DNA from: Geobacter metallireducens GS-15
GTDB lineage: Bacteria > Desulfobacterota > Desulfuromonadia > Geobacterales > Geobacteraceae
NCBI RefSeq assembly: GCF_000012925.1
Contig: NC_007517.1
Span: 2,040,001 to 2,072,000 of the forward strand
Direction of reading: 5' to 3'
Length of the DNA: 32,000 bases
Shown here: in pieces, positions 1 to 32,000 of the stretch
How positions within the stretch are numbered: position 1 is the stretch's first letter
Layout of the letters: each line of letters opens with the position of its first letter
Translations under genes and position numbers: made by a program
Notes under the pieces: model-generated
Told to the model about the DNA's origin: nothing
Database searches by the model: none
Seen by the model: only the letters and a program-made list of their open reading frames with translations

Positions 1-430
1 CATTTCCCGCCTCGGCGGCCAGCTTCTGGCCGTCAACCAGGAGTGAATCGGGGAACATGGCCGCGATCTTGCCGGGAAGGTCGTCCGGATAGGTCTCCTG
101 CCCAAGGAGAACCGATGGCGGTGGAATGCGCAGGTCGTTGGCAATCACTGTCCCACCGTTTTTCATGAGGGGAAGTGAGCGGTAGGTTTCCAGTATCTCG
201 AAGCCGAAAAGAATATCCCCTTCACCTTCGGGAATGATGGGGGAGTGAACTTCCCGGCCGTAACGGACGTGGGATACGACGCTCCCTCCCCGCTGGGACA
301 TGCCGTGGATCTCGCTTTTCTTTACGTCGTAACCGGCCTGCATGAAGGTCTCCGAAAGAACCTCCGAGGCGAGCAGAATCCCCTGCCCACCCACGCCGAC
401 AAGGAGGATGTTGGTGATGGTGTCGCTCAT
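1..430 (-). CDS. iorB: indolepyruvate:ferredoxin oxidoreductase beta subunit (3' end runs off the window)
   Basis: Own translation of the minus strand from ATG 430..428 gives MSDTITNILLVGVGGQGILLASEVLSETFMQAGYDVKKSEIHGMSQRGGSVVSHVRYG... and stays open to base 1. It has the GxGGQG motif of the 2-oxoacid:ferredoxin oxidoreductase gamma/IorB type. ATGA start/stop overlap with iorA at 427..430. It is absent from the ORF track only because it has no stop in the window. Confidence 0.8.
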   Translation of the reverse strand, partial: MSDTITNILLVGVGGQGILLASEVLSETFMQAGYDVKKSEIHGMSQRGGSVVSHVRYGREVHSPIIPEGEGDILFGFEILETYRSLPLMKNGGTVIANDLRIPPPSVLLGQETYPDDLPGKIAAMFPDSLLVDGQKLAAEAGN

Positions 431-2184
431 TTGGCACTCCCGATCGCGTTGAATTTGCAAAGCTGTCGGCAGACGTCGCATCCGTTGCAGAGCAGCGGGT
501 CGATGTATGCCTTCCCCTTCTTCCCGTCAGGGGCTGGCTGCCACTCGATGGCCGGACAGCCGATCTTGAGGCATGCTTTGCAGCCGGTGCAGTGATCCTG
601 GTCAATCGAGAGGAGAAGCCCTTTTTTGAATACCCCTTCACGCTTCACCAGCACACAGGGACGGTTGGTTATGATGACTGACGGCTCGGGGCGTTCCATC
701 TCCTCATTGAGCGCTGCACGGGTTTCTTCCAGGTTCAAGGGGTCGACCACCCGCACGTGCCTGATACCGACGGCCTTGCAGAGTTGCACAAGATCGACGG
801 CGTTGGTCTCGCCGCCCGACAGGGTCCAGCCGGAGGCGGGGTTATCCTGGCGTCCGGTCATGGCGGTTATCCGGTTGTCGAGGAGCACGACCGTGGCGGG
901 AGACTGATTGTAGGCCATCTCCATGAGACTGTTTATGCCGGTATGAAGGAAGGTGGAGTCGCCAATGACCGCCACCACTTTCTTCTTTTCTTCGGGGGAA
1001 AGGACCCGGACCATGCCGCTGGCGCTGCTTATGCTCGCACCCATGCAGACACAGGTATCCATGGCGTTGAGGGGGGGCATGAAGCCGAGGGTGTAGCAGC
1101 CGATATCGCCGGTGACGTATGCCTTGAGCTGGCTGAGGCTGTAAAAGACCCCCCGGTGGGGACAGCCGGGGCACATGTTGGGAGGACGACCCGGGAGCTT
1201 TTCAACGGTGGTCTGGCTTGCGTCAGGGAGGTTGAATGCCTTGCGGAGCCTTCCGGGGGTGAGCTCCCCGCAACGGGAGATGATCTCCTTGCCGATGACT
1301 GCGATGCCGGCGGCTTTCACCTGCTCCTCGATAAAGGGATCAAGCTCTTCGACAACGTACAGCTTCTTCACCTTGGCGGCAAACTCCTTAATGAGCGCCA
1401 TGGGGAGCGGATGGACCATGCCGAGTTTGAGGACCGACGCGGTGGGGAGCACCTCGCGCACATACTGGTACGAAACGCCGGCAGTGATGATGCCGATCTC
1501 GGTGTCACGCATCTCAATCCGGTTGAGGGTTGCCGTGGCGCCATACTCGGCAAGCTTCACGAGCCGCTCCTCCACGAACGGGTGACGGATCTTGGCGTTG
1601 CCGGGAAGCATGACGAGCTTGGAGGGGTTCTTTACGAGCTTCGGGGTCGGGAGACCGGCCACCGGTTCCGCCAGTTCAACGATGGATTTCCCGTGGGAAA
1701 TGCGGGTGCAGCTGCGGAGCATCACCGGGGTATCGAACTGCTCGGATAGTTCAAAGGCGATCCGGGTGAACTCCTTGCACTCCTGGGAGTCAGACGGCTC
1801 CAGCATCGGCACCTTGGCGAACTTGGCATAATTGCGGCTGTCCTGCTCGTTCTGGGACGAATGCATCTCCGGGTCGTCGGCAACCACCAGGACAAATCCC
1901 CCCCCGACGCCGGTATAGGACAGGGTGAACAGGGGATCGGCCGCCACGTTGACCCCCACGTGCTTCATGCACGCGATGGCCCGTCCGCCGCCAAAGGAGG
2001 CACCGATGGCCACCTCAACGGCAACCTTTTCGTTGGATGCCCAGGAGGCGTCTATTTCTTTGTAGTTGACGATAGTTTCGAGGATTTCTGTGGATGGGGT
2101 GCCGGGGTAGGCGCTGGCAACCTTCACCCCCGCCTCAAAAGCACCCCGAGCGATGGCTTCGTTGCCGGAAAGAATTTCCTTCAT
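427..2184 (-). CDS. iorA: indolepyruvate:ferredoxin oxidoreductase alpha subunit (TPP-dependent, two 4Fe-4S motifs)
   Basis: 585-aa ORF. N-terminus MKEILSGNEAIARGAFEAGVKVASAYPGTPSTEI, TPP-type GDSTFLHTG, and C-terminal CTGCKACLKIGCP plus CNGCDVCRQLC ferredoxin-like motifs. Coupled to iorB. Confidence 0.9.
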   Translation of the reverse strand: MKEILSGNEAIARGAFEAGVKVASAYPGTPSTEILETIVNYKEIDASWASNEKVAVEVAIGASFGGGRAIACMKHVGVNVAADPLFTLSYTGVGGGFVLVVADDPEMHSSQNEQDSRNYAKFAKVPMLEPSDSQECKEFTRIAFELSEQFDTPVMLRSCTRISHGKSIVELAEPVAGLPTPKLVKNPSKLVMLPGNAKIRHPFVEERLVKLAEYGATATLNRIEMRDTEIGIITAGVSYQYVREVLPTASVLKLGMVHPLPMALIKEFAAKVKKLYVVEELDPFIEEQVKAAGIAVIGKEIISRCGELTPGRLRKAFNLPDASQTTVEKLPGRPPNMCPGCPHRGVFYSLSQLKAYVTGDIGCYTLGFMPPLNAMDTCVCMGASISSASGMVRVLSPEEKKKVVAVIGDSTFLHTGINSLMEMAYNQSPATVVLLDNRITAMTGRQDNPASGWTLSGGETNAVDLVQLCKAVGIRHVRVVDPLNLEETRAALNEEMERPEPSVIITNRPCVLVKREGVFKKGLLLSIDQDHCTGCKACLKIGCPAIEWQPAPDGKKGKAYIDPLLCNGCDVCRQLCKFNAIGSAK

Positions 2185-2202
2185 GGTGTGTATAATCCCT
2201 GG

Positions 2203-2231
2203 AAAATAAAATAAGGGGAAAGCCCCCCTTA
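2203..2231 (-). terminator. intrinsic-terminator-like hairpin plus U-tract between ppx and iorA
   Basis: Minus strand reads AAGGGG-GGCTTT-CCCCTT followed by ATTTTATTTT. It ends about 19 nt before the iorA ATG. Confidence 0.45.
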
Positions 2232-2242
2232 ACGGTTCAAGG

Positions 2243-2272
2243 ACTATACAAAATAAGCGGATTGTAAGTCAA
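2243..2272 (-). promoter_or_regulatory. candidate sigma70 promoter for iorAB (TTGACT-N18-TATAGT)
   Basis: Minus strand: -35 TTGACT (2272..2267) and -10 TATAGT (2248..2243). The predicted TSS is only a few nt upstream of the hairpin at 2213..2230. Confidence 0.4.
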
Positions 2273-2313
2273 CTCCTTTGGGTTTTTAGAGCTTTTGTAG
2301 GGGTTTGATACTA

Positions 2314-3228
2314 TCAAACGCCGAGGCCAAGCAACACTCCCTCCAAAAGCCCGAAGTCGCTCACGGTCATCCGGTCAAAACCGAAGACATCCATAGTCTT
2401 GAGGGTGATGAGGATGCCCGCGATTATGAGGTCTTCACGTCCCTTTTCGAGCCCGGGCACCGTAAGGCGTTCTTCTGAAGATAGGGGAAGGAGCATCGTA
2501 AAGATCCTCCCGATCTCATCACGGGTGATGACATGATTGTTCACGCGGCGGTAGTCATAGTCGGTCATCTGGAGGCTGATGGCTGCCAGGGTTGTTGCCG
2601 TGCCGGCAGTACCGACGAGCGTTGCCCCATCGAGGCGTCCCCGGAGGCCCTCCCCTTCAAGACTTTTCCCGAGCCCGGCCAGTTCCCTGCCGATTTTTTC
2701 TTCCATGGCCGGGACATCGGGTTTCCCTTCGGTGAGCCTGACCACTCCGAGGGGGAGACTCTCGGTATGGAGCGGCCTGCGTGATTCGGCCAGGGTGTAC
2801 TCGGTGCTCCCTCCTCCCACATCAAAAACGAAGAAGTCCCCTTCCTTGCGGTTCAATCCCGAAATCACCCCAGCCAATGTCAACAGCCCCTCCTCCTCAC
2901 CGTCGATCACCTCCAACCGGATGCCGGTCCGCTCAGTCACCTCGCTGCAGAACGCGGCGCCATTGACTGCATCGCGGACCGCACTCGTGGCAACGGCCCT
3001 CAGCCGCGTAACGCCTCCCCGTTTCATCTCTGCGGCAAAATCAATCAATGCATCGAGGGAGCGTTGCCACGCCTCGGGAGAAATCCCGGCCTCCCGAGTG
3101 AATCCCCCGCCAAGTCGTGTTATGCGGCGCTTGACGAGAATCGGGGCCACAGCTCCTCCCTCCACTTTCCCGATGAGGAGCCGAGCCGTGTTGGTGCCAA
3201 GGTCAATGGATGCCAGTACGTCATGCAT
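2314..3228 (-). CDS. Ppx/GppA-family phosphatase (short, ASKHA-fold only)
   Basis: 304 aa. N-terminal DLGTNTARLLIG phosphate-binding motif and FDVGGGSTE second ASKHA motif. TGATG one-base stop/start overlap with the upstream Na/Pi transporter gene at 3228. Confidence 0.85.
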   Translation of the reverse strand: MHDVLASIDLGTNTARLLIGKVEGGAVAPILVKRRITRLGGGFTREAGISPEAWQRSLDALIDFAAEMKRGGVTRLRAVATSAVRDAVNGAAFCSEVTERTGIRLEVIDGEEEGLLTLAGVISGLNRKEGDFFVFDVGGGSTEYTLAESRRPLHTESLPLGVVRLTEGKPDVPAMEEKIGRELAGLGKSLEGEGLRGRLDGATLVGTAGTATTLAAISLQMTDYDYRRVNNHVITRDEIGRIFTMLLPLSSEERLTVPGLEKGREDLIIAGILITLKTMDVFGFDRMTVSDFGLLEGVLLGLGV

Positions 3229-4859
3229 CAGGTGAATTCCCTCCTGGTTTCTATGATGGTGAGACAGGAATCGGCTACTTTGGCAAACGCCGAAATCATG
3301 TCAGCGTAGATGATCCCGGCCCGCACTGTGCACTTGCCGGTGGAGAGGCGCTTGATATGCCCATTGAGCATCGCCTCCCGCATCTGCACCACCTCGTCCC
3401 TCAGCCCCCGCCCCTTTTCAATGGCATCCGCGGCAGGAGTTTCGATTGTTTCCACCGCCAGAGCAACCATTTCCTCTGCCTTGCGCGCCAGATTCCTGAT
3501 CTCGTGCATTGCCGTGGTTGAGAAGAGGAGTTTTTCCTCTTTCTTCTTTCGCAAATAATCGAGGATCGCCTCAGACTGGTCCGCAACATGCTCAAGCTCA
3601 CTGATGAGCTGCAGCATGACCGGAATATCCATTGACTCTTCCGGTGGGAGCGGCTGCCGCGAAAGGGTCACCAAAAAATCGGACAGATCCCTCTGGAGGA
3701 TGTCGATGGTGTTCTCCTTCTGGGCAATGGCAGTGGACTTCTTGGCATCATAGCGGAAGAACTGCTCGACCATTTCATCGTACATGGTGCGGGTGATTCC
3801 GGCCATTCTTCTCAGTTCGTTCCGGGCCTGGAGAAGTGCGATGGGAGGGGTGTTGATGACGCGGTTGTCAATGAAGACCGTCCGTGCTTCGACACTGGAA
3901 GCCCGCTCGCTGCCGGGAATGATGCGAGGGGCCGAGCGGGCGAAGAAGCCGATGAGGGGAAGGAAGATGCAGGCGCTGAGGATGCTGAAGACCGTGTGGG
4001 TATTGGCCAGCACCCGCGAAACCGAGGCTGACGAGGAAAGATCCGCAGGCGACAGGGTAACGACGAACTCGATGAATGCAGGAAAAAAGAGCATCACAAC
4101 GGTAACGGCAAATATATTGATTACAAAGTAGAAAAAGACTGCGCGCTTCGCTTCAAGGGTACCCCCTATGGATGCAACAGCAGTGATGACCGATGTGCCG
4201 ACAAGTTCGCCGATGACCATTGCGGCACCCGTCTCGAAGGAGACGAGCCCGCTTCCTGCCAGGGCCATGACGATGCCGATCGCGGTACTTCCCGACTGCA
4301 CGAGGAGGGTGAGGAGTGCCCCGAAGAGAACGGCTGTAAGGTGCTTGGAAATCAAGAACGTGTCGTGGCCGAAGATTATGGCGTTCTGCTGCAGGGGCTG
4401 GAGATTTGCCTCCATTACGCGGAGGCCGAGAAAGAGGAGCCCTGCGCCGAGTAGCAACTCGCCGGCGTTCACCCAGCGGCGGCGGCGCACGAAGAACCTG
4501 AGTGCCACCCCGATGAAGATAGCGGGAAGGGCGAAGGAAGTAATCTTGAAGGCGATGAACTGGACCGCCAGTGTCGTGCCGATGCCGGTGCCGAGGAGAA
4601 TTCCCAGGGCCTGGTAGAGGGAAATGAGCCCGGCGTTGACAAAGCCGATGGTAATGATGCAGGCGGCGCTCGACGATTGGAGAAGTGACGAAAGTGAACT
4701 GCCAAGAAGGGCCGCGGCCAGCCGATTACCGGCAACCCTCTCCAGAGTTCGGCGGAACCTGTCGCCGGCAAGCTTCTGGAGTCCTTCGGTCATGGTCTTC
4801 ATGCCGAGGATGAAAAGGCCGAGCCCCCCCAGGGCCTCAAGGACATAGAGGATAGTCAT
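3228..4859 (-). CDS. Na/Pi-cotransporter family membrane protein with C-terminal PhoU-like region
   Basis: 543 aa and multi-TM. Duplicated QSSSA / QSGSTA signature (LLQSSSAACIITIGF and LVQSGSTAIGIVMALA). Soluble helical C-terminal third typical of NptA/YjbB-type proteins. Confidence 0.85.
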   Translation of the reverse strand: MTILYVLEALGGLGLFILGMKTMTEGLQKLAGDRFRRTLERVAGNRLAAALLGSSLSSLLQSSSAACIITIGFVNAGLISLYQALGILLGTGIGTTLAVQFIAFKITSFALPAIFIGVALRFFVRRRRWVNAGELLLGAGLLFLGLRVMEANLQPLQQNAIIFGHDTFLISKHLTAVLFGALLTLLVQSGSTAIGIVMALAGSGLVSFETGAAMVIGELVGTSVITAVASIGGTLEAKRAVFFYFVINIFAVTVVMLFFPAFIEFVVTLSPADLSSSASVSRVLANTHTVFSILSACIFLPLIGFFARSAPRIIPGSERASSVEARTVFIDNRVINTPPIALLQARNELRRMAGITRTMYDEMVEQFFRYDAKKSTAIAQKENTIDILQRDLSDFLVTLSRQPLPPEESMDIPVMLQLISELEHVADQSEAILDYLRKKKEEKLLFSTTAMHEIRNLARKAEEMVALAVETIETPAADAIEKGRGLRDEVVQMREAMLNGHIKRLSTGKCTVRAGIIYADMISAFAKVADSCLTIIETRREFT

Positions 4860-4880
4860 GGACGTCCGTGTCCTTGCGCG

Positions 4881-5519
4881 TTATTTGGAGATGACAAAGG
4901 GGAAGGTAAAATCGGGCGGTGCGGATTTTGACGCCCCCTTCCGGAAGACGAGGAGCTTCATTCCCTTTATTGCTGCCAGATCGATCCTGAAATAGACGAG
5001 TCCCTCCGCCGTGGCTCCGGGAATAACAGTGGCGGCGTTGAGTGCCCGGGTAAAGATGTCCTGGGGATAGACTTCATAGTAATAGGGAAGTTGGGATCCG
5101 GTTTCAGTGTACGAAGATGTCCTCTCGTAATCTTCCAGATAGTAAAACCCCACATAGGGATAGGGAATCAGGTAGTAGGAATCGCGTGAAACTATTTCCT
5201 TTACCCGCTCGGGTGTAAGAGGGAGATGCTGGCGGTTCTGGTCATCAAGGAGAACGAACGAGTCGACGCCGAACCCCACCTCCCGGTCGGTCCGGTTATG
5301 GATGCTGACATCGAATGCGGTGACCGTTCCGTCGAGATTGTAGGAAACCATTTCCCGGTCGGAATTCGCCGCCGTGATGGCTATACCATCATTCGTAATT
5401 GTCTGGGAATTGTCGGCGGTGTTGATGACCCCTTGGGGAACCTGCTGCGGGACAACCTTGAGAGAGCACCCCGCAAGGAAAAGAGCACCACAGAGGAACG
5501 AAAGCACCAAAGTTCTCAT
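4881..5519 (-). CDS. lipoprotein of unknown function
   Basis: I chose the internal ATG at 5519 (MRTLVLSFLCGALFLAGCSL), which gives a classical lipobox LAGC. The track ORF extends to 5588 with a non-signal-like leader. No recognisable domain. Confidence 0.65.
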   Translation of the reverse strand: MRTLVLSFLCGALFLAGCSLKVVPQQVPQGVINTADNSQTITNDGIAITAANSDREMVSYNLDGTVTAFDVSIHNRTDREVGFGVDSFVLLDDQNRQHLPLTPERVKEIVSRDSYYLIPYPYVGFYYLEDYERTSSYTETGSQLPYYYEVYPQDIFTRALNAATVIPGATAEGLVYFRIDLAAIKGMKLLVFRKGASKSAPPDFTFPFVISK

Positions 5520-5578
5520 TGCATATACCCCCTGCAGGAAATCGGTTCTGTTACAGGCCACGCTTGAACTTGAAAAAC

Positions 5579-5607
5579 AGTGTAGCACGTCCCGGTCATG
5601 CTGTCAG
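5579..5607 (-). promoter_or_regulatory. candidate sigma70 promoter for the lipoprotein/NaPi/ppx genes (CTGACA-N17-TACACT)
   Basis: Read on the minus strand within the 150-nt spacer 5520..5669. Confidence 0.3.
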
Positions 5608-5669
5608 GAACCAATCCCCCCCGGTAATCGAAAAGCCCCCTCAGGCGCAACTCCACTGACAGTTTCCGG

Positions 5670-6113
5670 TTATGGCTGCCGGTTCCCCACCGTTGAGACA
5701 TGAGCAGTTGCAAAGGAATCAGGAAAAGAGACCACCCTGATGAAGGTAGTCTTTTCCGCTTCGCGACTGGATGCAGCAGCAATGTACAAGTTGAGTCCGG
5801 ATCTGAGTCGTGACCGGAGATACCGATGTGCTTCAAGGGCAAGCAGTAACGAATTTCTGACCCGTTCCTCCCGACTGGCTCCCCAGGATGCATTTGCCTC
5901 AATCTTGACAACTCGACCGGAGTCAAGGGTGGCAAGTCTGGAAACGAAAGAATCAAGTTCTCGCCGTACCCTCGTGTCGAAGCAGGGAGCCCTGCCCCCC
6001 AGGCGCACCGTACCGATCTCTTCTTCCTGAATTGACGATGCCTGGGGATAGACAGAGACAGGAATAGAGATCAGTAATGCCGAGAGAAGAAGGAGAGGAA
6101 CAGCCGATTTCAT
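5670..6113 (-). CDS. exported hypothetical protein
   Basis: I chose the start at MKSAVPLLLLSALLISIPVSVYPQASS (signal peptide). This ATG at 6111..6113 overlaps the TGA of the upstream OmpA-family gene (TGATG). No recognisable domain. Confidence 0.55.
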   Translation of the reverse strand: MKSAVPLLLLSALLISIPVSVYPQASSIQEEEIGTVRLGGRAPCFDTRVRRELDSFVSRLATLDSGRVVKIEANASWGASREERVRNSLLLALEAHRYLRSRLRSGLNLYIAAASSREAEKTTFIRVVSFPDSFATAHVSTVGNRQP

Positions 6114-7684
6114 CAGCTTTCCTTGGGGATAAGGAAGAGAATCTCGCACCGGCGATTCAACTTTCTCCCGTCAGAAGTTGCATTGTCTGCCAGCGGCTTG
6201 GACTTGCCGAGCCCCTTGATGAAGATCTTGGCCGCATCAATTCCCTCCCGTGCAACGAGGTAGCTGGCCACGGAAACGGCGCGCTTGAGGGAAAGATCCA
6301 TGTTGTAGTCGGTCGAGCCAATATTGTCGGTATAGCCGTCAACCCTGAGATAAACCCACTTCGTGTCCTTTCGGACCAGCTCTGCAACCTCGGAGATGGA
6401 CTTCTTTCCCTCCGCCGAGAGACTCCACTGGTCAAAGTCGAAGGTGACGTCCGGGAAGCGAAATTTTCGATAGACCTTCATGCTGTCGGCAATATCCCCA
6501 TCACGGGCCGAGGCAACCTGAACGTTCTGCCCCTTCACATCGACACTGTAGAGAGGAGTGATCCCTTCGAGACGGGCAAGGGTATACTCAAGGGCGGAGT
6601 TTTCCAGAGTCCCCGAAACCCGTGACGCCAGCCGGACTTCTTCCCCTCCCTGAGTCAGGGAAACCTCTTCAAGGGTGGCGGAAGAAACGGCCTTGGCTGC
6701 AGCAGGTTGAGCCGAAATAGTCACTTGACCGTAGGGCTTGATGGTGATCTCCTCCTTACCGGGCTCAACCGTAACCTCAAGCTTGTTGGCCGGCGCCTGA
6801 GGTGCAAGGGAGCTGACAAGAAGCGAGGAAATGGGGATAATCTTGCGGATTTTGACTGGTTCCTTCTTTTTTTGTTCATCAAGAGGGTCCAGTCCCTGTC
6901 CAAGTCGTGGCACCGGCTTAACGTAGCTGCCGACCCCCTGACAGGCAGTCAGGCCGAAAATCGCACGCCAATCGGGGCTGCCATCGGCAAAACCGATACT
7001 GCCGGCCAAGTTGAGAGTAAGATGGGGGGAGAGATAGTACTGGAAACCAACCAGTCCCTCCAATGAATCCGCAAGGGCTGGATCACGGCTGGTGTTACCG
7101 GTAAGTTCGCCAGTGACTCTCATTCGGAGCGCCGGTGAATACTCTATGCCCACGCCGTAAAGAATCTCATTATCGAAATTTTTGCCCTCAGGAGAGCCAG
7201 CCAGCAGGTACCCGGAATAGGCATGGACCCCGAACCGGTCCGTGGTGTAGGAAGCGATGACCTTCCCACCACCATTTGTGGTACCGTCTACAGCTGCGTC
7301 CTCTGATATCTGGCGCTGAAGGAACAGATCAAGCGCCAGCTTAAAGGGTGAACTCCGCTTCCCAATTACCCTGAGCTTTGACCCCAGTTCGGCGTACCCT
7401 TGCCCCGCCTTCTCCTCGTCGCCGTTAAAAAGAAGGTTCGGATATGAGCCGTAGAGTTCCCAGAAAGTACCAATGCCGAGGGTAAGAGCAACAGGAACAG
7501 TCAGTGCGTTGTCGCTGTTCTTCGCCGTGCTGATTCCCCAAGCCCCCACGCAGATATTCCCTGCGTCGAGCGTTTCGGCCGAAGGCACCGTGATGAGGCC
7601 CGTCGAGCCGTTCATGGCGGGGTTGGCAAAGGCCGATGCGGCAAAGACAAGGGCCGCTATGATAAAAACACAAAGTCTTGTCAT
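6113..7684 (-). CDS. outer-membrane protein: N-terminal beta-barrel-like region fused to a C-terminal OmpA/peptidoglycan-binding domain
   Basis: 523 aa. Signal peptide MTRLCVFIIAALVFAASAFA. N-terminal NGSTGLITVPSAETLDAGN resembles YjbH/GfcD-type barrels. The C-terminus DGYTDNIGSTDYNMDLSLKRAVSVASYL...NRRCEILF is a canonical OmpA_C motif. Confidence 0.8.
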   Translation of the reverse strand: MTRLCVFIIAALVFAASAFANPAMNGSTGLITVPSAETLDAGNICVGAWGISTAKNSDNALTVPVALTLGIGTFWELYGSYPNLLFNGDEEKAGQGYAELGSKLRVIGKRSSPFKLALDLFLQRQISEDAAVDGTTNGGGKVIASYTTDRFGVHAYSGYLLAGSPEGKNFDNEILYGVGIEYSPALRMRVTGELTGNTSRDPALADSLEGLVGFQYYLSPHLTLNLAGSIGFADGSPDWRAIFGLTACQGVGSYVKPVPRLGQGLDPLDEQKKKEPVKIRKIIPISSLLVSSLAPQAPANKLEVTVEPGKEEITIKPYGQVTISAQPAAAKAVSSATLEEVSLTQGGEEVRLASRVSGTLENSALEYTLARLEGITPLYSVDVKGQNVQVASARDGDIADSMKVYRKFRFPDVTFDFDQWSLSAEGKKSISEVAELVRKDTKWVYLRVDGYTDNIGSTDYNMDLSLKRAVSVASYLVAREGIDAAKIFIKGLGKSKPLADNATSDGRKLNRRCEILFLIPKES

Positions 7685-7813
7685 GAAGAGTTAGCGCCTT
7701 GCGTACCTGGTGGGTCCGACGACACCAAAGGGGTTTCGAACAGAGACAATTTTTTGTCAACGGCTGCTGAACTTCCGACAGAGCTGGTGATACCGGAACG
7801 CCGGCGCAAGGGG

Positions 7814-8095
7814 TTACTGACCGTTATCGACCCGCTCCTTGAGTTCCTTGCCGACTTTGAAGAACGGAAGCTTTTTCGGTTTCACTTCAATGGGGTCACC
7901 CGTTTTGGGGTTTCTGCCCGTATAAGCCTTGTAATCCTTGACGACAAAACTCCCGAAGCCGCGAATCTCGATCCGCTCGTTCCGCACCATGGCGTCAGTC
8001 ATTGCATCGAAGACTATGGAGACAATCTCCTCCGCCTTCTTGTAGGTGAGCCCTTTTTCTGCCGCCAATGCCTCAATAAGTTCAGACTTGTTCAT
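7814..8095 (-). CDS. ihfB: integration host factor beta subunit (HU/IHF family)
   Basis: Start moved to ATG 8095, preceded by GGAGGAGG. MNKSELIEALA...RIEIRGFGSFVVKDYKAYTGRNPKTGDPIEVKPKKLPFFKVGKELKERV matches the IHF-beta pattern. The track ORF's 40-aa N-terminal extension is not IHF-like. Confidence 0.85.
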   Translation of the reverse strand: MNKSELIEALAAEKGLTYKKAEEIVSIVFDAMTDAMVRNERIEIRGFGSFVVKDYKAYTGRNPKTGDPIEVKPKKLPFFKVGKELKERVDNGQ

Positions 8096-8133
8096 CACAA
8101 CCTCCTCCCGGTTAGGTATCGAGAAAGAATTGC

Positions 8134-8149
8134 AGAGACGTACGTCTCT
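8134..8149. repeat. 16-bp perfect palindrome AGAGACGTACGTCTCT upstream of ihfB
   Basis: Read directly; the reverse complement is identical. It lies 39-54 nt upstream of the ihfB ATG (8095), in the 110-nt spacer after the TPR gene. Confidence 0.95.
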
Positions 8150-8205
8150 CATGAAAGCTCTTCGGCATGCGGACTCGAAAACTTTAGTAAATTCGCCAAG
8201 AATCT

Positions 8206-9225
8206 TTAACAGCACCCCTTCAGATACTGCTTGGCGACCAAAGCCGCCTCTTGGGACCGTCCGGTTGTCTCCAGAAGTCCCACCAGCCTCTCAGCCGCTT
8301 CCCGTTTGAGAGGCGTTGAAAGAAGTTGCGAAAACTGGGCAATGGCTCGATCGCTCTCTCCCTGCACCCGATATATTTCACCCAGGAACATCCCTGCCTG
8401 ATCAGGCAATATGTCCCGCTCAACCATCCGTTCCAGAAGAGGCACCGCTTCGGTAAAGCGGCCATTTTCCGTCAGCAACTGCACCAGGCTGAGGTTGCAG
8501 AGAGGATTAGTGTCGTTCAAAGCAAGCGCCCGACGCAACAGGGTCTCGCAACGGCGCCCGTCCCCTCCCTGATGCGAGAGAATTGCCAATTCATAAAGAA
8601 GAATGTCGCTCTCTCCGGAGGCCAACAACCGCTCGAACACCTTTTCAGCAGTCATCTGGTCACCGCCGTGGGCTGCCAGATACCCTCCTGCAAATTCCTC
8701 TCCCAGATCAGCATAACGTTCGGGCAAATCACCCGGCAACGGACGAACAAGGAGCTCGAACCGGTCCATGTCATTCAAACCATCGTCTTCAAGCTCAATG
8801 TTTTCGGAATGTTGCGACGTTGATCCGCCACAGCCGCCACACCCCCCCTTTTTCTCATGGTGATGCACATGGGGGATTTGCTTTTCCAGAAGCGCAAAAG
8901 ACTTTACCGCCTTGTCCCTTATGGTTACGTCATCTGCCAGATCGAGAGTCAAATTAAGGTGTTCCTCGGCTTTGGCAAACTCTCCACTTTTCAGGCAATG
9001 TTCCGCCTCCTGAAGATTCATCTCGGCGAGACGGTTTCCCGCCACAACCATTTTCTCTCTGATGACGGCAGCCGTGGTCGCGCCTTCGGGAGAATGAGCA
9101 TCAAGCCGCTCAAGGGCGTCCTCCAGGGAAAGCCGTGCTTCAGCAAAGCGGCCGGCAGCCAGGAGCTTTTCGCCTTTTTCCAGACATGACGCTGCATCCT
9201 TCCGGAATAACTTGGAAAAAAACAT
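8206..9225 (-). CDS. TPR-repeat protein with central His/Cys-Gly-rich insert
   Basis: 339 aa. AGGAGGA Shine-Dalgarno 7 nt upstream of ATG 9225. Helical repeat pattern on both sides of HVHHHEKKGGCGGCGGSTSQH. Confidence 0.7.
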   Translation of the reverse strand: MFFSKLFRKDAASCLEKGEKLLAAGRFAEARLSLEDALERLDAHSPEGATTAAVIREKMVVAGNRLAEMNLQEAEHCLKSGEFAKAEEHLNLTLDLADDVTIRDKAVKSFALLEKQIPHVHHHEKKGGCGGCGGSTSQHSENIELEDDGLNDMDRFELLVRPLPGDLPERYADLGEEFAGGYLAAHGGDQMTAEKVFERLLASGESDILLYELAILSHQGGDGRRCETLLRRALALNDTNPLCNLSLVQLLTENGRFTEAVPLLERMVERDILPDQAGMFLGEIYRVQGESDRAIAQFSQLLSTPLKREAAERLVGLLETTGRSQEAALVAKQYLKGCC

Positions 9226-9287
9226 GATGGATCCTCCTGTTCGTTAAATCGTGAACGTATGGGGAAGTCTGTTAAAACGGCCAGGGA

Positions 9288-10610
9288 TCAGTCGGCTCTA
9301 CTCAGCAAGGTGACACTTTCAATATGGAACGTTTGGGGGAACATGTCGACGGGGAGGCATTCGCGGACATCGTAACCGGACTTGCGGAAGAGCCCGAGAT
9401 CCCTTCCCAGGGTGGCAGGGTCGCAGGAAACATAGACAACCCGCTCCGGCCTGAGGGAGGTCACCTCTGTCACCGCCTCTTTGGCGCCGGTCCGCGGAGG
9501 GTCGAGAACAACCACCGAATAGTGTTTCTCACGGGAGACAAGCTGACGCACTCCAGCGGCGGCATCGGAACGGATGAACTCGATCTTTCCTGCACCGTTG
9601 GCCGCTGCATTGCGCCTTGCATCTTCCAGTGAGGGGCCATAGTCTTCGATCCCCACAACTGCCATGGCATATCGGGACAGAGGAATGGCAAAGTTGCCGT
9701 TGCCACAGAACAGGTCCAGCAACCGTTCTTCCCCGGTCAGATCCGCCATTCGATGAACCGCGCGCAGCAGTTCCCGGTTCTGACGGTAATTGACCTGAGA
9801 GAAGCCGCCTCGGCTGAAGCTCAGGGTCATGGAGGGAAGTTTCGGCAAGAAGTCGCCAGGGAAGCGGTAGGTGAGAGCATCATCCCCCCAGAGGGGTTCA
9901 ATGCTTTCCTTTCGGCCGCACTGAAGATGGAGTCCACCCACCGCTGGGAGATCACTACGGCAGGCGGTAAAATGCGCCCGTGCACGATCTCGATTGTCGC
10001 CGATATAATGCACTACGGCCAAGGTGACGCCGTCATCTCCCACGGCCACGTCCACTTGGGGAATACGGTCGGGCTCAGCGAAACAACTGATGACAGGGCG
10101 AATCTCCGCCAATACCTGATTGAGGGCCGAATTGCAGATAGCGCACCCTTCGGGGATATCCACGACATAGTGGGATCCGCGGCGGTAGAAGCCCATCTGG
10201 AGCTTTCCGGCGGTCCAGCGCACCTTGAACTGGACCCGTGAGCGGTAGCCGTAGGGGGAGTCGGAGGGAACAGCCCTGGCGACCCGCTCCGACTCAATCC
10301 GACCGAAACGCCAGAGGGTGTCGCCAACAATTCGTTCCTTCGCCTCAAGCTGGTCATCGTAGGAAAGATGCTGCCATGTGCATCCGCCACAGATGCCAAA
10401 AACCGGACACAGGGGAACCACTCTGCGTGGTGATGCTTCAAGGAGCTCGACGATTTCCCCTTCAAGATAGGAGTTCTTTACCAGGCTCAGCCGTATGCGG
10501 GCAAGGTCATCCGGCGCGGTGAACGGTACGAAACAGGCTTTCCCCTCGACACGGCCGAAGCCGGCTCCACCGAAAGCCAGGGACTCAATCCGGACAACGG
10601 CTTCAGTCAT
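9288..10610 (-). CDS. TRAM-domain 23S rRNA (uracil-C5)-methyltransferase, RumA/RlmD-like
   Basis: 440 aa. Cys cluster [17 protein letters not shown] motif [15 protein letters not shown], and catalytic [15 protein letters not shown]. Confidence 0.85.
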
Positions 10611-11001
10611 GGTGATACGCCGTGATGCGGGCAGAAAGATTGCGCTTATTTCGAGCCCTCGCGAGCTCAGTCATGAGGAATTTGCGCGGAAAGTCAGACG
10701 CGGAAAAATAAGGAAGCGAATGGGAGATAAAATTGCCGATGAGCTGTTCAGTCACGGTAGCGATGGCGGTGGAGGGAACACCCATCTGCTCCACGGTGCG
10801 TCGGTACATGGCGGGATCCCCGACAAGACGTCGCACCTCCTCAATCTCCACATGTTCATCGAAATAGTCGGGGCACAGGGGGACTACACAGACAATCTCG
10901 ACTTTCACCAGGTAAAAATCGCCATAATAGAGACGGGTGTGGTCAAAAAAACGGACAACCAGACTGTTTTCAAGGGTCATTTCCCTGATCAAGCTCGCCA
11001 T
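10603..11001 (-). CDS. hypothetical protein (132 aa)
   Basis: ORF with an ATG start and an 8-nt overlap with the start of the downstream methyltransferase gene. No domain recognised by eye. Confidence 0.55.
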
Positions 11002-11153
11002 GCTGCGTTAAACCTTCCCTGTAATCGAGTTTATTGGTGAAATTATTACATACTACGCCTTCAGTTCTGAAGTAAAGGCGTTTGTCGCCCTACAGCATGC
11101 TGCCAATACGATATATAGAAGCGGTCAAGCTCGCGAAGCACAAGGAAAACGGC

Positions 11154-11182
11154 TTGCATTTTCCACGGATAGCGGGTAAGTT
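11154..11182 (+). promoter_or_regulatory. candidate sigma70 promoter for infA (TTGCAT-N17-TAAGTT)
   Basis: Read directly. It lies about 55 nt upstream of the infA ATG and inside the rejected N-terminal extension of the track ORF. Confidence 0.35.
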
Positions 11183-11237
11183 AGCGAAGTTTTACACGTC
11201 AATCTATTTATCTGCACCAAGGAGCGCTAACAAACCC

Positions 11238-11456
11238 ATGAGTAAAGAAGAAGCCATAGAAGTCGAAGGTACAGTCATCGAACCCCTCCCTAACGCCATG
11301 TTCCGGGTCGAACTGGAAAACGGCCACGTGGTACTGGCCCACATCTCAGGCAAGATGCGCAAGTATTTCATAAAGATTCTTCCGGGAGACAAGGTAACCG
11401 TGGAGCTTTCTCCTTACGACCTTAGCCGGGGCCGTATCACATACCGCGCCAAGTAA
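11238..11456 (+). CDS. infA: translation initiation factor IF-1
   Basis: [72 protein letters not shown] (72 aa) is canonical IF-1. AAGGAG lies 14 nt upstream of ATG 11238. The track's 52-aa extension is rejected. Confidence 0.95.
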
Positions 11457-11467
11457 TCCTTCCTCCA

Positions 11468-11508
11468 CGCTTCTGCGGTGGGAGTCAGGCTCTTTCCCCG
11501 CAGAAGCG
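11468..11508 (+). terminator. stem-loop after infA (11-bp perfect stem, 19-nt loop, weak U-tract)
   Basis: cgcttctgcgg (11468..11478) pairs with ccgcagaagcg (11498..11508). It begins 12 nt after the infA stop. The trailing sequence CCTTATCCCTATTA is only moderately U-rich. Confidence 0.35.
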
Positions 11509-11756
11509 CCTTATCCCTATTACCTGCCGTAACTGATTCGGGCAAACGTGCCCGACCCTGCAACCAAGGGTCAAGAGCGCATCTCAAATAGCCTGAGAAC
11601 ATGTTCACCTCTCTATGCCCGGCAGACCGTTGCATTGCTCTGATCGGTAGCCATGATCGTGTTGCGTCATCTTGCCATTTTTTACTTAACATCCAATCAA
11701 TTATGGTGTAAAAAAGTACGTTTTTTGCAGATAACACCAACAAAAGGGGCTCACGT

Positions 11757-12320
11757 ATGTATACTGTGGCAGATTTAAAAAAAGGACTGAAAATAACCCT
11801 CGACGGCGATCCCTATCTTGTCACCGCCTTCGAGTTCTCCAAGCCGGGCAAGGGCCAGGCCCTGTACCGCACCAAGATGCGCAACATGATTACCGGCACT
11901 ACCCTCGATCGGACCTACCGTTCCGGCGAGACCTTCGAACCGGCCCGTCTTGAAGAGCGCCAGATGCAGTACCTCTACAAGGAAGACAACCACTATACAT
12001 TCATGGACAACCAGACCTTCGAGCAGGTCCAGATGAGCGAGGACGCCGTAGGCGATGCAAAGAACTTCATGATCGACAACATCCAGGTCGATGTTCTGAT
12101 GTTTGGGGAAAAGGCCATAGGCGTATCCCTTCCCAACTTCGTCAATCTCCGCGTCGTCCAGACCGACCCGTGGGTCAAGGGTGACACCTCCGGCAGTGAC
12201 TCCAAGCCAGCCACTGTGGAAACCGGCTACGTCCTGCGCGTACCCCCCTTCATAGAGGAAGGCGAGATGATTGTGGTCGACACCCGCACCGGTGATTACT
12301 CCACGAGGGTCAAGGGGTAA
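11757..12320 (+). CDS. efp: elongation factor P
   Basis: 187 aa. MYTVADLKKGLKITLDGDPYLVTAFEFSKPGKGQALYRTKMRN contains the conserved KPGKGQA loop with the modifiable Lys. Confidence 0.95.
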   Translation: MYTVADLKKGLKITLDGDPYLVTAFEFSKPGKGQALYRTKMRNMITGTTLDRTYRSGETFEPARLEERQMQYLYKEDNHYTFMDNQTFEQVQMSEDAVGDAKNFMIDNIQVDVLMFGEKAIGVSLPNFVNLRVVQTDPWVKGDTSGSDSKPATVETGYVLRVPPFIEEGEMIVVDTRTGDYSTRVKG

Positions 12321-12324
12321 GCCG

Positions 12325-13248
12325 ATGACGGCAAACTGGCGCCTTGCCCGCCGCCATGGAGCGCTCCGGGCACGGGCCCGCATCATACAGGAAATAAGAC
12401 GCTTTTTTATTGAAGGGGGGTATCTCGAAGTGGAGACCCCCCTTCGCATTCCTGCTTGTGCGCCCGAGTCCCACATTGACCCGGTGCCGGCGGACGGCTG
12501 GTTCCTCCAGACCTCTCCCGAAATCTGTATGAAACGGATGTTGGCGGCGGGTTACGAGCGGTTATTCCAGATCTCCCACTGCTGGCGCGCCGGTGAGCGG
12601 GGAAGAATGCATGTCCCGGAGTTCACCATGCTTGAGTGGTATCGGGCAGGTACAGACTATCGGGGGGTGATGGATGAAACCGAGTTGCTGATAAGGTTCG
12701 TGGCTGAAGGGGCGGGATTCGGCGGGCCACTTTCGTTCCGTGGCAAGGAGATCGACATTACCGCTGTGTGGGAGCGGATCACCGTGCGTGACGCGTTTGT
12801 CAGATATGGTGGAATAACCATGGATGAGGCCCTTGAAAGGGACATCTTCGACGAGATGATGGTCGAACAAATCGAACCGCGTCTCGGCATCGGCCGTCCC
12901 ACGTTCATCCATGACTACCCTTCCTGCCGCAGCGCCCTGGCGCGGCTAAAGAAAGACGATCCAGCCGTTGCAGAGCGATTCGAGCTTTATCTTGGTGGTG
13001 TAGAGATTGCCAATGCCTTTTCTGAGCTGACCGACCCAGTGGAGCAGCGCGCCCGCTTTGAAAGCGAAAACGCCTTCCGTACCTCCCGGGGGCAGACGTC
13101 CACTCCCCTCCCCGAGAAGTTCCTTGCCGAACTGACTGCCATGCCCCAGGCGGCCGGAATCGCCCTCGGCATCGACCGGCTCGTGATGGTGTTGCTTGAT
13201 GCCGACACCATTGACGACGTGGTGGCGTTTCCCCCTGAGGAACTGTAA
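12325..13248 (+). CDS. epmA: EF-P lysine aminoacylase (GenX/PoxA, truncated class II LysRS-like)
   Basis: Start ATG 12325, 5 nt after the efp stop. Class II aaRS motifs YLEVETP, RMHVPEFTMLEWY and GIALGIDRLVMVL. No anticodon-binding domain. Confidence 0.85.
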   Translation: MTANWRLARRHGALRARARIIQEIRRFFIEGGYLEVETPLRIPACAPESHIDPVPADGWFLQTSPEICMKRMLAAGYERLFQISHCWRAGERGRMHVPEFTMLEWYRAGTDYRGVMDETELLIRFVAEGAGFGGPLSFRGKEIDITAVWERITVRDAFVRYGGITMDEALERDIFDEMMVEQIEPRLGIGRPTFIHDYPSCRSALARLKKDDPAVAERFELYLGGVEIANAFSELTDPVEQRARFESENAFRTSRGQTSTPLPEKFLAELTAMPQAAGIALGIDRLVMVLLDADTIDDVVAFPPEEL

Positions 13249-13260
13249 CTCCCCTCCCCC

Positions 13261-14295
13261 TCACCGATCCTGGTATTCGACAATCTCTCCCCGGTAGTTC
13301 CGTAACAGCCACGTATCACCCCGCCGCTCCACGGCATCGGGGAGAAGCGGTATCTTCCCCTTTCCACCCGCCGCATCAATGACAAAGTAGGGTGTCGCCA
13401 TCCCTGAGGTATGCCCCCGCAAAGCCCCTATGATATCGAGCCCCGTTGTCACCTTGGTACGGAAGTGACCGGTTCCCCTAACCAGGTCCATCTGATGGAT
13501 GTAGTACGGCCTTACCCTGATGGCGAGGAGACGCTGCATGAGAAGCGTCATAATCGCCGGCTCATCATTGACGCCGGCAAGGAGCACCGTCTGGTTGCCC
13601 AGGGGAATGCCGGTGTCTGCCAGACGGGCACAGGCCTTGGTCGCCTCGGGAGTGATCTCTCGCGGATGGTTGAAATGGGTATTGACGTAGAGGGGGTGGT
13701 AACGTTTGAGCATTCGACAGAGCCGTGCCGTAATCCTTTCCGGCAGGGTTACGGGGGTACGGGTGCCGATCCGAATCATCTCCACGTGGGGAATGGCGCG
13801 CAGGCGTGCCAGGATCGCTTCGAGTCGCTCATCATCCAGAAGCAGCGGATCTCCCCCGGACAGGATCACGTCCCGTATGGCCGGTGTCGCCGCGATGTAC
13901 CTGACCGCATCATCCCCGGAACGCCCGTTGCTCCCCGCCAGCGGGCATCCCACCCGGCGCTTCCGCATGCAAAAACGGCAGTAGACGGCACACTCGTTGG
14001 AAACGAGCCAGACGACCCGGTCGGGATAGCGGTGAATAACGCCGGGAACAGGCGAAAGCCGTTCCTCGTCAAGGGGATCGGAAAGCTGATCGTCATCGAG
14101 CTCACATGGGTCAGGGACGCATTGGCGCCAGATCGCATCGCCCGGCTTCCCGATGAGCCCCAGATAGCGCCGCGTAATCCGCAGTGGATAACGCCGGACA
14201 AGCGGCGCAAGGGGTTCGGGATCAATATCCAGAAGCTCCGCAAGCTCCTCGGGGGTGGTTATGCTGTCGGCGATGGCCTTTCGCCACGTTTCCAT
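13261..14295 (-). CDS. epmB: lysine 2,3-aminomutase-like radical SAM protein (KamA/EpmB family)
   Basis: CAVYCRFCMRKRRVG is a CxxxCxxC radical-SAM motif, in the context of efp and epmA. I prefer ATG 14295, which has AAGGAG 9 nt upstream, over the TTG at 14316 used by the track. Confidence 0.8.
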   Translation of the reverse strand: METWRKAIADSITTPEELAELLDIDPEPLAPLVRRYPLRITRRYLGLIGKPGDAIWRQCVPDPCELDDDQLSDPLDEERLSPVPGVIHRYPDRVVWLVSNECAVYCRFCMRKRRVGCPLAGSNGRSGDDAVRYIAATPAIRDVILSGGDPLLLDDERLEAILARLRAIPHVEMIRIGTRTPVTLPERITARLCRMLKRYHPLYVNTHFNHPREITPEATKACARLADTGIPLGNQTVLLAGVNDEPAIMTLLMQRLLAIRVRPYYIHQMDLVRGTGHFRTKVTTGLDIIGALRGHTSGMATPYFVIDAAGGKGKIPLLPDAVERRGDTWLLRNYRGEIVEYQDR

Positions 14296-14310
14296 CTTTA
14301 CGCTCTCCTT

Positions 14311-14346
14311 CCACAAACGGACAAAGGCGGGGAGGAACCCCGCCTT
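14311..14346 (-). terminator. terminator-like hairpin after pyrD, immediately upstream of the epmB SD
   Basis: 9-bp stem aaggcgggg (14324..14332) / ccccgcctt (14338..14346) with a 5-nt loop. The minus-strand tail TGTCCGTTTGTGG is only partly U-rich. Confidence 0.35.
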
Positions 14347-14376
14347 CGCTCACAGAAGCAACTCGTCTGCTGGTTT

Positions 14377-15300
14377 TCAGACCTGCAGTGCGCCGATTAG
14401 CTCCTTCACGTCCGTAATTCCGTTGTTAACCAGATACTGCTCCATTTCCGCCGCAATCCGCTCGGAAGCGGCCGGGTCAAGAAAGTTGGCGGTCCCGACC
14501 TGAACGGCCGTGGCGCCGGCCAGCATGAACTCCAGGGCGTCGGTCCCGGACATGATGCCGCCGATGCCGATCACCGGAATTTTCACCGCCTTAGCCACCT
14601 GCCAGACCATCCTGAGGGCCACCGGTTTCACCGCCGGTCCCGAAAGGCCGCCGGTCACGTTGGCAAGGATGGGCCGCCGGGACTTGAGGTCGATGGCCAT
14701 GCCGGTCAGGGTATTGATGAGGGACAGGGCATCAGCCTCGGCGTCAGCACAGGCCCAGGCCATCTCCACGATGTCGGTGACGTTGGGGGAGAGCTTCACA
14801 ATTACCGGCTTGATGGTGGCCTCCCGTACCGCCTTCACCACCGAATATGCCGCCTTGGGCTCGGTGCCGAAAACGATACCGCCGTGCTTCACATTCGGAC
14901 ACGAGATGTTGATCTCCATCCCGGCCACTTCGGGAATCTTGTCGAGCCGCTCGGCGAGCTCGGCGTATTCCTCGACGGTATTGCCGAAAAAGTTGACGAT
15001 GGCAGGCGTGTTGACGGTGCGGAGAAACGGCACCTTTTTCTCGATAAAGGCATCTATTCCCACATTCTGGAGACCAATAGCGTTCAGCATCCCGCCGGTG
15101 GTTTCCTGGATGCGTGGCGTCGGGTTGCCGGCCTTGGGCTTCAGAGAGAGTCCCTTGGTGATGATGGCGCCGATCTTTTCGAGATTCACGTACGCGGCAA
15201 ATTCTTCGCCGTAGCCGAAAGTCCCCGAAGCGGTCATGACCGGGTTCCTGAGTTTGATTCCCGCTATCTCGACAGAGAGGTCTGGTCTTTTCATTGGCAC
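14377..15300 (-). CDS. pyrD: dihydroorotate dehydrogenase, class 1B catalytic subunit
   Basis: 307 aa. [26 protein letters not shown] and GIGGI motifs. Immediately downstream of pyrK. Confidence 0.92.
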
Positions 15301-15304
15301 TCCA

Positions 15305-16126
15305 CTATACCCACATCAGTTGATCGAAGGCGAACACAGGTCCGTCCTTACAGACGCACCGGTAATCCGGGGTCTCGTCGCCATGGTCCCTGCCCTTCAC
15401 CACGCACCCGAGGCACGCTCCCATGCCGCAGGCCATGTAGGCTTCCAGCGAAACCTGGCAGGAGGTTCCGGTCTGGCGGGCAATCCCGGCGACCGCCTTC
15501 AGCATCGGCATAGGGCCGCAGGCGTAAATGGTCTTCTTTCGTCCGTCCTCGCGGACATGCCGTTCCATGACGTCAGTCACGAGTCCACGGTCTCCAAGGG
15601 TCCCGTCGTCGGTGGAGACGTAGGTCTCAACCCCAAGCCTCTCGAATTCGGTCACACACAGAATGTCATCCCTGGTGCGTCCGCCAAGGAAGAACCGTAC
15701 CCGGGAACGCCCAACCAGGGTTTTTGCCAGGTAATAGAGGGGAGCGATCCCGACGCCTCCGCCCACGAGGATCTTCTCCTCCTCCGGATCGCCCAGGTCA
15801 AAACCGGTACCCAGAGGTGCGATAATGTCAACGTGGTCGCCGTGATGATAGGTGGAAAGCGTTTCGGTCCCCTTCCCCACCACCTTGTAGAGCATTTCAA
15901 GGTACGTGGCGGAACTGCAGCCAGGATATTCGGAGGGGACGGTTCCCACGTCGAAAATGCCGAAGGGGCGCCGCAGCAGCGGATCGATGGCATCGCGAAC
16001 CCGGACCATGACGAACTGCCCGGGCTGCGCCCCGGTCAGTTCCGGGTGAGCGGTAATCCGCATCCGGAAGTAGCCCGGAGAAACTTCCTGGTTGGAAATG
16101 ATTGTCGCTTTAAACTGCATCGGCAC
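15305..16126 (-). CDS. pyrK: dihydroorotate dehydrogenase electron-transfer subunit (FAD / 2Fe-2S)
   Basis: 273 aa. RPFGI FAD-binding motif. C-terminal [13 protein letters not shown]...[11 protein letters not shown] Cys cluster. Confidence 0.9.
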
Positions 16127-16604
16127 GGCCCTCGCTGTAGTCGATGGTATATTCCATCAAAATGGCATCTTCGCCGTTCTCATAGTAGCCCTTGCGCCGG
16201 CCGGTTTCCCTGAAGCCCAACTGCCGGTAGAGGGTCAACGCAGGGAGATTGGAAACACGCACTTCAAGGCAGACAACTCTGGCACCTTGCGCCCTGAGTT
16301 CGGTGATGGCTCGACGGACAAGCGCTCCGCCGACCCCCTTTCCGCGAGAGCCCAATCGCACCGCCACATCAAGGATTTCCCCCTCATCAAGAACGAGCAG
16401 GGGACAAATGTAACCCGCCACAATACCGTCAGCGGTACGTGCCACAAGGGGATATGAGTGGGGGGAATTGAGCTCGTCGATGAAGTGTTCCCTTGTCCAA
16501 GGGCGCGGGAACGACACTGACTCGATCGCCGTCACCTCGTCGAGGTCGCCGGAGGTCATCTGATGGATTGTATGTACATCCGTAACGCCCATTTTCGACC
16601 GCAT
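16110..16604 (-). CDS. rimI: GNAT acetyltransferase, ribosomal-protein-alanine N-acetyltransferase-like
   Basis: IESVSFPRPWTREHF and RGKGVGGALV acetyl-CoA motif. The 3' end overlaps the pyrK start by 17 nt. The exact start (M1, M5 or M16) is uncertain. Confidence 0.75.
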   Translation of the reverse strand: MRSKMGVTDVHTIHQMTSGDLDEVTAIESVSFPRPWTREHFIDELNSPHSYPLVARTADGIVAGYICPLLVLDEGEILDVAVRLGSRGKGVGGALVRRAITELRAQGARVVCLEVRVSNLPALTLYRQLGFRETGRRKGYYENGEDAILMEYTIDYSEGRADAV

Positions 16605-16668
16605 CTTAAGCGAACGTTACCCCCCTTGTAAACTGATTTTTTGGGCCTTGACGACCACCAGATAGGGT

Positions 16669-16697
16669 TTGACTTTTAACGGTTCATGGGGTAAATT
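16669..16697 (+). promoter_or_regulatory. candidate sigma70 promoter for purMN (TTGACT-N17-TAAATT)
   Basis: Read directly. It lies about 29 nt upstream of the preferred TTG start and is followed by GGGAGG. Confidence 0.45.
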
Positions 16698-16725
16698 TTT
16701 TCGTCATTTCACGGGAGGAAACATT

Positions 16726-17772
16726 TTGGGCGCTAAGGGAATTACCTATAAAGATGCCGGCGTTGACATCGATGCCGGCAATACTTTTGTCAAAATGATC
16801 AAACCGTTCGTGCGGGCCACGTCGAGACCGGAGGTAATCTCCGACATCGGGGGCTTCGGGGGCCTCTTCTCGCTTAACACCAACAAATACAAGAATCCCG
16901 TGCTGGTTTCCGGCACCGACGGCGTTGGCACGAAACTCAAGATAGCCATGATGGCGGACCGCCACGACACGGTCGGGATCGATCTCGTGGCAATGTGCGT
17001 CAACGATATCGTTGTCCAGGGTGCCGAACCGCTCTTCTTCCTCGACTACTTTGCCACCGGCAGCCTCTCGCCGGAGCGCGGCGCCGCTGTCGTCAAGGGG
17101 ATTTCCGAAGGATGCATCCAGGCAGGATGCGCTCTCATTGGCGGCGAGACGGCCGAGATGCCCGGATTCTATCAGGACGGCGAGTACGACCTGGCAGGCT
17201 TCACCGTCGGTGTTGTGGATCGGGACAAGATCATTGACGGATCTTCCATCACCGTCGGTAATACCCTCATCGGCCTCGCCTCAAGCGGCCTCCACAGCAA
17301 CGGCTACTCCCTGGCCCGCAAAATCATTTTCGATACCCTTGGGTTTGGCATCAACGACATGCTTCCCGGACACGATCGGAGCGTTGCCGATGAACTGCTC
17401 ACCCCGACCCGGATTTATGTAAAGTCAGTTCTCAATCTTCTCCGGGACTTCCGGGTAAACGGCATCGCCCACATCACGGGAGGCGGGCTCCTGGAAAACG
17501 TTCCCCGCATTCTCCCCAAGGGATGCAAGGCGATCATACGACGCGACAGCTGGACCATGCCCGAGATATTCCGCATCCTGCAGAACGGCGGGAATATGGA
17601 GTGGACCGAGATGTATCGCACCTTCAACTGCGGCATCGGTATGGTTCTGGCTGTTCCCGAGAACGATGTGGACGAAGTCCTCATACGCCTCTCGGGACTC
17701 CAAGAGAAGGCTTTCGTCATCGGCGAAGTGGCCAAGTGTGAGGCCGGCACCGAGTCGGTGGAAATGATCTAA
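16726..17772 (+). CDS. purM: phosphoribosylformylglycinamidine cyclo-ligase (AIR synthetase)
   Basis: KDAGVDIDAGN, GGFGGLF and GTDGVGTKL motifs. I prefer TTG 16726 (GGGAGG 9 nt upstream) because the track start at 16669 lies inside a good TTGACT-N17-TAAATT promoter. Confidence 0.88.
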   Translation: MGAKGITYKDAGVDIDAGNTFVKMIKPFVRATSRPEVISDIGGFGGLFSLNTNKYKNPVLVSGTDGVGTKLKIAMMADRHDTVGIDLVAMCVNDIVVQGAEPLFFLDYFATGSLSPERGAAVVKGISEGCIQAGCALIGGETAEMPGFYQDGEYDLAGFTVGVVDRDKIIDGSSITVGNTLIGLASSGLHSNGYSLARKIIFDTLGFGINDMLPGHDRSVADELLTPTRIYVKSVLNLLRDFRVNGIAHITGGGLLENVPRILPKGCKAIIRRDSWTMPEIFRILQNGGNMEWTEMYRTFNCGIGMVLAVPENDVDEVLIRLSGLQEKAFVIGEVAKCEAGTESVEMI

Positions 17773-17785
17773 ACGGTTAATTCCC

Positions 17786-18406
17786 ATGACTGATCTTCTT
17801 ACTATCGGCGTTCTTGTCTCAGGAAACGGCTCTAACCTCCAGGCCATCATTGACCGGATCGAGGACGGTAGCCTCCCAGCCCGAATTGCCTGCGTCATCA
17901 GCAACAAGGCCGATGCCTATGCTTTGGACCGGGCGAAGTGCCACGGTATCACCGTCCACGTCCTCGACCACAGGATCCATGCGGGCCGTGAATCGTACGA
18001 CGCAGCCCTGGTTGAACTGCTTCGCTCCCACGGGGTGCGCCTCGTGGTGCTGGCCGGCTTCATGCGGATCGTTACCCCGGTCCTTATTGGAGCATTTCCC
18101 CATGCAATCATGAACATCCATCCGGCGTTACTTCCGGCATTCCCTGGCCTTCACGCCCAACGTCAGGCTTTGCAGTACGGTGTCAAAGTCTCTGGGTGCA
18201 CGGTGCATTTCGTTGATGAAGGAACCGACACTGGACCGATTATTATTCAAGCCGTCGTACCGGTTCTCGACGATGACACCGAGGATACGCTATCGGCCCG
18301 CATCCAGAAGGAAGAGCACCACATCTACCCTGAAGCGGTCAATCTCTTTGCCCAGGGCCGCCTCACCGTCGACGACCGGAAGGTTATCATCGCGCCGGCA
18401 TCCTGA
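17786..18406 (+). CDS. purN: phosphoribosylglycinamide formyltransferase
   Basis: 206 aa. VLVSGNGSNLQAI and NIHPALLPAFPG motifs. 13 nt after purM. Confidence 0.92.
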   Translation: MTDLLTIGVLVSGNGSNLQAIIDRIEDGSLPARIACVISNKADAYALDRAKCHGITVHVLDHRIHAGRESYDAALVELLRSHGVRLVVLAGFMRIVTPVLIGAFPHAIMNIHPALLPAFPGLHAQRQALQYGVKVSGCTVHFVDEGTDTGPIIIQAVVPVLDDDTEDTLSARIQKEEHHIYPEAVNLFAQGRLTVDDRKVIIAPAS

Positions 18407-18490
18407 ACACGGTGCACGCATCAGTCGCACGTCCATTCACAGTATCCGGCTTAATGCAGGAATTCATGATACAGCCAAAGGACTCTCGTC

Positions 18491-18763
18491 ATGAAAAGGA
18501 CCGTACCCCTGCTGATTGTTTTGATGGTTAACGTACCCGTCGTCAAGGCTGCGGATACCATGATATTCCCGGCAAAAAACGGAAATATTACCTTTAATCA
18601 CAAACACCACACGGATCTCCTCAAGGAATGCAAGAACTGTCACGACAAAACCCCTGGAAGAATTGCCAATTTCGGCAAAGACTACGCTCATAAGACCTGC
18701 AAGGGATGCCACGAGGTGAGGGGAACTGGGCCAACGCGCTGCGGCCTCTGCCACAGGAAGTAG
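18491..18763 (+). CDS. ppcE: periplasmic triheme cytochrome c7 (PpcA family, most like PpcE from memory)
   Basis: 90 aa. Signal peptide ending VVKA|AD. Three CXXCH motifs (CKNCH, CKGCH, CGLCH) in a mature protein of about 70 aa. NFGKDYAHKTCKGCHEVRG matches my recollection of G. sulfurreducens PpcE. Confidence 0.85.
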   Translation: MKRTVPLLIVLMVNVPVVKAADTMIFPAKNGNITFNHKHHTDLLKECKNCHDKTPGRIANFGKDYAHKTCKGCHEVRGTGPTRCGLCHRK

Positions 18764-18778
18764 CACCCTTGATGTCAT

Positions 18779-18813
18779 AAAAAGCCGGTTTCCTGATGGG
18801 GAGCCGGCTTTTT
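18779..18813. terminator. bidirectional intrinsic terminator between convergent ppcE-like and zinc-ribbon genes
   Basis: AAAAAGCCGG-(15 nt)-CCGGCTTTTT: a GC-rich stem flanked by an A-run and a T-run, so it reads as hairpin plus U-tract on both strands. Confidence 0.7.
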
Positions 18814-18843
18814 ATTGCTGATGCTATTGGACAACGTGCCGAA

Positions 18844-19161
18844 CTACGCAACCTTTTCGGATGTCTCGTTTTCTTCCTTGAACCATTTTTCGAACCAACT
18901 ACGGTGATCCTTCGAGGCGAGAATCCTGAGATCGTTCGGCCCAAGCCATACCCCGCCGCACCCGGGACAACGATCCAGGGGAACCCCACGGAAGGTCATT
19001 GCTTTAATCTCGTCTCCGCACTTGGGACAACGGTTCCGGCACATTTCACGTACCAGGCGCTCGCGCTCTTCCTTCTGCATTCTCTCGATTTTGTCTTGTT
19101 CCTGCTTGTAGATGTACTGATTTTCGAGAGCCTTTTCGCGTTCCTTCCAGATGTTTTTCAT
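18844..19161 (-). CDS. zinc-ribbon protein (zf-TFIIB-like) with charged N-terminal helix
   Basis: CPKCGDE...CPGCGGVWLGPNDL paired CxxC motifs. ATG 19161 has GGGAGG 8 nt upstream; the track GTG start overlaps that SD. Confidence 0.7.
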   Translation of the reverse strand: MKNIWKEREKALENQYIYKQEQDKIERMQKEERERLVREMCRNRCPKCGDEIKAMTFRGVPLDRCPGCGGVWLGPNDLRILASKDHRSWFEKWFKEENETSEKVA

Positions 19162-19257
19162 AACAAGCACCTCCCGAATCTGAGCAGCTTTTCTAGAAGA
19201 AAGTATAGCAGATTTGCACCAGTTTCCCCAAATTGCCCTGACGGCGCGCGCACGATT

Positions 19258-20619
19258 TCATTCATGGCTGCAGGACGCATCCTCGTCAAGGGACTCCACC
19301 CGGCACCAGGCTCGTCCGTGATGAAAAAGAAGTTCAAGCCTATCTTTCAGGGCGAGTTGCCTGAACGTCTTGACAGGAACCCGTTCAGGCAGTTTAAGGG
19401 CTACGCTGTACCCCCTCGCCAAGGTGCCGAGTGGAGAAAGCGTTTCCAGCCGTGCCGAATGCACGGCCGCAGCCTCACGGTAGCGGTCGACGTGACGAAG
19501 CAGGGCTATTTCACTTTTGTCGCTCAAAGCAATAACCCGTTCCCGTGCACGCTCCACCTTAAGGGCCGGATTTCTGAGCCTCAGATGATTCTTGAGTGCT
19601 TCTAGCATCCTCCCACGGTCTTTAAGGTCTCCCGCAATAGCGCGTTCAAGTCGTACGAAGATGTCATCCAAGCGCTGGGAGAGGTGTCCTAAAAGCACGG
19701 TAGGGTCGCGGAGGGCACGGCTCAAGCTCTCCAACTCACCACCAGCATCGGCCAGAATGCGCCGCAGTGTCTGTATGAGCCGGTGACGGAGGAACTCGAC
19801 TTTCGACGCCAACTCCTCTTTGCTCTTGACGACCAGTTCTGCCGCTGCCGATGGAGTCGGTGCCCTAAGGTCAGCAACAAAGTCTGCAATGGTAAAATCG
19901 ATTTCGTGACCCACGGCAGATATGATTGGTATTCTGGAGCGGTGGACCGCACGAGCGACCTTCTCCTCGTTAAAGGCCCACAGATCCTCCAGCGATCCCC
20001 CTCCCCTCCCCACGATCATGACATCAACAGCACCGTAACGGTTGAAGTCGATGATCGCTTCGGCAATCTCGTCAGCCGCCCCTTCACCCTGGACTTTGAC
20101 GGGTCTGATGAGAACTTCCACGTTGGCAAAGCGTCGGTTCAGGACGTTGAGAATATCGTGAATAGCTGCCCCGGTTGCCGAGGTCACCACTCCGATCCGC
20201 TGCGGCAGGGATGGGATCGGCCTCTTATGTTCCTCGGCGAAAAGCCCCTCCTTGGCCAATTTTTCCTTTAGCTGAATGAACGCAAGCTGGAGTGCTCCGA
20301 CTCCCCGCGGCTCCAGATATTCAACGAGAAACTGATAGTCACCCCGCTGTTCGTAAACCGTAATCCGCCCCCTGACGATCAATCCCATACCATCCCTGGG
20401 GCGGAATTTAAGGGCTCGAGCTGACGCACGGAACATAACGCAGCGAATCTGGGCGCCGGCATCCTTGAGCGTAAAATACAGGTGCCCGGAAGCAGGCATT
20501 GCAAGGTTTGAAACCTCACCCTCCACCCAAACGTGCTCGAAATTCTCTTCAAGTACTCCCCTGATGAGGGAGGTGAGTTGGGATACGGTTAAAATCCGTT
20601 TTTCAGGAAAGAGTTCCAC
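19258..20619 (-). CDS. xseA: exodeoxyribonuclease VII large subunit
   Basis: 453 aa. N-terminal OB-fold region ([29 protein letters not shown]), [16 protein letters not shown], and a long helical C-terminus. GTG start with GAGGAG 5 nt upstream. Confidence 0.9.
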
Positions 20620-20686
20620 AAAATCTCCTCGTAAATACTGCTAGTTGCAGCGGTTCTAGCATAGGGTTCGCGGCGTGTCAAACCGG

Positions 20687-20716
20687 TTGACCGTCGCTGT
20701 CCCCTCAGTGTAGTAT
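20687..20716 (+). promoter_or_regulatory. candidate sigma70 promoter for the ParA-like gene (TTGACC-N18-TAGTAT)
   Basis: The -10 hexamer overlaps ATG 20715. The predicted TSS coincides with ATG 20724, suggesting a leaderless mRNA. Confidence 0.3.
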
Positions 20717-22124
20717 GGTCGCCATGCAGAGTTATCCATACGTCATTACCGTCTCCTCAGAAAAGGGGGGGGTCGGCAAGACCACCCTCGCAACCAATCT
20801 TGCCATCTACCTGAAAGCTCTTGATGAAAACCTGCCGGTTTCCATCTTCTCTTTCGACAACCATTTCACCGTCGACCGGATGTTTGAAATCAGGGGACAG
20901 CGCACGACCGGCACCGTGGCCGACCTCCTCCTTGAAACTCCGGGGAGAGATCTGATTCACACCGGTCAATACGGAGTCGGCTACATCCCCTCATCGCCGA
21001 ATCTTTCAGACCTCAAAGGGACCGTCAAAACGCCGATGATGCTCGCGCGGCTTCTGGCTCTCTCCCGAATCCCCGGCGTAGTTGTCATCGATACCCGGCC
21101 CGATCTGGACATCCTGACACAGAATGCACTCTTTGCAGCCGACCGGGCCATTATACCTGTCAAGGACATGCCAAGCCTTGAGAACTGTCGTAACATTTTC
21201 GCCCTGTTCGAGCAGCGAGGCCTTGATCGCAAGAGCCTTTCGCTCATCCCCTGTCTCGTCGACGAGCGAATCAAGTTCGATGGCCCCTTCTCCGACCAAA
21301 AGACCCTCCTGAAGGCCTACGCCATCAACCGGGGCTATCGTTGTTTCGAAACCTACATCTCCAAGAGCCCCAAGGTGGAGAGCCTCAATACAAACCCGGA
21401 CGGAAAGATCTACCCGATCCTCACCCATGCCAAGTGGACGGAAGTCCACGGCCAATTCGCCCAACTTGCCCAGACGATTATCACTGAATTCCGAGCAACC
21501 GCCGAACCCCGCGCCTTTCTCTTCCACCAGTGGCTCCAGAGTGAGGAAGTTAGGAAGAAAGAAGCCTTCTTTGCCAGACTATCGGGGATCAAGTCGGAGT
21601 GTCTTCTCTGTGGACGCCCCGTCTCCGGCAAAGATAGTGACAGGGTGTCTTTTTACTTTGAGGTCTCCGACGGCAGTGCCGCCGGTTTTTTCGAAGAAGA
21701 GTGCTTCTTCCGTCTTCTCATGACGAACGTCTACAACCTGGACATCAATCTGGCGGATGACGATCCCACCCTTCAGATCATGCGTGATGCAGCCAGGGAA
21801 TCGGCGTTCGTCTTCAGGCCGGTGACCAATGGCAGCGGCACAACAGTCGATTTCCACCGTTTTGGCCTCGATGGGGTACATCTTCTGAAAAAGGCCTATC
21901 CTCTGCGGGAATTTGAGGGGGGGATGCTGACCAGGGAGAAAAGCAGGCTGTTTTCATTGCTATCTGAAACCTTTGGCAACCGCCTGGATGCCTCACCCGA
22001 CTCTTTTCTGCTCGTTCACCCTGTTCACCAGGAAAAGCCGGAAGCGATCCTCCAGGAAGAATGCTACCGAGGGTTCGCACGCCTCAGACAGAGGATTGCC
22101 CAGCAGGTCCTGCCCCCCAACTGA
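20715..22124 (+). CDS. ParA/MinD-like P-loop ATPase fused to a C-terminal region of about 200 aa of unknown function
   Basis: Deviant Walker A VSSEKGGVGKTTLATNL, then VIDTRPD (Walker B-like). Residues from about 260 to 469 match nothing I recognise. The start is either ATG 20715 or ATG 20724; neither has an SD. Confidence 0.75.
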   Translation: MVAMQSYPYVITVSSEKGGVGKTTLATNLAIYLKALDENLPVSIFSFDNHFTVDRMFEIRGQRTTGTVADLLLETPGRDLIHTGQYGVGYIPSSPNLSDLKGTVKTPMMLARLLALSRIPGVVVIDTRPDLDILTQNALFAADRAIIPVKDMPSLENCRNIFALFEQRGLDRKSLSLIPCLVDERIKFDGPFSDQKTLLKAYAINRGYRCFETYISKSPKVESLNTNPDGKIYPILTHAKWTEVHGQFAQLAQTIITEFRATAEPRAFLFHQWLQSEEVRKKEAFFARLSGIKSECLLCGRPVSGKDSDRVSFYFEVSDGSAAGFFEEECFFRLLMTNVYNLDINLADDDPTLQIMRDAARESAFVFRPVTNGSGTTVDFHRFGLDGVHLLKKAYPLREFEGGMLTREKSRLFSLLSETFGNRLDASPDSFLLVHPVHQEKPEAILQEECYRGFARLRQRIAQQVLPPN

Positions 22125-22134
22125 CGGAAACGGT

Positions 22135-23097
22135 TCAGTGTACCAGGGATGACGCGGGGACAAGGGTGACACCCTCATCCCGCAACTTCGGCAGTTCTGC
22201 AGCTAAGGCTTGGATAGTGGCGGGATGGGGGTGGCAGATGGCAATGGCGCTGCCCCTTTTGCGAGCGATGGAAGCAGCCTGCCTGATCTGCTTCGAAATA
22301 TATCCAACATCCTGAATATTGTCCAAAAAGACGGATCGTGACGCGGTTCTCAAGCCCATCTCTCGTGCAGTCGACTCTCCCACAGATATTGCCGACGTCT
22401 TGCTGTCGACAAAGAACAGCCCCTTCTCCTTCAGCACTCTCAGCACTATCGCCATCTTCTCTTTGTTTTCGGTGAATGCCGACCCCATGTGATTGTTGGC
22501 GCCAACCGCCTGGGGGACTTCCTTGAAATAACCGTTCATCCGGACCACAATCTCATCGTTACTCTGACTGAGAAGAAGACCGTTCTCCTCGAGACGGCGC
22601 TCCGGATACCCCTTCGGCTCCATGGGAAGATGGATCATTGCCTCGATCCCGCGCCGTTGTGCCTCTTGGGCAACCTGACGCACCTTCGGAAGCCCCGGGA
22701 TAATAGAGAACGTCACCGGTACGCCGATGTCAATGATCGATCGGGCTTCTTGCATACCCTTTCCCATGTCGTCAATGATGATAGCGAGATTTCCGGAACC
22801 GGCAGGACGTGGGCGGACATGCCGCTCAGTCGGTGGCGGCACCACTGTCGCCGTATAGTCCTCATGGACAACGGGTTCCTTTTCCGCCGCGGATTCCCGG
22901 GGCGGGAGCTTATGCCGTGCCACGACTTTTGGAGGTTCCGGTTTTTTCTCTGGGCGCTTCTGATTAAGCAGGCCATCAATAAGGAACACCGCCGCAACAA
23001 CCAGGACTGCAAGAATAATGAAACCAACAAGAGGACGAGAATTACGTCCGCCTTTTTTTCTGTTTACCTTGATTTTGCCATTTCGAGATGTAGCCAC
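22135..23097 (-). CDS. divergent polysaccharide deacetylase family protein (YibQ-like)
   Basis: 320 aa. N-terminal TM anchor. LAIIIDDMG and NNHMGS motifs typical of YibQ/DUF610. GTG start with AGGA upstream. Confidence 0.8.
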   Translation of the reverse strand: MATSRNGKIKVNRKKGGRNSRPLVGFIILAVLVVAAVFLIDGLLNQKRPEKKPEPPKVVARHKLPPRESAAEKEPVVHEDYTATVVPPPTERHVRPRPAGSGNLAIIIDDMGKGMQEARSIIDIGVPVTFSIIPGLPKVRQVAQEAQRRGIEAMIHLPMEPKGYPERRLEENGLLLSQSNDEIVVRMNGYFKEVPQAVGANNHMGSAFTENKEKMAIVLRVLKEKGLFFVDSKTSAISVGESTAREMGLRTASRSVFLDNIQDVGYISKQIRQAASIARKRGSAIAICHPHPATIQALAAELPKLRDEGVTLVPASSLVH

Positions 23098-23164
23098 AAA
23101 TCATCCTGTAAGTGGTATGTACGCTGGTAGTGTATAACACACCGCCGTTCTGGCGGGCAACGAA

Positions 23165-23196
23165 CAAAAAAGCCCGCCACTGTATGGCGGGCTTTT
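23165..23196 (-). terminator. intrinsic terminator after the cohesin/dockerin repeat gene
   Basis: agcccgcc (23171..23178) / ggcgggct (23186..23193) with a 7-nt loop. The minus strand reads hairpin then TTTTTTG. 17 nt after the stop at 23213. Confidence 0.75.
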
Positions 23197-23212
23197 GTCC
23201 TGACAGGGAACT

Positions 23213-24898
23213 TTACTTCTTGTTCTTTTTGCCTCCGCCAGCCGTCAAGTAATTGGCGGTATATATATAGTCATCTATATAATCATGCTTTCCATCACCG
23301 TTGAGGTCATATGCCGGCACCTTGGCGGCTCCATTCTTGGAAAGGAAGAGTGAAAAGTCTCCTTCATCCGTCACACCGTTTTTGTCAACATCGACATCCA
23401 CCCTCGGAGCGACGGTTAAAGGATAATCTACAATTTTCTCCCCATTTACGATGGTAAGCGTAGCCTCAATTTTTCCTGCTTCAGGAACGGCTTCTATCAG
23501 CCATCGGTTGTCTCCCTGCTTTTGCAAGGACGTGAGGCGGGCTCCTCTCAGGGCAAAATTTGGCGCATTACTGCCGCTTTCAGGCAATTCAAGCAGGACT
23601 TTTATCATCATCTTCCCGTCAGTAATGCATATCGCAGGATCCTGCTTGATTGATGTGGCCACGGGTTCATCAAACAATGCCCTAAGAGCTTTTGGTGTCC
23701 TGTCACCCGAATAACCCTTGAATCGCTCAAGCACTCCCTTGAAAACCGCGTATTTTTGTTCCTGTACCGATGTGGTAGGGACCGTATGTGGAGAAATGGG
23801 TGCTGTTGGAGGCTGATGCTCTTTGTCCTCCCGGTCGGCAGCCTCCGGAGATGGTTGCCACTGCGCGGGTTGGTCGCCCAAAGCCGGCTCCTGTGCATCG
23901 GGCGATGTAGGTTCCAAGGGCGACTGAGGTGCGTCTGGTAAAATTATTGTACCTTGAGCTACAAACGGTATCCTGGAACCCTGCGTGTCCGCTGAACTCT
24001 TGTCCGCTGAACTCTTGTCCGCTGAACCCTTGTCCGCTGAACCCTTGTCCACTGAACCCTTGTCCACTGAACCCTTGTCCACTGAACTTGTGACTGAGGG
24101 AGCCAGACCTGAGGAAACCCTGCCCGAGGAGCCTTTGTCCGCGGGACCCGTGTCTGAGGAACTCTTGTCGGGATAATTTTCTGTGCTTGTGGAGCCTGTG
24201 TCAGTGGAACCCGTGTCAGTGGAACCCGTGTTTGTGGAACCTGTGTTTGTGGAACCTGTGTTTGTGGAACCTGTGTTTGTGGAACCTGTGTTTGTGGAAC
24301 CTGTGTTTGTGGAACCTGTGTTTGTGGAACCTGTGTTTGTGGAACCTGTGTTTGTGGAACCTGTGTTTGTGGAACCTGTGTCAGTGGAGCCTGTGTCAGT
24401 GGAGCCTGTGTTTGTGGAACCTCCCGTGCCTGAAGATAAGCCAGTATCATCTTTACCGTCTTCACTCGTCAAGGGGCTCTCAATTGGTTGATTCGATGCG
24501 TCAAGACCGGTTAACTGGCAGGTGAGCGCCGGTTTCCCCCACGACTTGCTGACTGGAGAAAATGTAACAGTTGCCACCGTGCCAGAACCGGAAACAGGCG
24601 GCTCATTGACCATGACTACCTGTACCGTTCCAGACGTTTCTACAACGTTCGGCACGAAAACCAGCCAGGTGGCTAAGTCACCACTGACGACCTTAGGGCT
24701 CGACAATGATGCCTTGTCGTAAGTGAGTGTAAAATCAATAGCGCCAACATTGATGAGGCCGAGAGCAACAACCCTGTATCTCCCGTTGCCCATATCCACC
24801 AGGTTGAGACCAGTGCAGGATGCCGCAGCATCAAAAGTCATTGGAGAAATGATTAGTTGAGCACCCAACAGAAGAAGGGAAAGGCTTTTGACTTTCAT
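23213..24898 (-). CDS. secreted modular protein: cohesin-like module, (GST[ND]T)n and (DK[GS]S[VA])n repeats, Pro-rich linker, unknown domain, dockerin-like C-terminus
   Basis: Signal peptide MKVKSLSLLLLGAQLIISPMTFDAAA. INVGAIDFTLTYDKASLSSPKVVSGDL...GSGTVATVTFSPV is cohesin-like. The C-terminal DVDKNGVTDEGD and DLNGDGKHDYID are two DxDxNG/DxNxDG Ca-loops about 24 aa apart, as in dockerins. GGAGG Shine-Dalgarno upstream of ATG 24898. Confidence 0.8.
   Translation of the reverse strand: MKVKSLSLLLLGAQLIISPMTFDAAASCTGLNLVDMGNGRYRVVALGLINVGAIDFTLTYDKASLSSPKVVSGDLATWLVFVPNVVETSGTVQVVMVNEPPVSGSGTVATVTFSPVSKSWGKPALTCQLTGLDASNQPIESPLTSEDGKDDTGLSSGTGGSTNTGSTDTGSTDTGSTNTGSTNTGSTNTGSTNTGSTNTGSTNTGSTNTGSTNTGSTNTGSTNTGSTDTGSTDTGSTSTENYPDKSSSDTGPADKGSSGRVSSGLAPSVTSSVDKGSVDKGSVDKGSADKGSADKSSADKSSADTQGSRIPFVAQGTIILPDAPQSPLEPTSPDAQEPALGDQPAQWQPSPEAADREDKEHQPPTAPISPHTVPTTSVQEQKYAVFKGVLERFKGYSGDRTPKALRALFDEPVATSIKQDPAICITDGKMMIKVLLELPESGSNAPNFALRGARLTSLQKQGDNRWLIEAVPEAGKIEATLTIVNGEKIVDYPLTVAPRVDVDVDKNGVTDEGDFSLFLSKNGAAKVPAYDLNGDGKHDYIDDYIYTANYLTAGGGKKNKK
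23987..24091. repeat. 15-bp tandem repeat, 7 units (gtccgctgaaccctt consensus), in frame within CDS 23213..24898
   Basis: Hand alignment: variants occur in consecutive pairs (gtccgctgaactctt x2, gtccgctgaaccctt x2, gtccactgaaccctt x2), followed by a degenerate seventh unit. Encodes DK(G/S)S(V/A). Confidence 0.95.
24181..24420. repeat. 15-bp tandem repeat, 16 units (ctgtgtttgtggaac consensus), in frame within CDS 23213..24898
   Basis: Hand alignment: units start every 15 bp from 24181. Nine consecutive units (24241..24375) are identical, and flanking units differ by 1-4 nt. The array encodes GST(N/D)T pentapeptides on the minus strand. Confidence 0.97.
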
Positions 24899-25149
24899 TC
24901 ACTTTCCTCCGTAAAACAGAATCGTTCAGCAGAAATCCGGGATACCATGCCAGAGGTGTGATTACGATGGCATTCATGACCTGGTATGCTGTCTGCTGAT
25001 TATTACGATTATTGCCTCAAAAATGGCCGTTTCAGAAAAACAATCACGCTAATTGACGCAATTGCAGCGACGCAACCAGGAATAGCATGAGTGGCAGAGC
25101 CTTTTGGGCCAAGATTCACCACGAAAAACAATCTCTTGATTGAGGGTAA

Positions 25150-25165
25150 AGCACATACGATGCCA
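25150..25165 (-). promoter_or_regulatory. candidate sigma54 (-24/-12) promoter upstream of the repeat-protein gene: TGGCAT-CGTATG-TGCT
   Basis: The minus strand reads TGGCATCGTATGTGCT with the correct GG-N10-GC spacing. It starts right after the SARP terminator-like hairpin and about 250 nt upstream of ATG 24898. A weaker second match, TGGTTGCGTCGCTGCA, lies at 25063..25078. Confidence 0.3.
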
Positions 25166-25204
25166 AAAAATATGGTCCTTCAGATGCATTTGTGCACATG
25201 AAGG
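25165..25204 (-). terminator. terminator-like hairpin after the SARP gene
   Basis: ccttca (25177..25182) / tgaagg (25199..25204) with an inner TGCA/TGCA stem. On the minus strand it is followed by ACCATATTTTTT. Confidence 0.4.
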
Positions 25205-25230
25205 TTTAGCCTGGCAGCTCTATAGATAGA

Positions 25231-25869
25231 TCAGCTGTTTGTGTGAACGGCTTTGAGGAAGGAAATGGCTTCAACGGCATCGTTGTTGCCCTCGAGTTGG
25301 TAAACCTTTTGAAGAGAAGTAAGGACTGATTCGTGAAGTCTTTCAAGTTCCGCTCGTTCAGCGCAGATATGATGATCGAAGGGCTCTTCGGGAAGGAACT
25401 CCCCAGAATATTCATCCTGAGCAGCTTCGAGATATCTCCTGGCCCCGGAGATGTCTCCACGAGCCAGCATCTTGATTCCGGTCTGAGCGTATCCTTTGAA
25501 TTGGCTCGAATCAAGGGAGAAAATATTGAAATCGAGACGGATGGCTTCACCAAGAGTCATAATGGGATTAATACTGCGCGGGCCCATAAATGACTTGCGG
25601 AGTCTGCTCAAGGTGGTTTTGAAATTCTTTGCGCCGGAGACCGGGTCACAGCCAGGCCACAACATGTCAATGAGTTTGTCTCTGTGGAGCCACTGGTCGT
25701 AGGAAATGAGCAAATAGCAGAAGAGTATCCTCGCCTTCTGGCTTTCCCATAAAATGGTCATTGGGGAATTGAGATAAGAAAGTCCCAGTCCACCGAAGGT
25801 TTTTATGGAAATCTGCTCAGGGTTGACCGATCCTTTATCAACCGTTGCACCTGAAGGCTGTGGGTTCAT
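25231..25869 (-). CDS. small SARP-type transcriptional regulator (OmpR-like winged helix plus BTAD), likely counterpart of G. sulfurreducens GSU1771
   Basis: 212 aa. ISIKTFGGLGLSY...KARILFCYLLISYDQWLHRDKLIDMLWPG...AKNFKTTLSRLRKSF is a SARP DNA-binding pattern. ARGDISGARRYLEAAQDEYSGEFLPEEPF...ERAELERLH is BTAD-like. The GSU1771 link is from synteny and memory. Confidence 0.75.
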   Translation of the reverse strand: MNPQPSGATVDKGSVNPEQISIKTFGGLGLSYLNSPMTILWESQKARILFCYLLISYDQWLHRDKLIDMLWPGCDPVSGAKNFKTTLSRLRKSFMGPRSINPIMTLGEAIRLDFNIFSLDSSQFKGYAQTGIKMLARGDISGARRYLEAAQDEYSGEFLPEEPFDHHICAERAELERLHESVLTSLQKVYQLEGNNDAVEAISFLKAVHTNS

Positions 25870-25907
25870 TTTTATTAACCATAATTAAATTACAAACGAT
25901 TTCACGT

Positions 25908-25936
25908 TTTGTACTACAAAAGGAGAAATGAGTCAA
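25908..25936 (-). promoter_or_regulatory. candidate sigma70 promoter for the SARP gene (TTGACT-N17-TACAAA)
   Basis: Minus strand: -35 at 25936..25931 and -10 at 25913..25908. It lies between the ctpA terminator and the SARP ATG (25869). Confidence 0.4.
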
Positions 25937-25963
25937 GAAATGCTCCCTTTAAAAACAGACGCA

Positions 25964-25997
25964 TAAAAAAAGAGGGGATGGACTCCCCTCTTTTTTA
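25964..25997 (-). terminator. intrinsic terminator after ctpA (end of the ftsEX-envC-ctpA transcription unit)
   Basis: agagggga (25971..25978) / tcccctct (25984..25991) with a 5-nt loop, flanked by A6 and T6 runs. 20 nt after the ctpA stop. Confidence 0.8.
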
Positions 25998-26017
25998 CTT
26001 CTGCCCCGCTAATAGAC

Positions 26018-27352
26018 CTAATTAGCCCTATTCATCGTCTTAAGGATTTCCCATCCTTTCAGGAGATCAAGCGCGCGCAACACTTGGTAATCTCCTTTCA
26101 ACTGATCATCACTCTTGGCGGCGGGAACCTTCCCTTTCTCCGTTTTCTTGTCTTCCCCCTCCACCTTCTCTCCGGACTCGAAGTGGTTTTCCAGATCCTT
26201 TTCCCGGATATGGCCATCCTTTTTCTCGGTTGGTTGAATTTCGGCACGTTCCACAATGATGTCAGGGGTTATTCCCTTTGCCTGGATCGATCGCCCGTTC
26301 GGCGTGTAGTAACGCGCTGTGGTAAGACGCAGTCCCGAATCATCAGAAAGCGGAATGATTGTCTGCACCGAACCCTTGCCAAAACTCTGCGTCCCCATAA
26401 CGACTGCCCGCTTGTGGTCCTGCAAGGCACCGGCAACGATCTCAGAAGCACTCGCACTGCCACCGTTAATGAGCACAACCATCGGATAGGCTGGTTCCGT
26501 TCCTCCCTTGTGGGCGTTGAACTGCATCCGTGAATCCTTCTCTCGACCTTCTGTATAGACAATAAGTCCTTGCTCGACAAAATGGTCTGCAACCTTGACC
26601 GCCTGGTCCAGAAGCCCGCCAGGATCGTTGCGAAGGTCAAGGACAAGCCCCTTCAAGGACCCGCCATTTTCCTCTTTCAGCGTCGCAAGAGCCTTCACCA
26701 AATCATCATCTGTCTTCTCCTGAAACTGGGCTATTCTGATGTAACCATAACCATTGTCGAGAGACGAGAAACGGACACTCTTAACCTGAATGATGTCACG
26801 TACGAGGGTGAAGTCCTTCGGCTTGTCAAATCCCTCCCGCACGATGGTCAGGATGACCTTGGTCCCCTTCGCGCCGCGCATTCGCTTTACGGCATCCATA
26901 ATGGTCATGTCCTTGGTGAAGCGGTCATCAATCTTCAAAATCTGATCGCCAGCCTTGATTCCGGCACGGAAAGCTGGGGTGTCCTCAATTGGCGAGATAA
27001 CCGTCAGGATACCATCCTTGATGGTTATCTCTATGCCGAGTCCCCCAAAGGATCCCTTGGTGTCTATCTTCATTTCCTTGTACATATCAGGAGGCATAAA
27101 GGAGCTATGGGGATCTAAAGATGCCAACATACCGTTGATGGCCCCATAGATGAGTTTCTTGGTATCGACCTCTTCGACGTAACTCTTTTTTACGATGGCG
27201 AGGACATCGGTAAATAATTCGATGGACTCATAATCGTTTCCGCCCTGTGCCGCACAGTGTTTCTGGGCAACAAAGCCTCCTCCCGCAAGCATCGCAAAGA
27301 GCACTACCGCCAACAGCGCAATTTTTTTACCCTTCCTGGTTCCAAACATCAT
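26018..27352 (-). CDS. ctpA: carboxy-terminal processing protease (S41 family, PDZ domain)
   Basis: 444 aa. FGGLGIEI PDZ region, LVLDLRNDPGGLL, INGGSASASEIVAGALQD, and SFGKGSVQT (Ser/Lys dyad context). Confidence 0.9.
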   Translation of the reverse strand: MMFGTRKGKKIALLAVVLFAMLAGGGFVAQKHCAAQGGNDYESIELFTDVLAIVKKSYVEEVDTKKLIYGAINGMLASLDPHSSFMPPDMYKEMKIDTKGSFGGLGIEITIKDGILTVISPIEDTPAFRAGIKAGDQILKIDDRFTKDMTIMDAVKRMRGAKGTKVILTIVREGFDKPKDFTLVRDIIQVKSVRFSSLDNGYGYIRIAQFQEKTDDDLVKALATLKEENGGSLKGLVLDLRNDPGGLLDQAVKVADHFVEQGLIVYTEGREKDSRMQFNAHKGGTEPAYPMVVLINGGSASASEIVAGALQDHKRAVVMGTQSFGKGSVQTIIPLSDDSGLRLTTARYYTPNGRSIQAKGITPDIIVERAEIQPTEKKDGHIREKDLENHFESGEKVEGEDKKTEKGKVPAAKSDDQLKGDYQVLRALDLLKGWEILKTMNRAN

Positions 27353-27376
27353 GCCTCCCGCGATGATTAGTTAAGT

Positions 27377-28561
27377 CTACCTGCACCATGACGCCGGATC
27401 GACCGGACGTCCCTGATAACGGATCTCGAAATAGAGCATATCACCCCGCGGGGAATCGACATCCCCGACACTGGCGATTGTCTCGTTTCTCGCCACCTCT
27501 GCTCCCACCCGTTTGGCGATTCGCGAAGCATGGGCGTAAAGGCTGAAAAATCCCCCGCCATGATCAACAATCACCATATTACCGTAACCTTTAAAGTAGT
27601 TTGCAAAAATGACTTTGCCTTCGTAGACAGCCTTGATATCGGCACCAGAGGGGGCTGCTATGGAAACACCATTACTTACTGTGTAGGAATTGAATTCCGG
27701 ATGTTTATGACGTCCAAATCCGCTCACAATTTTGCCACTAACAGGCAGCGACAGTCTCCCCCGCTGAGCACCGAAACCCTTGTCCGAAATGGGAGGAAGT
27801 ACCGGCGACATCCCTTTTGCCGATGGTTTCCGAGCAGCTGAAGTATAGCTTTTTCTACTCATGGCTTCAAGCTTTCGCACCATTGCCTGAAGCCTTCCGG
27901 CGTTGGCCTGGAGCTCACGCAAGGACGCCAGATGGGCCTGCTTGTCTTGCCGCACCTTTACGAGATAGGCCGCCTTGTTGCTTTTTTCGCCTGCGATCTC
28001 CTGCTTTTTCTGCTCGATGCCAATCTTGAGACGTTCCTTACGGTTGGCATCGTTTTCGAGTACCACCTTAAGCTTTGAAAGTTCCGCAATTTTCTTGTTG
28101 TAGTCGGCAAAGAGTTTTCGGTCGTTATCAATGACCGACCTCATGTACCGCAGATTTTCTACCATCTGGGGGAACGACTCAGAGGAGTAAAAAACCCTCA
28201 CATTACCGATTTCCCCGGCTTTATAGACGGCAACAAGTCGGCGCTCAATCTCATGCTTTTTCTGCTCAACTTCATTCCGTACAGTATTAATTTCCGTCTC
28301 GGTCTTGGAGATGGTTCGCTCCACGCCCTGGAGCTCCCTGGCAAGGGACGCAAACTGAGCTTCCTTTTGTTTGAGGTTCCGGTCAATGGCTTGCAGTTCG
28401 CCCGACACCTGCTGCTCCACCTTTGTGGTCTTTTTCAGAAGTTGCTTCTTCTCCTTGATTTCCTTCTTGACCCCCTGCAACTGGTCACGCACATCGGCAT
28501 CGGCTGCAGCCGCCGTAAGGAGCACCACCAGCAAAGCGGTTATGGACTGTAGCCATCTCAT
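27377..28561 (-). CDS. envC: murein hydrolase activator, EnvC-like (coiled coil plus degenerate LytM/M23 domain)
   Basis: Signal peptide, about 230 aa of heptad-rich coiled coil, and a C-terminal M23 fold. The usual HxxxD and HxH metal ligands are replaced (SNGVSI, MLYFEIR). ATGA overlap with the ftsX stop. Confidence 0.85.
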   Translation of the reverse strand: MRWLQSITALLVVLLTAAAADADVRDQLQGVKKEIKEKKQLLKKTTKVEQQVSGELQAIDRNLKQKEAQFASLARELQGVERTISKTETEINTVRNEVEQKKHEIERRLVAVYKAGEIGNVRVFYSSESFPQMVENLRYMRSVIDNDRKLFADYNKKIAELSKLKVVLENDANRKERLKIGIEQKKQEIAGEKSNKAAYLVKVRQDKQAHLASLRELQANAGRLQAMVRKLEAMSRKSYTSAARKPSAKGMSPVLPPISDKGFGAQRGRLSLPVSGKIVSGFGRHKHPEFNSYTVSNGVSIAAPSGADIKAVYEGKVIFANYFKGYGNMVIVDHGGGFFSLYAHASRIAKRVGAEVARNETIASVGDVDSPRGDMLYFEIRYQGRPVDPASWCR

Positions 28562-29508
28562 TGCGGGTTATTGATGAATCGTTTCAGGGAAGTGAGGCTA
28601 CCAAGGAACCCGAGGACCACTCCTCCGGCAAGAATTCCGGCAATATACAATGGCGGAAGGAACGAAAGCCCCGATACCGACGAGGAGAAGTTGACGAAAT
28701 TCGTCGCGCTGTGGAGAAAACCGAAAAAAGCAGCCACAAGAATGAGAAGTGACAGAACTGCTCCGGCAGCGCCCTGGATGATTCCCTCAATGAGGAAAGG
28801 AGCCTTGATGAAAAATCGGGTGGCCCCCACAAGCTCCATCACCTCAATCTCCTCTTTTCTGGCGTAGATTGTCAATTTTATGGTGTTTGACACAATAAAG
28901 AGCACTGCCATCAGGAGGAATCCTCCAAGGAGCGCTCCCACAAAGCGAAGGAAGTTCATGAACGTATTGAAGCGCCTGACCCATTCTTCGCCATACTGGA
29001 CCTCCGCTATGCCGGGAACTTTTTTGAGCCTGCCAACATAAGCCTCCATAGCGGCATCTTCACGACTATTACGCTTCAGAGTTATCTCGATGGAAGAAGG
29101 AAGCACGTCCGCCGGAACCCCTTCGAGAAGAGTTTCCTGGCCCTTCAGACGTTCGCGAAAACGCTTCATGGCTTCCTGTTTGCTGACGTACCCGACCTTA
29201 TCAGTCCCATCAATGGCCTTCACCCTCGTCATGATAGCAGAAAGTTCCTGAGGGGTTGGCTCAGTATTGAAATACGCGGTCACCTGAATCTTCCCACTCC
29301 ACTCATCGGCCGTAGACTCCAGATTCACGAAAATGAGGAGGAACAGCGAAACGATAAGAAGCGCCAGGGTTATGGTACCGATGGCGAGAACGTTCACCAG
29401 AACGTTCTGACGAATATTGAGGAGTGCCCGGGCAAAGAAGTAGCGGATCCTCCCCCCTACCCCGTCACTGGACATGGCGGGACGAATGGACGGCTTATTT
29501 CGGGACAT
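28558..29508 (-). CDS. ftsX: cell-division ABC transporter permease-like protein FtsX
   Basis: Four TM segments with a large first periplasmic loop, downstream of ftsE. I prefer ATG 29508 (GGAGGA 6 nt upstream) to the track's TTG at 29523. Confidence 0.88.
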
Positions 29509-30166
29509 CGGTATCCTCCGCAACGCGGCCCCTATCGAGCACGATAACGCGCCTATGGCTGTTCTCGATCACCCGGCGGTCGTGGGTCGCCACCACCACC
29601 GTGGTACCCTTGATGTTCGCTTCCCGGAATATGGACAGAATCTGTTCCTTGTTCTCGTCGTCCAGATTGCCGGTCGGTTCGTCTGCCAGGAGAATCTTCG
29701 GCTCATTCACCAGCGCCCGGGCCAGGGCGACCCGTTGCTGCTCCCCTCCGGAAAGCCTTAGGGGGGTGGCGTTGATCTTGTGCTCGATCCCCATTTGTTT
29801 TAGTACATGGTAGACCTTTTTGCCGATATCACGCTTACTCCAGCCAAGCACCTCAAGGGTTATGGCCACGTTTTCCAGAACCGTCCGATTGGGGAGGAGC
29901 TTGAAATCTTGGAAAACAACGCCGATGGTTCGGCGCAGAAGCGGAATCTGTGTCCGGGTGAGTCGGGTGATGTTCTGGCCGTCAACGAGGACCTGCCCCC
30001 GCGAGGGGGAAAGCGCCCCGTAGACCAGTTTCAGGAGGGTCGATTTTCCCGCACCGGAAGGGCCGGTAACAAAAACAAAGTCCCCTTTGGGGACCTTGAG
30101 GGAAACGTCGTTCAAAGCTGCCGCGTCGCTCTGATACGACAGGAAAACATTGTGGAACTGAATCAT
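29495..30166 (-). CDS. ftsE: cell-division ATP-binding protein FtsE
   Basis: [11 protein letters not shown]..., Walker [10 protein letters not shown], signature LSGGEQQR, Walker [16 protein letters not shown] 30166 has GAGGA upstream; the track's GTG extension is rejected. Confidence 0.92.
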
Positions 30167-30217
30167 CGTATCCTCTTTCCTCGTCACTGCCTCCGTGCGG
30201 TTGTTACCCGCAACGCG

Positions 30218-30640
30218 TTACCATTCTTTATACGGTTTCCCGTCAGTTCCCACCAGATCAGAACCACTATGGACATCGTAGACATTACCGGTTTCCTGTT
30301 TACCGGCGTCCGCCCCGCCAGTCGGAGCCGGGGGGGCGATAGTTTCCCAGCTGTCAGTTTTCCTGGTAAAGGGATCCGTCGGTAAACCGTGGATATATTT
30401 CTTGTCGACAAGATCTTGAAGCGTATCGGGATACTTCCCCTGGTCGGCGTAAAATTGGTCTATGCTGCTTCGGATGCTGTAGAGGTTCTCCCGCAACACT
30501 GCCTCTCTCGCCTTGATGAGGCTCCACTTGTAGCTCGGCACAGCAATGGTGGCCAGGATGCCGATGATGGTCACAACAATCATCAACTCCACAAGCGTAA
30601 AGCCTTTGCTTTTTGTTAGCATTTTTCGGAAGCTCGGCAC
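30218..30640 (-). CDS. GspG-like type II secretion pseudopilin (OxpG-like)
   Basis: Prepilin motif KSKG|FTLVELMIVVTIIGILATIAVP, then a GspG-like YADQGKYPDTLQDLV...LPTDPF region. The start is GTG 30640 (AGGA 8 nt upstream) or ATG 30622. Confidence 0.8.
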   Translation of the reverse strand: MPSFRKMLTKSKGFTLVELMIVVTIIGILATIAVPSYKWSLIKAREAVLRENLYSIRSSIDQFYADQGKYPDTLQDLVDKKYIHGLPTDPFTRKTDSWETIAPPAPTGGADAGKQETGNVYDVHSGSDLVGTDGKPYKEW

Positions 30641-30641
30641 G

Positions 30642-31157
30642 TTACCAGTCCTTGTATTTTGTCCCGTCGATGGCCGTACCCTCGCTCAGGGAATAGACGT
30701 CATACACGTCCGAATTGTCCCACGTCGTGCTATCGGGCTCGTCCTTGTAGGAACGCAGACCCCATTCGGGCTTTTCCCCTGACGCGGGACGGTTGAAGGG
30801 ATCTACGGGAATCCTCCGGAGGAACTTTTTCTTGGTCGACTTCGCTTCGCCGCCGAAATCGGTACCCGTAACCAGAACCTCCAGGGTTTCGGGATATCCT
30901 GTCTCGTTCAGGATCTGTTTCCCCTTGTGGGCGTCGTCATAGGCTTTTTTGTACTCGTCTATGGCAGTGCGGATCTCCCTGAGGGATCTGCGCAGCTCAA
31001 GCTCCTTGTTCCGCTTGACGGTCATCTGGGTAAAGGGAACTATCACTGTCGCCAGTATACCGAGAATGGTTACAGTCATTATGAGCTCAATAAAGCTCAA
31101 TCCCTTACGGTTTCGTATATACCTCACTGTCGAGACACCGATAAACTTCACGCTCAC
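30642..31157 (-). CDS. GspG-like pseudopilin paralog (171 aa as drawn; start uncertain)
   Basis: RKG|LSFIELIMTVTILGILATVIVP prepilin motif. GYPETLEVLV...IPVDPF. The C-terminus SDVYDVYSLSEGTAIDGTKYKDW parallels GNVYDVHSGSDLVGTDGKPYKEW of the neighbouring gene. The drawn GTG 31157 overlaps the upstream stop (GTGA); an internal GTG would give the leader MRYIRNRKG. Confidence 0.75.
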   Translation of the reverse strand: MSVKFIGVSTVRYIRNRKGLSFIELIMTVTILGILATVIVPFTQMTVKRNKELELRRSLREIRTAIDEYKKAYDDAHKGKQILNETGYPETLEVLVTGTDFGGEAKSTKKKFLRRIPVDPFNRPASGEKPEWGLRSYKDEPDSTTWDNSDVYDVYSLSEGTAIDGTKYKDW

Positions 31158-32000
31158 TTAACTTCGACAACCGTATTGTAGGGTACGACATCAATCGGCT
31201 TATTTGCCTGGTCAGTGAAGTTCACGCTCTGGAGGCCGAGGCTGGCCGGCCCCTTGTTCTTGGCAGTGAAGGTCGCGGTGAGGAGCGAACCGGCACCGTC
31301 GATGCCTTCGGCACCGGTTCGCGCCAATGTAATGGTCACCCTTCCCTTCGCCTTATCTACCTGGGCGTTGAAGCTGGTCGGCTTGCCATCCCGATTCAGG
31401 AACGTCCCTTCGACTGCCCCCACATAATCTATGAAAATCGGATCGTAGATAAGGACAAAGGGCGCCTTAAGGAGGCCCTTGACGTCGGAGACCCTGATCT
31501 CGACCTTGAACTGGGAGCCGAGATTCACAGCTGCCGGTGCAGATATATTAAGGCTTCCGCGCACGGCTGGCGCAGGTGCTGCAGCAACAGGGACGGCAGA
31601 CGCTGCTGCCACCGTCGCGGCAGGAGCCGCAGGAGAAGCCGGTACGGGAAGGGGCGCAACCGCCTGGGATTGCGCTGTGGACGGCGGGGCAGGCTGCTGA
31701 CCTGGAGCCGGCGCCGCCGATTGTTTGACTTCCGGGGAAGTCGTTGTCTGCGGGGCTGCCGTGGGTGCCGGACTACCGGGAACGGGTTGTAGAGGCGCAA
31801 CTCTCTGGGCAGGTGCAGAGACAGAAGCAGGAACCGGTGCAGGCGATGCTGCCGGCTGCTTGACGGTTTTGGGTTGGCCGATGGCAAACTCCGGCTCAAG
31901 CTCAAATGAAGCGAATGGTTTGACAACCGAGGGATCGTCCTCCTTGCCCGACCAGAAGGAAACAAGATCAGGCTCGGGAACGGTGACGGAACGGACCAGA
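31154..32000 (-). CDS. partial ORF (5' end outside the window): Pro/Ala-rich linker followed by a C-terminal cohesin-like module
   Basis: I translated this frame codon by codon from 31612 to 31999 and found no stop, so the track's GTG at 31612 is internal. The C-terminus LNISAPAAVNLGSQFKVEIRVSDVKGLLKAPFVLIYDPIFIDYVGAVEGTFL...GAGSLLTATFTAKNKGPASL is cohesin-like. Confidence 0.75.
   Translation of the reverse strand, partial: LVRSVTVPEPDLVSFWSGKEDDPSVVKPFASFELEPEFAIGQPKTVKQPAASPAPVPASVSAPAQRVAPLQPVPGSPAPTAAPQTTTSPEVKQSAAPAPGQQPAPPSTAQSQAVAPLPVPASPAAPAATVAAASAVPVAAAPAPAVRGSLNISAPAAVNLGSQFKVEIRVSDVKGLLKAPFVLIYDPIFIDYVGAVEGTFLNRDGKPTSFNAQVDKAKGRVTITLARTGAEGIDGAGSLLTATFTAKNKGPASLGLQSVNFTDQANKPIDVVPYNTVVEVK

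What the first reader, a model, noticed from the sequence alone, without database searches (positions are those of the whole stretch)
23098..26017. AT-richer two-gene insert splits the conserved envC-ctpA / yibQ neighbourhood and is bracketed by terminators
The ftsE-ftsX-envC-ctpA genes run straight into a strong terminator at 25964..25997, and the YibQ-like deacetylase gene starts at 23097. EnvC and YibQ are adjacent in E. coli, and CtpA/EnvC/YibQ-type genes commonly cluster.

Here two genes sit between them: a SARP regulator and the cohesin/dockerin repeat protein. Each has its own candidate promoter and terminator. By hand count the spacer 24901..25200 is 44% GC. Samples of both inserted genes give about 40-53% GC, against 52-72% in samples of flanking housekeeping genes. 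I did not compute window-wide GC. I see no integrase, transposase, tRNA or flanking direct repeats, so if the insert was acquired the event is old.

From memory, the same position in G. sulfurreducens holds GSU1771, a SARP regulator whose loss enhances pilin expression, extracellular electron transfer and biofilm.
Basis: partly seen in the sequence, partly recalled or inferred. Interest (0 to 1): 0.7.

Follow-up and report, generated by a model that had tools for sequence, protein, structure and literature searches.

The report
Old Geobacter regulator-plus-surface-protein insert
Two genes, the counterpart of the known Geobacter electron-transfer and biofilm repressor GSU1771 and an unstudied secreted cohesin/dockerin-like protein, were inserted long ago into a conserved cell-division operon; the insert is real but ancient, and the regulator is already known.

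Summary
On the minus strand, ftsE-ftsX-envC-ctpA ends in a strong terminator (25964-25997). Two genes follow: a 212-aa SARP regulator (25231-25869) and a 561-aa secreted repeat protein (23213-24898). Then come a second strong terminator (23168-23196) and yibQ/sddA (22135-23097).

Synteny in 88 loci supports an insertion. Every outgroup locus that covers both genes (Trichlorobacter, Desulfuromonadaceae, Trichloromonas) has ctpA directly next to yibQ. The deepest Geobacteraceae branches already carry SARP and the repeat gene between them. The event is therefore family-old, not a recent island. No tRNA, mobility gene or flanking repeats were found.

The GC dip is real but small: 49.0% against 55.3% for the window. 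It recurs, with varying size, in most but not all orthologous loci and is deepest in the regulatory spacers.

The regulator is the positional orthologue of G. sulfurreducens GSU1771, at 72% identity. Published gsu1771 primers map to the equivalent spacer.

The second gene is the GSU1770 orthologue. It belongs to a large uncharacterised family with the layout signal peptide, cohesin, variable linker, Ig-like domain and dockerin-like tail. It lies downstream of a type II secretion system whose secretin also carries a cohesin domain.

Interest is moderate to low. The unstudied cohesin/dockerin-like protein is the only new lead.

The parts
31157..32000 (-). 3' end of the PulQ-like type II secretion secretin gene (runs off the window). 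It encodes a Pro/Ala-rich linker and a C-terminal cohesin domain (about 31157-31561).
   Evidence: The frame is open from 32000 to 31157. tblastn with residues 691-826 of the G. sulfurreducens secretin gives 75% identity, E 2e-61. That secretin has Pfam Cohesin at 695-798, 38 bits.
30218..31157 (-). Two pseudopilin genes (30642-31157 and 30218-30640).
   Evidence: N_methyl motif in the 140-aa protein. Homologous to the two G. sulfurreducens pseudopilins upstream of ftsE.
27377..30187 (-). ftsE (29495-30187), ftsX (28558-29523) and envC (27377-28561).
   Evidence: Pfam ABC_tran; FtsX_ECD + FtsX; Peptidase_M23. NCBIfam EnvC 116 bits.
26018..27352 (-). ctpA, a carboxy-terminal processing protease (S41 + PDZ). 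It is the last gene of the upstream unit.
   Evidence: Pfam Peptidase_S41 202 bits, PDZ. TIGR00225 prc 355 bits.
25964..25997 (-). Intrinsic terminator after ctpA. It forms the upstream border of the insert.
   Evidence: -25.1 kcal/mol, z -6.1, T run. A hairpin in the same place is seen in L002-L005, L007, L008 and L085.
25908..25936 (-). Conserved sigma-70-type promoter of the SARP gene: -35 TTGACT (25936-25931), 17 nt, -10 TACAAA (25913-25908).
   Evidence: TTGAC(T/A)-N17/18-TAnnAn is conserved in 9 lineages. One of them is L087, where the gene sits elsewhere in the genome. The equivalent 195-bp fragment in G. sulfurreducens binds GSU1771 and IHF (PMC10599522, PMC7962754).
25231..25869 (-). 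212-aa minimal SARP regulator (winged helix-turn-helix plus a short BTAD). It is the orthologue of G. sulfurreducens GSU1771.
   Evidence: Pfam BTAD 28.4 bits, above the cut-off of 22.1, but covering only model positions 1-72 of 146. Profile against PDB: EmbR E 4.8e-6, AfsR 1.9e-4. Foldseek top six hits are EmbR/AfsR, E 6e-6 to 2e-4. 72% identity to P0030. Synteny and primer mapping.
24899..25230 (-). 332-nt spacer, 44% GC, between the SARP and repeat genes. It is poorly conserved and has a GGAGG ribosome-binding site at 24910-24906.
   Evidence: GC. The alignment shows conservation only with the closest relative. The candidate hairpin at 25040-25065 is no better than shuffles. No Rfam match.
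23213..24898 (-). 561-aa secreted modular protein, the GSU1770 orthologue, identical to the G. metallireducens GS-15 'pentapeptide repeat protein'. Layout:
- signal peptide, residues 1 to about 27
- cohesin, residues about 28-135 (24494-24817)
- disordered linker, residues about 140-370
- Ig-like beta-sandwich, residues about 383-497 (23408-23752)
- dockerin-like two-helix calcium-loop module, residues about 498-553 (23240-23407)
   Evidence: Pfam Cohesin 27.9 bits on the isolated N-terminus, cut-off 24.1. Dockerin_1 17.0 bits, below the cut-off of 22.9. AlphaFold2 model of residues 372-561: pLDDT 88, pTM 0.85. Foldseek finds invasin/intimin/filamin Ig-like domains, best E 6e-4. Invariant D531, N533, D535, G536, Y540 and D542. 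Orthology to the G. sulfurreducens 452-aa and Geotalea 446-aa proteins.
24181..24422 (-). 15-bp tandem array, 16 copies, encoding (GSTNT/GSTDT)n in the linker.
   Evidence: TRF score 386, 93% matches. It accounts for the Pfam Pentapeptide_2 hit. This region is not conserved in orthologues.
23986..24087 (-). Second 15-bp tandem array, 6.8 copies, encoding (DKGSV/DKGSA/DKSSA)n.
   Evidence: TRF score 169, 97% matches.
23168..23196 (-). Intrinsic terminator after the repeat gene. It forms the downstream border of the insert.
   Evidence: 13-bp stem, -25.3 kcal/mol, z -6.1, T run.
23131..23160 (-). Candidate separate promoter for yibQ: TTGCCC (23160-23155), 18 nt, TATACA (23136-23131).
   Evidence: Read from the sequence only. 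Not tested and not conserved-checked.
22135..23097 (-). yibQ/sddA-type divergent polysaccharide (peptidoglycan) deacetylase.
   Evidence: Pfam PF04748 276 bits. 100% identical to the G. grbiciae protein over the 218-aa query.

Best explanation
The interval is an ancient, lineage-specific insertion into the conserved ftsEX-envC-ctpA-yibQ(sddA) cell-division and envelope operon. It was most likely fixed near the base of the Geobacteraceae. The window comes from G. metallireducens or G. grbiciae.

It carries two separable genes.

1. The orthologue of GSU1771. This is a minimal SARP regulator with a winged-helix DNA-binding domain and a truncated BTAD. It is transcribed from its own conserved sigma-70-type promoter, immediately after the ctpA terminator. 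[quoted passage not shown] Its loss raises expression of the adjacent type II secretion genes, cytochromes, exopolysaccharide and biofilm. By inference, the window's copy does the same job.

2. The orthologue of GSU1770. This is a secreted protein built from a cohesin domain, a fast-evolving disordered linker (15-bp tandem repeats here), an Ig-like domain and a dockerin-like calcium-loop tail. By inference it is an extracellular or periplasmic scaffold or adaptor. It would use cohesin-dockerin-type contacts with itself, with dockerin-bearing enzymes, or with the cohesin domain on the neighbouring PulQ-type secretin.

A structural consequence follows, shown by the sequence and comparative data but not by transcript data. 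The two strong terminators cut yibQ/sddA off from envC-ctpA. In the outgroups, and in Pseudomonas and E. coli, these genes are contiguous and, where tested, form one operon.

The mild AT-richness most likely reflects AT-rich regulatory spacers, a low-complexity linker and weak codon adaptation, not recent foreign origin.
For: Layout, terminators and composition.

Same gene order elsewhere. The order secretin(cohesin)-pseudopilins-ftsEX-envC-ctpA-SARP-rep-yibQ-parA(-)-xseA is found in G. sulfurreducens and Geotalea. It is also found in L004, L005, L007, L008, L020, L067 and L086.

Outgroups. In all outgroup loci that cover both genes, ctpA abuts yibQ. In the YibQ+ParA neighbour-joining tree the insert appears only in the Geobacteraceae clade, from its deepest branches L086 and L067 onward.

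Restricted distribution. All named sources among the SARP hits (206 clusters) and the repeat-protein hits (107 clusters) are Geobacteraceae or Geobacter-clade MAGs.

SARP fold. Pfam BTAD; EmbR and AfsR by profile and by Foldseek.

Identity with gsu1771. Published EMSA primers map to L002 7807-8000, and ftsX = GSU1774 in the paper's table fits the numbering.

Function in G. sulfurreducens. PMC10599522 and PMC7962754.

The SARP promoter is conserved, even where the gene has moved.

Repeat-protein architecture.. The family has 704 representatives at 50% clustering and is uniform in length and layout.

Links to a cohesin/dockerin system. The secretin carries a cohesin domain. In L086 an S8 protease with a dockerin-like tail sits between SARP and rep. 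In Geomonas sp. Red32, rep directly follows the T2SS-ftsEX-envC-ctpA cluster.

envC-(ctpA)-yibQ forms an operon with balanced expression in E. coli and P. aeruginosa.
Against: Timing of the insertion.
- The tree is a quick neighbour-joining tree on two proteins, not a species tree.
- Three MAGs inside the Geobacteraceae clade (L018, L019, L022) have ctpA directly next to yibQ. Either they lost the insert cleanly or the timing is less simple than proposed.

The two genes are not an obligate pair.
- SARP sits between rsmA and yceD in L087 and L088.
- rep stays with yibQ, without ctpA or SARP, in L009-L011, L015-L017, L025 and L027.
- rep follows ctpA without SARP in L056, L057 and L084.

Coupling between the regulator and its neighbour.
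- GSU1770 is not among the differentially expressed genes in the published delta-gsu1771 tables. Nothing shows that the regulator controls its neighbour.

The cohesin-dockerin reading.
- The dockerin assignment is below Pfam's threshold (17.0 against 22.9 bits). PDB sequence hits to dockerins are not significant (E 0.41 and 2.7).
- The cohesin-bearing secretin also occurs in outgroups that lack rep, so rep is not its obligatory partner.

No transcript data exist for this organism to show that termination and separate yibQ transcription really occur.
Confidence: 0.8

Rival explanations
1. It is a recently acquired genomic island. The AT-richer DNA was brought in by horizontal transfer and is still compositionally foreign.
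For: This is the lowest-GC 3-kb stretch in the window, at 49.0% against 55.3%. The SARP gene has the lowest GC of 32 ORFs. The repeat gene has the second-lowest codon-adaptation index, 0.60 against 0.73 +/- 0.055.
Against: The same two genes are in the same slot in G. sulfurreducens, Geotalea, G. hydrogenophilus and deep-branching Geobacteraceae, at 52-98% protein identity.

There is no tRNA, integrase, transposase or bordering repeat.

The flanking ctpA, envC and ftsX genes are only 51-52% GC.

The dip recurs in most orthologous loci regardless of genome GC, and it vanishes in the low-GC L067 and shrinks in the high-GC L020. It therefore tracks the host.
Confidence: 0.03
2. It is not an insertion. 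The SARP and repeat genes were part of the ancestral cluster and were lost independently in Trichlorobacter, Desulfuromonadaceae and Trichloromonas.
For: The cohesin-bearing secretin and the T2SS-ftsEX-envC-ctpA cluster do predate the Geobacteraceae. Clean absence inside the family (L018, L019, L022) shows that loss or absence without a scar is possible.
Against: At least three outgroup clades, plus Pseudomonas and E. coli, have envC/ctpA contiguous with yibQ. No named homologue of either gene was found outside the Geobacter clade. This reading needs several independent precise deletions, against one insertion.
Confidence: 0.1
3. The two genes form one functional module. The SARP regulator specifically controls the adjacent cohesin/dockerin-like gene, as pathway-specific SARPs control neighbouring clusters in Streptomyces.
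For: The genes are adjacent and on the same strand in many Geobacter and Geotalea genomes. There is no convincing terminator between them. SARPs are classically cluster-situated regulators (established knowledge).
Against: The genes separate freely in evolution. Other genes are often inserted between them. The 332-nt spacer is not conserved. GSU1770 is absent from the published delta-gsu1771 differential-expression tables, whereas distant targets and the upstream pul genes are present.
Confidence: 0.1

Closest known systems
GSU1771 of Geobacter sulfurreducens (SARP-family repressor of extracellular electron transfer, pili and biofilm; Tremblay 2011; Hernandez-Eligio 2022; PMC10599522)
   Same: 72% identity over 94% of the length, and a similar length (212 against 215 aa). 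Same genomic slot after ctpA. The terminator and the TTGAC-N17-TAnnAn promoter upstream are conserved.
   Different: Nothing has been tested in this organism. The N-terminal approximately 20 residues differ. The published description of an N-terminal receiver domain is not supported by the model or by Pfam here: the protein is a wHTH plus a short BTAD.
Actinobacterial SARPs (AfsR SARP module, EmbR; PDB 8k60, 8hvr, 2fez)
   Same: OmpR-type winged-helix DNA-binding domain followed by BTAD helices. These are the best structural and profile matches.
   Different: The BTAD is about half length: Pfam positions 1-72 of 146 are matched, and four helices follow the DNA-binding domain. There is no NB-ARC, TPR or FHA extension. 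The protein is described as acting mainly as a repressor in Geobacter, whereas SARPs are classically activators. It is not cluster-situated for secondary metabolism.
envC-ctpA-PA5135(yibQ) operon of P. aeruginosa and envC-sddA(yibQ) operon of E. coli
   Same: Same gene families in the same order. The outgroup Desulfuromonadales keep ctpA and yibQ contiguous.
   Different: Here a terminator, two extra genes and a second terminator separate ctpA from yibQ. The co-expression considered important for the EnvC/SddA balance in E. coli is probably broken.
Cellulosomal scaffoldins and cohesin-dockerin systems of Clostridia, and the non-cellulosomal cohesin/dockerin proteins reported in other bacteria and archaea
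   Same: A cohesin domain passes Pfam's threshold on the isolated N-terminus. The C-terminal module has two helices, each preceded by an Asp/Asn-rich loop (invariant DxNxDG...D), as in type I dockerins.
   Different: A single cohesin and a single dockerin-like module sit in one small protein. The dockerin score is below threshold. There are no carbohydrate-active enzymes. The context is a type II secretion and cell-division locus in a metal reducer. No binding data exist.

Membership tests
SARP (AfsR/SARP) transcriptional regulators | BTAD (bacterial transcriptional activation) domain | tested here: met
   Pfam PF03704, 28.4 bits against a cut-off of 22.1. Only model positions 1-72 of 146 are matched, so the domain is truncated.
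SARP (AfsR/SARP) transcriptional regulators | N-terminal OmpR-type winged helix-turn-helix DNA-binding domain | tested here: met
   No Pfam Trans_reg_C hit at E <= 0.01. The family profile aligns to EmbR residues 9-152 (E 4.8e-6) and to AfsR. The AlphaFold2 model (pLDDT 74) has the beta-strand and three-helix wing layout and best matches EmbR/AfsR.
Orthologue of GSU1771 | Best match in G. sulfurreducens, in conserved synteny, to the gene actually studied as gsu1771 | tested here: met
   P0030 is 72% identical and is the only protein named G. sulfurreducens among the 120 hits listed. Identical flanking order. Published gsu1771 EMSA primers map to L002 7807-8000, just upstream of it.
Orthologue of GSU1771 | Genome-wide reciprocal best hit | not testable with these tools
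   Whole proteomes of the two species cannot be compared here. Only the window and the fetched loci are available.
Cohesin domain (PF00963) | Score above Pfam's gathering threshold | tested here: met
   27.9 bits against 24.1 on the isolated N-terminus. Not reported for the full-length protein at E <= 0.01. Orthologues score 18.6-27.8 bits. The assignment is borderline but consistent.
Type I dockerin (PF00404) | Duplicated calcium-binding loop-helix segment scoring above the Pfam threshold | tested here: inconclusive
   17.0 bits against 22.9, E 0.007. PDB profile hits to dockerins are not significant: 2y3n_B at E 0.41 and 5lxv_B at E 2.7. The model shows two helices, at full-protein residues 512-520 and 540-552. 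Only the second is preceded by the invariant DxNxDG..D loop. The first loop is degenerate in many family members.
Pentapeptide repeat proteins (the GenBank name of the identical GS-15 protein) | A conserved repeat fold, not low-complexity sequence | tested here: not met
   Pfam Pentapeptide_2 gives E 1e-19. The hit lies on a 15-bp tandem array, in a linker that is replaced by unrelated low-complexity sequence in every orthologue.
Horizontally acquired genomic island | Mobility genes, tRNA or repeat borders, and patchy presence among close relatives | tested here: not met
   No tRNA. No bordering repeats. No integrase or transposase among the ORFs. The interval is present in every Geobacter/Geotalea-clade locus that covers the junction.
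Conserved envC-ctpA-yibQ operon | Contiguity of ctpA and yibQ without an intervening terminator | tested here: not met
   A 2.9-kb interval with two strong terminators lies between them here. The feature is met in the outgroup loci, with gaps of 16-43 nt in Trichlorobacter.

The most novel reading that the evidence does not exclude
The GSU1770-family protein may be the adaptor of a previously unrecognised, non-cellulosomal cohesin-dockerin system in Geobacteraceae. Its dockerin-like tail would plug into the cohesin domain on the PulQ-type secretin, or into the cohesin of another copy to form chains. Its own cohesin would capture dockerin-tagged secreted enzymes, such as the S8 protease encoded in the same slot in L086. 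This would organise exoproteins at the cell surface, next to the master repressor of extracellular electron transfer.
Probability: 0.15. Interest if true: 0.7.

Novelty: new member of a known kind. Interest (0 to 1): 0.35.

Why it matters
The regulator is already a known lever for thicker, more conductive Geobacter biofilms. This work adds three points.

1. Its gene, with its own promoter, is a family-wide feature that landed inside a cell-division operon.

2. The landing probably uncoupled the peptidoglycan deacetylase YibQ/SddA from EnvC. In E. coli the balance between these two proteins matters.

3. The regulator's constant neighbour belongs to a large family that nobody has studied (704 representatives at 50% clustering). 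That family combines cohesin and dockerin-like modules, beside a secretion system whose secretin also carries a cohesin domain.

Only the third point could open something new, namely how Geobacter arranges proteins on its surface. The rest is confirmation and tidy comparative genomics.

Tried and rejected
- Riboswitch or other RNA element in the spacers. Rfam at gathering threshold on the whole window, and at E <= 1 on 22900-26200, gave only sub-threshold hits on the terminator hairpins.
- Terminator between the two genes. The 25040-25065 hairpin is no better than shuffled sequence.
- Conserved element in the SARP-rep spacer. The alignment shows conservation only with the nearest relative.
- Flanking repeats or tRNA as insertion scars. 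None found.
- Origin of rep's cohesin by duplication of the secretin's cohesin. BLASTP gives only a 40-residue match at E 0.001, which is not informative.
- Dockerin confirmation by structure search. Foldseek matched only the Ig-like domain. The PDB sequence profile gave non-significant dockerin hits.
- Literature on GSU1770. No paper in the library mentions it. The Geobacter + cohesin + dockerin search listed nothing whose title or abstract concerns this locus (the papers were not opened).
- Strict co-occurrence of rep with the cohesin-bearing secretin. Rejected as a rule, because the secretin with cohesin also occurs in outgroups without rep.
- A CATTTCT direct repeat (25942-25936 and 25930-25924) flanking the -35 was considered as a SARP binding site. 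It is not conserved beyond the closest relative.

Full report
WHAT IS THERE

All genes of interest are on the minus strand. From high to low coordinates, the order is:

- the 3' end of a secretin gene that runs off the window (31157-32000)
- two pseudopilin genes (30218-31157)
- ftsE, ftsX and envC
- ctpA (26018-27352)
- a 148-nt spacer
- a 212-aa SARP/BTAD gene (25231-25869)
- a 332-nt spacer
- a 561-aa gene (23213-24898)
- a 115-nt spacer
- a yibQ-type deacetylase gene (22135-23097)

A ParA-like gene lies on the plus strand beyond yibQ, and xseA follows.

The YibQ query, 218 aa of the catalytic domain, is 100% identical to the G. grbiciae protein. The 561-aa protein is identical to a G. metallireducens GS-15 protein annotated 'pentapeptide repeat protein'. 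The window therefore comes from that species pair.

CHECK OF THE OBSERVATION

It folds at -25.1 kcal/mol (z = -6.1 against 200 shuffles) and is followed by a T run. An equally strong one follows the 561-aa gene at 23168-23196. The only hairpin between the two inserted genes is no better than chance.

The composition results are as follows.

- The interval is 49.0% GC against 55.3% for the window. It is the lowest-GC 2.9-kb stretch of the window.
- The spacers are 44.0% and 35.1% GC.
- The SARP gene, at 48.5%, has the lowest GC of 32 ORFs.
- The 561-aa gene has low GC3 (50.2%) and a codon-adaptation index of 0.60, against 0.73 +/- 0.055 for the other genes.

A comparable dip is seen in G. sulfurreducens, where the SARP gene is 47% against flanks of 51-61%. 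It shrinks in a 60%-GC relative and vanishes in a 37%-GC relative. The composition therefore tracks the host. It does not date an acquisition.

There is no tRNA, no bordering repeat, no mobility gene and no Rfam element.

IS IT AN INSERT?

I fetched 80 species-representative loci around YibQ homologues and eight more through exact-protein look-ups. I mapped ten window proteins onto them by tblastn.

Every outgroup locus that covers both genes has ctpA directly next to yibQ. These outgroups are Trichlorobacter, a large Desulfuromonadaceae-labelled clade, and Trichloromonas and other Desulfuromonadales. The gaps are as short as 16-43 nt.

I built a neighbour-joining tree of YibQ plus the ParA-like protein (711 columns, 70 loci). 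In it, the SARP and repeat genes appear between ctpA and yibQ only in the Geobacteraceae clade, and already in its deepest branches (L086, L067).

Published work shows the same contiguity elsewhere. P. aeruginosa has an envC-ctpA-PA5135(yibQ) operon. E. coli has an envC-sddA(yibQ) operon, in which co-expression balances the two proteins.

Later history is untidy.

- Some lineages have extra genes between SARP and rep. These are Big_1 lipoproteins in L008, L067 and L085, and a 148-aa lipoprotein, an S8 protease and a 257-aa Big_1 protein in L086.
- In several lineages the cluster broke between SARP and rep, leaving rep-yibQ alone (L009-L011, L015-L017, L025, L027).
- In Geomonas sp. Red32, and in L056 and L057, rep follows ctpA without SARP.
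- In L087 and L088 the SARP gene sits between rsmA and yceD-rpmF-plsX.
- Three Geobacteraceae MAGs (L018, L019, L022) have ctpA next to yibQ.

The two genes are thus separable units, not an obligate pair.

THE REGULATOR

The profile of 29 family members matches EmbR (E 4.8e-6) and AfsR. The AlphaFold2 model has a pLDDT of 74, and its six best PDB matches are EmbR and AfsR SARP modules. Pfam BTAD passes its threshold but covers only the first half of the model. The protein is therefore a minimal SARP: a winged-helix domain plus four helices.

It is 72% identical to the G. sulfurreducens protein in the same slot. That protein is gsu1771 itself. The published gsu1771 EMSA primers bracket the 194-nt stretch from the 3' end of ctpA across the spacer, ending one base before the gene's start codon. 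The paper's GSU1774 = ftsX fits the gene count.

In G. sulfurreducens, GSU1771 binds the promoters of pgcA, pulF, relA, gsu3356 and its own gene. Its deletion up-regulates pulF, pulP, pulQ, pulG and ftsX, which lie immediately upstream, and gives thicker, more electroactive biofilms (PMC10599522). IHF binds the same intergenic fragment (PMC7962754), which fits its 35% GC.

Upstream of the gene, a ctpA terminator hairpin and a TTGAC(T/A)-N17/18-TAnnAn promoter are conserved across nine lineages. One of these is a lineage where the gene has moved elsewhere. In the window the -35 is at 25936-25931 and the -10 at 25913-25908. The regulator is thus an independent transcription unit.

THE SECOND GENE

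Orthology to the 452-aa G. sulfurreducens protein (GSU1770 by position) and the 446-aa Geotalea protein is clear at both ends: E 2e-86 overall, and about 50-60% identity in the C-terminal 190 residues. The middle is unrelated low-complexity sequence in every species.

In the window the middle holds two 15-bp tandem arrays, 16 and 6.8 copies. These arrays cause the 'pentapeptide repeat' annotation, which is best regarded as a misnomer.

The isolated N-terminus passes Pfam's cohesin threshold, 27.9 against 24.1 bits.

The C-terminal 190 residues model with high confidence (pLDDT 88, pTM 0.85). The model has a seven-stranded Ig-like sandwich, which resembles invasin, intimin and filamin domains with a best Foldseek E of 6e-4. 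Two helices follow. The second helix is preceded by an invariant DxNxDG..D..D loop.

Pfam Dockerin_1 scores 17.0 bits, below the cut-off of 22.9. Two of nine weak PDB profile hits are dockerins. 'Dockerin-like' is a fair description, but membership is not established.

The family is large and uniform. There are 107 clusters at 90% identity, all those named being Geobacteraceae, and 704 representatives at 50% identity. Most are 410-450 aa with this module at the C-terminus. No paper in the library mentions GSU1770.

CONTEXT THAT BEARS ON FUNCTION

The secretin of the adjacent atypical type II secretion system carries a C-terminal cohesin domain, both in the window and in relatives. That feature predates the repeat gene, because outgroups without rep also have it.

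In L086 an S8 protease with a dockerin-like tail is encoded between SARP and rep. Its Dockerin_1 score is 17.7 bits with near-full model coverage.

These points make a cohesin-dockerin-type interaction network at this locus plausible, but none of it has been tested. GSU1770 is not among the genes that change in the delta-gsu1771 biofilm transcriptomes. There is therefore no evidence that the regulator controls its neighbour.

MOST LIKELY PICTURE

Shown by data:
- The layout and the two terminators.
- Conservation of the arrangement within the family and its absence in the outgroups.
- SARP family membership and orthology to GSU1771.
- The domain architecture of the second protein.

Inferred:
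- A single insertion at the base of Geobacteraceae.
- Transcriptional uncoupling of yibQ from envC-ctpA. A candidate yibQ promoter lies at 23131-23160.
- The same regulatory role as GSU1771.
- A scaffold or adaptor role for the second protein.

NOVELTY AND VERDICT

The regulator and its phenotype are known, and this copy is one more orthologue. Two things appear not to be described in the library searched:
- the placement of the pair as a family-old insertion that splits a widely conserved division operon
- the definition of the GSU1770 family as a cohesin/Ig/dockerin-like secreted protein next to a cohesin-bearing secretin

Both are modest comparative-genomics points. The second is a testable lead. 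Interest is moderate to low overall.

Noticed in passing
window 31157-32000 (-), and L002 243-2723, L084 871-3567: The PulQ-type secretin of the atypical type II secretion system ends in a Pro/Ala-rich linker and a C-terminal cohesin domain (Pfam 38-43 bits). The feature is also present in Desulfuromonadales outgroups that lack the repeat gene. A secretin carrying a cohesin domain is unusual, and its binding partner is unknown.
   Followed up: partly
L086 10352-11977: In one deep-branching Geobacteraceae contig, a subtilisin-type S8 protease with a dockerin-like C-terminal module sits between the SARP gene and the cohesin protein gene. Its Dockerin_1 score is 17.7 bits with near-full model coverage. 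It is flanked by small Gly-rich lipoproteins.
   Followed up: partly
L008 6523-7992, L085 9737-11500 and 11640-12116, L086 9713-10159 and 11980-12753: The slot between SARP and the cohesin protein repeatedly holds lineage-specific lipoproteins. They have a signal peptide, a Cys followed by a poly-Gly run, and in three of the five a Big_1 Ig-like domain. The ends of two of them resemble each other (...F(K/L)DAQGN(T/P)L). The site behaves as a hot spot for surface-protein genes.
   Followed up: partly
window 23986-24087 and 24181-24422: Two near-perfect 15-bp tandem arrays encode the linker of the 561-aa protein. They are the reason the identical GS-15 protein is named 'pentapeptide repeat protein'. 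Orthologues have unrelated linkers, so the arrays are probably prone to copy-number change.
   Followed up: partly
window 25924-25942 (-): A direct repeat, CATTTCT ... CATTTCT, with a 12-nt period brackets the -35 hexamer of the SARP promoter. It is identical in G. hydrogenophilus but is not conserved in more distant relatives.
   Followed up: partly
L087 9001-9660 and L088 9001-9642: In some Geobacteraceae-like contigs the GSU1771-type gene (52-58% identity) lies between rsmA/ksgA and yceD-rpmF-plsX-fabH. In L087 it keeps the same TTGACT-N17-TATAAG promoter.
   Followed up: partly
window 16669-18406 (+) against L002 14385-16648: Beyond xseA the window carries purM and purN on the opposite strand. 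G. sulfurreducens and Geotalea have xseB-ispA-dxs there. This is a further local rearrangement between close genera.
   Followed up: no
PMC10599522, introduction: The paper describes GSU1771 as having an N-terminal response-receiver domain. Neither Pfam nor the structure model nor the EmbR/AfsR alignments show one. The N-terminal part is the winged-helix DNA-binding domain, preceded by about 20 disordered residues.
   Followed up: partly

What the first reader, a model, noticed from the sequence alone, without database searches (positions are those of the whole stretch)
23213..24898. One secreted protein carries both a cohesin-like and a dockerin-like module, joined by hypervariable-looking linkers
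Seen in the translation:
- a Sec signal peptide
- a module of about 120 aa with the cohesin pattern (AIDFTLTYDKASLSSPKVVSGDL ... GSGTVATVTFSPV)
- 16 GST(N/D)T pentapeptides
- 7 DK(G/S)S(V/A) pentapeptides
- a Pro/Gln/Glu-rich stretch
- a region of about 120 aa that I cannot assign
- two EF-hand-like loops (DVDKNGVTDEGD and DLNGDGKHDYID) spaced as in a type I dockerin, ending in a Lys-rich tail

A protein with both partner modules could self-polymerise head to tail, or bridge other cohesin or dockerin carriers. In a non-cellulolytic, metal-respiring lineage the function would be something other than a cellulosome, for example a biofilm or matrix scaffold or a tether for surface proteins. I know of no functional description of such a protein in Geobacter.
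Basis: partly seen in the sequence, partly recalled or inferred. Interest (0 to 1): 0.78.

Follow-up and report, generated by a model that had tools for sequence, protein, structure and literature searches.

The report
Cohesin-dockerin adaptor protein in Geobacter
A Geobacter metallireducens exported protein really does combine a cohesin module with a dockerin-like module, and its gene neighbours point to the secretion system for a metal-oxide-reducing copper oxidase, whose outer-membrane pore also carries a cohesin, but no binding partner has been shown.

Summary
The 561-aa ORF at 23213..24898(-) is real. The window is Geobacter metallireducens GS-15.

**Domains**
- The N-terminal module is a cohesin. 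It passes the Pfam cut-off when scanned alone, the family profile hits solved cohesins, and the AlphaFold model matches almost only cohesins.
- The "unassignable" 120 aa form an Ig-like beta-sandwich.
- This sandwich is fused, without a linker, to a two-helix, two-Ca-loop dockerin-like module.
- The dockerin call is weaker. It is below the Pfam cut-off and only borderline against solved dockerins. Only the second loop is conserved across the family.
- The tandem pentapeptides are species-specific 15-bp repeat expansions in a disordered spacer.

**Family and context**
- The family has at least 450 clusters at 50% identity. Named hits are all Geobacterales/Desulfuromonadales; some MAGs are labelled Nitrospirota.
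- Its genes sit in two recurring places: downstream of the Pul/Oxp type II secretion, ftsEX and ctpA block, or next to an OmpB-like multicopper oxidase gene.
- The "cohesin at 31154..31612" is the C-terminal domain of the Pul secretin.

**Reading**
The protein is most likely a monovalent adaptor that docks onto the secretin cohesin. This is inferred, not shown.

The result is a new variant of non-cellulosomal cohesin-dockerin proteins. I found no literature on it.

The parts
23213..24898 (-). Whole gene, 561 aa plus stop. Here called X: an exported cohesin - spacer - Ig-like - dockerin-like protein (G. metallireducens WP_004511995.1 / ABB32080.1).
   Evidence: ORF list; 100% identity to the GS-15 protein.
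24906..24910 (-). GGAGG ribosome-binding site 8 nt upstream of the ATG at 24898.
   Evidence: Sequence read. Supports the 561-aa start over the 551-aa GenBank start.
24818..24898 (-). Sec-type signal peptide, residues 1-27 (MKVKSLSLLLLGAQLIISPMTFDAAAS).
   Evidence: Hydrophobicity profile and composition. Equivalent N-termini occur in all homologues. No predictor was run.
24479..24817 (-). Cohesin module, residues about 28-140. Cys28 and Cys136 occur together only in the four closest relatives, which suggests a clade-specific disulfide (inference).
   Evidence: Pfam Cohesin 27.8 bits against a cut-off of 24.1 when scanned alone. Family profile against PDB cohesins, best 2xdh at E 2e-5. AlphaFold pLDDT >90 over the core. 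Foldseek top 50 are almost all cohesins. Cys pattern.
23909..24478 (-). Ser/Thr/Gly/Asp/Asn-rich low-complexity spacer, residues 141-330. It contains both tandem pentapeptide arrays.
   Evidence: Composition S41 T39 G30 D18 N12 of 190 residues. It cannot be aligned between species. pLDDT is about 50 where sampled.
24181..24422 (-). 15-bp tandem repeat x 16.1 copies, encoding GST(N/D/S)T x 16.
   Evidence: TRF, 93% matches; regex count. This array causes the Pfam Pentapeptide_2 hit and the GenBank name.
23986..24087 (-). 15-bp tandem repeat x 6.8 copies, encoding DK(G/S)S(V/A).
   Evidence: TRF, 97% matches; regex count.
23933..23974 (-). Short conserved motif inside the spacer, residues about 309-322 (RIPFVAQGTIILPD). 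Family consensus is P..LGTVxMPxD, and G316 is conserved in at least 90% of members. Function unknown.
   Evidence: Alignments. Not covered by either structure model.
23768..23908 (-). Pro/Gln/Glu/Ala-rich spacer, residues 331-377.
   Evidence: Composition.
23405..23767 (-). Conserved domain, residues 378-498: two short helices followed by an Ig-like beta-sandwich. It sits where an X-module sits before a type II/III dockerin.
   Evidence: No Pfam hit. AlphaFold pLDDT 95-98. Foldseek best matches are invasin/intimin/filamin Ig domains at E about 1e-3. F393, F448 and P472 are invariant.
23243..23404 (-). Dockerin-like module, residues 499-552. Ca loop 1 is at 23357-23392 (DVDKNGVTDEGD), followed by a helix at residues 512-520. 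Ca loop 2 is at 23273-23308 (DLNGDGKHDYID), followed by a helix at residues 540-552.
   Evidence: Motif scan. Each helix starts at loop position 10 in the model. Profile against PDB dockerins: 2y3n_B at E 7.7e-4 and 5lxv_B at E 1.8e-3. Dockerin_1 hits 17 of 48 relatives at E<=1, best 8.6e-5. It scores only 16.1 bits here against a cut-off of 22.9.
23216..23242 (-). Basic tail AGGGKKNKK. Lys/Arg-rich tails of variable length occur across the family.
   Evidence: Alignment.
23168..23196 (-). Intrinsic terminator directly after the stop codon: 13-bp stem, 7 G-C pairs, T run.
   Evidence: Consensus scan. X is therefore not co-transcribed with the downstream yibQ-like gene (inference).
25231..25869 (-). 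Upstream neighbour: a SARP/BTAD regulator. By synteny it is the orthologue of G. sulfurreducens GSU1771, a repressor of extracellular electron transfer and biofilm genes.
   Evidence: Pfam BTAD; identical gene order in G. sulfurreducens; GSU1771 literature (PMC10599522). Present between ctpA and X only in Geobacter sensu stricto.
31154..32000 (-). Candidate docking partner (inferred): the C-terminal end of the Pul/Oxp type II secretion secretin. It comprises the end of the secretin domain, a Pro/Ala-rich linker of about 100 aa, and a cohesin at 31154-31612. The ORF runs off the window.
   Evidence: Pfam Cohesin 53.3 bits. The frame is open to the window end. Full-length orthologues carry a lipobox, TPR, STN, Secretin_N, Secretin, linker and Cohesin.
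30218..31157 (-). Two pseudopilin genes of the Pul/Oxp type II secretion system: an OxpG-like gene at 30218-30640 and a PulG-like gene at 30642-31157.
   Evidence: N_methyl motif; translations; GSU1777 = pulG and GSU1774 = ftsX; Pul system with PulG/OxpG is required for OmpB secretion (PMC3543383).

Best explanation
X is a Sec-exported, non-cellulosomal protein built like a monovalent adaptor scaffoldin. It has one cohesin, a long disordered Ser/Thr/Gly/Pro-rich spacer, and a rigid C-terminal dyad. The dyad is an Ig-like domain fused to a small Ca2+-loop dockerin-like module.

Proposed mechanism:
1. The dockerin-like face (the near-invariant DLNGDGxxDYxDDYIYTANYL) plugs, in a Ca2+-dependent way, into a cohesin.
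2. The best candidate is the cohesin that hangs on a Pro/Ala-rich tether of about 100 aa from the C-terminus of the Pul/Oxp type II secretion secretin. That secretin is encoded 6 kb upstream.
3. X's own cohesin, held away by the spacer, is then free to take a further ligand. This could be another X, which would give short chains, or a still unidentified partner.
4. The system is functionally tied to export or cell-surface retention of the OmpB-type multicopper oxidase that this secretion system handles.

Shown: the domain architecture, family conservation, gene contexts, and the cohesin on the secretin.

Inferred: that the C-terminal module binds a cohesin at all, which cohesin it binds, the cellular compartment, and the link to OmpB.
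For: **Architecture**
- Cohesin.
- Ig-like plus dockerin-like unit modelled with pLDDT 91 and pTM 0.88. The Ig fold.
- Loop-helix geometry.
- The best solved-structure sequence matches of the C-terminal profile are dockerins.

**Conservation**
- The second loop and helix are the most conserved part of a fast-evolving protein.
- Mean pairwise distances are Doc 0.45, Ig 0.62 and Coh 0.67, against 0.21-0.40 for housekeeping neighbours.

**One dockerin carrier only**
- A whole-library profile search finds this module almost only at the C-terminus of 400-480-aa X-like proteins. There are 452 clusters at E<=1e-10.
- No other ORF in 86 neighbourhoods carries it.
- So this is not an enzyme-recruiting, cellulosome-like set.

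**Partner candidate**
- Every class-A locus with enough flank (16 of 16) encodes a secretin with a C-terminal cohesin upstream.
- At least 118 of the 120 best secretin homologues carry PF00963. They include genomes whose X sits elsewhere: Geomonas sp. RF6, Geobacter sp. OR-1, AOG1 and Geomobilimonas (compare).

**Link to OmpB**
- In about 21 of 80 species-level loci X lies within 10 kb of an OmpB-like multicopper oxidase of about 1600 aa, usually directly next to it. In 5 more it is convergent with a T2SS-E/MshE ATPase.
- The Pul system is required for OmpB secretion (PMC3543383).

**Topology**
- Secretin C-termini face the periplasmic side of the outer membrane. This is established knowledge of GspD S-domains, not tested here. 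A Sec-exported X would therefore share that compartment.
Against: - Dockerin_1 is below Pfam's cut-off: 13.5 and 16.1 bits against 22.9.
- EF-hand models hit family members about as well as Dockerin_1.
- The PDB dockerin matches rest mainly on the generic Ca loop.
- Loop 1 is degenerate in about 80% of relatives.
- The dockerin-like helices are modelled packed on the Ig domain, so they could be structural Ca sites.
- No X-Doc structure appears among the top 50 Foldseek hits.
- A mirror-tree test of co-evolution is only faintly in favour of the secretin. After controlling for neighbours, partial r is 0.20 for Doc against the secretin cohesin and -0.17 for Doc against X's own cohesin, from 16 non-independent taxa.
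- In class-A loci X is 5-6 kb from the pul genes, with ftsEX-M23-ctpA in between. That block is conserved for other reasons.
- The MCO-linked copies are partly paralogues of the window's clade.
- No dockerin or cohesin was found in the two MCOs tested.
- No expression, localisation or phenotype data were found.
Confidence: 0.45

Rival explanations
1. X's dockerin binds X's own cohesin on another molecule, so the secreted protein polymerises head to tail into an extracellular biofilm or matrix scaffold.
For: - Both modules are in one chain, separated by a spacer of about 240 aa.
- X appears to be the only carrier of this dockerin type, so self-binding gives a closed system.
- The best structural match of the cohesin is the Archaeoglobus fulgidus non-cellulosomal cohesin 2xdh. 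From my own recollection of Haimovitz et al. 2008 (cited in PMC9012536), its parent protein also carries a dockerin that binds it.
- The upstream regulator's orthologue GSU1771 controls biofilm thickness (PMC10599522).
Against: - There is no evidence that X leaves the periplasm: no lipobox family-wide and no sorting signal.
- 14 family members have Ig-Doc without a detectable cohesin. At least 7 of them are complete ORFs next to FKBP-MCO genes. The dockerin therefore has a partner other than X's cohesin.
- X's cohesin and dockerin show no co-variation (partial r -0.17; a weak test).
- GSU1770 was not found in the held supplementary tables of the gsu1771-mutant transcriptome.
Confidence: 0.15
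2. There is no cohesin-dockerin pairing at all. The C-terminal loops are structural Ca2+ sites (an EF-hand-like pair) that stabilise an Ig-like adhesin domain. The cohesin-fold module binds something else, such as a glycan, the multicopper oxidase directly, or a mineral surface.
For: - The Dockerin_1 score is sub-threshold and EF-hand models score similarly.
- EF-hand Ca-binding proteins follow the dockerins closely in the PDB search.
- The helices are modelled as one rigid unit with the Ig domain.
- Loop 1 is dispensable in most relatives.
- The cohesin is short, covering about 105 aa and profile positions 30-105 of 139.
Against: - A cohesin, a dockerin-like loop-helix pair and a second cohesin on the neighbouring secretin would be an odd coincidence.
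- The helix after loop 2 (DDYIYTANYL) is almost invariant in a protein that otherwise evolves fast. That fits a binding face better than a buried structural site.
- The top two PDB sequence hits are dockerins.
Confidence: 0.25
3. X is a cell-envelope or division accessory of the conserved ftsEX - M23 (EnvC-like) - ctpA - yibQ block in which it is embedded. For example, it could be a CtpA substrate or adaptor. The pul and MCO neighbours would then be incidental.
For: - X lies between ctpA and the yibQ-like deacetylase gene in the window, in G. sulfurreducens and in many relatives.
- In several genera X directly follows ctpA.
- A conserved short motif in the spacer and a basic C-terminal tail could be protease or adaptor signals.
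Against: - About a third of loci have X away from this block, next to MCO/FKBP or T2SS-E genes.
- X has its own terminator.
- X is restricted to one order, whereas the ftsEX-envC-ctpA block is widespread. The latter point is general knowledge, not tested here.
Confidence: 0.08
4. The database annotation is right: X is a 'pentapeptide repeat protein' whose function lies in the repeats.
For: Pfam Pentapeptide_2 (PF01469) scores 70.3 bits, above its cut-off. GenBank uses this name.
Against: - The hit is caused by 16 near-identical GSTNT units encoded by a young 15-bp tandem array.
- The array is absent from every homologue, including those with 54-61% identity elsewhere.
- The region is low-complexity and was not modelled with confidence.
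- The conserved parts of the family are the cohesin and Ig-Doc domains.
Confidence: 0.02

Closest known systems
Monovalent adaptor scaffoldins of cellulosomes (for example Ruminococcus flavefaciens ScaC or ScaH: one cohesin plus one dockerin)
   Same: - One cohesin and one C-terminal dockerin-type module in one secreted chain, separated by a flexible Ser/Thr/Pro-rich spacer.
- The expected role is to connect a cohesin-bearing anchor to a further dockerin carrier.
- A ScaC cohesin complex (5lxv) is among both the fold matches and the sequence matches.
   Different: - The organism is non-cellulolytic and Gram-negative.
- No set of dockerin-tagged enzymes was found.
- The dockerin is sub-threshold and often has a single loop.
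- The candidate anchor is a type II secretion secretin, not an SLH or sortase-anchored scaffoldin.
- The ScaC/ScaH architecture is taken from the literature (review PMC12484212) and from my own knowledge.
Non-cellulosomal cohesin and dockerin modules of Archaeoglobus fulgidus (cohesin structure 2xdh), and of other non-cellulolytic bacteria and archaea (Peer et al. 2009; ANME archaea)
   Same: - 2xdh is the best sequence-profile match (E 2e-5).
- 2xdh is also the best fold match (E 1e-4, 23% identity).
- The lineage has no cellulose metabolism and no multi-cohesin scaffoldin, as described for such systems in PMC9012536.
   Different: - Different domain of life.
- X has an Ig-like domain fused to the dockerin and a long repeat spacer.
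- A genomic link to a secretion system has not been described for those proteins.
- That the A. fulgidus protein carries its own dockerin is my recollection of Bayer et al. 1999 and Haimovitz et al. 2008. I could not read those papers, and Peer 2009 is not held.
X-module-dockerin (X-Doc) dyads of type II and type III dockerins (for example C. thermocellum CipA X-Doc, PDB 2b59)
   Same: - An Ig-like beta-sandwich sits directly N-terminal to the dockerin with no linker, and is modelled as one rigid body with it (pTM 0.88 over 187 aa).
- Type II cohesins are prominent among the fold matches of X's cohesin.
   Different: - No X-Doc chain appears in the top 50 Foldseek matches of the C-terminal model.
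- There is no sequence similarity to X modules.
- The resemblance is one of layout, not shown homology.
Type II secretion secretins with accessory C-terminal S-domains that bind pilotins (GspD/PulD)
   Same: The C-terminus of the secretin serves as a docking point for a small exported partner protein. Here the Pul secretin ends in a tethered cohesin.
   Different: - The secretin has a cohesin on a Pro/Ala linker of about 100 aa instead of a short S-domain helix.
- The secretin is itself a lipoprotein with TPR repeats, so a pilotin is probably not needed.
- I found no paper describing a secretin-cohesin fusion.

Membership tests
Cohesin (Pfam PF00963) | Sequence match to the curated family model above its gathering score | tested here: met
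   27.8 bits against a cut-off of 24.1 (E 3.2e-6) when residues 1-156 are scanned alone, covering profile positions 30-105 of 139. Not reported when the whole repeat-rich protein is scanned. 40 of the 92 listed homologues carry a precomputed PF00963 hit.
Cohesin (Pfam PF00963) | Similarity of the family profile to experimentally solved cohesins | tested here: met
   Matches are 2xdh at E 2e-5, and 1g1k, 2vn5 and 4ums at E about 5e-4. All aligned over profile positions 40-144.
Cohesin (Pfam PF00963) | Flattened beta-sandwich (jelly-roll) fold of nine strands | tested here: inconclusive
   The model is all-beta with pLDDT >90 over the core. 47 of the top 50 Foldseek PDB matches are cohesins, with TM 0.43-0.59. 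However, the module is short (about 105 aa), DSSP merges the strands into 6 elements, and the strand count could not be checked without coordinates.
Cohesin (Pfam PF00963) | Binds a dockerin | not testable with these tools
   Needs biochemistry or complex prediction.
Dockerin (Pfam PF00404, type I) | Sequence match to the curated family model above its gathering score | tested here: not met
   13.5 bits for the whole protein and 16.1 bits for the C-terminus alone, against a cut-off of 22.9. Among 48 relatives, 17 match at E<=1, best 8.6e-5. EF-hand_1 reaches 9.7e-5.
Dockerin (Pfam PF00404, type I) | Two tandem segments, each a 12-residue Ca2+ loop (D-x-[DN]-x-[DN]-G-x-x-x-x-x-[DE]) followed by a helix (F-hand) | tested here: met
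   Loops lie at residues 503-514 and 531-542. The predicted helices 512-520 and 540-552 start at loop position 10. This holds for the window protein and its close clade only. Loop 1 is canonical in about 17 of 92 family members and loop 2 in about 76 of 92.
Dockerin (Pfam PF00404, type I) | Similarity to solved dockerins beyond the generic Ca loop | tested here: inconclusive
   The C-terminal profile hits 2y3n_B at E 7.7e-4 and 5lxv_B at E 1.8e-3, and the alignments extend into the helix. EF-hand proteins follow at E 0.015.
Dockerin (Pfam PF00404, type I) | Ser-Thr type recognition pair at positions 10-11 of each segment (C. thermocellum type I; from my own knowledge) | tested here: not met
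   Positions 10-11 are E-G in loop 1 and Y-I in loop 2 (sequence). Any specificity would be of another kind.
Dockerin (Pfam PF00404, type I) | Ca2+-dependent binding to a cohesin | not testable with these tools
X-Doc dyad (type II/III dockerin with X module) | Ig-like module packed against the dockerin as one unit | tested here: inconclusive
   The Ig-like fold is confirmed. pTM 0.88 for the 187-aa fragment implies a fixed mutual arrangement. No X-Doc entry appears in the top 50 fold matches, and the interface could not be viewed.
Pentapeptide repeat proteins (Pfam PF01469 Pentapeptide_2; the database name of this protein) | Repeat array is a conserved, defining part of the protein family | tested here: not met
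   The model is matched at 70.3 bits. However, the array is a 15-bp tandem expansion that is absent from all homologues.

The most novel reading that the evidence does not exclude
Geobacterales have co-opted the cohesin-dockerin pair as part of a type II secretion machine. On this reading, each subunit of the Pul/Oxp secretin dangles a cohesin on a long tether. The X adaptor plugs into it through its Ig-dockerin dyad. X's own cohesin then captures or retains the OmpB-type multicopper oxidase, or further X copies, at the pore. [quoted passage not shown]
Probability: 0.2. Interest if true: 0.85.

Novelty: new variant of a known kind. Interest (0 to 1): 0.58.

Why it matters
**Known background**
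- Cohesin-dockerin modules outside cellulosomes have been catalogued for more than 15 years, almost without functional assignments.
- How OmpB is recognised by that system and kept on the cell is unknown.

**What this analysis adds**
- The only dockerin-like carrier of its type (X).
- A cohesin fused to the secretin of that very system.
- Recurrent adjacency of X to OmpB-like genes.

**What follows**
These three observations give a concrete, cheap-to-test hypothesis: three recombinant modules, Ca2+/EDTA, and one deletion mutant. If it holds, it gives a physiological role to non-cellulosomal cohesin-dockerin pairs and a new secretin accessory mechanism. If it fails, X remains a well-defined, order-specific envelope protein. 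Its database name ('pentapeptide repeat protein') should be corrected either way.

Tried and rejected
- **Exact-protein look-up:** the 561-aa product is not on record. The organism was identified through the homologue search instead.
- **NCBIfam:** no family matched.
- **Rfam on the whole window:** nothing found, so no riboswitch lies upstream of X.
- **Literature:** GSU1770, Gmet_1847-1852, 'pentapeptide repeat protein' plus Geobacter, and secretin plus cohesin domain all gave zero papers. GSU1770 is not in the held supplements of the gsu1771 transcriptome paper. Peer et al. 2009 is not held.
- **Dockerin-like tail on the multicopper oxidase:** the Oryzomonas and AOG2 oxidases end in ...ALKALHIATG...DVAP...DGKINLLDVYAILLRSLGL. 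There is no Pfam or PDB support, the X-type Doc HMM does not hit it, and the Geomonas oxidase lacks the tail. I kept it only as a visual impression.
- **186-aa lipoprotein as a cohesin-like anchor:** this protein lies between the oxidase gene and X. hhalign gave probability 1%, so I rejected the idea.
- **Lipoprotein reading of AAAS-C28:** rejected. The Cys is absent from most of the family and co-occurs with Cys136.
- **Search with the secretin cohesin domain alone:** only 4 fragments were returned. I repeated the search with a full-length secretin.
- **Mirror-tree co-evolution test:** too weak to decide between partners.
- **Low-GC inserted island of X plus SARP:** only the SARP gene is clade-specific. 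X itself is the older resident next to ctpA.

Full report
**1. The observation**

The window is Geobacter metallireducens GS-15. The ORF at 23213..24898(-) encodes 561 aa and is 100% identical to the GS-15 protein.

The ATG at 24898 has a GGAGG site 8 nt upstream, and homologues share the long N-terminus. The 551-aa GenBank model ABB32080.1, named 'pentapeptide repeat protein', therefore truncates the signal peptide. RefSeq WP_004511995.1 has the 561-aa form.

All listed features are present:
- Sixteen GST(N/D/S)T units, encoded by a 15-bp tandem array of 16.1 copies with 93% matches.
- About seven DK(G/S)S(V/A) units, encoded by a 15-bp array of 6.8 copies with 97% matches.
- A Pro/Gln/Glu-rich stretch.
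- Two 12-residue Ca-loop motifs. These are the only matches to that pattern in all six frames of the window.
- A Lys-rich tail.

**2. What the modules are**

*N-terminal module.* Scanned whole, the protein gives only Pentapeptide_2 and a weak Dockerin_1 hit. Scanned alone, residues 1-156 pass the Pfam Cohesin cut-off at 27.8 bits against 24.1.

A profile of 92 homologues hits solved cohesins. The best is the non-cellulosomal Archaeoglobus fulgidus cohesin 2xdh at E 2e-5. An AlphaFold model of residues 24-160 has pLDDT >90 over the core. Its top 50 Foldseek matches in the PDB are almost all cohesins, again led by 2xdh. The cohesin call is solid, although the module is short at about 105-113 aa.

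*The 'unassignable' region.* Residues 378-498 have no Pfam hit. They are the best-modelled part of the protein, with pLDDT 95-98. They form two short helices and an Ig-like beta-sandwich. The nearest folds are invasin, intimin and filamin Ig domains at E about 1e-3.

*C-terminal module.* The sandwich runs without a linker into two loop-helix units. The loops are at residues 503-514 and 531-542, and each helix starts at loop position 10. The 187-residue fragment has pTM 0.88. That value requires the Ig part and the helices to be in a fixed arrangement. The C-terminal half is therefore a dyad, laid out like the X-module-dockerin pairs of type II and III dockerins. No X-Doc structure is among the top fold matches, so this is a resemblance of layout only.

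*Strength of the dockerin call.* This call is weaker than the cohesin call.
- Dockerin_1 scores 13.5-16.1 bits against a cut-off of 22.9.
- A profile of the C-terminus finds two solved dockerins first, 2y3n_B at E 7.7e-4 and 5lxv_B at E 1.8e-3. EF-hand proteins come next.
- Dockerin_1 matches 17 of 48 relatives at E<=1, and EF-hand models score about as well.
- Across the family only the second loop and its helix (DLNGDGxxDYxDDYIYTANYL) are nearly invariant. The first loop is canonical in about 17 of 92 sequences, including the window's clade.

*Spacer.* Residues 141-377 cannot be aligned between species, apart from one short conserved motif (P..LGTVxMPxD, G316). The pentapeptide arrays are unique to G. 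metallireducens. The database name therefore reflects a young repeat expansion, not the family. Strains GS-15 and RCH3 have identical proteins, so variability is shown only between species.

**3. Family and surroundings**

*Family size and spread.* The first search found 92 clusters at 90% identity, all 350-660 aa. Every named hit is from Geobacter, Geomonas, Oryzomonas or Desulfuromonadales. A whole-library profile search with the C-terminal module finds 452 clusters at 50% identity with E<=1e-10. Almost all are 400-480-aa proteins with the match at the very C-terminus.

An HMM of the module hits no other ORF in 86 sampled neighbourhoods. Unlike a cellulosome, then, there is no population of enzymes carrying this dockerin. 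X is essentially its only carrier.

*Gene order in the window.* The order on the minus strand is:
- the secretin C-terminus with a cohesin (31154 to beyond 32000);
- two pseudopilins (30218-31157);
- ftsE, ftsX, an M23 peptidase and ctpA;
- a SARP/BTAD regulator (25231-25869);
- X;
- a strong terminator (23168-23196);
- a yibQ-like deacetylase gene, a parA-like gene and xseA.

G. sulfurreducens has the same order. With GSU1774 = ftsX and GSU1777 = pulG, the regulator is GSU1771 and the X orthologue (AAR35147.1) is GSU1770 by counting.

*Eighty further loci, one per species, compared by BLAST with reference neighbours.* Two recurrent contexts appear.
- Class A is the pul-fts-ctpA block. It accounts for about 18 loci, plus 7 that keep only the yibQ-parA-xseA side. 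The SARP gene is present only in Geobacter sensu stricto.
- Class B places X next to an OmpB-like laccase-family multicopper oxidase of about 1600 aa, with FKBP genes. X is often convergent with a T2SS-E/MshE ATPase. This class has about 21 loci, plus 5 with the ATPase only.
- In one genome a 916-aa multihaem cytochrome gene lies immediately upstream of X.
- A rough NJ tree interleaves the two classes, and some genomes hold two or three paralogues.

Its frame is open to the window end. Full-length orthologues are lipoprotein secretins of 790-920 aa. They carry TPR, STN, Secretin_N and Secretin domains, then a Pro/Ala linker of about 100 aa, then the cohesin.

At least 118 of the 120 best homologues carry PF00963. 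They include genomes whose X gene lies elsewhere. [quoted passage not shown]

**4. Most likely mechanism**

Two independent gene contexts tie X to one system: the Pul secretion genes and the Pul substrate gene. The pore of that system carries a tethered cohesin. X is the only carrier of the matching kind of dockerin-like module.

The most economical reading is that X is a monovalent adaptor. Its Ig-dockerin dyad would dock, with Ca2+, on the secretin's cohesin. Its own cohesin, held at the end of a disordered spacer of about 240 residues, would take a further ligand. That ligand could be another X or a partner connected with OmpB.

Secretin C-termini normally lie on the periplasmic side of the outer membrane (general knowledge of GspD S-domains). 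A Sec-exported X would then be in the right compartment without needing secretion.

None of the binding steps is shown. A mirror-tree comparison over 16 loci leans only faintly towards the secretin cohesin. Partial r is 0.20, against -0.17 for X's own cohesin. I put the adaptor reading at about 0.45 and the specific secretin partnership at about 0.3.

**5. Rivals**

However, family members with Ig-Doc and no detectable cohesin exist next to oxidase genes, so the dockerin must have another partner.
- *Structural Ca sites on an Ig-like adhesin.* This is a serious alternative, given the sub-threshold scores and the rigid packing. It leaves unexplained the near-invariant helix face and the coincidence of two cohesins.
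- *A role in the ftsEX-envC-ctpA envelope block.* This fits class A loci only.
- *The 'pentapeptide repeat protein' reading.* This is refuted by the alignment.

**6. Comparison with known systems and novelty**

The architecture equals that of single-cohesin adaptor scaffoldins. The closest relative with a solved structure is the non-cellulosomal A. fulgidus cohesin.

Non-cellulosomal cohesin and dockerin modules are a known kind (Peer et al. 2009 and Haimovitz et al. 2008, as cited in PMC9012536). UniRef already labels the G. sulfurreducens orthologue 'cohesin domain-containing'.

I found no description, in the searchable literature, of the following:
- the dockerin-like module;
- the Ig-Doc dyad;
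- the order-wide family;
- the association with OmpB-like oxidase genes;
- the secretin-cohesin fusion.

I rate it a new variant of a known kind, with interest 0.58. The architecture is sound and the hypothesis is directly testable in a model organism. The function is inferred from gene context only, and the dockerin assignment is not secure.

Noticed in passing
window 31154-32000 (-); full-length examples L010:1306-3822, L029:662-3106, L007:366-2954: The Pul/Oxp type II secretion secretin of Geobacterales is a lipoprotein with N-terminal TPR repeats. It ends in a Pro/Ala linker of about 100 aa followed by a cohesin domain. At least 118 of the 120 best homologues have this fusion. No paper describing a secretin-cohesin fusion was found.
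   Followed up: partly
window 24869-24898 (-): GenBank ABB32080.1 starts the protein 10 codons downstream (551 aa) and so removes part of the signal peptide. RefSeq WP_004511995.1, the ribosome-binding site and the homologues all support the 561-aa start. The product name 'pentapeptide repeat protein' is misleading.
   Followed up: yes
window 23933-23974 (-): A short conserved motif (RIPFVAQGTIILPD; family consensus P..LGTVxMPxD, with G316 conserved in at least 90% of members) lies inside the otherwise unalignable spacer. Its function is unknown. It could be a docking strand or a processing or recognition site.
   Followed up: no
window 25231-25869 (-): The SARP/BTAD regulator next to X is, by synteny, the orthologue of G. 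sulfurreducens GSU1771, a repressor of extracellular electron transfer and biofilm genes. It sits between ctpA and X only in Geobacter sensu stricto. Its region has the lowest G+C of the window (0.45 against 0.55-0.60), which suggests a later insertion.
   Followed up: partly
L004:2385-7184, L005:2388-7154 (C-terminal about 70 aa): The OmpB-like multicopper oxidases of Oryzomonas and Geobacter sp. AOG2 end in a tail (...ALKALHIATG...DVAPYSNGAAKPDGKINLLDVYAILLRSLGLIATF). By eye it resembles a degenerate dockerin repeat. It has no Pfam or PDB match, and the Geomonas oxidase lacks it.
   Followed up: partly
L004:7251-7811, L005:7215-7775, also L028, L036, L062: A conserved 186-aa lipoprotein, with a lipobox followed by a poly-Gly run, is encoded between the multicopper oxidase gene and X in several class-B loci. 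It has no family assignment and no profile similarity to X.
   Followed up: partly
L056:9908-11044, L066:9716-10792, L068:9680-10945, L071, L075:9656-10963, L076, L086: A subfamily of X keeps the Ig-like and dockerin-like dyad, but its N-terminal region of about 100 aa gives no cohesin signal with the family HMM or with Pfam. These genes lie directly next to FKBP and multicopper-oxidase genes.
   Followed up: partly
L006:4776-7526: In Geobacter sp. OR-1 the gene immediately upstream of X encodes a 916-aa multihaem cytochrome (GSu_C4xC__C2xCH and cytochrome c7-type motifs) instead of the SARP regulator.
   Followed up: no
L031, L037, L039, L048, L055, L059, L074, L079-L081: Ten loci come from MAGs labelled Nitrospirota, yet they carry X-family genes, some next to OmpB-like oxidase genes. 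This could be mislabelled bins or horizontal transfer.
   Followed up: no
window 24479-24817 (-), residues C28 and C136: Two cysteines at the first and last strands of the cohesin occur together only in G. metallireducens and its three closest relatives. This suggests a clade-specific disulfide rather than a lipobox.
   Followed up: partly

What the first reader, a model, noticed from the sequence alone, without database searches (positions are those of the whole stretch)
30218..32000. Tandem GspG-like pseudopilin paralogs and a cohesin-ending ORF abut ftsEX on the same strand
Two genes carry the prepilin cleavage/methylation motif (KG|FTLVELM.. and KG|LSFIELI..) and GspG-like cores. They share a distinctive C-terminal signature, YDV(H/Y)S.S......DG..YK(E/D)W-stop. 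The gene upstream of them overlaps the first by GTGA and ends in a cohesin-like module preceded by a Pro/Ala-rich linker of about 90 aa. Only 51 nt separate the last pseudopilin from ftsE, and that gap holds a short stem without a U-tract. Pseudopilus genes and the FtsEX-EnvC-CtpA cell-wall remodelling genes may therefore be co-transcribed, which is unusual.

From memory, G. sulfurreducens has an atypical type II secretion cluster with the pseudopilin OxpG, needed for reduction of insoluble Fe(III) and Mn(IV) oxides, in this general neighbourhood. A cohesin module attached to such a cluster has not been functionally explained.
Basis: partly seen in the sequence, partly recalled or inferred. 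Interest (0 to 1): 0.68.

Follow-up and report, generated by a model that had tools for sequence, protein, structure and literature searches.

The report
Known Geobacter Pul/OxpG secretion cluster
The end of the window holds the tail of the already published Geobacter Pul/OxpG secretion-machine gene cluster (a secretin ending in a cohesin module, then two pseudopilins), which in this bacterial order runs straight into the cell-division genes ftsEX and is probably transcribed with them.

Summary
The cohesin-ending ORF is the last 281 residues of an 861-aa secretin lipoprotein, PulQ. The two pseudopilins are PulG (171 aa) and OxpG (140 aa). The ftsE-proximal one is 64% identical to the G. sulfurreducens protein at the oxpG position and to Geomonas proteins named OxpG. 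An overlapping contig shows pulF-E-M-N-O-P upstream. This is the "atypical type II secretion system" of Mehta 2006. The same gene order, pulF…pulQ-pulG-oxpG-ftsE-ftsX-M23-ctpA, was tabulated for Pelobacter carbinolicus in 2012, and its proximity to cell-division genes was remarked there.

Co-transcription is well supported but not shown:
- The 51-nt gap has no terminator or promoter signal.
- In 38 of 39 related metagenomic loci ftsE follows oxpG, with a median gap of 4 nt.
- Published RNA-seq shows ftsX rising with pul genes when the repressor GSU1771 is deleted.

The linkage is confined to the Desulfuromonadales/Geobacteraceae loci sampled. The secretin-cohesin-PulG-OxpG unit also occurs in Acidobacteriota, a Gammaproteobacteria MAG and, with only marginal cohesin matches, Nitrospira and Nitrosomonas.

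The "distinctive" C-terminal motif is a shortened GspG C-terminus. The cohesin's role is still unexplained. A secreted cohesin/dockerin-like protein encoded 6 kb downstream is an untested candidate partner. Verdict: already known, modest residual interest.

The parts
31154..32000 (-). 3' part (last 281 codons plus stop) of pulQ. The full protein is an 861-aa secretin lipoprotein with TPR, STN, Secretin_N and Secretin domains, a Pro/Ala linker and a cohesin. The gene runs off the window end.
   Evidence: Translation. The full gene is on L001 4550-7135, which is 99.99% identical to the window. Pfam Secretin E = 3.6e-38, plus STN, Secretin_N and TPR. The N-terminus carries the lipobox LSGC.
31562..31855 (-). 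Pro/Ala-rich linker of PulQ: 98 aa, 32% Ala and 26% Pro.
31157..31561 (-). C-terminal cohesin module of PulQ.
   Evidence: Pfam Cohesin 51 bits, E = 2.2e-13. AF2 model with pLDDT 89.2. Foldseek top 50 hits are all cohesins, best 2xdh at E = 3.5e-10. The module is conserved at the secretin C-terminus in the Desulfuromonadales/Geobacteraceae loci, Acidobacteriota and one gamma-proteobacterial MAG.
30642..31157 (-). pulG: GspG-like pseudopilin of 171 aa. GTG start in a 4-nt GTGA overlap with the pulQ stop. The 19-aa leader ends in RKG|LSFIE.
   Evidence: 63% identity to the G. sulfurreducens gene at the pulG position, which has an 18-aa leader. The Logan gene call of 145 aa starts at Met27 and so loses the prepilin leader.
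30218..30640 (-). oxpG: GspG-like pseudopilin of 140 aa from the GTG start, or 134 aa from the ATG at 30622. Cleavage motif KG|FTLVE.
   Evidence: 64% identity to the G. sulfurreducens and Geomonas OxpG proteins. Same position in G. sulfurreducens.
30167..30217 (-). oxpG-ftsE intergenic gap of 51 nt. It holds the ftsE Shine-Dalgarno sequence (AAGAGGA) and an insignificant 5-bp stem.
29495..30166 (-). ftsE
   Evidence: TIGR02673 314.7 bits, above the 264.85 cutoff.
28558..29508 (-). ftsX. It overlaps ftsE by 14 nt if the 316-aa start is used. The longest ORF starts at 29523.
   Evidence: TIGR00439 291 bits, above the 255 cutoff. Gene call of 316 aa. Spacing.
27377..28561 (-). EnvC-like coiled-coil M23 protein, overlapping ftsX by 4 nt.
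   Evidence: Peptidase_M23 E = 7.9e-27 and CC_PcsB. EnvC model 116.5 bits, below the 270 cutoff.
26018..27352 (-). ctpA, a C-terminal processing S41 peptidase.
   Evidence: TIGR00225 355.3 bits, above the 218.6 cutoff; Peptidase_S41 and PDZ domains.
25231..25869 (-). SARP/BTAD-type regulator, orthologue of G. sulfurreducens GSU1771. In that species GSU1771 binds the pulF promoter and represses it.
   Evidence: BTAD domain. 71% identity to the protein at the same position in G. sulfurreducens. EMSA and RNA-seq in PMC10599522.
23213..24898 (-). Possible accessory gene, membership not established. It encodes a secreted 561-aa protein with an N-terminal cohesin, (GSTNT)n repeats and a C-terminal dockerin-like module. 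It is a candidate partner of the PulQ cohesin.
   Evidence: The context is mixed in more distant homologues.

Best explanation
Window 30218-32000 is the 3' end of this organism's copy of the Geobacter Pul/Oxp 'atypical type II secretion' operon, pulF-pulE-pulM-pulN-pulO-pulP-pulQ-pulG-oxpG. The organism is most likely G. metallireducens or a very close relative.

**How the machine is built (shown by sequence).**
- The parts are a GspF-like platform protein and a PilB/GspE-like ATPase with a c-di-GMP-binding MshEN N-terminus.
- A PilM/N/O/P-type alignment complex takes the place of GspC/L/M.
- The outer-membrane pore is a secretin lipoprotein.
- Two GspG-like pseudopilins are present. Presumably the cell's general prepilin peptidase cleaves them after Gly-1, and they then form a short periplasmic pseudopilus.

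**What it does (inferred from G. sulfurreducens).** There the system is required to export the multicopper protein OmpB and to reduce insoluble Fe(III) and Mn(IV) oxides. This rests on Mehta 2006 as cited in PMC3543383.

**Transcription (inferred).** Transcription starts upstream of pulF, at a promoter repressed by the GSU1771-type regulator that is encoded at the far end of the array. It most likely reads through oxpG into ftsE-ftsX-envC-ctpA. The secretion machine and the FtsEX-EnvC-CtpA cell-wall remodelling module would then be made from one tightly packed, partly translationally coupled transcript. Internal promoters that supply basal ftsEX expression are not excluded.

**Cohesin.** The cohesin on a 98-aa flexible linker at the secretin C-terminus is a conserved part of this secretin family. 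I take it to be a protein-docking module. Its ligand is unknown.
For: **Identity of the system.**
- OxpG is 64% identical to the G. sulfurreducens and Geomonas OxpG proteins. PulG is 63% identical to its G. sulfurreducens counterpart.
- Gene order is the same in G. sulfurreducens and in the published P. carbinolicus Pul-1 table.
- Upstream genes were recovered on L001.
- The MshEN domain and c-di-GMP motif score 42.4 bits, above the 38 cutoff.

**Pseudopilins.**
- Both carry the N_methyl motif with Gly-1 and Glu+5.
- They align over their whole length with a bona fide GspG, including the C-terminal D..S...DG...W.

**Read-through into ftsE.**
- No terminator-like or sigma-70-like site lies in or near the gap, and the stem is not significant.
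- Spacing along the array is -4, +1, +51, -14, -4 and +24 nt.
- The oxpG-ftsE gap is 3-19 nt in the five relatives L007-L010 and L089.
- 38 of 39 cohesin-seeded metagenomic loci have ftsE directly after oxpG, with a median gap of 4 nt and 25 of 38 at 7 nt or less.
- GSU1771 binds the pulF promoter. In the delta-gsu1771 strain pulF, pulP, pulG and ftsX are all upregulated, log2 fold change 1.8-2.3 (PMC10599522).

**Cohesin.**
Against: **No transcript mapping.** No transcript map or TSS data for this junction was available.

**Patchy RNA-seq support.** The delta-gsu1771 table lists ftsX. My look-up did not find oxpG, ftsE, GSU1773 or GSU1772 in it, so the co-regulation is patchy.

**Room for an unseen promoter.**
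- The 51-54-nt gaps in this organism and in G. sulfurreducens could hold a promoter that the consensus scan misses.
- Metagenomic gaps reach 94, 96 and 239 nt in L094, L139 and L097.
- Cell-division genes would be expected to need expression independent of a repressible secretion operon.

**The pul unit works without ftsEX next to it elsewhere.**
- P. carbinolicus Pul-2 sits inside comM.
- L014 lacks ftsEX downstream.
- No Nitrospira, Acidobacteriota or Nitrosomonas locus has the linkage.

**Weak family membership.** No component reaches a curated equivalog cutoff for T2SS or T4P. The OxpG model matched GspG structures only weakly, with TM 0.4-0.5 and no hit at E of 1e-3 or better.

**Function is transferred.** The secretion function comes from one species' genetics and was not tested here.
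Confidence: 0.78

Rival explanations
1. The adjacency is only tight genome packing. ftsE-ftsX-envC-ctpA would be an independent transcription unit with its own promoter inside oxpG or in the 51-nt gap, so the pul genes and the division genes would share no functional or regulatory link.
For: - The pul unit occurs without ftsEX in P. carbinolicus Pul-2, in L014 and in every locus outside the Desulfuromonadales/Geobacteraceae group.
- Division genes plausibly need constitutive expression.
- Only ftsX, not ftsE, M23 or ctpA, was found in the delta-gsu1771 table.
- The promoter scan covers only sigma-70 consensus sites.
Against: - 25 of 38 related loci have an oxpG-ftsE gap of 7 nt or less. Any ftsE promoter there must lie inside pul coding sequence, and transcripts coming from upstream have nothing to stop them.
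- No terminator-like site follows oxpG.
- ftsX rises together with pul genes when the pulF repressor is removed.
- The linkage holds in 38 of 39 metagenomic loci and in 4 of 5 genome loci of this group.
Confidence: 0.2
2. The machine is not a secretion pseudopilus. It would be a surface type IV pilus, adhesive or conductive, with PulG or OxpG as the fibre subunit.
For: - The architecture is T4P-like: PilM/N/O-type genes, an ATPase that scores best against PilB (559.7 bits), and a secretin that scores about equally against PilQ and GspD.
- The best PDB sequence hits for the N-terminal helix are Geobacter PilA-N and type IV pilins.
- A preprint predicted OxpG to be aromatic-dense like e-pilins (10.1101/668343).
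Against: - The globular parts and C-terminal motif align with GspG. The only full-domain structural matches are the T2SS pseudopilins EpsG and PulG, and these are weak.
- No retraction ATPase and no PilY1-type tip genes lie in the cluster.
- The only genetics cited in the papers read here points to protein export (PMC3543383).
Confidence: 0.1
3. The PulQ cohesin does not dock another protein. It would be a structural or targeting appendage, for example a replacement for the pilotin-binding S-domain or a spacer that contacts the cell wall.
For: - PulQ is itself a lipoprotein, so it may need no pilotin, and the C-terminus is where S-domains sit in GspD-type secretins (my own knowledge).
- The dockerin-like neighbour is missing from L007, L009 and L010 within 10 kb.
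- More distant homologues of that neighbour sit beside amidase genes rather than pul genes.
Against: - The fold matches dockerin-binding cohesins at TM 0.7-0.8.
- The module is conserved across phyla at the same position, behind a long flexible linker that suits capture of a partner.
- A dockerin-like protein is encoded nearby in four loci: the window, L087, L008 and L143.
Confidence: 0.35

Closest known systems
G. sulfurreducens Pul/OxpG 'atypical type II secretion system', GSU1784 (pulF) to GSU1776 (oxpG) (Mehta et al. 2006, as cited in PMC3543383 and PMC10599522)
   Same: - The gene order is the same, from pulF to oxpG and on through ftsE, ftsX, M23, ctpA, GSU1771, the cohesin/dockerin-like gene and yibQ.
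- Identities to the window proteins are 64% for OxpG, 63% for PulG and 71% for the regulator.
- PulQ also ends in a Pfam Cohesin domain there.
- The oxpG-ftsE gap is similar: 54 nt against 51 nt.
   Different: - It is a different species.
- The gap sequence is not conserved except for the Shine-Dalgarno region.
- The window's cohesin/dockerin-like protein is longer, 561 against 453 aa, because of (GSTNT)n repeats.
Pelobacter carbinolicus Pul-1 cluster, Pcar_1685 to Pcar_1672 (Aklujkar et al. 2012, PMC3543383, Table S4)
   Same: The published table lists pulF-pulE-pulM-pulN-pulO-pulP-pulQ-pulG-oxpG-ftsE-ftsX-M23-ctpA-yibQ. The text remarks on the proximity of the pul genes to cell-division genes 'as in Geobacter genomes'.
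   Different: - P. carbinolicus has a second copy, Pul-2, inserted in comM, with a third pseudopilin TklG in the cluster and no ftsEX.
- The passages I retrieved from the paper and its Table S4 do not mention the cohesin.
Canonical Gsp/Pul/Eps type II secretion system (Klebsiella Pul, Vibrio Eps)
   Same: - It also has a GspF-like platform, a GspE-like ATPase and a secretin.
- Its pseudopilins share the GspG-type N-terminus, the 'YP.T...L' and 'P.DP..W' motifs, and the C-terminal D..S...DG...W.
   Different: - The Pul/Oxp cluster has no GspC, GspL or GspM, and no GspH-K minor pseudopilins.
- It uses PilM/N/O/P-type genes instead.
- Its ATPase has an MshEN N-terminus, and its secretin has TPR repeats plus a C-terminal cohesin.
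- Its pseudopilins lack the roughly 7-residue C-terminal loop.
- All models score below their curated cutoffs.
Type IVa pilus PilMNOPQ machinery
   Same: It shares PilM-, PilN- and PilO-like proteins, a small PilP-position protein, a secretin lipoprotein and a PilB-like ATPase.
   Different: - No PilT or PilU is present.
- No AMIN domains occur on the secretin.
- The subunits are GspG-like rather than pilin-like beyond the N-terminal helix.
- The function reported in G. sulfurreducens is export.
Cohesin-dockerin modules, both cellulosomal and non-cellulosomal (e.g. PDB 2xdh from Archaeoglobus fulgidus)
   Same: The PulQ C-terminal module has the cohesin fold. A neighbouring secreted protein carries a dockerin-like duplicated Ca2+-loop motif.
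   Different: - Sequence identity to solved cohesins is only about 18%.
- The host protein is a secretin, not a scaffoldin.
- No binding partner has been shown.
- The window's dockerin-like segment is below the Pfam cutoff, 15.7 against 22.9 bits. Its G. sulfurreducens orthologue is just above, at 24.3 bits.

Membership tests
Geobacter Pul/Oxp atypical T2SS (Mehta 2006; nomenclature of Aklujkar 2012) | An OxpG orthologue that is the last pseudopilin gene of the cluster | tested here: met
   64% identity to G. sulfurreducens P0083/P0096 and to the Geomonas proteins named OxpG. Same position in L087.
Geobacter Pul/Oxp atypical T2SS (Mehta 2006; nomenclature of Aklujkar 2012) | A PulG paralog and the PulQ secretin lipoprotein directly upstream, preceded by pulF-E-M-N-O-P | tested here: met
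   L001 is 99.99% identical to the window and carries all of them. Its first 30 aa match the PulF C-terminus at 28 of 30 positions. The order matches published Table S4.
Geobacter Pul/Oxp atypical T2SS (Mehta 2006; nomenclature of Aklujkar 2012) | [quoted passage not shown] | not testable with these tools
   This is genetics from G. sulfurreducens only (cited).
Canonical T2SS (Gsp) | A major pseudopilin that meets the GspG models (TIGR01710, PF08334) | tested here: not met
   TIGR01710 scores 48.8 and 36.3 bits against a cutoff of 88.85. PF08334 scores 16.5 bits against 21 for OxpG and gives no hit for PulG. GspG is still the best-scoring family, and the alignment with a true GspG is full-length.
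Canonical T2SS (Gsp) | A GspC/GspL/GspM assembly platform and GspH-I-J-K minor pseudopilins in the cluster | tested here: not met
   The cluster has PilM_2-, PilN- and PilO-type genes and a 204-aa protein with no family. There are no further prepilin genes.
Canonical T2SS (Gsp) | GspD, GspE and GspF equivalogs | tested here: not met
   GspD scores 160.6 bits against a cutoff of 351.35 and GspE 521.8 against 630.25. GspF scores 314.3 against 424, tested on the Geomonas orthologue.
Type IVa pilus system | PilB, PilM and PilQ equivalogs, plus a PilT retraction ATPase | tested here: not met
   PilB scores 559.7 bits against 675.65, PilM 70.8 against 133 and PilQ 153 against 284.35. No PilT-type gene lies in the cluster.
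Prepilin-peptidase-dependent proteins (type IV filament subunits) | A short basic leader, Gly at -1, a hydrophobic +1 residue, Glu at +5 and a hydrophobic helix | tested here: met
   The motifs are KG|FTLVE and KG|LSFIE. N_methyl and TIGR02532 score above their cutoffs for both proteins. Cleavage itself is not testable here.
Cohesin (PF00963) | Sequence match above the Pfam gathering score, and a cohesin beta-sandwich fold | tested here: met
   51 bits against a cutoff of 24.1. Model pLDDT 89. Best Foldseek hit 2xdh at E = 3.5e-10 and TM 0.78/0.83, and all of the top 50 are cohesins. The domain was not listed when the whole 861-aa protein was scanned.
Cohesin (PF00963) | Binds a dockerin | not testable with these tools
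   Only a candidate partner was found, at window 24898..23213.
FtsEX-EnvC-CtpA module | FtsE and FtsX equivalogs followed by a coiled-coil M23 protein and an S41 protease | tested here: met
   FtsE scores 314.7 bits against a cutoff of 264.85, FtsX 291 against 255 and the prc model 355.3 against 218.6. EnvC has the M23 and coiled-coil domains but scores 116.5 against 270.

The most novel reading that the evidence does not exclude
The tie between the secretion genes and the cell-wall genes may be functional rather than an accident of packing.

- The multimeric secretin would carry one cohesin per subunit, each on a 98-aa flexible tether.
- These cohesins would dock the dockerin-like C-terminus of the secreted cohesin/dockerin protein encoded at window 24898..23213, or dock a Pul substrate.
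- Obligatory co-expression with FtsEX-EnvC-CtpA would let the secretin be inserted through peptidoglycan where it is being remodelled at division sites.

This would be the first cohesin-dockerin pair acting in a Gram-negative secretion machine. It would also be a new route for substrate or accessory recruitment, replacing GspC.
Probability: 0.12. Interest if true: 0.65.

Novelty: already known. Interest (0 to 1): 0.3.

Why it matters
**Known importance.** In G. sulfurreducens the Pul/Oxp system is reported to be needed for reduction of insoluble metal oxides. It also belongs to the GSU1771 regulon, which controls electroactive biofilms, so its genes matter for bioremediation and bioelectrochemistry.

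**What this check adds.**
1. oxpG and ftsE are almost fused in most relatives, with a median gap of 4 nt. Insertion mutants in oxpG or pulG are therefore likely to be polar on ftsEX-envC-ctpA. Phenotypes assigned to the pseudopilins should be checked with non-polar alleles.
2. The secretin-cohesin plus PulG plus OxpG unit is not confined to Geobacter. It also occurs in Acidobacteriota and a Gammaproteobacteria MAG. The secretin and both pseudopilins are also in Nitrospira and Nitrosomonas, where the cohesin match is only marginal. It therefore defines a widespread, unstudied branch of type IV filament machines.
3. The cohesin is a conserved feature with no known ligand, and a dockerin-like neighbour gives a concrete hypothesis to test.

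Tried and rejected
1. **Stem in the gap as a terminator or regulatory element: rejected.** It has 5 bp, no U-tract and z = +0.64 against shuffles. The scan found no terminator there, and the sequence is not conserved in G. sulfurreducens.
2. **Terminator-like hairpin inside ftsE (30098-30076): treated as chance.** It lies in coding sequence, and the region holds fewer such sites than shuffled sequence does, 7 against 8.8.
3. **Riboswitch or other RNA: none.** There is no Rfam hit in the window. No c-di-GMP riboswitch lies upstream of pulF in L087, L007, L008 or L009, although a 2007 paper lists pulF among GEMM-associated gene families.
4. **The "distinctive" C-terminal signature as something new: rejected.** It aligns with the canonical GspG C-terminus, minus a loop of about 7 residues.
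5. **Structural proof that OxpG is GspG-like: inconclusive.** The model has pLDDT 76, and no Foldseek hit reaches E = 1e-3. EpsG and PulG match at TM 0.4-0.5.
6. **Extending the contig upstream with the ATPase:** L001 and relatives were used instead.
7. **The dockerin-like neighbour as a consistent pul partner: only partly borne out.** It sits at the same place in G. sulfurreducens, Geomonas and one MAG. It is absent within 10 kb in L007, L009 and L010. More distant homologues sit next to AMIN-amidase genes or elsewhere.
8. **Literature:** no paper was found for a cohesin on a secretin, for GSU1776-8 locus tags, or for ftsX together with type II secretion in Geobacter.


Full report
**1. The observation**

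All genes in 22-32 kb of the window lie on the minus strand. Read in the direction of transcription, the order is as follows.

| Gene | Window coordinates | Notes |
|---|---|---|
| ORF running off the window end | stop at 31156..31154 | last 281 codons in the window |
| PulG-like pseudopilin | 31157..30642 | 171 aa, GTG start |
| OxpG-like pseudopilin | 30640..30218 | 140 aa |
| gap | 30217..30167 | 51 nt |
| ftsE | ATG at 30166 | |
| ftsX, EnvC-like M23 protein, ctpA | down to 26018 | |

- Both small proteins carry a prepilin leader with Gly-1 and Glu+5 (KG|FTLVE and KG|LSFIE). Both pass Pfam N_methyl and TIGR02532, and both have GspG as their best NCBIfam family.
- They are full-length paralogs: 32% identity, E = 3e-23.
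- The ORF upstream overlaps PulG in a GTGA.
- That ORF has a 98-aa linker with 58% Ala+Pro.
- It ends in a cohesin. Pfam gives 51 bits. The AF2 model has pLDDT 89. The best Foldseek match is the non-cellulosomal cohesin 2xdh at E = 3.5e-10, and the top 50 matches are all cohesins.
- The stem in the gap exists, but it folds no better than shuffled sequence (z = +0.64).

**2. What the cohesin-ending ORF is, and what lies beyond the window**

A Logan contig, L001, is 99.99% identical to the window over 7.65 kb and extends 6.3 kb past position 32000.

- The cohesin-ending ORF is an 861-aa secretin lipoprotein with the lipobox LSGC. Its parts, in order, are TPR repeats, STN, Secretin_N, Secretin, the linker and the cohesin.
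- Upstream of it are a 204-aa protein with no family, then PilO-, PilN- and PilM-like genes.
- Next upstream is a 573-aa T2SSE ATPase. It has an MshEN domain and a c-di-GMP-binding motif that scores 42.4 bits against a cutoff of 38.
- At the start of L001 are the last 30 codons of a GspF-like gene. They match G. sulfurreducens PulF at 28 of 30 positions.

**3. Identity of the system**

- The ftsE-proximal pseudopilin is 64% identical to the G. sulfurreducens protein at the same position. [quoted passage not shown]
- The 171-aa paralog is 63% identical to the G. sulfurreducens gene at the pulG position.
- The G. sulfurreducens locus (L087) has the same array: pulF-pulE-M-N-O-P-pulQ-pulG-oxpG, a 54-nt gap, then ftsE-ftsX-M23-ctpA. 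Its PulQ is 827 aa with a Pfam Cohesin. A BTAD regulator, a 453-aa protein and yibQ follow.
- Locus tags in PMC10599522 fix the numbering: GSU1784 = pulF, GSU1779 = pulP, GSU1777 = pulG, GSU1774 = ftsX. By position, oxpG is then GSU1776 and the BTAD regulator is GSU1771. The window's BTAD protein is 71% identical to the latter.
- The 100%-identical database protein sits on a contig of 3,997,420 bp, and the next-best hit (93%) is from G. hydrogenophilus. From memory, that length is the G. metallireducens GS-15 chromosome. I treat the organism name as likely but not proven.

**4. What is already published**

- Aklujkar et al. 2012 (PMC3543383) describe this as the Pul system "required for secretion of OmpB", citing Mehta 2006. 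They name the pseudopilins PulG, OxpG and TklG.
- Their Table S4 lists pulF-pulE-pulM-pulN-pulO-pulP-pulQ-pulG-oxpG-ftsE-ftsX-M23-ctpA-yibQ as one cluster.
- A second copy, Pul-2, is inserted in comM without ftsEX.
- Jaramillo-Rodriguez et al. 2023 (PMC10599522) show that GSU1771 binds the pulF promoter in EMSA and acts as a repressor. In delta-gsu1771 biofilms pulF, pulP, pulG and ftsX are all upregulated, with log2 fold changes of 1.76, 2.29, 2.13 and 2.30; the text also names pulQ.

The cluster, its name, its neighbours and part of its regulation are therefore in the literature.

**5. Co-transcription with ftsEX**

Within the window:
- The consensus scan finds no promoter-like or terminator-like site in or next to the gap.
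- The gap contains a good Shine-Dalgarno sequence (AAGAGGA) for ftsE.
- Spacing along the array is -4, +1, +51, -14, -4 and +24 nt.

Comparatively:
- In a genome scan seeded with OxpG, ftsE-ftsX-envC-ctpA follows oxpG in 4 of 5 Desulfuromonadales/Geobacteraceae loci. Gaps in these loci and in L089 are 3-19 nt.
- In an independent metagenome scan seeded with the cohesin, 38 of 39 loci with enough downstream sequence have ftsE directly after oxpG on the same strand. The median gap is 4 nt, and 25 of 38 gaps are 7 nt or less.
- Gaps that short leave no room for a terminator plus a promoter. In this lineage ftsE must receive transcription coming out of the pul genes.

Together with the published rise of ftsX in the repressor mutant, I rate read-through as likely, at about 0.7-0.8.

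Caveats:
- No transcript mapping was available.
- My look-up of the published table found only ftsX among the four downstream genes.
- The 51-54-nt gaps in G. metallireducens and G. sulfurreducens, and the 94-239-nt gaps in a few metagenomic loci, could hold non-consensus promoters.
- An additional internal promoter for basal ftsEX expression is plausible.

**6. How general the linkage is**

- The unit made of secretin, PulG-like and OxpG-like genes also occurs in Nitrospira, Acidobacteriota, Nitrosomonas and Gammaproteobacteria MAGs. None of those loci has ftsEX next to it.
- In Nitrospira, pulF-pulE-pilM… follow oxpG. In a Terriglobales MAG a urocanase gene does.
- The ftsEX fusion is therefore a trait of the Desulfuromonadales/Geobacteraceae loci sampled, not of the machine.
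- A family-specific HMM finds the cohesin at the secretin C-terminus in all the Desulfuromonadales/Geobacteraceae loci, most Acidobacteriota loci and one gamma-proteobacterial MAG. It scores only marginally in Nitrosomonas and Nitrospira.
- The cohesin is thus an old, conserved feature of this secretin family.

**7. What kind of machine it is**

No component reaches a curated equivalog cutoff.

| Component | Model | Score | Cutoff |
|---|---|---|---|
| ATPase | PilB | 559.7 | 675.65 |
| ATPase | GspE | 521.8 | 630.25 |
| Secretin | GspD | 160.6 | 351.35 |
| Secretin | PilQ | 153 | 284.35 |
| PilM-like | PilM | 70.8 | 133 |
| PulF (Geomonas orthologue) | GspF | 314.3 | 424 |
| OxpG | GspG | 48.8 | 88.85 |
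| PulG | GspG | 36.3 | 88.85 |

- The cluster has no GspC, GspL or GspM, and no GspH-K. It is a hybrid, with T4P-type alignment proteins and GspG-type subunits, which matches the published label "atypical".
- Aligned with a bona fide GspG (Pfam T2SSG E = 1.7e-44, from the Nitrosomonas locus), PulG and OxpG match over their full length.
- The shared end "YDV.S.S….DG..Y..W" corresponds to the GspG end "FDLFS--FGKDGQPGGAGEDADITNW" minus about seven residues. The signature is family-typical, not peculiar.
- The AF2 model of OxpG (pLDDT 76) gave only weak structural matches. The ones that cover the globular domain are EpsG and PulG. I count this as inconclusive.

**8. Something else in the neighbourhood**

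Two genes after ctpA, past the GSU1771-like regulator, lies a 561-aa secreted protein (window 24898..23213). In order, it has:
- an N-terminal cohesin, at 27.8 bits against a cutoff of 24.1;
- (GSTNT)n repeats;
- a conserved middle domain;
- a C-terminal dockerin-like motif, DVDKNGVTDEGDF…DLNGDGKHDYIDDYIYTANYL.

Dockerin_1 scores 15.7 bits in the window, below the 22.9 cutoff, and 24.3 bits in the G. sulfurreducens orthologue.

Orthologues sit at the same place in G. sulfurreducens, Geomonas azotofigens and a Desulfuromonadales MAG. All 38 database homologues are "hypothetical", and they share a nearly invariant DLNGDG.xDYxDDxIYTANYL.

This is an obvious candidate ligand for the PulQ cohesin, but the evidence is only co-location:
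- It is absent within 10 kb in three other loci.
- More distant homologues lie beside AMIN-amidase genes or elsewhere.
- The family is therefore linked to cell-wall genes at least as much as to pul.

I could not test binding.

**9. Verdict**

The system is already known and named, and its adjacency to ftsEX is already in print.

The residual value lies in four things:
- the near-fusion of oxpG and ftsE across the lineage, which carries a practical warning about polar mutants;
- the cross-phylum conservation of the cohesin-bearing secretin with its two pseudopilins;
- the unexplained cohesin;
- a concrete dockerin-like candidate partner for it.

Noticed in passing
window 23213-24898 (-): A secreted 561-aa protein. 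It has an N-terminal cohesin (27.8 bits against a cutoff of 24.1), (GSTNT)n repeats that give a spurious Pentapeptide_2 hit, and a C-terminal dockerin-like double Ca2+-loop motif. Orthologues lie at the same place in G. sulfurreducens, Geomonas and a Desulfuromonadales MAG. It is a candidate partner for the PulQ cohesin.
   Followed up: partly
window 25231-25869 (-): A BTAD/SARP regulator, 71% identical to the G. sulfurreducens protein at the GSU1771 position. GSU1771 is published as a direct repressor of the pulF promoter, so the regulator is encoded at the far end of the same array.
   Followed up: partly
window 30076-30098 (-), inside ftsE: A terminator-like hairpin with a 10-bp stem and a 3-nt loop, followed by TTTTTGTT, within the first 30 codons of ftsE. 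The region has fewer such sites than shuffled sequence, so it is probably chance.
   Followed up: no
L100 4426-5199; L007 8639-9415; L010 5286-5846; about 20 metagenomic loci: A third prepilin-like gene of 180-275 aa lies between pulQ and pulG. Its leaders end in NGFTFLMAI or DGFTYILAL, it lacks Glu at +5, and it has no Pfam hit. It may be the TklG pseudopilin, which is encoded elsewhere in G. sulfurreducens-type genomes.
   Followed up: partly
L144 8664-10681; JGI 3300075153 contig: More distant homologues of the dockerin-like protein lie directly after an AMIN + Amidase_3 (AmiC-like) gene. This links the family to peptidoglycan amidases, the enzymes that FtsEX-EnvC activates.
   Followed up: no
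L014 10448-12944 (-): In one Geobacteraceae MAG, pulE has moved to a convergent position after oxpG. It is preceded by a dockerin-less member of the same family as the window's 561-aa protein, and ftsEX is not adjacent.
   Followed up: partly
L024 1158-1595 and 10369-11013; L011 9392-16978: The Nitrosomonas version of the cluster starts with a canonical GspG (T2SSG E = 1.7e-44) before pulF, and has a further 214-aa gene after oxpG. In Nitrospira the order is pulQ-pulG-oxpG-…-pulF-pulE-pilM….
   Followed up: no
L001 7210-7647 (= window 30642-31079): The automatic gene call for PulG (145 aa) starts at Met27 and cuts off the prepilin leader and cleavage site. The 171-aa GTG start matches the G. 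sulfurreducens orthologue.
   Followed up: yes
L001 4550-7135 (PulQ, full length): Pfam Cohesin is not reported when the whole 861-aa protein is scanned. It is clear on the C-terminal fragment, and it is on record for the G. sulfurreducens orthologue. The Pro/Ala-rich linker probably biases the score.
   Followed up: partly
L007 15688-15763 (+): A c-di-GMP-I riboswitch (49.1 bits) lies about 1 kb downstream of ctpA in a Desulfuromonadales MAG. Nothing comparable lies upstream of pulF in any locus scanned.
   Followed up: no
L145 313-1338: A multicopper-oxidase gene (Cu-oxidase_2/3) lies about 9 kb from another homologue of the dockerin-like protein, in a cluster with an S8 peptidase and Ig-like proteins. 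Its relation to OmpB is unknown.
   Followed up: no
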